A stretch of 64,000 nt of DNA from Gracilinanus agilis (lineage: Eukaryota), in NCBI RefSeq assembly GCF_016433145.1, contig NC_058130.1, positions 133,190,018 to 133,254,017 on the forward strand. The letters run 5' to 3'. A model generated the notes under the pieces. The model ran no database searches. It was not told the DNA's origin and saw nothing but the letters and a program-made list of their open reading frames with translations. Positions 1-64,000 of this stretch are shown here, in pieces. Position 1 is the first letter of the stretch; every line of letters starts with the position of its first letter. The translations under genes were made by a program, and so were the position numbers.

Positions 1-1036
1 GGGGGGGGGTACGACTTGGAGAACAAGCAGAAAGAAATGCAGCTGTGTTGCAGCTTCCAGAACTGGGAGGAAGGCGCTTAGAATTCCAGATGTGCTGGGA
101 GGGTAATTTGGAAGGCAGCGGGGGGGGGGGGGGGGAGAGGGGAGAAGGGGGCTGTTAATTAGAGATGTGACCAGATTGAGGCTTTCCTTTTTCTCTCGCG
201 AGTGTATCAGGGAGTAGAGATGTGGGGTGGGGGAAATGAAGAACAACTCGGTGCCCGCTCTCATGCCGTGCCCCCTCCCTCCTCTGGTCTCCGTCCCACG
301 CTCTCTCCCCCCCCCCCAAACCCCACAAACCAGGCCACTCCCCTCGCCCTGCCCCAGGATCTGACGTGGGCTCCGACACCTTTCCCAGCTTCTCCCTCCT
401 GCAGCCTCAGCTCCCGAGCTGCCCCCCACCCCCGGCATCTCCCTCCCCCAGGACCCTACAACCTCTCTTCTCTTTTCCCAAAGGACCCTCTTAGAGCCCT
501 TTATAGAACCCTCCCAACCCTTCATTCTTTCCACCTCCCACCCCAAGCTGTAATTCCAATCTCCACCCTGCACACTAACAAGCTGGGATCTCAGAGAGGC
601 CGAAAACGGGCGTCAGGGAAAGAGTGGAACCCAGGCGTCCCCGGATCTCTCAGAAAGCCTGGTCTGATTTAGCACTCCCCACCGCGCCCCACCCCCTGCA
701 GCCGCAGCCGCGCCCCCTTTTTCTCTCCCCTCCCCCCTCCACATCCACAGGAACGGAGAGGACAGAGGTGTCCGGGCTAGAGAGAGGACCTGGGCATTCA
801 AGCAGGCAAGAAAGCCAGGAATCTTCGGTTCCCAGCTCCTTCCCCGTACATCTTCACACACACCCACCCACCTAAGCCTTTCGCCTCCTGTCGAACACTG
901 GATTTTTTTTTCCTTAAAAGGAAGCAGTAGTAGACGAAAGCGGAATAGACAAGAAGAGGAGCAAGAAGACTAGCTCTTCAGCCCTTAGGAGGAGAGGGAT
1001 TGGGGTGCGGGACAGGGATTTGGGGATCAGGTCACC

Positions 1037-16003
<14,967 letters not shown>

Positions 16004-16753
16004 ACACCAATGGAGGGAGCAGGACCTTTGGGTGTCCCTTCCTGACCCCCTCCCCCCCAGACCAATCTGGGAAGGGGGAGGGAGGAAGTATAGGGAACTG
16101 GACCCTCCACTTCCAGCTCTCAACACCTCGTGCTTCCCCCTTCCCCTCCTTGTAAATATCCTAAGACCCCATTAGGGACAATAAACACCCTGGAGACCCT
16201 CTGGTATCTAAACCAGCATCCTGCCTCCCAAGTCATTCTTTTTCTCTGTTGCCAAATGCAGGGGATCCTTCTTCTGCCTCCTGTATCCATCATCTGGCTC
16301 CCAAACCCCAAAATACAGGGCTATCCCTTGGTAGCTCAGCACTAGGGCCAATTGTAAGGGGAGAGGGCTGATATCCCTTAGCCCAAGTCATGACCCACTT
16401 GCCCCTGACAGCTACCACCAGGTAATGAGCCCCAGGGTCAATCTCAGAGGGCTTGATACCATTTTCCCTGCCCTCTGGTTGCTTTCATTGCTTGCCAGTT
16501 CCCTGGCCACACAATTTCCTGTCCCACCAGCACTGTCCATTCTTGGCCTTCCCTTTTGCTCTACCCTTGCCCACTGCTCCCTCAGGCCAGGAGTTCCAGC
16601 CAGTCCCTTTCTTCCCAAAAGCCCTAGTCCTTCTAGGCAGAGTAAGAGTAGGGAGGGCTAGGGAGATGACCCCTATCCCCTGCAGTCCCTCCCTCCAGGT
16701 TTCCCCAACTCTACCCTTTGCTCCTTCTGGCTTCTGGATTTTTGTTTTCAAGC

Positions 16754-16759
16754 AATAAA
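16754..16759 (+). terminator. SEZ6L2 polyadenylation signal AATAAA
   Basis: Canonical AATAAA about 750 nt after the stop codon, followed by a T/GT-rich element (ttgtaact...gtgttatg). Confidence 0.7.
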
Positions 16760-17261
16760 AAGAAAATCACCATTTGTAACTGGGCCCAGTGTTATGATGG
16801 GGGTACTTTATAAGAGGGAAGAGGGAAGAGCAGTGTTTCTTGGGAGAATGACAAAACCAAAACCATACCTCCCACTCTTATGGAAGTTGAGTAGGCTCAG
16901 TTGAAGCTTGGAGAGAATATTCTTTGAACTCATCTAATGGCAATAGCCCTTCAGAGAGAAAAGAGACTGTGAGAATGAAAAGGGATCTTCCAAATCATCC
17001 AGTCCAACCACCATATGAACAGCTGAGAAAAAAGAGGTCAAGAAAAGGAAAGGGACTTGCACAAAGTCACACAATGACTTATAGGAGAATCTAGAAACCA
17101 GGTCCCCTGACTCTCATTATAGTTAGTGTTCACTGCATTCCAACATAATGGCTGTAGATGCTCAAAGCTCTCTGGTCAACCCTCAGCTCAAATGTTTAAA
17201 TGGAGGGAAACTTTGGGAGAGATAATCTAAAACCAGAGAATTTAAAGGAATAGATTGGCCA

Positions 17262-17450
17262 TGGAAGGTGGCTAAATAGCCAGGTCTACAGTTGGGAGAA
17301 CCTGGGTTGTAATATGGCCTCAGATACTTCCTAGCTGTGTGATCCTGGGCCAGTCACTTAACCTCAATTGCCTAGCCCTTACTACTCTTCTGTGTTGGAA
17401 CTGATACTTAGTGCTGATTCTAAGACAGAAGGTAAGAGTTTAAAAAAGGG
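17262..17450 (+). mobile_element. Older marsupial SINE copy
   Basis: Same family motifs. Confidence 0.75.
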
Positions 17451-17871
17451 GAATAAATAATCAAAATAGCAGATTATCAATAACACCGGATTAAAAAACC
17501 AGCAGATAATCTACAATATGGGATTGTCCATAAGCACTTAACATTCTGTTTGGGGATGAAGCTATATGATGCTAATGCTTAAGATCTGCCTTTCTTGTGA
17601 TGCCAAGCTTTGGTGAATGCTACTATAAAAAAGGAATATGCCTTTTTACAGCAAACTGGTTGTGGAGGGGTAGACTATGGTTCAATGGTAAAATGATGTC
17701 GTAGACAATCTACCATGTAGAGCATATACACCTGAGGAATTCCTCAAAGAAGGATGAAACCGCTATTCCCTTCCCTTCCTTGGGCTAGTACCATATATCA
17801 TCCTCTTCAGAGAAGATCAGACCAGAGTATTGACTGAATTGTGGGGAGGGGAAGGCGGGGGTCCCCGTCTC

Positions 17872-17877
17872 TTTATT
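17872..17877 (-). terminator. Poly(A) signal AATAAA of the antisense 198-aa gene
   Basis: tttatt on the + strand, about 80 nt downstream of the TGA at 17958-17960. Confidence 0.7.
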
Positions 17878-17957
17878 AGTCTCTGGTTCCTGATGGTGTC
17901 ATGGCCGGGCTGTAGAGGGTGAAGAAGTATGTCACTTTGTCTGAGAGAGTCTGGGCT

Positions 17958-20429
17958 TCAGGGATGATGATCATAGTTAGGAGTCCTCCCTGGGACTTTG
18001 TCAGTTGCATTATGAAGGTTAGGGCCTCGAGCTACATTCTAAAAGGGGAAGAGAGAGAGAGAGAGAGAAGGAAAAGGGGAGAGAAGGTGTGAGCTCCTTC
18101 TGATTGGCCTATAGGGTTGTTTTTTGGATCAAGAATCCAAGGCAGAAGAATATCTGCCTCTAAAGCATTCTAAGGGAAGTACTCTTTGTCCTTTGAGACG
18201 GGAAAAGTTACCTGCTTATTTTTTCTATCCTATGAGTTTCTCCCCCTATCTTTTTCTGACCTTCTGCCCATTCCTTTCTTATCAATACCACAAATCTAGG
18301 TCTTATATGCCTGAACAAAAAAAGAAAAATCTTAGTGGTAGAGGGATTTTACAAGGTCAGCTAGTCTAATATCCCCTAATGAAGAAATCTTACCTCTGAC
18401 CTCTTTGAGAGATGGTCATCCAGTCTCTGCTTTAACATTTTTAGTGACCTGGAGCTTTTTGAGGCAGCTAGATGGTAGGCAGTTCTGATAGAAAAATCTT
18501 CCTAAATGGAAATTTGCCTCCCTGTCGCTTCCTCCCATTGATTCCAGTTCTTCCTTCCAGAGTAACATGGAATACAACTATTCCTTCTTCCACAGCCCTT
18601 CAAATCTATGAAGTCAGGTATTGTGTCTCCCACTGTCTTCTTTCTTCTAAGTTAGGTAGATTTATTTTTTCTAAGAGCTACATGGAAGAATGGTTTCCAG
18701 GCCCATCCCCCATCCTGGTCACTTTCCTCTGGGTGAACTCTACCTTGTTAATGTACCTTTACATCTACCTTAAAATTTTGCACCCACAGTTCAAAGTACC
18801 TTGACATTTCCTTGCTCTTTCCTGGAGGCAAGGGAAGAGAGGCTTTCTGGTACAGCAGGAGGCCTACGGACAGGCCGTCGGGTAGTCAAAAACATGGTTC
18901 CACCTAAGGCCTCCTCCTGCCGAACAGTCTCTACCTAGGAAGGGCAAGCAATTAATGCAGAATTCTATCCCAGGCATTAGCCAGCCTGAGATAGAGTAAC
19001 GGGATCAGGTTTTCTCTCACCTGTTTGTGTTGGGATGGCTCTTTGTCTTTTGACTTCAGCAATTTTCCCTTATCATCTTTGAAATCTTCAACCTGGAGCA
19101 TTACCAGGAAGAAGAGGAGGTATGTTTGTTTCTGAGGTTTGGAGTAGAATCTTTCTTATCCTGGGGAAGGGGAATTCCTGTAGTTTCCTCTTTGAGGTGG
19201 GAAGGTACAAGAATCTTCTCCCTTTCAGATCCCTATAGTCGACCACTTCTCCTTGCTCTAGGTGAGGCCCACCCAGTAGGAAGAGAGGGGATTCAAGAAC
19301 CCTATCACATACCATCTCTCTGGATGGCAGGAGATGAGTTTTATTTCTGGTCCTGTTTCTGTCAGAACTACAAAGAAGAAAGGAAGAGGGTGAAAAAAAT
19401 TGCACTCCCTGGTGGAAGGCAGCCTAGCTGCTCCCTCTTGGAAACATCAGAGTTCCCTCCTACCTACTAGTTCTACACAAAATTTCTTTCTCCAGGTGAA
19501 TTCTCATTTCCTGCTTCCCTTGGGATACCAGACCCTTCTTCCATGTAGGATGTAGCAGAAAGTCTACTAGACTTGAAGTCTGAAAACCAGAGTTCAAGGC
19601 CTGACTCTGACACTTTTCTAGACCTGAGATCAAGTCACTTAGATCTTCTGTTCCAGCATCTATCAAATGGGAAATACATTTGTTCTATCAACCCCATAAA
19701 GTTCTGATAAGGAAAACAAATTGTAAAGCACAATATAAAAATATTATTTACTCTTTCAACTTTCTCATACCCTGAGATGAGATTTTTCCCCTTAGAGCCT
19801 CTTACCGAGTATCCGTGCCCTTGGTCCTGGTGGTTGGCAGCACTGAAAACATAGGCCCTGGTTAGAAAGGTTGCTTCTCTCCATGACCAGAAAGGGAAGA
19901 AGGGATTGGAATGGCTAGTCACAGGGGGTGGGAAGTGAGGTTGAGGATAAGGAGATGAAGCACAAATGCCTGCAACTTTGTATGTAAAAGAGATGTTAAA
20001 TGGAAGTGGTTTTTAAGAGAGGACCTGCTAGGGTTCAGAATGGGTTCCTAGGGAGCAGTCTTAGGGGCTGGAGTACAGGGCACTGAAATGTTATTAGAGC
20101 AGGGATCACCGTGTCGGGACATCTGAGTTCCCTGGTCCAGTTTTTTCAGTTCCTTGGGCACGTCAGGGCTCATTGGGTATTGGGCTCCCATCAGGGCCTC
20201 ATTGGTAAGTTCTGTGCTGACCCGGGCCAAATACTCCTCAGACCTGGTCATAACCTTGCAGGAGGGATGAGAGTTGAGGGAACCAGGGTCAGAAGGTTGA
20301 CTCGATGGGGTGGGGGTGGGGCTGTCCCCTTCCCTGCAGCCCTCCCACAGCACTCACCGCTGATACACCGGAATTGTGCGTGAGCCGAGTGGTCTTTTTC
20401 TCCTGAGTTCCTGAAGGACTGGGTTCCAT
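17958..20429 (-). CDS. Uncharacterised 198-aa protein, 7 coding exons, head-to-head with CDIPT (positional equivalent of human CDIPTOSP/CDIPT-AS1 and mouse Cdiptos)
   Basis: Minus-strand exons 20429-20358, 20254-20110, 19842-19806, 19367-19313, 19092-19021, 18934-18800, 18038-17958 (72+145+37+55+72+135+81=597 nt). All introns are GT-AG, phases 0,1,2,0,0,0 are mutually consistent and there is no internal stop. Kozak gagATGG with an in-frame upstream TAG; AATAAA about 80 nt after TGA. Confidence 0.78.
18049..18068. repeat. (GA)n microsatellite that forms the polypyrimidine tract of the antisense gene's last acceptor
   Basis: On the minus strand: tctctctc...ttccccttttag|AAT. Confidence 0.85.
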
Positions 20430-20799
20430 CTCCTTGGGATCAGGTAGAGTGAGGTAGAGTATTAAGATGGGAAGCTATCCCATGGTTTTGTTTTGTTTTT
20501 GTTTTTAGGGAGGTGGGCAGGGCAGAATCTGAAACCATCTCCACTACCAGTTAATTTTCACAGTTGTCTGGATGGACCCCTGGGAGTTTCTTTCTCTGAT
20601 TGAATAACACATAAACTGCCCCCCTTTATTTTTCCGACTAGAGAACATCCAGACCATCCCATGTCATTTCTTCCCGCCCCCTCTCACCAACTCTATCCTC
20701 CTCCCTCTCCTTAAAAAGGTCCCTTCGATTGCTTTCTCCTCTTCTTCCCTCAGCCTCAGGGTCCTTCCCCTAACCCAAGGGTCTAGGTCCTCATTGTGC

Positions 20800-22420
20800 G
20801 GACCTTAAGTTGCGTAGAAATTGCTTAAGGCCCGGGAGGGAAGAGACGGGGTGGTCTTCTTAGTTTGCCCCGCGGTTGCTGTTGCTATGGGTACAGATCG
20901 CTGAGGGTAAGGGAATGGAAGGGGGAGGGGAAGAGTGGCACGGGGAGGTTGCCCCGGGAACCAAGCAGGCGGAGGGATCTTCGCAGTGCGTTACTAGGAG
21001 ACAGCCCTTTCGAGTTCTAGAAGTCAAATCTGAAGTCATCTTTTTTTTTTCCTTTATTTTTTCCCGGCATCCCTTTCTTTCTTCTCCGCTCGGGCTTAAT
21101 CGGCTGCAGGAGACACTCTCAGCTTTTAGGACGAGGAGGACTATTTATCCCAGCAGTGGGCTTGGATCTTGGAAGAGTAGTGTCCTCCCAAGGGCCAGGG
21201 GGCGATCTCTCGAGTCAGCTCCCTCTAATCTAGGGCTTCTTCTTGACCCTCTAGCTACCACCTCGATGCCCGAGAGTGGCTGAGACCAAATGAGGACGAA
21301 AAGGCTAGGGAGTCGGGGTTGGAGGAAAGGTATGATTCTGGACTGAACCAAATGCACCGCTAGATAGGGGTCTTCCAGGATCGGATAGGCGGAATACGTC
21401 TCTCTCTTAGTCCTCTCTAAGAAAATACACTCACATAATATTAAAAGTAGTTCTCTAGTCTTCTTAACTAGCTTCTCTTCCATAACTTCCTCCGTTCTAA
21501 GTTTACCACTCACTTCTAGTCTCTGCGCGAACTCCCTGTCCAACTCTAAACTTGGTACGATCCAGTCTAGAGAGGCGGAGGGAAGAAAAGGAAAAGGAAG
21601 CGGGCCTTTCTTAAAGGGATAGAAGCCATTCTTTTGGCCTTCAATTTTGCGTCAACAAGGGCGGAAGAACTGATTTCAGTGACACCGGGGGCCTTCCCCC
21701 CGGCACAGCTGGTGTTGCGACGACAGGAAGAAGGGTGGAGAGGAAGGTCTTAGAACCGGTCCCGGGGCCCCGAGCGAGGGGCATAGGAGCACCTGCACCC
21801 TTGCAGGAGGAAGGAGGGCGAGGCGCCAGCGGCTGCACATCTGGACCGGCTGATGACTGGGACGGCTGGGGGGGCTTGCACATCTGGGTCCCGCTCGGGG
21901 CGCGGGCCGCTGGGTCCACTGCAACTCCAGAGCGGCTGATGCGCTGGAGCAGAGGGAGGGGCTGCACAGCTGCGGCGCCGGGACGATCCCGGGGGCGGAA
22001 TAGACAGCCGAGCGAGAGCCGGGATCACACTAGCTCGGAGCCAGGGCTTGCCCAGCTGACCAGGCGGGGGCCCGCGGCGTGAGCGGTTGGGGACCGCTCT
22101 CCACCTCACTTCGAGAGGCCATCCATTCCCACCCTGCCGAGATGCCGGAAGAAAACATCTTTCTGTTCGTGCCCAACCTCATTGGTGAGTCCAGCGTGCA
22201 CAGACCCCTAAGCCCAAGCCCTGGGAAGAGCGAGGGCGGAGGTTGGCCGGGGAAGGGGATTCCTTTCATCCCAGAGGTTAGGGATTCCAACGCCAGCGCG
22301 ACCCCCACAACTTACGTGACCTTGGCTGGTGGCTTCCGGTCCTCAGACAACCTCCCCCTTCCCCCCCTTTGTGTGGGGCATGGTCGGACTCCTTGACTTC
22401 CAGTGAACCTTTAAAATTTT
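20800..22420. promoter_or_regulatory. CpG island / bidirectional promoter region of CDIPT and the antisense gene
   Basis: High CpG density against a CpG-depleted background; X-box-like GTTGCTATGGGTAC at 20881-20894; CRE half-site CGTCA near 21650. Confidence 0.75.
21514..21566 (-). other. Candidate 53-nt non-coding 5' exon of the antisense gene
   Basis: Strong polypyrimidine acceptor cttccttttccttttcttccctccgcctctctag and GTGAGT donor; no ATG inside. A matching acceptor (cccAAG|gagATG) lies at 20433/20432. Confidence 0.4.
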
Positions 22421-24766
22421 TTTGGCTCAGTTATTCCAGTACTTTCACCCCTCTGTTTCCTTCCCTCAGGCTATGCCCGGATCCTCTTCGCCTTCATTTC
22501 TTTCTACTTCATGCCCAGCTGTCCTTTGACAGCCTCCTCCTTCTACCTGCTTAGTGGGCTCTTGGATGCCTTCGATGGACATGCGGCCAGAGCCCTGAAT
22601 CAAGGTGACTGCATGCCTAGCCTTTATTCCTCTCAGAGACCAAGAGGCCAGCAGTTAACCCTCTTTCCCCAGTTCCTTCCCCCACCTCCCTGGGGCCTCA
22701 ATTTCCTCACTTCCTAGAGTCAGGACTTTGGTTTGTGAAAGGCTCTGCTTTGGAATGGGGTGACACCATCTCCACTGAGGACAGAACCAGAAGAAATAGG
22801 CTGGCACTACTGCTTCAGGAAAGATTTAGATTATTAGCCTTAGGGAAGAACTCCCTGGTTGTTAGGTTGTAAAACAGAACCAAGTGAGCAAGGTAGGTTT
22901 GGGGCATCTCTTTTCCTTTTCTTCGAGGCATGGGGAGGGAGGTGAGATAGCCTCTTGAGGGTTGTAGATGTCTTTTGCTCCTCCTCTTTTTTTAAGATTT
23001 TAGGTTATTTGCCCTAAGTTCAGGGTATTTCTCTACCTCTGGCTTTAATGTCTGATTCTGTCTACCCTGGTTTTATCTCATACTTTTGACATGGTTCAAG
23101 ACTTAGTTAGAACATAGGATTGTAAGGTTTTATACTAGGAAGGATATTTATTGACCATCTAGTCCAGTGTCTTTGTGTACCTATGCTATTCAGCTCATAG
23201 AGCAACTTTCCAAAGGAAACTCAAATAGTAAAGTTGGGATTCAAACCTAAATCTCTGGCTGGAGATCCAGGGCTCTCTTCATTGCCTTGTACTGTGATAT
23301 ACCTTGACCCTCTCATGGATCAGTATCTCACTTGGCTGGCTATTTCTGACTTGTCATCTCTGAGCCCAGGAGAGAATGAACACTTGATTTCTCAGTTCCT
23401 ATACATCTGTGGATTTGGAGCAATGCTGGGCATGCTGATTTCAGCCAAACTTCAGTCATTGATCTATTCTCCCCCATTGTCTTCATCCTGAACCACTGAC
23501 TCTCTTCTTACCTCCTTAATATAGGGACACGGTTTGGGGCAATGCTGGACATGCTGACTGATCGATGTTCTACTATGTGTCTGCTGGTAAACCTAGCTCT
23601 GCTGTACCCTCGGGCCACCCTGCTCTTTCAGCTCAGCATGAGCCTGGATGTTGCCAGCCATTGGCTGCACCTACACAGGTTAGGTTATACCAGTTGCCTT
23701 TGTGGGCTGAAAAATTGTAATCTTGGGTGTGGCCCAGCATTGGCTGAGTTACTTCTGTAGTTACTTCCAGAGGCATGGTAGCATGTAATTGGGGCGAGGC
23801 TGGCAGAAAGAGGAGCTGCTTACTTAGCTGGGGAATGGACTTTCTTCTTGGGGGCAAGAGAGAGTACATGGTTCATGGCCAATATTATCCAGAGAAATAT
23901 GAACAATAGGTTGGGGAGGTGGAGCAGAATAGGAATTGGAATGGGAGAGGTATACATGATCTTTTCATGTTTTCCCCTCTAGCTCAGTGGTCCAAGGTAG
24001 CGCAAGCCACAAAACCATTGACCTGACAGGGAATCCTATCCTTCGACTCTACTATACTTCCCGGGTGAGTCCCAATCCAGGTCATACTCCCCCCACCCCA
24101 CCCCCCTTTCTCATTATCCAGCCTGCATCTTCATGCCATATATCCCATTTTTTTTTAAGTCTTAATTGGTTTTGGAGTGAATGTGGGTGAGCTTGTGTAG
24201 GTACTCCCTCTGACCCAGTTGTTCTCTTTGTGTGTGAGGTACAGATGGGAGAGGGAAAGAGAAAAGATGTGAGCCCACTGTTCAAGTCAGAAACATGAGT
24301 TTTGCCTTCTTCCTGCAGCCAGTGCTATTCATCATGTGTGCTGGGAATGAAATTTTCTACTGTCTGCTTTACTTGCTCAGTTTCTCAGAGGGACCCTCAG
24401 GTATGAATCCAGAGGTGATGCTACATGGGGGCCAGGAGATCTGGGGACAAGATGCATGGAGTGGGAGCTGGGGGGTGGGGGAGATACAAATTGGAGAAAT
24501 GACTGACTTGATTAGATACTAACAATAAGCCTTTTGATTGAATTAAATTTCTTTTCTCCTTCTTTCCTCTTCTATCAATCCCTTCTCTATATTGGATTTT
24601 TTTTCCCTCCTTTCTTGCAGTGGGTTCAATAGGTCTGTTCCGAGTGGGACTCTGGGTCTCTGCTCCTATTGCTTTCCTCAAGTCCCTCATCAGTGTTGTC
24701 CACTTGGTCACTGCTGCACGCAATATGGCTGCCCTGGATGCTGCTGATCGTGCGAAAAAGGAATAG
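22142..24766 (+). CDS. CDIPT: CDP-diacylglycerol--inositol 3-phosphatidyltransferase (phosphatidylinositol synthase), 213 aa
   Basis: Exons 22142-22184, 22470-22604, 23525-23678, 23983-24064, 24319-24400, 24621-24766 (642 nt), all GT-AG. MPEENIFLFVPNLIGYARI start; CDP-alcohol phosphotransferase motif DAFDGHAARALNQGTRFGAMLDMLTD; ends AADRAKKE*. Confidence 0.97.
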
Positions 24767-27624
24767 CCCTGATGTCTTCTCTGCCTCCAGCAAACTTCCT
24801 GCCCCGTTCCTCTCCACCATGCCTTGCCCACCATCCACCATGGTGCTGTTATGCCCTCCCCCAATGAGGTCAGCCTTTTATATAGCATAAGGCATATCCT
24901 CCACAGTGCTGTGTTCCTTCCACTCCCACCTCATGCTGTCAGAACCTCTTCAAGGATGTCACTATTCTTTATTCCCACTCCCACATGGTGTTACTTTCCT
25001 TCGATGAGGGTAGAACCCAGACATCAGATGAGGGTTCTCTTTGTGGAGGCAATGATGAAGTCCCAGCCACAGGAGATGAGGCCATGGCCTCCATGACTTG
25101 GGGATAGCCATAGTCCAAGGGTGACTAGGCTCCTTGAGAGAAGGTATGGAGGCACAGAGGTGTGTCCTTGCACTGAACCAGGCAAGGGGGCTGTTGTTCC
25201 AGTCCCAGAAGATGGTGTGACCCATGCAAGTTAGCATGGTGCTGCTGTGTTTGAGGGAGATGGTGTGGGGGCTGGCTCTCCACTAGGGGCCAAACTCCTC
25301 TCCTGGTCTGAATATGTCTGGAATTGGAGGAGTCTGCCCAGGAGGGAAGGAGGCTCTCTGGATCCTTCCCTGTCGTACTGTGTCTCATGATGTGTAATCT
25401 GGCCTTGAGGCCTTGATGATAAAGGAGGAAACTTCACAATCAGAACCCAGGCTCCTGTCTTCACTCCCTTGACTGTTTCCTTAAAGTGGGGGGACTGGAT
25501 AAATCACTTAAAACTTAGGTACAAAGAGAGCTCACTTCCCTTCACCGAAATTGTGTATGTCCTGGGGTACCTCTCCCCAACACCACCCCTTAGGTGGAAG
25601 GCTCTTTCCTTTCAGCTATCTAAATACTTTAAGACCTTTATACTCAGAGAAATGTCTTATGATTCCTCCTAGCCCCATGGGACCCAAATTATTGCCTATG
25701 GTTCTAGGCACTTTTATTTAATATTCTTATATTGTCAGCTCTCTCCTTGTGCCCATAGGCCTTATCTCCTCTATGAGTCTGAACCTTTGGGGGGCAGAAA
25801 TACCTTGATATCAACACGTTTTAAATAGCCTTGAATCCCTGGAGAGTCTGAGCTGGCAGAAGAGAACTCCTCAGGAAGCAGGATAGAATATCAGAATATC
25901 AGTGGAGCTAGATGGGACCTCGGAGGCCAGCTAGTTCAACCCTCTCATTTTACAGATGAAGACTGTGAGGTCCACAGGGTTAAAGGGAATGAGACTTAAA
26001 CAAAAGGCTTCTAACTCCAAAACCAGTGCTCTATTAGACTGTTTGCTGACTATGGAATGTACTCATGGGCAGTTCATTTCAGTTTTCTTTCCTTCCATAT
26101 CAGGCATCAGGAAAATGTCAGTAATTGTACTTCTTATTGGGGTGAGGCAGGGTGGGGTAAGATAGGCAGTTGACTAGATTATATTGTAGCTAAAGCTATG
26201 ACATCATTAGCTGAGGAGAAAGCTTAATTCTGGGCCTGTAGCATGCACAACAGGGTAAGATTGCCCCTCAAACTCCCTAGGGTAGAGGTAAAATGAATTC
26301 AGGACCATGTACTTGAGTTCTCCCCCCACCCCCACCCACCTCACCAAGTCTAGAGATCTCTTATTGACTTAGCTGCAGCCATGGGAAGGGAAAGCTGGTG
26401 TTGGTCTATAGGGGCTCTAGCACCCCTAAAATCACTATTCTCTGAATCCTACCTCTGTCACATGCTACATTGGGCCTCAGTTTTATGACCTGTAAAATGA
26501 GAGGTTTGAGCTAGATGTTCCCTATGGTCCTTTCAGCTCTTACCCTTCAATCATCCTAGGCTCCTAAAGAGCACTCCTACAAACCCAAACAAGAGGGCTA
26601 AAGCTATGACTATATCATCAGCTGAGGAGAAAGCTCAGAAGGCGAGGAAAGGGTGGGAAGAAGGCTTCAAGTGGAGGATTCTTCAGGGAAGGTGAACCAA
26701 TTTGTTCTGGTCAGACCAAAAGGAAAAATCTTTCAAAAAAACAAAATTTATAAAAAATGCTGTATGTGGCCAGACTGTGGATAAGATATTGAGACCTAAC
26801 CCCACTCAGATCAAATGACAAGTTATCTGTGGGCAGAGCAGATGACTCCATTTCCTGGCCATCTGGCAGGGACATAAAGGACAGACCTCTCTTGGCTAGA
26901 GGCCCAAGCAAATTGGGACCCAACCCACTAAATCCACAAGGTAATCAAAAGCATGTCTGACATATGGTGTCTTCAGTATCGCAAAGCTGGGAGCTTTGGG
27001 GAAGGAATTTACCTTCCCTAGATCACAACAGAGGTTGGAATTATAAAATTTTAGGATTGGATAGGTCATCCATCCAGTCCAGCTTCCTTTCTGTCCCCCC
27101 GTCCCCCAAAACAGTTTTTCTTTGGCAAAAAAGATGGATCTAAAAATGTAGAAAGTATGTATTTCACATTAGTAATAACTAATTGTGGAGGGAAAAGTAA
27201 CCAATTTGGGGAAAAGTCTTCAATCTGAAAGAAATCACCATCATAAAAAATCTGGTTTAGCACCATTTCTGACCTGTAAAGCATTTTTCTACACATTAGA
27301 AATATTAAATCCAACCCACAGCTAAAAATACCTACTTTCAACATGTATTGAAAGAATTGTGGCAGGACTTAGTTCTGGCAAAGCTTGTTTTTCCTGGTCT
27401 TTTCTTTATTCTAAAAAGATACAGATGAATAGAAAATTATCTTTCCCTGCCCTCCAGCTCAGACTGTGGCTAATTCTTTGGGTAAGGATCTGGAGATCTG
27501 GGCCTGTTGCTCGAGGGTACATCCAGTATCTTGCACCTTTAACACCTTAATCATCAGCAAAAGGAAAGCCATAACAAGGAGCTGAAAACCTTAGTAATTT
27601 TTTTAGAAAAGCCAAATTAAAGGA

Positions 27625-27800
27625 TATGGGGTGGAGGTGGAACCAAGATGGCAGAGTAGAGGCATGGAGAGCTTGAGAGAACCCTTCAACCAACCTTAAC
27701 ACTTCAAAATGAATACTAATAGAGTGACAGAACCAATAACAGAATAGAATAAAGCAATTTTCCTGCAGAATGTACAAGGTATGATCTTCTGGTGGCAATT
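27625..27800 (+). mobile_element. Short L1 5'-end-like fragment
   Basis: ggaggtggaaccAAGATGGCagagtag is the typical L1 5' start with a YY1 site. Confidence 0.45.
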
Positions 27801-27883
27801 AGTTGCCTTTGATCATGGTATTCTGTCTAGAGGCATCCCTTCTACCTTCTACCTTCCACCTTTGGTAAGAAGGGAAAAGTGAG

Positions 27884-28086
27884 GGGGCACCTAGGTGGCT
27901 CAGTAGATTGAGAACCAATCAAAACTAGATTCATATCTAAACTAGGTTCAAATCTGGCCTCAGACACTTCCTAGCTGTGTGACCCTGGGCAAGTCAATTG
28001 ACCCCCACTGCCTAGCCTTTACCACTCAATACAGAGTATTGATTCCAAGACGGTAGGTAAGGGTGTTTTGGTTTTTTTTTTTAAAG
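27884..28086 (+). mobile_element. Older marsupial SINE copy
   Basis: Same family motifs. Confidence 0.75.
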
Positions 28087-28452
28087 GGGAAACCGAAAAA
28101 AAGGAGCCAAGCCCTGGCCTATGCTTAAATTGGGTCAACCCCCTCTTTTTATCTAAGGAAACAGGTTCAGAGGCGAAAGGGACTTGGTCCAGGGTCATCT
28201 AAACTCGAATTCAGGATTTCCGATACCAAATCTAGGGATTTTTCTCTTTCTCCTATTATATCTTGCCTTTTTTTTTTTTTCATCCCACAAATAGAGAAAA
28301 GGTAACTCAGACCCACTTTCAAACAGTCTACCCAGGTTAAAGGAGAGAGCATGAAGAATTCCTATGATCCTTTGCTGGATCACAGATATCTGGTCCTCCT
28401 TGCCTATCAAATCCCCATGAATGAAGCAGAGAGACAGATGAATGAAAAAAGG

Positions 28453-28458
28453 TTTATT
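28453..28458 (-). terminator. MVP polyadenylation signal AATAAA
   Basis: tttatt on + about 140 nt downstream of the MVP stop codon. Confidence 0.6.
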
Positions 28459-28596
28459 TTTCAGGGAAAAAAACTAGGGCACAGAGTAGTCCTCTTCTGG
28501 GGAGAGGGGCTGGGTGGAGGAAGAGAGAGGCTCAGAGTGATCTAACTATCCAATGGAGTTGTGGAAGAAGTCACTATTTTTCTGTATCTTATTAAC

Positions 28597-31500
28597 TCAC
28601 TTTTCCTCAGTAGGAAGCCTAGCTGCCCCCAGCCCCAGAAGCCCCGAGGCTGTGCTGAAGAGATTGATTGGAGTGGAGCCATCTGTAATGAGGGTTGATT
28701 TTAGTCCAAGACCCTGAAGTAGTTTCACCTATGACAAGAGAGGGAAATACAAAAATTATAGGAGGGAAAAATGTTACATCTAGAAGGAACTTTAGAAAAT
28801 AATTCTTTTACATATAGATCTTAAAACAGTCCCTGGGGCTAAGCGGGCTTAATTAACTATCCCAGGGTCTCACAGCAGGGACTTGCATATAGGTGTTCTG
28901 ATTCTCTTTCTACCAAACAAGTATCAAGTGGCATTAAAGCTGGAAGGGACCTTCGAGATTGCTTCTACTTAAATTTCAATTTTATAAAGATGTTCAAAGG
29001 CATTCTAGAACTCAGAATTTTTCCAGTCAGATCAGATCAACAGCAATTTTCTTCCCTTCCGACCCAAAACACACCAGCCTCTGGCCTTCCAGGAGATCTC
29101 CTTCCCAAGTAGGACAGAAGGATTTTCCTTGGGTTGCCAAGACGTTTTGGACACTCCTAAGCTGGGGTGGTCTCCTCCCTTGTTTCTTCTGGCTAGCTTA
29201 CCTGCAGCTCAGGCCCAGCCAGCGCAAGGTCCCGAATAGTGCCAGAACCCAAGGCCTCTGTCATCTCCTTGAACTTCTTAACCTCCACTGCTGCCAGTCT
29301 CTCTGCCTTGTTCAGTTCCAGCTCCATTTGGGCCTTGCAGTAGGTGAGCTCCTGCTCCCTGGCTTTCTGTATTCGAAGTAACTCGGCCTCCTAAAGGAAG
29401 GAATTCAATCAGGCCCCCACCCTCATCTATCAGTGCCTTGCTTTGTGGTTACAAAGCTAGATGCACCCCCCCCCCCCACTCTTCAAGGATGGATAAAAAT
29501 GCAGGTAAAGCAAACAGAATGGAGAAAAGAGAAAACAGGGCATGATCTCATGCTAAATGGTGTAGGCCAAACACACCTGCCTCAGAAATGCAAAAAAGAG
29601 GCTCATCATTAGGTTGGCCTTAGCGGGCCCAGTTAAGGTTTTGTGCAGAGAGTAGGAATTTAGCTGAGCCTTGAATGATGAGTAGAGATGGCCACTCCAC
29701 ACTGAGGAAGTGGCATGAGCCATGGCACCGACAGTAGGAAGGATAGATCGACATTTCAGAAAAGAAGCTACCTTCCCCCTTTCAGGTTCCTTTCTTTTCT
29801 GCCTTGGCCTTTAAAGGTGCTTCCCACTCACCGTTTCTATGGCTAAGGCCTCTGCCTTCAGCTTCGCCTGTAGGACTGCTCCTTCTCCCTCAATCTGAGC
29901 TGCCTGGGCCCGCGATTCTGCCTCTGCTTTAGCAGCTCCAGTACTTTCCACAGCAGCGCTTGGGAAGGAAAAGTTGGATGAGACCCATGGAAAAAAACCA
30001 TCCTCCTCTTCCCATCCTTACCTGAAAATTCCTGGCTTGGTATCATCTTTCTCCTGACTTCCTTGCTTCTTTCAATAATTCAATTCAGCATTTATTAATA
30101 AGTACTAGGTGAGGCAACATATAGAAGCAAAACAAGAACAGTAGTTTAAGGTTCAATAGGTGGGGATGAACTTTGGTCCTCACTCTTATCTAAATTGGGC
30201 AAAGGAAGGAAGAACACACATGCACGTATACACACAGTTGGGTAGAGAAATATATTTCACTTAACTAGGAAATGGGTGAGAAGGAGAAGAAAGATGTAGC
30301 AAATAAGAGGGAGAGCAGATCAAGAATTAGTCCCAAGCAAAACAAATTTTAATTAGGGGTGGGTGTACAAAACACATACATTTGTAAATATTTACATATA
30401 GTTTTTTTTGTAGTGATGAAGAATTGGAATTGATGGGGAACTCATTAGGGAGCGGAAGAACAAGTTATAGTATAGAAAAATTATAGAACACTATTATGCT
30501 ATAAGATACAATGAAAGGTGGTGTAGTTGGGTAGCTCAGTGGATTGAGTCAGGCCTAGAGATGGGAGGTCCTAGGTTCGAATCCAGCCTCAGACACTTCC
30601 CAGCTGTGTGACCCTCAGCAAGTCACTCGACCCCCATTTCCCACCCTTACCACTCTTCCACCAAGGAGCCAATACAGAAGTTAAGGGTTTAAAAAAAATA
30701 AAAAAAAAAAAAAAAAAGATACGATGAAAGGGATGGTTTCAGGGAAACCTGGGAAAATATATATGAACTGATTGAAGTGAACAGAAACAGGAGAACAATT
30801 TACACAGTGACAACACTATGGTAAAACAAATATCTTTGCAAGATTTGTGAATTCTGATCAGTATAATGATCAACCACAATTCAGAGGATTTGTGTGATGA
30901 AACATGCTCTTTGCCTCAGCAGAAAAGAAAAGGGCTTGGAGTATGGAAGTGGATAAAGGCGTGTGTATGTGTGTGTGTGTAAAAACAGTTTTCTTTTGGA
31001 TCTGGCCAATGCAGAAATCTGTTTTGCTTGACTATACACATTTTTAATAAGAATTTTATTTTTCTTTTGTTCATTTGGTGGGAAGGTAGATTTTTGCTCA
31101 CTGAAAAAAATTTAATAAAATTAAAAAAAAACATCAAAAAGGAAAGCAATTTGAAATTTTGCTTCCAGAAGTACTGAACTCTATGTTCTTTGACTTAGCA
31201 ATACCCCTAACTAGATCCCAATATTTCAAAGAGAATAAAGAAAAAGAAAAAGGACCCATGTACTTTTGTAAAAATATTTCAAGTAGCTCTTTATATAGTG
31301 GTAAGAACTGGAAACTAAGGGGATGCCCAACATCCAGGGAATGGCTAAAGAAACTATAGTATATGAATGTAAGAGAATACTATTGTGCTGTACAAATGAA
31401 AAGATGGTTTCCAAGAAACTTGGAAAGATATGTATGAACAGAGAAGAACCAGAGCAATTTACAGGATAACATCAACATTTCAAAACCAAACAGATCGGGG

Positions 31501-34500
31501 CAGCTGGGTAGCTCAGTGGAGTGAGAGTCAGGCCTAGAGACAGGAGGTCCTAGGTTCAAACCCGGCCTCAGCCACTTCCCAGCTGTGTGACCCTGGGCAA
31601 GTCACTTGACCCCCATTGCCCACCCTTACCAATCTTCCACCTATGAGACAATACACTGAAATACAAGGGTTAAAAAAAAACAAAACCAAACAGATCTGAA
31701 AACCTTAAGATTTCATGATGAAGAAAGCTATCCACCTTGTGACAGAGAGATGACAGACTAAGAGACAGAATGAGACACACATTTTTGTATGTAGTTAATG
31801 TTTACTTGACTATGTTTGTATGTCACAAGGGTTTTGTATTTCTCCCCACCACCACCACCCTGGGTGGGCAGGAGGAGAGGAGAGGAAGAGAAAAGAAATG
31901 CTTGTTAATTTAAAAAAATGTTTTTAAGTGATGGGAATATTAAGATAAGTACCGCACAGAGACCTTGCCCTTAAGGAACTCACAACCCTACATTGGGGAA
32001 TATGACATGCAAACAGTAAGTAGGATATGATACAAAAGCAGATTGAGACAGACTGAAATGAGGAAGGAATATGTTCTAGGGGTGGAGGCTGGTCTTTTTG
32101 GATAGATAGGAACAAATGAGCACAAGAAAGACAAGGGAATAGCAAATAGTTCAGTCTGGCCAGAATATCCTTTTTGTGAAGCAAAAGAATTGTAAAATAA
32201 AGGTGGAAAAGTAGGTTGGAACCACACCCATAGAGGGCCTTAAGATACCAGGCTAAAGGAGTTTTATATTTTACTCTGGAGGCAATGGTGAGCCATGAGG
32301 GTTTTTATAAGCAGAAGAGTGAAGTCATTAGCCCTGTGCATTAGAAACATGATTTTGGCAGTCATAAGATCGCTAAATTGGAGATGAGGAGACTCTGGAG
32401 GCAGGGAAACCAGTTAAGAGGCCATCATAATCCAGGTAAGTATGCTGGGAAAACAGAAAAGACTTGGCAATGGTATGGATATAATGGTCACTGGGGAAGG
32501 GGATGTGCCTTTAAGAAGAAAGAACAAAGACTTGAAATCTCACATCATTTTGGATTCTTTTTTCTTCCTTCCCAAATCCCCTCCCCACCACTGCTATATT
32601 CAATCAGTTGCCAAACCTTATTCACTCTTCCACAGCATTCCTGTACAAGGAGAGAGACTGGATGATGATGGTGTCAACAGAAATAGAGGTTGGGGCAGAT
32701 TTAGGGGAAATTTGATGGGAGCAGTTGGAAGATGAGTCTGAGGGATTGGTGTGACATTTTGGTGGAGAAGACGTCAAGCAGGCAACTGAAGCAATGCAAC
32801 TGGGGCTCCTGAGAGCTAAGTATACAGAAATGGAAGTAGCTCCTATGTTCAAAGGTTGGAGAATAGGAATAAATTGTAATAGCTTCATGTAGTAGAATAT
32901 TAAGTTGCTTTTTTAAAAAAGTGTGACATACGGAGCTATGGTTCTGTTTTGTCAGAAAGTTAGGGGGGGCTTTGAGAAGATTTCAGTTATTTCTCTTACA
33001 TGTTCATTTTATTGTTTTGGTTGACAATTAAACTTGAGTTTTTAAAATTACTGGTGACATTGGAAAGTAAGAGTAACAGAAGGTAGGAACTCCTATTCCT
33101 TTGGCCAGAGCAGGTTAAGGAAGTGGCCTCTTTGCCTTCTCTAGCTTTCTTCTTTTCTCTCCTTATTTAGTTGTGTCTGACTCTGCTTGACCCCATTTGG
33201 GGTTTTCTTGGCAGAGATACTAAAGTGGTTTGTCATTTTCTTCTCTAGCTCATCTTATAGAAGAGGAAACTGAGGCAAACAGGGTTAAGTATCTTTCCCA
33301 GATCACAAAGCTAGTAAAGTGTCTGAGGCCAGATTTGAACTTAGGAAGATGAATCTTCCTGACTCCAGGCCTGACACTCCATCCTCTGGGCCACCTCTGG
33401 CTACCCTTTTCTTTCCTTACCTCTCAGCTTCAAGGAGCAGCAGCTCCTTTCGGGCTTTTTCAGCTTCTGCTTGGTCCAAGATCTTCTGCCGCTCCAGCCG
33501 CCCCCGAGCCTCCTGCTCCAGTCTCTGAGCCTCATGTCTGAAAGGAAAGGAGATGGGAAAAGACTCTTGAGGATAGTTGTAGAGGAAGAATGGGAGCCAG
33601 GCAGGGCCAGAGACAAGTACATTATGGGGGAGGAAGGAAACTGGCATTTATCAGGCACCTGCTATGTACGCAGCACTGTGCTAAGTTCTTTACAAAAACT
33701 GCTTCATTTGGTCTTCGCAACTCTGGGAAGCAGGTGCCATTTTGATTCCCATTTTTCAGTTGAGTAAATGAGGCAGATAGCAGTGAAGTGACTTGCCCAG
33801 TCACAGAGTTAGTTAAGCATCTGAGGTTGGGTTCGAACCACCTAGCTTCCTTAAGGAAGCCTCCAGATGTTAAGTACACTCAATATACAAAGGAGTGCTA
33901 TGGAAATGAAGTGCAGCATTGGGAGGGAGGGGGGGGAAGCCAGCTGCTCCACTTACTTGGCTGCAGCTTCTTGGGAATTGGTAGTGATTTCAATGGCCAG
34001 CTGGACACTCCGCTGTAAAGCATCCCGGGTCCGCTGGTCCACGGGTTCTACAGACTGGACATCCACACTACTGACTACCAACCCATTCTGGGGGAAGAAG
34101 GCTCGGTCCCGGGGCTGAGGCAGGGCAACACCCCCAGGTCCTTTCCCTTCAGTTTCCTCAAAACCAAAGACAGACATCCGAATGATGCGAGCAGAATTCT
34201 TATGGAAATCATCAAAGGTGACAGAGGCCACGGCCCCTCGAACCCGGGAGGCAATGGCTTTGCAAGCGTCGCCCACAAAGTCTGGGACAGAGAAGAGCCG
34301 AGCAGCCTCTTGGGGATTATTCCGGTTTGTTAGTTCAAAGTGCCTATGGGTGAAGAAAGAAAGAGGTTCCATCTCCTTCTTCAACAATGAGGGTCTCTAT
34401 TTAGGCCTCTGCTTAGGAGTCAGGATCTTTTTTTCAGACCTAATTACTTCTTGCCTAGATTATTGAAATGGACTCCTTGCCTCTAGTTTCACCCCCCCCC

Positions 34501-37500
34501 CCACTCCAATCTGTCTTCCACAGTTGCCAACGTGATTTTTCCTTCTGTAAAATTATAACTAGGTCACCTTCCTACTCAAGTTCCAGAGTTGCCTTATTAT
34601 CTTTAGAATAAAATATAATCATAAAAAATAATAACAATAATGTAGTATTTATATTGTGTATACTATGTGCCAGAGACCGTACCAAGTGCTTTTTACAAAG
34701 ATCTCATTTGATCCTCACAGTTTTGGGAGAGAGGTGCTATTATTATCCCCATTTGACAGGTGAGGATACTGAGGCAAACAGAGTTCAAGCGACTTGCCCA
34801 AAGTCCTTTAGCTAGTAAGTACTTAAGCTTATATTTGAACTCAGGTCATCCTGACTCCAGGACTAGAACTATATCAACTGCACCAACCAGCTGCCTATAA
34901 ATAAACTCTTTTTATTTGGCTTTTGAAGTTCTTTACAACCTAGTTTGGTGCTATGTGTCTGATTTTGTTATACATTATTCCTGTGTGTGGAAAAAATAAC
35001 TCCACTCCACCCCATGACACCCACAATGGCCTAGCATGGTCAGCATGCAATGTTTCGATGGAGGGAGGAGTGAGTTGAAAAGCCATTCACAATTCTCCCC
35101 TACTCCAAATGCCCTTCCTTCCTCAAATATCTTATTTACTCTATGTATTACTTATAAATATTTTCTTCCCAAAGAATGTAAGCTCTCTGAAAGGATAATT
35201 TCATTTTTGCCACTGTATCCAGGTTTTGCTTAGTTTGACTCGACTATTTCCTAGGGACTTCCCTTTCCATTACTCAGGGATTGGAGGTGAGTTTCCCTCC
35301 CAGTTCCTCCCCTCACCCCCATCTACAAAACTGACACTGGTCCTGGGAGAGGCCTGTGTGTCCATGGTGATCCCTAGTTACCAGTTGTAAGCCAGCTGCA
35401 GTTGTAGCCGGGCATGGTCCGCTGTTTCAATGGTGATGACATCAGTAAAGAAATCAGGCCCCAGCAGCAGGCAGAGTGTCCGGCGGGCGTGGGGACGCTT
35501 GGGCCGGCCAGCTGAGAGGGACAACACTGTGAACTGTTCCTCAGGACCAAGGCATACCAACTCTGGCCCAAACACAACCCTGTGGAAAGTACAAAGAGTG
35601 AGCCAAATAGAGAAACATCTTTTTTAGTATTTTTAATAGATCCCAGGACTGAGAGAAGGAAACCACCTAACATTCCACTCAGGATAGGAAGTCTTTTCCA
35701 CATGCTTTTCCTGACCTTGCTTTCTTTTCTCTGTAGTCATACACTTGTACAGCAGCATTGTGCGGAACTCGGTAGCTCACAACTCGAGTCTTATCCCTGA
35801 TGACAGAGAGCTCACGATTTCTCGATTCTCCCACTGCACCCCTGTCTGCCAGTGGATCTTGCCCTGAGCTCAGCAGTTCTTCCACCCCAGGTGGCAGCTC
35901 CTTCTCCCATAGTTCTTCATCTTGGGTCAGCATATAGGTTTCCCCAACAACAGCCCGGACCTAAAGAAAAGACCAGGGTAAAGAAATTCTCCAATAAGGC
36001 AGGGATAAGGAAATATAAAATCAAAAGTTTTAACCTATCCTGTTCCTTTTACCTTAATCTATGATCTTATCAAACCTTTTTACCTCTCTGTTAGGTGCTA
36101 GTAGGCAATTGATAAACATCTGTTGATGAATGAATGAAAAAATCTGGATTTTTGCTCTGCTACTAACTCATTAAGTGACTTTGGGCAAGTTTCTTCTCTC
36201 TCTGGGCCTCAGTTTTCTCCTGTACACAGGAAACTAGGGGAGGATAGAGTGGCAATTAGATGATTTCTGAGGTCCCTCCACTCTGAAACCTAGAGTGTTG
36301 AGATCTGAAATGCCATTTCTTGCCACCAGAGATCCCACCCATTTCTAAGAGCTTAGTTCAAATGCTTTGTCTTCCACTAAACCTTCTCCAATTTCTCTCC
36401 CATCTGTTACAATCTTCCCCCAGCCTATCCCAAGTCCTCACATAGAATTGTGCATATATCTCTCTTAATAAAGGTTTGATGAATTGAGTTTAATAAGGAA
36501 CTTTTATGCAGAACATTGAGCTGGGCCCTAGAAGAAACATTAAGTTAAATAATATACAGTACCTGCCCTTATGGAAGTTCCAGCCTGATCATTTTTATTT
36601 TCTTATATGGCTGGCAAGCAACTACCTTCTGGTTTCTTCAGGTCCCAGGGAAAACCCTACCTACAGGAAGCCCTGTATTTCCTCCTTCTTCTACTTTTTT
36701 TAAAACTCCTACCTTCTTCTTATATTAAGGCAATTCCAAATGATGAGTATACCAGAGACATGGAATTTTTTTTGAGCCTGTGAGATGGATATGGTGTTAT
36801 AGGTATGGAGAGGATCATTTACCAGAGACTTGGGAAAACTGAGTCAAAGTTTTTTTTTTTTTTTTTTTTTAATTTTAAACCCTTAACTTCTGTGTATTGA
36901 CTTATAGGTGGAAGATTGGTAAGGGTAGGCAATGGGGGTCAAGTGACTTGCCCAGGGTCACACAGCTGGGAAGTGTCTGAGGCCGGATTTGAACCTAGGA
37001 CCTCCTGTCTCTAGGCCTGGCTCTCAATCCACTGAGTTACCCAGCTGCCCCTGGGTCAAAGTTTTAACCATCAGATTGGAACTAGGTTGTTTACATTCAT
37101 ATACCTTACTCTGGTTGGTATTAGTAATGAGAAAAAAAAATCAGGTCAAGGTCTGGAAGAATCATTTGGTGAGAGGGCCACTGATTGAAGCTTATGGTTT
37201 ACTTTACTCTTTAATCTGATTTATTTCACTCCAGGTTCCAGACAAAAGTCTGGCTATCCCCCTCATGTGGAATGCTCCTAATTTCTACCTTCTGGTTTCT
37301 TCAAGTCCCAGGGAAAATCCCACCTACAGGAAGCCCCGTATTTCCTTCTTCTTCTTTTTTTAAACTCCTACTTTCTGTCTTTGATTAGTACTAAGAAGAA
37401 TGGTAAGGGCTAGGCAATGGAAGTTAAGTGACTTAGCCAGGAAGTATGTGAGTCCAGATTTAAACCTAAGACCTCCCATTTCTATTTATTAAGCCACCTA

Positions 37501-40500
37501 GCTGGCCCTATTCACTTACTTTAAATTCCTCTTCTTTCTAATGCCTTCTTTTTGTTGATTATTTCCTATTTAACCTGTATATAATTTATTTGTACATGGG
37601 AACTTGCATGCTATCACCCCTATTAGATTGTGAGGTTCTTGAGGGTAGGGATTGTTACATTTCTTTGTAACCCCAGGGCTTAGCACAGTGTTTGGCACAT
37701 AGCAGGTGCTTAAAAAATTGTTTACTACTTCTATAAACCACTTAGAATCAAGATTTGAGTTCTAATTTTGGGAACTTTTAGACCTTTTAGGCTTACAGCC
37801 TAAAGAGAACTGTCTTTATTATTTGTAACCCAAGGGTTTAACACAATGCCTGGCATATAGTAGGAGCTTAATAAATGTTCATTGGATTAGGCTGGAGTTC
37901 TGTCACGTATAAGCTGTCTGGGAAGGTCACCTTTCTATTCTAGGCTTCTGTTTCTTCATCTAAAAAATGAAGATCTGATTCTACTGTGGGAAATAAGTGA
38001 GGTAAGATATCAGATAAGGGAGGCAAAATATTTCCATGGGACCTATAGCTCCATGGCCAATTCTGTGTAAACTGAAGTTTTAATACAAACTGAGGAAATT
38101 TCATATCAGTCATGATGAGAGTTGCTGAACTTGAAGTCAGGAAGATTTGTATTCAAATCCAGTTTCTGACACTAATTGTATGACCCTGAATAAGTCACTT
38201 AACATCTCTCAGTTTTCTCATCTGCAAAATGGAGACCATAATAACAGCTCCTCCCTTCCCTTCAGAGGGTTGTTACTAAGACTAAAGAAGATAGAGTAAT
38301 TCTATTACAAATATGAATAATATGGAAATAGGTTTTGAGTACTAAGACATGTATAAACCAGTGGAATTGCTTGTCAGCTCTGGGAGAGGGGAAGGAAAAG
38401 GGGAGAGAGAGAAGATGAATCATATAACCATGGCAAACATTCTAAATAAATAAATAAATGTAATCAAAAATAAAATAAAATTCAAATAAAATGTGAAAAA
38501 AGAATAAAGGAGATAATGTATGTAAAGGAATTGATGAACCTTAATGAGCTCTCTAAGTCTAGCTATTATCATTCTTTAATTTCTGATCTGAGTTTGAAAG
38601 TCTTTCCCCGGGTTCCAGACTCACCTTGCCAGTCTTGACATCTCTCACATAGATGCCTTCATTCTCATCCAGAGGGATGGTCTGGCGTTGCTCTATCACT
38701 TCTACTTTGGCAGGGGGGACGTACTCCAGGGGTCCCCTGATCAGCCAGCGATCTCCGGCCCGCTTGCTGGAAACCTTTTCCTCACCAATCTCCCCCCCTT
38801 CTCCCTCCATCAGAGGCTGGAGGGCCCTCAGGAGCAGTCCTTCATCTTCTGACAGCACAAACACCTCCTGGATCCCTTGCTCTAAACTCTCCCCAGGCTG
38901 AAGGAAGAAGGATTTCTCCCCCTGTTGGGAAAAGACACGGAGTCAGGGTGGAACGGCGCTTTCTGGACGGTTGGCACCGGGGCCTGCCCCCGTCCTGCCG
39001 GCCTCGTCACCTTCACCACGCGCTTGTGCCCCAGCTGGTTCTTGCCGTCGGGCCCCACGGGATCGACGATCACACAGTAGTTCCGTGGACCCAGGGTGGT
39101 GATGTTCACGATTCCCAGCACCTCCTCGTAAACGTCAGGCACGTGGGCTTCGGCGTCCGCCTGGGTGACCAGCCACTCTTCTCCGGTGTGTCGAGGCACG
39201 CCTCTCACGTCGCGGAAGTTCTGCAGGGCCCGGAGGTGCAGGGCTATCTGTGAAGGCAGATGGGAGCTCGAGGGACCTTTCGCCTCTCAGGACCTCAAGA
39301 AGGATGTGATCTCCCACTCAGTGACCGTAACATTGATGCCAGGAGAGCCACCATTTAGAGGCTGCTATCTCATTTGATCTTGACCACCAACTCATCCTTT
39401 CTTTTTTAAAAAAATTTTTAAACCCTTACCTTCTGTCTTGGAGTTAATACTGTGCATTGGCTCCAAGGCAGAAGAGTGGTAAGGGTAGGCAATGGGGGTC
39501 AAGTGACTTGCCCAGGGTCACACAGCTGGGAAACTCATCCTTTCTTAGCCTTCCTCACCCTGATAGGATCTTTGGTCCCTTACTACAGACTGCTTCCTCC
39601 TCAATCCAAGGGACTTAGGAAAGCTATATGGATATAAGAGGGTCTTCCATTTACCCTAGTTCCAGAGTGACTCCCCAACATCTGCCAGTGAAGTTAGAAG
39701 AATGGGGTTAACTTATTCTTGTGTCATGGATGCCTTTGGGAGTCTGGTACCCATGGATTCCTTCTTAGAATAGGGATTTTCAATGCAGAAAATAAAATGT
39801 AAAGGATTACAAAGGAAATCAAGGCTATTGAAATATAATTTAAAAAATTAGGGGGCAGCTAGGTAGTTCAATTGTTTGAGAGCCAGGCCTACAGACAGGA
39901 GGTCCTGGGTTCAAATCTGGCATTAGATACTTCCTAGTCGTGTGACCCTGGGCATATCACTTGACCCCCATTGTCTAGCCCTTACCGCTCTTCTGCTTTA
40001 AAACCGATTTACAGTATTGATTCCAAGGCAAAAGGTAAGGGTTTAAAAATTTTTTTTTTAATTTAGAGACCCTAAAGGTAAGAACCAATGGGCTAAAGAT
40101 TCTTGAAATGAGAGAACTGAATTTTCATTTTCTAGACTGATTGCTATTCATTTTCTCCCTTGATACTCCCCCTTATCCTGCTTTCCTACGAAACCTCATC
40201 ATCCATGGGAGTCTCCCCACTCAGCTTCCTTTAGTCCTTGTGGGGTTCCTCCCATTCCCCGGGAGCTTATAAACCTTGTCTGTGAGGACCACAGCGTTGA
40301 CCACGTCCAGAACTTCTTCAAACACACCTGGGAGGTAAGCCCCCACTGAGCGTACCAGCCATTCTTCTCCTGTCAGAGGTTGGAGGGAGTCATGTTAAAA
40401 GTGTGGAAACTTGACAAAACCCTGAAAAAGCAATCCCCTTCCATTCTGGTCATGAATGCTCCTTAGAACAGACAGATGTGGGCAGAGACTGAGATGCTAC

Positions 40501-43500
40501 CTGTCTCTGGTTAGTCCTATCTAAAAAATTCTGCTCATTATCATTTATTTATGTTGCTTTCTCACCTCAGCAAAAAAAAATTTTTTTAAGGCTGATTTTG
40601 AACCTTGGGAGAAAAAAAAATCCCTTTGATATGGAGACTTCATAACTGTCAGTGTTTATGCATCTTTCAACCTCCTTCATATACTTTGCATTTTTCTTAA
40701 CTTTAAACACTGACAAGTTCCTGAGGCTTCTTGGAGAGAGCTAAGTTCTCCATGCCCATGGTTCCTCCACCTTCCTCCCAGTCCTTCTCTTTTTAAACAT
40801 ATTTACCCTTATCCTTGTTCTCCCCATTCCAGATCATCCTTCCTTCCCTACCTCACCCCCGTTTCATCTGCCTCTAACCCTACTCTCTCCCCTTACCTGT
40901 CACCCTCACTTTGCCATCCCGGTCCAGACATTCCTTCCGGGCCCGTAGTCGAAGAGCCTGGTTGTGTCGGATCACTGTGGCCTGGATTGTCTCCACCACT
41001 TCTACCTCCTTTTGGGGGATGTATGTGCCTGGGAGGTTGGCATGGAAAGAGTGGAAACTGCATTATTATATTGTTCAGAAAACTGATTATCATACTGTTT
41101 AAATCTAATTTCATGTGACTAGAGATTGTTTGAATCCAGAATGTTGCCTTGATCTCAGTAATTCTCTAGGAATGCCAGAGATGGCTACAAGGAATTGTGG
41201 GCTCCCTTCATCCCCACCCTGAGTCCAAAACATTTTCTGTTTTGTGTTGATTTAACCAGAATGATGTTTTAGCTCTCCACCCAAGCTTTTGTACTGAATT
41301 CTCTTTGTGTTTTGGCTTTTTATTTTATTCTATTGAATATTTGTAATTGATTTTTAAAATTGAATACTTATATTGATATCCATCTCAATCGACTTTGCTT
41401 TGAAGCCGCCCTCTCTGCAAAATTGCTTAATTGCATGTGCAAAGTTCATATGCCCTTATCTAAATCCTATGTAATGTGAACCTTCCAGAGCCTGGAGAAT
41501 ATGGAGCCACACTATTTTCTACACTCTCTCCTCCACCAAATGAGCTAATAAATTTCTAAAACTACTTCAGATTTTGGGATTTGTTTTCAAGACTGACAAA
41601 AAGAAAGGGAAAAGAGTGAACAGAAAAGGTCAGGATAGTGTAATGCCCAGATTTTAAGCAATAAAAATATGAGGCTGTTTCCCAAAGAATAACATTATTT
41701 ATTAATGTGAGCATGCAAATCCATTAAGAAAGAATGTTTTTTTTTTTCCCAGTGAGCTAGATGGCTCAGAGGATGGAGAGCCAGGCCTAGATTTGGGAAG
41801 TCCTGTATGCAAATCAGACGTTAGCTGTGTGACCCTGGACAGATCAAAATGCAAATTGTCTAGCCCTTACTTCTCTTCTGCATTGGAACCAATATATAGT
41901 ATTGATTCTAAGAGAGAAGGTAAGGATTTAAAAAAAACCAACTGCATAATAATATGTATAAAACCCAGTGGAATTGCTTGTCAACTACAGGAGCGGGAAA
42001 GGAAGAGGAGAGGGAGACAATATGAATCATGTACCCATGGAAAATTTATTGTGAAAATTTGTTACTGGAATAAAGAAAAATTTTTAAAAAGTGTATCTTT
42101 CACCAGTCTTTTTTCTTCTTCTTCCCTTCTTAGGATTAATATTAAGTATTGGTTCCAAGGCAGAAAATCGGTAAGGGCTAGGCAATTGGTGTTAAGTGAC
42201 TTATCCAAAGTCACACAGCTAGGACACTCTTGGTGGTGGCAAAAAGTTGGAAAATGAGGGGGTGTCCCTTGATTGGGGAATGGCTGAACAAATTGTGGTA
42301 GATGTTGGTGATGGAATACTATTGTGTTATAAGGAATGGTGAATTGATGGATTTCTGTAAGAACTGGAAAGACCTCCATGAATTGATGTGCAGTGAAATA
42401 AGCAGAACCAGGAGAACATCGTACCCAGAAACTGTAACACTGAGGGACGATCAAATGCTACTAATAGCAATGCAATGATCCAGGACAATTCTATGGGACT
42501 TAGGAGAAAGAATGTTATCCACACATCCAGAGAAAGAATAGAATATTCTCTGAAATAGAAATAGAAATCCAGAAGAAAACATGTGATTCATCATTTGTTT
42601 GTATGAGTATGCCATTTGGGGTTTTGGTTTTAAAGGATTGCTCTTTTACAAAAATGAATAATATGGAAATGGGTTCGAGTGATAATATATTTATGTATAA
42701 TCCAATGGAGTTGATTGTCAACCCCAGGAGTGGGGAGGAATGAGGGGAGGGAGAACACATGAATCATGTAACCATGGAAAAAATTAAAAAGAACCCCCCC
42801 AAAAATTACAAAGTTGAACCCAGGACCTCCTATGGCTAGGTGTGGCTCTCTATCCACTAAGCTGCCCCTATATGCTTCTTGTAGCAATCTTTGGCTAAAT
42901 AGTAAAAGTTGACTCAAGCAGGTTTTTGGTGGCTTTGGTCTTTTTCCTTATTTGGGACCCAATTATCACAAATCTAGATGATATCTTTAGCAATGACATA
43001 GAGGGCTTATGCTTTCAAATGTCTCAGAGAGAGAGTTCTTAATTATAAAGGAGTAGGACTCCATCCTGCTTACAAGGGGAGATTTTTCAAGGTGGGGTTA
43101 TTTATCTGAATTCCTTAGGAAGAAAGGAATGAGGTATAAATTGGAGCCTCAAAGAGAGAATTTCAGAAATAGAAATAATTCAATATGAAAAAAATAAATC
43201 CTCAATAGGCTAGTGATCAGGGATCCTTTCTCATGTGAAACCTCCAGAATAGGGTCAAATCCTAAATAGTCAATGACGAATAGGGAGACAAGACTTACCA
43301 GGCCCTTCAAACAGCCACTCATCTCCTGCTATTCTCTCCCCTTTCTCATCTTTAAAGTCAAGCAAGGCTTTAAGGTGCAGTGCTGTATTGGGCAGAACCA
43401 CCTGCAGTGGGGTTATGTCCTAGGAGAGAAGAGGAGAAATGAATGATCCTTCTCTGGGGCCCTCAGAATGAGAATCTCTCTCAAATATCTGAATAGGGAG

Positions 43501-46500
43501 ACCTGAAATTCAAGGAGGAAGCCCAGTTTCAGAACTGGGTAATCAAGTTCTATCATAAACAGAAAAGACTGAAAAGGGCCCCTCAGCAGCAATTCTCTCC
43601 AGTTTTGATTTTCCTGAATCTTACTATTAGTGGAGCATCCTGAAGAGTTGGATTTTGTGAATTAGGGAGCAGAAAACCCTTTACTAGACATAAGTAGTAA
43701 ATGCCCAAGTATCCCACTTATCACGTGGAATAGCAGATATAACATGGGACCTGGAATCCATCCTGATTCTTCCAATGACTAGCTTTGTGTAACCTTGGAT
43801 AAGATGCTTAATCCCTTTGAGTCTCAGTTTCCTCCTCTGTAAAAAGTGGAGGTTAAGACTCTTGGTCTACATTAAAATCTAGTTGGTGAAATGATGAGGA
43901 TCTTGGAAGCAAGTGATAATGCCATCTTAGCATTTAGTGGTAGTCTGGAACTATCTATCATTAGGAATACAGACACATTTTGTCATGTCCCTTGATTTTA
44001 TAAGAATATATTTCAAAGGATTCAGAGATTCTCAAGCTAGAGTAGGTTGACAAAGGATTGAGAGGAAGGAGAGGGGGAAGAAGGCAAAGATCTTTCAAGA
44101 ATGAATCCTACTGGTGAACATAAATGATTCCCATTAGTAAGAAAAAAGTCTTAACAAGAGGTCAAATGGTTATATAGAGACATCACTGATAAGTTCCAAT
44201 TTTGGAAAAGCAAATGAGCAAAGTCAAGTAACTGAGACAAAAATACAAAAATGTGTCTCACAATGTTGTTAAGGACAATATAGACAGATGTGGGGAATAG
44301 GTTAGCAGTTAGGGAGATTTGGAAGTAGGTAAAAGACTGGACTTAAAAATAAAATGTAGCAATCTAACCTGTAAGGAGCCCTCTTAAAGAATGTTCTATA
44401 TAGGTGTTGTCCTTAGTATTTGAGAAAAATGTAGATCACATAAGTAAAAACACATGTATCATGTGAAAGAATTGAGGTCCTTAGATAGTAGAATTGGTAG
44501 AGCAGTGGGTCAAATTTAGTAAGATTTTTTTTACCCTATTAAATTTAAAGTCCTCCCATTGAAACAGATAAAATTTTGGGAATAGTTAATATTCTAATCT
44601 AATCTAATGATAATATCAACACTTGCTTTAAGATCTAGTTACCTATAAATCCAGTAAAGATAATTCATTTAGTAGTAGTTAAATTAAAATAAGGAATAAT
44701 ATCTTTGTAGGAATAAGACTAGATACTAGAGTAAGTTAGAGATCATAGTTTTAATTCCCCAGTTGGCAGTTGAAGGGAGACTTCCCTTTTTTCAGTGGCC
44801 TCAAGCCCTTTGCAACATTAAGTTCCTGAAAACCACAAAATTTCCCTCTTCTTTCTCTGGCCCACTTTTTATTATTAAATAATTATAAATTAAGATACAG
44901 TCTTTAAAGAATTTTAATCATAACAGAATAGAGGCCATGAAGGGATGGAGTCTGAATGCCTCTTTTTTTTTTTGGCCTGTTTCCAAGTTGTTGGGTTGTT
45001 TTGTTTTTGTTTTTTGTCACAAGGAGAGATTTATCTATAGAGGGGAACCCGTTCAGACTATACAGGAGAAACTTTGGGTGAGGTTACTGTTTCTTTTATG
45101 TGTCTATTTCTTGTGAACAGGCCTTCTATATGTTTGTGTATGTTTGCCAATAATATTGTTTTCTTTGGAGAGAGAAGAAAAGCTGACAAGGTAAATAGTG
45201 AAGTCAGCAAGGTAAAAGGAAAATAAGGTTTCTATTACAGAATGTTGCTAGGAAAGTCTCTCTCTCTCTCAAAGTAATAGCAGGTGGCAGTTTGGAACTA
45301 TGCTCAAAGGGCTATAAAAGAATGCCTGCCCTTTGATCCAGCCATACCATTGTTGGGTTTGTACCCCAAAGAGATCATAGATAAACAGACTTGTACAAAA
45401 ATATTTATAGCCTTGCTTTTTGTGGTGGCAAAAAACTGGAAAAGGAGGGTATGTCCTTCAATTGGGGAATGGCTGAACAAATTGTGGTATATGCTGGTGA
45501 TGGAATACTATTGTGCTCAAAGGAATAATAAACTGGAGGAATTCCATGTGAACTGGAAAGACCTCCAGGAATTGATGCAGAGCAAAAGGAGCAGAGCCAG
45601 AAGAACATTGTACACAGAGACTGATATACTGTGGTAAAATAGAATGTAATGGACTTCTGTACCAGCAGCAATGCAATGACCCAAGACAATTCTGAGGGAT
45701 TTATGGAAAAGAATGCTACCCACATTCAGAGGAAGGACTGCAGGAGAGGAAACATATAAGAAAAACAATTGCTTGAACACATGGGTTGAGGCGGACATGA
45801 TTGGGGATGTAGACTCAAAACTACCACACCAATGCAACTATCAACAATTTGGAAATAGGTCTTGATCAATGACACATGTTAAAACCAGTGGAAATGCGCA
45901 TCGGTCATGGGTGGGGGGAGGGCGAGGGGTGAAGGGGAAAGTAGGAGCATGAATCATGTAACCATGTTAACTTTTCTAAAAAATGAATATTAATAAATGT
46001 TAAAAAAAGAAAGAAAAAAAAAGAAATAGGACATGTGCTCTGAAAGGGTCCCTTGTACTTTCTTGTACAGGTAGCATCATGCAATAATTCTCATGCAGTG
46101 TTAGACACATAATTAGGTCTTAAATCAGAAAACTAGACAAATATTGTAAGTAGATGTTTAGATTTATAATTTTTTGTAAACAAATTTTATTAATGAAAAG
46201 TATTGTTCAGAAAAAAAAAGTAATAGCAGGTGAGATTTTTTCTTGAGGAAAACAGGATAATTATGGAAGTTCAGGGGAAGGGGAAGAAAATGAGTTATAT
46301 GGGAGAAGAGGTCTAATTATGGTAAACCAATGCATTTACAATGGACAATATGTTCAGGTTTTAAATACATATATACTGCTGCTCCTCTGTCTAGAATAGT
46401 TATAGGCTCACAGGAGCCTAATGAAAGATAGGATGGACCTTATATGCCATTCAGGTCCAGTGCATTCATTTAAGTATGATGAAACAGACAAAGAAGTACT

Positions 46501-47443
46501 GGTGGTCATAAACAAAAGAAAGGAGGTGAGAAAGTATGAGTATGTTTGGGGAATGACAATTCACAAAGAATACCAAAGAGCAGAAGTGGAGGGATTAGGG
46601 TAGGTAGGGCAGGAAGGAACTCCTTGCTAATTCAGCCCCCTTTTAGTGTCCACAAATACCCTTCACCCATAGTTCCTCTGTCTTCTAGCCCTAGCAGAGC
46701 AAAAGGACACAGGAGATATTCTAGGTACCTGCTGCAGCTCCTCCCCAGGGTACAATGGGAAGGGGTCCTGGGCCAGCCGGATCTCCAGGTCTGCATGCCG
46801 AAGTCGTGCTTGTCCTGTAGCTTCCTCAAATAGCACGAAGCCCTCTTTATCCCGGGCTACAGGGTTGGCTACAATGCAGTAATGTCGTGGTGGGACTGTC
46901 ACCATACGTGATGGGGGAAACAGTACCCTGGTGAATAGAGGCAGAGTATAAGCGATTGTAAAGACCTTCCCTCCTCCTCTAATTCTTGTAACCCAGCTAG
47001 ACATATCTAGAGAAAGATAGAGCAAGCCAATGCTATAGCTGGAGGATGGAAAATAAGACATGAACTCCAAGATAACAAAAAATTAGAATAAGTGAGCAAG
47101 AAATGTATTCCTCTAGTAGGCCAAGATCCTTCTGCCTGCTCACACACTGACTAGAGAGAGATATCACTCCTAGCTGGAAATAAGAATAGAGATAAATGAT
47201 CTGGAGAGGGTTAAGCTAGTTCAACAAGTATTCCTTCTCCTCTTCCGCCCCCAAAATTTCCCTTTTAATATATTTTTCCTTTCTAGGACTCAGGGGTTCC
47301 TGATCTCATACCAACCTTTCATTGTCCTGCCGGATGTAGGTTTTGGGCCCAACCACCACACGGGATACATTGCTATTCTGGTCAAGCACATGGATGAAGT
47401 GGTATGGGGGGATTCGGATGATGGAATCTCCTTTATTTGCCAT
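28597..47443 (-). CDS. MVP: Major vault protein, 867 aa, 14 coding exons
   Basis: Minus-strand exons 47443-47316, 46927-46729, 43419-43299, 41028-40897, 40369-40275, 39247-39011, 38921-38625, 35960-35716, 35579-35382, 34343-33957, 33537-33421, 29958-29832, 29390-29202, 28728-28597 (2604 nt), all GT-AG and in frame. [18 protein letters not shown] start, vault repeats ([15 protein letters not shown]), shoulder domain [23 protein letters not shown], cap helix, and C-terminal [16 protein letters not shown]. Confidence 0.97.
30519..30715 (+). mobile_element. Young opossum SINE1-type element
   Basis: tRNA-derived head with A/B boxes, CORE and A-tail; TSD AAGATAC(A/G)ATGAAAGG at 30503-30518 and 30716-30731. 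Confidence 0.9.
31497..31680 (+). mobile_element. Young opossum SINE1-type element
   Basis: Perfect 16-bp TSD CAAAACCAAACAGATC at 31481-31496 and 31681-31696. Confidence 0.92.
36851..37050 (-). mobile_element. Young opossum SINE1-type element
   Basis: Long T-tract tail; TSD CTG(A/G)GTCAAAGTTTT at 36839-36853 and 37051-37065. Confidence 0.9.
37355..37506 (-). mobile_element. Older marsupial SINE copy
   Basis: Same family motifs, degenerate. Confidence 0.65.
37560..37875 (+). mobile_element. L2/MIR 3'-end fragments
   Basis: cccctattagattgtgaggttcttgagggtaggg...gcttagcacagtgtttggcacatagcaggtgcttaa; a second copy at about 37815-37875. Confidence 0.6.
39410..39532 (-). mobile_element. 5'-truncated SINE copy
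   Basis: Tail and CORE present, tRNA head missing. Confidence 0.75.
39851..40050 (+). mobile_element. Marsupial SINE copy
   Basis: Full-length family motifs. Confidence 0.8.
41750..41940 (+). mobile_element. Marsupial SINE copy
   Basis: Family motifs. Confidence 0.7.
42216..42811 (+). mobile_element. L1 3' fragment inserted into a minus-strand SINE
   Basis: L1 ORF2 end (attggggaatggctgaacaaattgtgg). The SINE 3' half is at about 42098-42215 and its 5' half at about 42812-42868. Confidence 0.7.
45287..46216 (+). mobile_element. 5'-truncated marsupial L1 (ORF2 C-terminus + 3' UTR + polyA) with an extra 3' segment, in MVP intron 3
   Basis: Encodes [27 protein letters not shown]...[11 protein letters not shown]...MEYY, the L1 ORF2 end. 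Perfect 16-bp TSD AAAGTAATAGCAGGTG at 45271-45286 and 46217-46232. Confidence 0.9.
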
Positions 47444-47915
47444 GGTGACTTCAGAGTTAGGAAGGCAGGAATCAGATCTGGTTAAAACAGGATCCCTGGA
47501 GTAGGGAGAAAGAATACGAATGAATGAAGGAAAGAACCACAGGGAGCAAAGGAGTAAAATGAAAGGAGGGAATGTGATGGAGCCATGAATAAATGTTGGC
47601 GATTCTCACAGAGAGACACCGCTCCTCTTGGCCAAAGGTCACGTACAAAGCTGAGCTGCTATGGTGAGGTGTGAGTACCTTACCTGGAGACAAATTCAAG
47701 GGGTATTTTTGTAAGCCTCTAGAGATGTTTATGTTCTGTCTCTGGGAAAGATTTAGACCTCTTGTACCAACCCTCCATAAATGAAAAATCTTTATGTCTT
47801 CTCACAGGGAGATGTTTCACAAATTTACATATATCTTGATATACGGATCTAATTGCCTAATAGAATTCTCTCATTATAAAAGTTTGCCTCTTTGTCATAC
47901 TAAACAGAGCTTATG

Positions 47916-48112
47916 AGGGCAGCTGGGTAGTTCAGTGGATTGAGAGTCAGGCCTAGAGATGAGAGGTCCTAGGTTCAAATCCAGCCTCAGACACTTCCCA
48001 GCTGTGTGACCCTGGGCAAGTCACTTGACCCCCATTGCCCACCCTTACCACTCTTCCACCTAGGAGCCAATACACAGAAGTTAAGGGTTTAAAAAAATTT
48101 TTTTTAAAATGA
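47916..48112 (+). mobile_element. Young opossum SINE1-type element
   Basis: Full-length; degenerate TSD TAAA(CA/TG)GAGCTTATG at 47901-47915 and 48113-48127. Confidence 0.88.
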
Positions 48113-48509
48113 TAAATGGAGCTTATGCATAGCCCCCTTCTAGCTCTACTTTTGTATCTCTCTCTCCCTCTCTCCTTCCCTTTTTCTCTCAGTGACTAAA
48201 CCCTGACATCAACAGGAATGTTATTTTGTGATATGATTAGGAATTACAATATTCTGCCCTGAAAGATCCTTTGAGGGCACATTCCCCAGTCTGTAGAATC
48301 TTGTGAGCTCCAAAGCAAATATATTGGAATTTGAGGCTGCCACCTGGAGACTTGTCTTTTGTCCAAGGTTAAAACTGAAAAGATTTAGGAATAAAAAGGT
48401 ATGTGCTGCAGCCTGAAAACTGCTATAGGTGGATGTCTGTTCCTGGGAAAAGTTGAGATGACCTTAGAAGGATCATCTGGACTCAGTTTCCTGATTGTGC
48501 TTTTCCTTT

Positions 48510-49238
48510 TGTTGTGGGGGGGATTTGAGGTGAACCCCAGATTTGGGACAGGTACCTTTGCAAGAATGCAAGACTCCAAAATTTAGCTTAAAAATAAAAA
48601 GAGAAATTTATTAATTTGGTAGTGATGTTGAAAAGTCAGGAGACAGGCGCAAGAGTGGACACTACCTCCTAGAGGGGATGGATTCTAGGCTTCTTATACC
48701 TTTTTGACTGCAGGGTCTACGTGACCAAGGATGAAGGAATGGCATGAGATTGGGCAAAAGTGGGGGATGTTTGTCACCTTACTGGGGCTGGAGTGATGTT
48801 TACTGTCCATAATCAGATGTATATGTGTCCTTTGAAATCTAGGGAAGAATCCAAGGGGAATACTCCTCTCGGGAGCTTTCCTTATTGTGAGTCTCTGATG
48901 TCCAGAGTCATCTTTTCCTCAACATTATAAGAATGCAAGGAAGGAAAGGAATTTTCCTGTGTACCCTTACTTTCTGTCTTGGAATCAATAATGTGTATTG
49001 GTTCTAAGGCAGAAGAGTGGTATGGGCTAGGCAATGGGGATCAAGTGACTTGCTCAGGGTCACACAGCTGGGAAGTGTCTGAGACCAGATTTGACTGCCC
49101 ATCTTTAGGCCTGGTTCCCACTCCAGTGAGCTACCCAGCTGCTCTCAAATTTTCCTGTTTTCTATTTGACCTGAAACACTTTTGGAGTTTTTGGGGTGTC
49201 CAAAGGAAAACCCAGGGTCCTATGCCATTTTCATAATA
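48510..49238 (-). mobile_element. Solo LTR, family B copy 1 (interrupted by a SINE at 48961-49147)
   Basis: Ends CCCCACAACA on the minus strand; shares long blocks with 54742-55301 (ggacaccccaaa, gactctggacatcagagactca, ggagtcttgcattcttg). SINE TSD AATTTTCCTGT at 48950-48960 and 49148-49158. Confidence 0.75.
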
Positions 49239-49559
49239 GTTAATTTTCCCCACCTGGTTTATTTTGAGCCTGGCTTTTGATACCTTGTGAATAATGTGGG
49301 TTTACTATGACTATTTACTATTACTAATAATTGGTTGTCAAATATGACTCATGCCTGGAATCAAAGAGAGCTAAGGGAGTTTTTTTTCCCTGTTATGTCA
49401 GGTCAGTCTGTGCTCTTGAGGGGATGAATCTTCATGCTGTTATAACTATGATTTTCCTTTTACCTTCTGTAGCAAGTTTCAATAATTTGGCTGTGAACTG
49501 TAGAAGTTTTGTAACTATTATACTGACTACTAATTGATCCAGGAACATCTCTGAGTTAC

Positions 49560-51860
49560 TATAACAGGACACAAATATGAAAAATCTTATACTTTTCCCC
49601 CTTTCAATTTAATTTCCCCATAATTAGGTGTAAAAGCAGTTTCCAACATTTTAAAAAGAACTTTGAGTCTTAAATTCTTTCCCTTCCTCACCTTCCCACT
49701 GAGATGGTAAGCAATCTGATACAGATTTTACATTGGCAATTATATAAAACATTTTCCCATATTAAATCCTTTTCTGGAAGAAAACTCAAACAAAAAAATG
49801 AAGAAAATGAATGCTTTGGTCTGGATTCTTTTTCTGGAAGCAGATGACTTTTTTTTTATCATGAGTCCTTTGAGATTATTTTGGATCATTGTATTGTTGA
49901 GAATAACTAAATTATTTACTCACAGTTGTTCACTCTGCTTCAGTTTGTTTAAGTCTTTCCAGGTTTTTCTGAGCTTCTCTTGCTCATCATTTCTTATAGC
50001 ACAAAAGTATTCTGTTACTATCACATAGTATAATTTATTCAGCCATTCCTCAGTTGAAGGGTATCAGCTCACTTTCCAAGTCTTTGTCCACATGAGAAGA
50101 GTTGCTTTAAATATGTATGTATATATATACATATATATGCATATATATATCGATCCTCTCCCTTTTTGTTTTTTATCTCTCTGTGATACAAACTTAGTAA
50201 TGGTATTGCTGGGACAAAGGATCTGTTCTGTTTTATAGCCCTTTGGGCATTCATCCAAATTGCTCTCTAGAATGAACGAATCAGTTTACAACTCCTCCAC
50301 AATGCATTCACGTTTCCATTTCCCCACATTCCTTCCAAGTTTTGTCATTTTCCTTTTCTATCATAAGCCAATATGATTGATGTGGGATGGTACCTCAAAA
50401 TTGTTTTAATTAGAATTTTTCTGATTAATAGTGATTTAGAGCATTTTTTGCATGACTATGGTGAGCTTTAATTACTTTGAGAACTTTTGAACATTTATCA
50501 ATTGGGGAATGACTTATATTCTTATACATTTGACTCATTTCTCTATGTAGTTGAGTAATTAGGTTTTTATTAGAATTCTTGTAAAATGTCTTTTGTACCT
50601 TTATGATTACTGTCTTATTCTCCATTCTATTTTCCCCTGTTTAGTTTCTGACCACATCCCTCAATGTTCCCTTTTATCTATTAGCCGTGCCCCACTTCTC
50701 TTATTCCCCTCCTACTTTCCTGTAGAGTAAAATGAATTGTTATGCCTAATTGTGTATGTTCTCCCCAATCTGGATGAGAGTAAGGTTCTCTTCCTACATC
50801 TCCTATGTTCCCCTCCACTGTAAAAGCTCTTTAATGCTTTTTTTATGTGTAACAATTTATCCCACTCTTTTCCCCTTTCCCCAATGCATTCCTCTTTCTC
50901 ACACCTTATTTTTATTTTTTTAGATATCATCCCATCATATTCAACTGACACCCTTGTCCTTTGTCTTTGTATATTAAATCTAACTATACTACATCTAACT
51001 GCTTTATAAAAATCATCTTCCCATGTAGGGATGTAAATCTGTTGTCTTTTGATTTCTCTTCTTGTTTATTTTTTTATGTTTCTCTTGTGTCTTGCATTTG
51101 AGAGTTAAATTTTCCATTCTTTTCATTAGGAATGTCTGAAAGTCTTCTATTTCATTGAGTACCCATTTTCCTCCCTGAAGAATCATTCTTGATTTCACTG
51201 GGTAAGTGGTTCTTGGTTGATGTCCTAGCTCTTTTGCCCTCCCTCTGGAATATCATATTCTAGACTCTCTGATCCTTTAATCTGTTAAATCTTATGTTAT
51301 TCTGACTGTGGCTCGCTAATATTTGGATTATTTCTTTTTGACTGCTTGCAGTATTTTCTCCTTGACCTGGGCATTCTGGAATTTGGTTATAATATTCCTG
51401 GGAGTTATCCTTTTGACATCTCTTTCAGGAAGTGATCAGTAGATTTTTTTCAATTTCTATTTTATCCTGTGGTTCTAGACTCCTGTAATCTCCTTTTGAG
51501 CAGTTGTCTGATCCTTTACCATCTTTGGCTGAGAGCTCCACAAGCCTTTGCTGGTGATTCAGCTGCTCCCAAGATCTGAGGCTGTGGTGGAGCCTGCCTT
51601 GGCATCCTGCTTTGAGTCTCACTTAAACCCCACTGCCCTAGATCTTTCACACCACCTTCTAAGTTGGGCTGCAAAATTATTTCACCTTGTCTTTTTGTGG
51701 GTTGTGCTGCTCCAGAATTGGTTTTAAGATGTTTTATCATAGTTGTTTGGAGGATAATTTTATAGAGATAAGGTAGGTTTGTGTACATTCTCCAACATTC
51801 TGGTTCTGCCCTTGTGTAGCATGGGTAGATTTGTCCCAAGATAGTCCAATTCCCCAAATG
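49560..51860 (-). mobile_element. Degraded L1 relic(s): ORF1-like and ORF2 C-terminal segments, most of ORF2 absent
   Basis: ORF1-like KSRMILQGGKWVLNEIEDFQTFLMKR (51013-51198) and ORF2-end-like NAQRAIKQ...FVPAIPLL (50069-50254). Confidence 0.6.
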
Positions 51861-52933
51861 GTCCTGCGCTGTTTGTTATACTCTAACTTTCAAGGGTCTG
51901 CTCCCTCACCTGGTTTCAATGTCAGGGAACAAGCTCAAATCTAACTATTTTAATCTGTATTTGTGGTCAAATTATTGGGATAATATCCTTCAAAGGGAGG
52001 AATTAGACAAAGTAATAAGTAAAGATATAAAACTTTTCTAATTAAATGGAACAGTAAAATTTGAGAAAGCAACAGGAATTAAACTATATACATATGATAG
52101 ACTTCCAAATGTATTTAGTATGGAAATTTTAGTAACAAGTACTCAAAACTGTATTAAGGATTTTACATATAAAATTTCATTGAAATTTTAAAGAAAGTGA
52201 AATTATTTTACCATTTTTAAGGTATCTAACAATTTTAAAAGACAGAAGGGTTAATTTGACAGGTTAGGGTCTCTTGAATTTTTTTGTAGATACTTATATT
52301 AGGTACAAAGTTTAGGTAAAATAATTTGGCAGCATTATCAGAACAGTTTCAGCTTTTGCTGCAACTAAGCCTCCATCTTCGCTCTGCTCCCTAGGTAAAG
52401 TAATTTAGAACCAAAGAAGCAAAGCCTCCTTCAGAGGTGTCCTGAGAATGAGTCTTACTCCAAGAATATCCAAGAGAAGATATTTCTGGGGTTCACATGC
52501 GTACACAGGACATCTGAGATGCAAGACAAAATGTGATGATTAAGCAGACTTTTGAACTGGGTCACTAGGATACAAAAGAAATCTGATGTGATTTAACACT
52601 GATGATCACCACATGTTTGAAATCTCAAACTCTTATCTCCTCAATTATTTCAGATTTCACCCATCAAAGTTTTTGGGCAAAGCCAGTCAGAGAAAGGTCT
52701 CTGACCCCTGGAACAGCACTGTAGCTTCATAGTTGACTTAATATGAGATAGGATTCCCCCTTGATTTCAAATTCTTCTCTACCTCCCCAACCTTCCCCTT
52801 TCTAACTTGCCTTTGCCCCTATCTGCCAAGCCACCCAGGTTTACAACCCAGGTGCCATCTTTGACCCATCATTCTCACTTTCCCCTATATCCGATCTGTT
52901 GCTAAGTCCTGACATTGCCACCTTTTGTGACAT

Positions 52934-53649
52934 TGTGATAATGAGATTAAATCTACCCTGCCCATTTTTAGATCTAATTACCAAAAATGTAAACACCCCA
53001 CTTAATTCTCAAGTTGGGAAGTCTGTAACCCATTTGTGCGAAAGTAGGTGACATATCAGAACTGATTGACTGCCCCCTGGGCAGATCCTAAGCAAAGCAT
53101 TTGTTGTGATTGGACACATAAACTAGAAGGATGGCACAGGAAGTGACACAAAAGAAGTGCCTTTAAAAGGAAGTGACAACTTCCTATGAGTTACTTCTTG
53201 TTTGTTTCTTGGAGCTGGAGCTTGAGTTGGAGATGCTGCTTGCTGGACTTGGGACCTGAGACCTTGGTGAGACTGTTCTTAAATCTTTCCCTTAGAACTA
53301 CACATGGTGAGTGTAAAGACTGACTCTTTCTGGATTTCTCTGAAGGAACTCTCCTTTCAAGAGAGGCTTCATGACTGAAGTTTTGCTTCATTTAGCCCTC
53401 AGCTGAGCCTTCCCTGGCTGAGGACTAATTAGCCCTGCCTGGATTGAGCCAGGGAACAGAGCAAATTACTTAGTGAGTTAAGCTAGACCTCTTACTCTAC
53501 CCTCTTCTCATCCCTTTACTTCTACTCTCTTCTATTTTATAAATAAATTACTAAGATCATTTTAGAATTGATGTTTATTCAATTCTTGGCAACCACTCCT
53601 TTAAATATTTAGTCCAACCAAACAAAAACCCTAATTTTTCCTTTTTACA
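52934..53649 (+). mobile_element. Solo LTR (716 bp, ERV1-type 4-bp TSD) splitting an old L2 in MVP intron 1
   Basis: TG...CA termini; TSD ACAT at 52930-52933 and 53650-53653; TATA-like cctttaaaagg near 53161; AATAAA at 53542-53547. The L2-like sequence resumes on both sides. Confidence 0.8.
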
Positions 53650-54064
53650 ACATCTCTTACATGGCTAGTCCCCTTCTCTCTTTTGACACTGACTATCTTG
53701 GAAGAGGCCCTCATCACTTTGTCTGAACTTCCTGGTGGATCTCCTCTCTGCCTCAAGTCTCTCTCCTCACTCCAGTCCATCTCAGACTAATCTCAACCAC
53801 TCACCAAAGTGATTTTTCTAAAGTGTAGGTTTGACCATGTTACACACCCTCTCCCCCACCAACTCAAAGTCTAATGGCTCCCTATTACCTCTAGGATCAA
53901 ATAAAAACTTTTTTCCTTTGAAAGCCCTTCACAAACTGCTTCCTACTGTTCCGATCTTTTTACACTTTTCTCACTTCTATCTAACTCTAAAATCCAGTAC
54001 ACTGGCCTCTTGGCTATTCCTTGCACAAGAAACTCCATCTCCTGAAATTTTCCTCCCAATGGCT

Positions 54065-54275
54065 TTTCTTTTTTTCCTTTGTTTTCTGACTTGGAACTGA
54101 TACTAAATATTGGTTGCAAGGCAGAAGAGTGATAAAAGGGCTAGGCAACTGGGATTAAGTGATTTGCCCAGGATAATACAGCTAGGAAATATCTGAGGTC
54201 AGATTTGAACCCAGGCCCCCTCCCATTCCCCCCACCCTTGGGTCTGGAACTCTATCCACTGAGCCACCTAGCTTC
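54065..54275 (-). mobile_element. Marsupial SINE copy
   Basis: Family motifs. Confidence 0.7.
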
Positions 54276-54741
54276 CCCTTCACTGTTTTTTCCTGATTGT
54301 CTGGTATGCTTCTTCTTTGTCTCTCTTAGCTTCCCTAAAAGTCTAGGCTCAAACCCCACGATCTACAGGGACCAGTTTCCCTCAAAGCTACTTCCAATTT
54401 ACCCTGTATCTATCTCATATATACACAGCTTTTTTTTTTTTTTTTTTTTTGCTATCTCCCACCACTAGAATAGAAGCCCCTCCAGGGCAGGGACTCCATG
54501 GTCCCCCTTTAGCTCACAGCATTTACTTAATAAATGTTGATACCCAGTCTACTTCCTTAGGTTATGCTGGGCCAACTCTCGAATGCACTTTCTTTTTCTG
54601 TACCCAGGAAACACAATTCTAAACTTTTGTTGAAAGACCCATAAACTACTTTTAATAGCTTCTTATTTATATCTTTCTTTCAAAAGGCATTAAATCCTAT
54701 AAATTTCTAAGAGGCATATCTTTTTCATCTTTGTGCACATC

Positions 54742-55301
54742 TGTTGAATTGGCATGGGAACTTGGGGTTTCCCTTTTGGACACCCCAAACTCCAGAAGCA
54801 TTTCAAGTCAAAGAGCAGGAAAATTCCTTTCATTTCTTGCAGCCTGGCAATTCTGAGGAAAAGGTGACTCTGGACATCAGAGACTCATGATAAGAAGAGA
54901 CCCCTGAAATATTCTCCTTGGATTCTCCCCTAGATTTTGAGATGGACACAGATATACATCTTCTGGTTATGCTCTGACACCATTGGGTTGTAATTAGGAC
55001 ATCTACTTGTCCCCTAAGTCTTCAGGACACAAAATACCACTCTAGCCCCATGTCAGGGGACTAACACCCCCCACTTCTGCCTAAACTCATACTATCATGT
55101 AGCACCTGTTGTCAAGAGGGTATAAAAAAATCCAGAACCCATCCCTCCTAGGAGGTAATGACCACTCTTGTGCCTGTCCTTCCAGCCAATTCAACATGAA
55201 TTCCAAATTAATATATTTCTCTTTTTATTTCTAAGCTAAGTTAAGGAGTCTTGCATTCTTGTCCCAAACTCCAGGGGTTCACCCCAAGGCACCCCACAAC
55301 A
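54742..55301 (+). mobile_element. Solo LTR, family B copy 2
   Basis: TGTTG...CAACA terminal inverted ends; TATA gggtataaaaaaa near 55120; homologous to 48510-49238 in opposite orientation. Confidence 0.75.
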
Positions 55302-56916
55302 GAATGAATGCTAGTAGCATTTGTGCCAATGAGCTTTTATTTCTGTGAGGCAGGTTTCAATTTGGTCTAACCAACAAATAATTATAATAGCTGGCAATGT
55401 ATATTAGCTAAGAACAACTTTCCTGAGGAAGATGCATTTATCCCCCTTTGATAGATGAGAAGACTAAGCCTGAGAAAGGGAAATTTTTTTGGCCAGGGTC
55501 TTCCAGCTACTAAGGTGGTCTGAGGCCAGATCTGAACCCAAACAACCCCCAGCTCTACTCACTATACCTCCTAGTGGGAATAGGTCAGACTGATGAGAAA
55601 GTGAAAGGAACTCTGACTATAATAATTGGTTGCATTTGCTCAAGCCTCCATTTTTGACTGAGTCACCAAACAGTGGTTTTACTTCTCATTCCATGGATTT
55701 CTTTATTTGCAATAGGGGAATGATCATCTCTAAGGCCACTCCCCATATCAAATCAAGTGGCTTCTAAAAGTCTTTTCGGTTTTATGACCATCTATTTTTG
55801 CTTCCTGCTTTTCCTTAGGCAAGTCCAAGGGCTGGCCTGGAACCAGAATGAGTCAAGGACTCAAGAACCTGAGGGAAGGGTGGGTCCAGAGACACTCATT
55901 CCAGGGAGAACTTTGGTCCTGGGGGCCAAAAGTAGTTGAAGGGAAAAGTGAAATTTCTGGGACCAGAGGATCTCCTATCATCACTGAATTTAAAGGAGAG
56001 GAACAATTAACTAACTATTCAGTGAAAAAATCACCCCATCATGGCTGTGTGGAGTCACTTCACCCCAACTGCCTGGCCCTGAACACTCTTCTGCTTATTC
56101 TAACACATTGTAAGAGTTTAAAAAAATGACAATTAAAAAAAAAAAAGAAAATTTCCCCATCGATTTGAGGCGTCGTGTAAGATAAGGAAGTGAGCTCCAA
56201 TGACTGCTAAAATCTGTGGGTACGGGTGGCCTCCCCAGAGTCCTCAGGTCTCATCTGGTAGTCCTAGAGCTCCCAGAATCATGGTCCTCTTTCCCCTTGG
56301 GAAAAGTGTTTCCATGAGGCCAGACTGATCCCCAAAAGGGGGAAGGAAGAGTGAGAGCTTGACTCTGACCGTGCTTTCCTTCTCGGTCCTGCCGGTTGCA
56401 GAAGAGATCTTGTATCGTGTGCCAGAGAGCCAAGTGGGAAGCCTTGTCCAGTCTGTGCCAAGGCCAGATAAGAGGCCGGGGTGGGGCAGTACGGGAAGGC
56501 TAAGCTCGGCTCTAAAGCTCTTTTACCACAAATCCCCGGGGTAGGGACACTCCCTTCTGGTGGAATGGGTCTACTCTCAGAGGACTCCCAAAGCCTCTTC
56601 CCACCAGTACACCCCTCTTATTTGGACTGCCGCCAAATGCCCTTTCCAGAACTTAAGGTTGCCTAGGGAAGAGCATGTTATGCCCAACATGGCGAAGAGC
56701 CTTTCTTACTAGCAAGGGCTCCGCACGGAATACACGAAAGGCAGAGTAAAGGGAGGCTTCTGGGAGCAGCTGATGGGGGACGGAGTGAGGATAAGGAGCC
56801 AGCTCATCCGGGTCCGCCAAGTACACTTCAGGATGCTGCTTTGTGAACATTTCCAAGGTCTCCAGGGCACCCCCAGAATTCCAGCCGGGGGTACCGGAGC
56901 CGTCTTCCACACTCAC

Positions 56917-57070
56917 CTGGCCCAGTCCTAACTGAATCCTTATGGAAAGGGTGGGACGAGAGGGGGCACTTACGGCTGGGTCTCCGGGCGACTGGGCTGG
57001 GGCAGGTTTCGACGTTGCCGACTTCTCATCCCTGTGAAAACTGCGGAATTCCCCCACTCCCGCCCCACGT
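56917..57070 (-). other. MVP: Probable non-coding first exon of MVP with two alternative donors
   Basis: Donors CC|GTAAGT (boundary 56974/56973) and CAG|GTGAGT (56917/56916) inside a CpG island downstream of PAGR1. The acceptor of the ATG exon is at 47477 (alternative 18 nt further upstream). The TSS is approximate. Confidence 0.55.
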
Positions 57071-57502
57071 CCGCTTTTTATGGACTTCCTGGTAGTCGAG
57101 CCCCCAAGCACGTGGAGGGGTGGGACTGGAGCATTTAAAGAGCCCACAGCGTGGGTGTGGGGAAGGAGCTGCCTCCGGCTCTCCTGCAACAGGACCCTTG
57201 GGAAGTCCCGGCGCTCGCTCCCTCCCTCCGCTGGGTTTCCTAAACACCCCCCCCCCCTTTTTTTTTCTTGAAAGACTGGAAGAGCCAGGGCTTTTTGGTC
57301 GATAAGTCTCTTGAACCCATCTCCCGAGGAATCCTGGGATACTTATTTCTCCAAGCCCCCCCGCCCGCAGTGGAGGAGAGAAGGGGGGAATAGCAAAGCT
57401 GCCAGAACTTCTGGAGTTCTCTCCGCATCAACGAGCCCTCCTCTGTAGCCAGCGGATAAGAGGGAGTGGTGAGGGGACTAGCTGTCTGTATAGATACAAG
57501 TC

Positions 57503-57508
57503 TTTATT
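57503..57508 (-). terminator. PAGR1 poly(A) signal AATAAA
   Basis: tttatt on +, about 185 nt after the stop codon. Confidence 0.7.
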
Positions 57509-57691
57509 TAGACATTTATGTTGGCCTAAAAAACCTCAGAATGTAACTGCTCAGTCACAAAAACACAGCCACCGAAACACAGTCCACCCCACCACTTTGC
57601 TCTCCTCCAGTCGCTAGCTTCTTCTCCAGCCGGCCTCGTGCCAGGCTCGCTCTCGGTCCTGGGGGGCTGCAGAGGGGAGTCTCCTGTTCCC

Positions 57692-59259
57692 TCAGTATTT
57701 GCGCTGCCTCAAGAAGAGCCCTCCTCCGGTGGGTCGGACGGGAGTGGTCGAAGGCGAAGGGTCTTCGGAGTCTAGGCTAAAGAGATCTCGGCCAGTCCTG
57801 AGGATCTGCTCCTCCAGCTTCTTGTGCCGCTTCATGTCGGACAGAACCTTGTCGAGGCGGGCCTCGCGCTTCTGGCTCCGGGCCGAGCTCCCTGGAGGAG
57901 CGCACGGGATGGGAAGACTGAGGACCCTCGCTCCCCACCCCACTACCGCTAGGAGATCCCGGGAGTGAGTAGCTAAACTCATTTACACCAACTTGGCTGC
58001 TCTGGGGGGCGGGGTGGGACGGGGCAGCGGCCTTAAGCCTAGCGGCCTAGGGAGGAGAATGACCAGAACTTCCCACCTGTTCCCCTCCCCTTCGGTTTTC
58101 ACATAAGCTCTCCCACTCCGTACCTGGGGTACGTCTTCGGTCAATCAGAGAATCCTTGGGCGTCATGGGCTCATCATCAAAGTCAAATTCTGTGGGCACA
58201 TGAGGTCTGGGACCCGGCAAAAAGAGAGAGAGGGGCTGTGGGCAACTTCTTTGGTTAAACACCCCCTCCCCCCCCCCCCAACTGCAGGGGTGGGGGCAAA
58301 ACTAAGGGGCCAGAGAAGTCACCCTCTGCTTTTTTTCTTCAACTTGCTTCCTGGGTTTCTTTTTCTTCTCTGCCCTTTAATTGCTTCCAGCTCTGTTTAT
58401 TCCTTGGCCTCCCAACCCCTTCATCTTTCCTTAGGCATTCATCCTACTTTATAGGTAGTGAAGTGGATAGAGTATTGGGCCTGGAGTTAGGAAGACCTGA
58501 GATCAGATGAATTCACCTGCTCTTACTAGTTGTGTGACCCTAGGCAAGTCACTTAACCGCTGCCTGCCTCAGTTTCCTCATCTGTAAAATGGGGATAATA
58601 AAAGCACCTGCTTCCCATCAGGATCAAATGAGGTAATATTTGGAAAGCACATAGTTAAGTACTCTATAAATGAAAGCTACTGTCAGTTGCAGCTTGTTCC
58701 CTCCCATCCCTTCTCCCTTGGTGCCCAGGAGCAGGAGGCTGCCACACTCAACTCACTTTTCCTCTTCCTCCTCCTCTGCCTCAGGCTCTTCATCTGATTT
58801 CTCTTCCTCACTCTGGACTTCTGGAGTGGGAGGCCGGCGGGGTAGAACCTCAGCCTGGAGCTCCAGAGTCCCATGGGTAGCCAGCAGCTCATAGAGCTTT
58901 CTAATTTCTGCAGGGGGTGGCATCCAGGGTTCCCCATCCTGGGGTAACTCTAGCTCTTCATCGCTGCAAGGCACACACCAATCTTCCTTTCCCTCATCAT
59001 CGTCGTCATCTTCTTCTTCCTCCTCTGAGGTACCCGTTGGTTCTACCGGTGCCTCTTCAAGGGTCGATTCCTCTGCTTCCACCTCCACCTGGACTTCTTC
59101 TCTGGCCCTTTCCCTTCCCTCCTCCTCCTCTACCTCTTGGGCCGAGTCAGTCCGGGCAGGGGCCCCCGCAGGGTCCTCCACAGCCAAAGCTTCCAGGCCA
59201 GAAGTCACCTCCCCTTCCCCCGGCTCCAACGCTGCAGTGGTCACCACCAAAGACTCCAT
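57692..59259 (-). CDS. PAGR1: PAXIP1-associated glutamate-rich protein 1, 261 aa
   Basis: Exons 59259-58757, 58206-58124, 57891-57692 (786 nt), GT-AG. Kozak gccATGG; conserved [33 protein letters not shown] and [22 protein letters not shown]; ends RQRKY*. Confidence 0.96.
58450..58680 (+). mobile_element. MIR in PAGR1 intron 1
   Basis: ggaagacctgag...gtgtgaccctaggcaagtcacttaacc...cctcagtttcctcatctgtaaaatggggataata. Confidence 0.75.
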
Positions 59260-59549
59260 GGCCCTGGGCCAAGGCCCTAGAACCTCTGGGGAAGAAGCCC
59301 AACAATGACTGCTAGCTTAGGAGGTTGAGGGTCTGAGGCACAGACCTGGCTGGGAATAGGGGGGCGCGGGAGTCAACAATAGGGGAATCCCCAATTCCTA
59401 ACGTAGGAGTAGGATCCACCAGGGAGATCTCCAGGCTGAGAGCAAAGGGGCTAGCTGCGTCCCTTCCCTCTCCTCATTCCCCGCCAGTACCCCCAAAGTC
59501 TACACTGTCGGCTTCAGGGCTCTCCCCCAGGATCTCAAAGCGTAGGGGA

Positions 59550-60250
59550 CAGGAAAAGTAGTTTTTTATAAAAAAAAAAAAAGCCAGCCCCCCCTACCCC
59601 CAATTTATAATGCCACCTCGAAAGAAAAGGCCACACACCTAGATGAGGGGGAGTCTTCTGCCTCTCTCCCCCTTTCCCCCAGGGGGTCAGACACGGCAAG
59701 GACTGGGGGAGGGGCCGGTAAGCGAGAAAAGTCCACGAGCGCGCGCTTTTCCCACGTTAACTCCACCCCTTCCCCACTCTCCGCCCCAGCGACCGCGGCG
59801 CGCGCATCCACGCGGGTCCCCTCGAAGTCGATCTCGGGACCAACTCCCACGGTCGTTCCACATCCACCCGCGTCCCTGCCCCTTGCGCGAGGAGATCCGA
59901 TACGCACCTGGTGCAGCACCCTTGCCCACCCCCTCCTCACCCCCCAACTCCGATCATGGTAGGCGCATGCGCCTGGAGCAGGACTCGCGGCTCCAGGGAT
60001 GAGGGAAAAACCCTGTAATCCTGCGGGTCTGGCGTCTGCCAGGAATTAAGATGGCTACCAAGGCAGCGCATGCGTACCGCATTAAACATCCCTGGCGTAG
60101 ACATAATCATCTCCCTGCGCCTCTCTTCCCCCCTACCACCCCCACCCCCCTAACGCGTCCCGTTTTCTCGGAGCCTAGGGGACTTGAGGGTCTTGAGAGT
60201 GAGAGCCAACCACTAGTATCACAAGTTTCTGTATCGATTTAGGGTTTGCA
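59550..60250. promoter_or_regulatory. PAGR1 CpG-island promoter
   Basis: CpG-rich; NRF1 palindrome GCGCATGCGC at 59963-59972 and GCGCATGCGT at 60066-60075; YY1-like AAGATGGC at 60048-60055. Confidence 0.7.
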
Positions 60251-60511
60251 TAGCGCTTTCTTCATCGCAATTCTAGAAGGCAGCCAGGGTGTGCATCATT
60301 ATATCCATTTTACAGATGAGGGAAATGAGGCTCAGAAGGGGGTGGGGGGATGCTACTAGGAAGCCGTATATTTACTGAGAGTAGCATGTGACGAGGACCA
60401 TCTAGGGGACTGATAAGGAGGTGGCAGAGGCCGCGGCGAGAGGGAAGAGCCCAGGACAGGCGCCGACGGACAGAAGAAGCCAAGAGAGCCACATCTCATG
60501 CACAATCTCAG

Positions 60512-60517
60512 TTTATT
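60512..60517 (-). terminator. PRRT2 poly(A) signal AATAAA
   Basis: First tttatt (+) that I found downstream of the stop, giving a 3' UTR of about 1.4 kb that ends just before the PAGR1 island. Confidence 0.6.
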
Positions 60518-60570
60518 GGTGTTCATATTCATGCAGCATCCTCCATACAAAAAGAGTAACCAGTTAGGTG

Positions 60571-60574
<4 letters not shown>

Positions 60575-60602
<28 letters not shown>
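60575..60602. repeat. (TG)n microsatellite in the PRRT2 3' UTR
   Basis: Direct observation. Confidence 0.9.
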
Positions 60603-60604
<2 letters not shown>

Positions 60605-61932
60605 TTTTTTTAGATCCGTGGGTTTTCCCCCCACACCTTTTTTTTTTTTTAGAAAAGAAAAAAAAATTTCTCTGCTAACTGGGCTGGCTGGGTAGCTCCC
60701 CACCCCAAACCTCGTGCCCTGCCTCGTGCGGCAAAATTGCCCTCCTCCCCTGAAAAAAAAAAAATCCACAAGGACACGCCCCTTGCAAGCCCAGGCATAG
60801 AGCTCCGAAGCCCGGCATTTGGTCCGATTTTTTGGCTTTTTTTTTTTCTTAAAAAGCACGTGAATGGCACAACTGTCCCCCTATAAATAAACTAATACAT
60901 AAATAAACCGTTAAAATCCTCTCTTTTGGGGCAGCCAGGGGAGGGGAATGTGGACTAAGGCGCAGCGCCTGGGTGACAACACTGGGAGGGTAAACACGAT
61001 CCCAGGTTAGAAATCACCCGCCCCAGTTCCATTCCCTCATGCGTGGTATGTGCTTAGAACAGGCATCGCAGACCAAACAGCAATGCACCCCAGCCCCCCT
61101 CCCCCCATACATGAAATTAGAAGATACTTCAAGACCTACCCCACCCCCCTTCCCCTTCATGCCCCCCAATGCAGCTCTCTCCCCATACTGTGCTTCATGG
61201 GGAGATATTTGAGAGGGTAGACCCTTAGTCTGCTCCCAGAAATTGTCTTTTAAGAGAATGAACAGTCAGAGAGATAGGCTGGATTTTTGTTTTTGCATAT
61301 CATTTCCAGGAGGATGTTGAACCATCACTCCTTTCCCCAACTTGAACTGGGCAGCCCCTGACAACCCCTTCCTTTGAGGGAAGGAGGAGTGGGCAGGCTT
61401 TCAGAAAGTCTAGTCTGTTCAGTTGGAGGTGGGGAACAGGGTCAGGTCACCCACCACAGCCCCACTTCACTCTGCCCAGTTTGTTTTTGTAGACTGTCCA
61501 GGAAAGGGGAAAGAGGGAGGTGAGAAATTGAGGCAAGGGATGGAAAGTGAACCCTGAGAGAAGGGCCATGACTGGGAAAATCCATGATGAGAAAAGAGGT
61601 TGGGAGAAGGGCATGAGGAAAGAGGAAAGGAAGCTGAGAATATGAGAAGAAAATAATAAAGAAGGATAAGGGAAAGGGAGACAAAGAAGGAAGAAAGGGA
61701 AGGCTAGCAGATTAGCAGAAGATAGAAGAGGGGCAGGGAGAGGTAAATGAGGTGGCACTGGGATGAGATCGGAAAGGAAGGGAATATTGTAAACAAGACT
61801 CTGCTCCAGCTCCCTTGGTCTCTGTAGGATCAAGGGCTGGTGGTAGGGACCATCATTAGGCCTCACCCCAGGGAAGAGATGGACCCCTGGTAGTTCAGAA
61901 GAAAAAATCGTAGGGGTACATGGTAGAGCCTC

Positions 61933-63779
61933 TCATTTAAATACTGTTCAGAGAAGAGAAAGGAGGGGATAGGGGAATTGGGGAGGAGAGAAATAGAGAG
62001 AGAGCAGAAAATGAGGTTAGTAATGTTAGACCTCCACTAATAACCAGTTGTACTTTTTTTTCCAAATCTATCTCTTTATTTCCACAACTGGGCTATTGCC
62101 CAGAGCCTTTCAAAGAAACTCAAACCCTCTCCACCCACTCAGTCCCCATATCTTGAAACCTCCAGGTCCTACCATAAATGGCCACTTTTTACCCAATCCC
62201 CTTTCCCATCCCCACTCCCTAAGTAGTCCGAATGCATACTCACATCCAAAGTTGATGATACAGGAGGCAATGATGATGAGGACACCACCCACCAATGCCA
62301 CGATACTCAACAGCTTGGCCACCCGTCCCAAGCGCTGTGCTCCATCCACATCACCTTGCTGTAGGCTGTTTCTAGACTGGAGTGGTCACCAACAGCATTA
62401 AGGATCACAGTGAGGATTCAACAAGATGGCCAGGGTCAGATGATTCATCATCCAGCCAGAGTATCAGTCAGGATAGAGAGAGAGGAGAGGGAAGAAGGAA
62501 AAGACTATTTATGATATAAAATAAACAAAACTCTTCTTTTCCTTTACCCCTCCCTGGGAATTAGAAAGTCTTAGAAGAAGTTTCTGGGATACAGGGGCCT
62601 AGGAGAGATGAGATCAAAGGAGAGGAATAAGTGGAGAGAAACTAAAGGAAGTGGCCCAGGATTTTTGAACATGTGGGTTCTTAGGGCCCATAAGGAAGTG
62701 GCTCAGAAAAGACCACCCCCCATTCTCATTACTCTCATCTCTGGGGTTTCCAAATCAGATAACTGGAGAGCACTTGGATATTAAATGTAATGAATAAAGA
62801 AGCTAGGGCAAAGAGAAGGTGGGGATTCCCAGAGACTCACCATGATGGCATAAGCGAAAGCCACAATGTTGACAGGCCACATTGGGCAGAAGCAAGATAG
62901 GATGGCGATGATGATGTAGTCACGGGGCTTTGGGATCCCTTCACCCCCCTCAACTCCTGGCCCCCCCAGCAAGGAACTGGGCTGTCGACTCAGGCTGCCT
63001 CTGGGGGAGCCAGGCCTTGCACCATGCCCCCCAACTCCTCTTTCCTCATCTACCAACTGCTGTAACACCTTTGGGGGTGCCCCATTGGCTGGGGGGCCCT
63101 TGGGTGGAGGAGAGTGGGGTTGAGGTATTGTGCTTTTATCCCCTTCACCAGCCTTCATTGGCACTACTGCTCCATTCTCTTGTTTCTCTATCAGGTCCTC
63201 TGTTAGGTCCTCAGGGGCAGTTGAAATAGGCATTGCCTTTTGGACAGGAGATGTAGGCTGGGGGACTGGCCTGATGTCAGGTACTGGTTCCTGCTTGGCC
63301 TCCTGCTCTGTGGGTGGGCCCAAGACTGGAGATGGTTCTTTGTTCACTTCTAGAAATGGAGCAGGTTCTTTGCTCCCTTCTGAAGCTGACTCTTTACTTC
63401 CTTCTGGGTCTGGGACAGATTCTTTGTGGGTTTCTGGTGTTAGCTGAGCATTCGAGTCTACTCCACGGGTCTGTTCTGCCAGTGAACTTCCTGGATCTGG
63501 TATGGAGTCTGTGTCCTTGGCTGGGTCTGGGGTCCCTTCTAGGGCCTCTGAAGTTTTTGTTGCCCGTTCAGGGGATGTTCCCACTTCTGGCCCTTCATCT
63601 GAGGGTCTGGTGGAATCTGAGCCTGTTTGTGGGGTCTCTTTGAAGTCCTGGGTCCCAGCTGGAGTCTGGGAAAGGACAGTCTCTTCTCCAGGAGTAGCTG
63701 TTCCAGTCCCTTCACCCTGGGCTGAGGTACCCTCCTCATCCCCCTTCATCTCTGTCCCTTTAGAGCCATTGGATGCCAT
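61933..63779 (-). CDS. PRRT2: Proline-rich transmembrane protein 2 (CD225/dispanin family), 360 aa
   Basis: Exons 63779-62841, 62376-62244, 61943-61933 (1083 nt). Exon acceptor at 63848/63847 gives a 68-nt 5' UTR part. CD225 domain [73 protein letters not shown]; final exon LFK* followed by gaggctct, as in human VYK* GGGGCTCT. The non-coding exon 1 is outside the window. Confidence 0.95.
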
Positions 63780-64000
63780 CTTGAGTTGGGAGAGGGAAGG
63801 GATAGGATAGTGAGGGGAAGGGAAGAGAGCAGCAGCAACAGGAAATCCTGGAACAAGAGGAGACACAGCTGGGTCTGGGGAAGGGAAAGTGTAGAATATG
63901 GAACCCCTGGGGGGGGCGCTCAGCTGTCTCTGAATAGAGGTCCCCTGACTCAGAGGTAGTGGCCAAGTGTCATCAGACTCAGAGGGAGGAACCTCAAGAG

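Follow-up and report, generated by a model that had tools for sequence, protein, structure and literature searches.

A 64,000-nt stretch of the Gracilinanus agilis genome, referred to here as the window, carries an intact seven-exon gene on its minus strand. We consider this gene very probably to be protein-coding and to be the didelphid ortholog of the gene known as 'putative protein T-ENOL' or 'CDIP transferase, opposite strand' (Cdiptos). The locus is an already known and annotated mammalian gene, and only the longer, ancestral form of the protein that it has retained is mildly new. The result mainly corrects the expectation of a new gene that a preliminary description of the same DNA had raised.

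SEZ6L2-like CUB/Sushi exons occupy ~3-15 kb of the window on the plus strand, and CDIPT, also on the plus strand, has its ATG at 22142, 1713 bp from the T-ENOL ATG. The T-ENOL gene is positioned head-to-head with CDIPT, a CpG island lying between the two starts, and tail-to-tail with SEZ6L2. The order CDIPT / T-ENOL / SEZ6L2 was also found in seven further species (Dromiciops, Tasmanian devil, tammar, wombat, bilby, platypus, and sloth). The CpG observed/expected ratio is 0.43-0.70 in 20501-22500 and at most 0.27 in the remaining 500-bp bins of 15001-26000; judging by its composition, the former interval is probably a promoter region shared with CDIPT. The preliminary description had placed the gene antisense to CDIPT. 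This does not hold for the coding exons, which lie head-to-head with CDIPT, but one Ensembl M. domestica model (A0A5F8G8G2) does start within CDIPT, and its upstream exon was matched in the window by tblastn (29/31 residues identical, E 5e-16). The features of the locus are as follows.

24796-24888, minus strand: alternative upstream first exon of the Ensembl M. domestica model A0A5F8G8G2, within CDIPT on the opposite strand
20501-22500, no strand: CpG-rich interval between the divergent ATGs, putative promoter shared with CDIPT
20358-20429, minus strand: coding exon 1, with the ATG and residues 1-24, showing the lowest conservation within the core
20110-20254, minus strand: coding exon 2, residues 25-72, with the conserved helix and the DQGTQ motif
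20183-20245, minus strand: predicted-helix segment, residues 28-48, the sole confident helix in AlphaFold2
19806-19842, minus strand: coding exon 3, 37 nt, phase 1, in which the Thr/Arg-rich motif begins
19313-19367, minus strand: coding exon 4, 55 nt, phase 2, with the SDRNRTRxKxHLLP motif, the last exon common to eutherians
19021-19092, minus strand: coding exon 5, 72 nt, phase 0-0, in marsupials and monotremes, not in eutherian proteins
18977-18985, minus strand: alternative three-codon terminal piece (Ala-Gly-stop) in intron 5, yielding a 105-aa product
18800-18934, minus strand: coding exon 6, 135 nt, phase 0-0, found in marsupials and monotremes
17958-18038, minus strand: terminal exon 7, coding portion of 26 codons and the TGA stop, acceptor common to eutherians, tail labile
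17872-17877, minus strand: AATAAA poly(A) signal, kept from marsupials to sloth
17817-17909, minus strand: alternative last-exon acceptor, giving a 30-residue tail that begins PGHDTIR

The seven exons (72, 145, 37, 55, 72, 135, and 81 nt) join into a 597-nt frame that encodes 198 aa and has no internal stop. All junctions have AG before the exon and GT after it, and the entry phases of exons 1-7 are 0, 0, 1, 2, 0, 0, and 0. The start codon context is GAGATGG, with a purine at -3 and G at +4, and an in-frame TAG is located 16 codons upstream of the ATG. The stop codon (TGA) is at 17958-17960, and AATAAA is found 81 nt beyond it. Exon 6 contains four CpG within Arg codons, while CpG observed/expected in the surrounding DNA is 0.04-0.2. 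The preliminary description had given the exons, the splice sites, the phases, and the translation, and these were reproduced exactly; the strong Kozak context with its upstream stop, the AATAAA some 80 nt past the stop, and the CpG-containing Arg codons of exon 6 in CpG-poor DNA were likewise found as reported, and the competing acceptor that it placed at 19160 exists. The seven-exon structure lies far beyond chance, and its exon sizes and phases recur in Dromiciops, Tasmanian devil, platypus, and echidna. An Rfam search of 16500-22500 gave no match.

Relatives are readily detected. The 48-aa product of exon 2, used alone as a query, retrieved 27 relatives at E <1e-3 among 1.84 billion proteins, with best E-values of 1e-19 in other marsupials, 2e-9 in platypus, and 4e-7 or weaker in eutherians (the weakest was 7e-4); those whose names were checked were marsupial, monotreme, or eutherian. 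The full-length query gave 49 matches and a profile 180, and the named ones among the matches listed were all mammalian. The database names include 'putative protein T-ENOL', 'CDIP transferase, opposite strand', 'Cdiptos', and Swiss-Prot ENOL_RAT, and RefSeq annotates the gene in at least 10 marsupials, two monotremes, and many eutherians. Together with the listing of the human locus, these names agree with the earlier assignment of the gene to the mouse Cdiptos and human CDIPTOSP position.

In Monodelphis domestica, isoform X2 of LOC103092874 (XP_016279678.1, 198 aa, 'uncharacterized protein') matches the window gene in its seven coding exons and in length, with 195 of its 198 residues identical to the window product (the differences are T17S, G21T, and A183S). 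A G. agilis record, XP_044533302.1 ('putative protein T-ENOL', 105 aa), is identical to the window product over exons 1-4. Its CDS spans 1453 nt, equal to 20429-18977, and lies 1713 nt from the CDIPT ATG, both as in the window; the record probably annotates the window locus itself. It ends in Ala-Gly-stop, encoded by the 18977-18985 exon within intron 5, and exons 5-7 are missing from it. The gene had been called hidden, which is so only for exons 5-7, unannotated in G. agilis; the same model exists in M. domestica, and a 105-aa form in G. agilis itself.

The G. agilis annotation raises the question of which product is made. Exons 5-7 could be untranslated in this species, or belong to minor or NMD isoforms, so that only the 105-aa product of exons 1-4 and 18977-18985 would be formed. 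The short record (P0143) can be derived exactly from the window, where the intron-5 acceptor at 18985 is followed by the three-codon piece GCTGGCTAA; it is the longest product recorded for the G. agilis gene, and eutherian proteins likewise end ~10-20 residues past exon 4. Exons 5 and 6, however, are stable in length (72 and 126-138 nt) and in phase across monotremes and marsupials, have dN/dS of 0.13-0.47 with zero stops, and are included in the models of M. domestica, Dromiciops, devil, platypus, and echidna. We regard production of the short form only as unlikely; the annotation traced to G. agilis ends at 105 aa, and comparative evidence favors the 198-aa product. The predicted inclusion of exons 5-7 in the G. 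agilis product rests on orthologous models and selection signatures. The Ala-Gly-stop exon at 18985 was also considered as the equivalent of the eutherian terminal exon; this was rejected, as the sloth terminal region and its poly(A) signal align with exon 7 and its 3' flank.

Substitution patterns in the window and four outside species demonstrate purifying selection on the reading frame. Over exons 1-6, dN/dS was 0.20-0.36 among marsupials and ~0.27 against monotremes (bootstrap P(w>=1) = 0); the shifted frames gave 0.64-1.65 and 9-13 stops. Among single exons, dN/dS was 0.42-0.79 in exon 1, about 0.3 in exon 2, 0.13-0.25 in exon 5, and 0.14-0.47 in exon 6 (bootstrap P(w>=1) <=0.040 in marsupial and marsupial-monotreme pairs), and no stops occur in exons 5-6. 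The value for exon 7 was 0.75, indistinguishable from 1. Relative to Dromiciops and devil, exon 2 shows 90-94% nucleotide identity with zero gaps and exon 4 shows 96%, and no nonsynonymous change separates the window from Dromiciops in exons 3-4. Exon indels are all multiples of 3; the introns have 10-17% gaps. Thirteen residues are invariant across 62 mammals, all of them present in the window protein; in the helix the invariant residues are S29, E30, E31, L33, S37, L40, E43, and A44. The preliminary description's claim of an intact, conserved coding gene is borne out by these data, which include two of the checks it had proposed, homology with other marsupials (E = 1e-19 for exon 2, same exon layout in Dromiciops and devil) and dN/dS on exons 1 and 2. 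It had also held that frame disruption in close marsupial relatives would count against the gene: the exon indels keep the frame, and codon 4 of exon 7 is a stop in the devil.

The same data bear on whether the locus produces only a long non-coding or antisense RNA, in which case the 198-codon frame would be a chance or decaying ORF. The human counterpart is called a pseudogene and appears among lncRNA isoforms, and the nucleotide conservation of exons 1, 6, and 7 is no better than that of introns. Against this, the low dN/dS is specific to the coding frame (the other two frames give about 1), the 13 residues are invariant in 62 species, exon phases are constant over the full depth of Mammalia, and exon lengths change in-frame only. 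We find a purely non-coding locus hardly credible. Pseudogene or lncRNA status was rejected for the window locus, as it is contradicted by the intact frame and by w significantly <1.

The monotreme orthologs (platypus LOC114807248 and echidna LOC119942764, 209 aa) are ~54% identical and also have seven coding exons, with exons 5-6 kept; their exons 1 and 2 exceed those of the window by 12 and 3 nt, and the tail differs. The platypus ortholog is located between CDIPT and SEZ6L2. Marsupial exons measure 72/145/37/55/72/135/81 nt, and those of monotremes 84/148/37/55/72/138/96 nt. Exons 3, 4, and 5 are 37, 55, and 72 nt in all five species compared (window, Dromiciops, devil, platypus, and echidna), exon 6 varies between 126 and 138 nt, in-frame only, and the phases are preserved throughout Mammalia (mapped from monotremes to marsupials). 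Eutherian T-ENOL/Cdiptos (rat Swiss-Prot P0DO93, NP_001406450.1, 119 aa) occupies the same genomic position, as confirmed in sloth, and has the exon 1-4 core in common, with 40-53% identity overall and the 13 invariant residues; however, the 69 residues of exons 5-6 are absent from the eutherian protein, and its C-terminal tail of ~10 residues has two alternative forms. Exon 5 has no eutherian counterpart in the protein alignment and no match in the sloth locus, and a weak remnant of exon 6 was detected there (E 0.046). These alignments demonstrate that the core (exons 1-4, ~100 aa) is common to monotremes, marsupials, and eutherians, and that exons 5-6 form a 207-nt in-frame cassette shared by marsupials and monotremes only. 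Because the cassette is found in both of these outgroups, the long form is ancestral, and 69 residues of it were lost from the eutherian protein. The gene is older than therians, since monotremes have an ortholog with the same exon layout; the ancestral therian origin proposed earlier is too young.

Human CDIPTOSP (formerly CDIPT-AS1) is flanked by CDIPT and SEZ6L2 within the 16p11.2 interval. It is a pseudogene by name, is also included among lncRNA isoforms, and is handled as a pseudogene or non-coding RNA, a status taken here from its listing. The langur and gorilla models end just ahead of the invariant RGTDTR motif. Most eutherians, New World monkeys and lemurs included, keep a protein of 105-160 aa. 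The loss in human claimed earlier would be a late event.

The preliminary description combined these elements into a therian gene that had escaped notice, runs antisense to CDIPT, and was retained in marsupials and lost in human. The intact gene in the window, the absence of exons 5-7 from the annotation traced to G. agilis, the pseudogene name of the human locus, and the langur and gorilla models cut short ahead of the invariant motif can all be read in this way. It is nevertheless very improbable and partly refuted, given the RefSeq entries in marsupials, monotremes, and eutherians, the monotreme orthologs that point to an older origin, the coding exons that diverge from CDIPT without overlap, and the protein kept in most eutherians. 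We slightly favor a history in which T-ENOL is an orphan gene confined to mammals and paired with the promoter of CDIPT, with an ancestral form of ~200 aa and seven coding exons, from which eutherians dropped exons 5-6 and in which catarrhines later truncated the core. If this is true, opossums would offer practical access to the full-length protein and to a C-terminal half absent in all eutherians. Since the gene belongs to the counterpart of the human 16p11.2 CNV interval, in which the human copy is called a pseudogene, phenotypes in mouse or opossum need not carry over to human.

The 198-aa protein is basic (pI 9.9) and hydrophilic (GRAVY -1.15), and Cys and Trp are absent. It contains the family motifs, namely the helix motif, DQGTQ, and GTDTRSDRNRTR-HLLP. 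A didelphid protein with 98.5% identity (P0039) stood in for the window protein in the Pfam, ESM Atlas, and AlphaFold2 runs. AlphaFold2 predicted a single helix at residues 28-48 (mean pLDDT 93 for residues 31-40), and each 10-residue block outside 21-50 averaged <65. A Pfam scan of seven family members found no family at E<=1, a profile search of PDB gave two chance-level matches only (E 0.86 and 1.1), and the ESM Atlas returned the protein's own family only and no structure. The alternative name in Swiss-Prot, 'testicular enolase domain-containing', hints at putative testis expression. An enolase assignment based on that name was rejected, as neither the Pfam scan nor the PDB profile search revealed an enolase domain.

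Helices that bind the PKA R-subunit follow the pattern [AVLISE]xx[AVLIF][AVLI]xx[AVLI][AVLIF]xx[AVLISE]. Among the 62 members, eight match this pattern at the helix; the didelphid P0039, whose helix is identical to that of the window protein, does not. An AKAP-type PKA-anchoring function is not indicated by the pattern. Restriction of helix conservation to one face was not seen (permutation P = 0.14). Tentatively, the protein may be intrinsically disordered except for the conserved alpha-helix at residues 28-48, and it might act as a small binding or adaptor protein in which this helix would engage a partner. For the invariant Thr/Arg-rich motif (~TxGTDTRSDRNRTRxKxHLLP, residues 79-99), possible roles are a further contact, phosphorylation, or nuclear targeting. 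Taken alone, this mechanism for the T-ENOL protein, a putative adaptor with a docking helix, is doubtful. No functional study of this conserved, annotated gene was found under T-ENOL, Cdiptos, or CDIPTOSP in the literature searched; besides one CTCF-insulator study in which mouse Cdiptos is used as a reporter, it appears in gene lists and CNV tables only.

Comparison of the 3' ends demonstrates lability of the tail encoded by the last exon. In the wallaby, wombat, and koala models, exon 7 is translated in a shifted frame. The PGHDTIR tail was seen in M. domestica isoform X1 and devil isoform X2; the former corresponds to the alternative acceptor at 17909 in the window, and the devil model P0029 maps to the same acceptor. 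A repeat origin of the Australidelphian alternative exon was dropped, as a 24-mer from it was found only once in the window. The eutherian terminal exon region and poly(A) signal are homologous to exon 7 and its 3' flank: exon 7 aligns with the sloth terminal region, and the 3' flank matches sloth with E 9e-8. Opossum, Dromiciops, devil, and sloth all have the same poly(A)-site sequence, TAATAAAGAG.

The minus strand of the window was read from 17700 to 20700, and a script was used to join the seven exons of the proposal (72, 145, 37, 55, 72, 135, and 81 nt):

20429-20358, minus strand, exon 1
20254-20110, minus strand, exon 2
19842-19806, minus strand, exon 3
19367-19313, minus strand, exon 4
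19092-19021, minus strand, exon 5
18934-18800, minus strand, exon 6
18038-17958, minus strand, exon 7

Each exon has AG directly before it and GT directly after it, except that exon 7 is ended by the stop. The phases are compatible, and the joined frame of 597 nt yields the same 198-aa product as the preliminary description. The other sequence features reported there were also found: the start context (GAGATGG, in-frame TAG 16 codons upstream), the poly(A) signal (AATAAA at 17872-17877, minus strand, 81 nt past the TGA), and four CpG kept in Arg codons of exon 6 while the surrounding DNA is CpG-depleted. As a whole that account of the sequence is accurate and the observation holds; this is a real gene with an undisrupted frame, and it is under constraint.

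Two minor features were seen. A two-codon uORF (ATG GGA TAG; 20475-20483, minus strand) lies in frame with the start codon, 45 nt upstream of it, and matters only with an unspliced 5′ UTR at that point. The frame of exon 4 is open over 19091-19423 (minus strand; 111 codons), across all of intron 4, and therefore intron retention would give a long alternative tail, not an early stop.

Exon 2 (48 aa) alone was used as a query against 1.84 billion representative proteins. Of its 27 matches, ten were looked up by name, and these were marsupial, monotreme, or eutherian. A full-length marsupial query gave 49 matches and a family profile 180; among the matches listed, every named one was mammalian, including those listed from the profile search. 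Source names of the relatives include "putative protein T-ENOL", "CDIP transferase, opposite strand", "Cdiptos", and Swiss-Prot ENOL_RAT (alternative name "Testicular enolase domain-containing ..."). The assignment to Cdiptos/CDIPTOSP was right. The gene had been presented as hidden; this claim fails because it was already annotated. RefSeq Monodelphis domestica LOC103092874 isoform X2 is a 198-aa protein with three residue differences from the window's product. In G. agilis, the RefSeq protein has 105 aa, identical to the product over exons 1-4 and then Ala-Gly-stop, which is exactly what an acceptor at 18985 in the window yields. Both its annotated CDS span (1453 nt) and its spacing to the CDIPT start (1713 nt) agree exactly with the window. 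The traced G. agilis annotation carries the short form only, and what is worth keeping is a refinement of that annotation, 198 aa versus 105 aa.

The neighborhood contains the following features:

about 2900-15000, plus strand, SEZ6L2-like CUB/Sushi exons, flanking the locus
22142, plus strand, ATG of the first coding exon of CDIPT
about 47300-47600, minus strand, MVP-like sequence (MVP N-terminal exon), flanking the locus

The gene order agrees with the human 16p11.2 interval. The gene is tail-to-tail with SEZ6L2 and, since CDIPT is on the plus strand, head-to-head with CDIPT; the two ATGs are 1713 bp apart, with a CpG-rich interval (20.5-22.5 kb) between them. The gene had been called antisense to CDIPT; none of its coding exons overlaps CDIPT, and it is divergent from it. 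The first coding exon of the Ensembl M. domestica model A0A5F8G8G2, which is spliced to exon 2, maps to 24796-24888 (minus strand; 29/31 residues), inside CDIPT on the opposite strand. Therefore some transcripts may be truly antisense to CDIPT.

CDIPT and SEZ6L2 bracket the gene in Dromiciops, Tasmanian devil, tammar wallaby, wombat, bilby, platypus, and sloth. Mapping of annotated proteins to four loci (Dromiciops, devil, platypus, and echidna) gave coding exons of 72/145/37/55/72/126-135/84-87 nt for marsupials, compared with 84/148/37/55/72/132-138/96-102 nt for monotremes. Because this layout is common to both, the seven-coding-exon gene predates the monotreme-therian split and is older than the therian origin first proposed.

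Family alignments (24 and 62 members) show exons 1-4 as the common core, with 13 residues unchanged across 62 species (S29, E30, E31, L33, S37, L40, E43, A44, D64, T67, Q68, T82, and D83). Eutherian proteins stop 10-20 residues past exon 4. Exons 5 and 6 have multiple-of-three lengths and phase 0-0 and were seen in marsupials and monotremes only; by the outgroup criterion they are therefore ancestral and were dropped in eutherians. The inference worth keeping from these sequences is that marsupials and monotremes probably retain the ancestral long form. In the sloth locus, exon 5 had no match, and exon 6 had one weak collinear match (E 0.046; L005:8355-8432) to its second half; one anteater isoform terminates in a related KKEHGN stretch. 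Together these may be what remains in Xenarthra of the lost cassette. Loss in human had been proposed, and the human locus is indeed named a pseudogene, but most eutherians retain a shortened protein. The core is retained in capuchin and loris; langur and gorilla models end just before the RGTDTR motif, which fits the human designation.

Nei-Gojobori dN/dS with bootstrap intervals was calculated over exons 1-6:

Window versus Dromiciops, 0.20
Window versus devil, 0.36
Dromiciops versus devil, 0.33
Window or Dromiciops versus platypus, and window versus echidna, 0.26-0.28

The value of 1 was outside the interval in all comparisons, including those among marsupials (0.20-0.36). Between the window and Dromiciops, exons 3-4 had zero nonsynonymous changes. 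Exons 5 and 6 gave 0.13-0.47, and exon 7 gave 0.75, a value indistinguishable from 1. When the same aligned nucleotides were read in the two shifted frames as a control, dN/dS was 0.64-1.65 and 9-13 stops were present. DNA identity of exons 2-5 to Dromiciops and devil was 83-96%, gap-free, versus 76-81% with 10-17% gaps in introns; exon length differences were multiples of three.

The 198-aa protein (22 kDa, pI 9.9, GRAVY -1.15) lacks Cys and Trp, and Ser plus Thr make up 19% of its residues. With 62 sequences as input and P0039, a 98.5%-identical stand-in, as the target, AlphaFold2 predicted a single helix at residues 28-48 (mean pLDDT 93 for residues 31-40) and a mean pLDDT <65 in each 10-residue block beyond residues 21-50. 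No Pfam family, no sequence relative in PDB, and no Atlas neighbor beyond the family itself were found, and these searches leave the enolase reading of the name unsupported. The helix is real, but the AKAP pattern misses the didelphid protein, and among the 62 members it matches at the helix in just 8. Tentatively, the protein could be a disordered adaptor that binds a partner via helix 28-48; the invariant Thr/Arg-rich motif might, equally tentatively, provide a further contact, be phosphorylated, or target the protein to the nucleus.

The C-terminal tail is labile. The sloth terminal region aligns to the marsupial last exon plus poly(A) signal, and one of two eutherian tails (Asn-Met-Pro-Gln-Ser...) aligns where marsupial exon 7 begins. 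In devil, the exon 7 counterpart (L002:5307-5396) has a stop at the fourth codon (Asn-Val-Ala-stop), and devil models therefore use other terminal exons; diprotodont models read exon 7 in another frame. Two alternatives were located in the window:

17909, minus strand, alternative acceptor giving an alternative tail
about 18416-18553, minus strand, homolog of an Australidelphian alternative terminal coding exon (REELDSMEG...LKQRLDDHL)

Models from devil, Antechinus, sugar glider, wallaby, and koala use the latter exon. In the window, its homolog has an acceptor-like AG and a 45-codon open frame, and is frame-shifted in its second half relative to devil.
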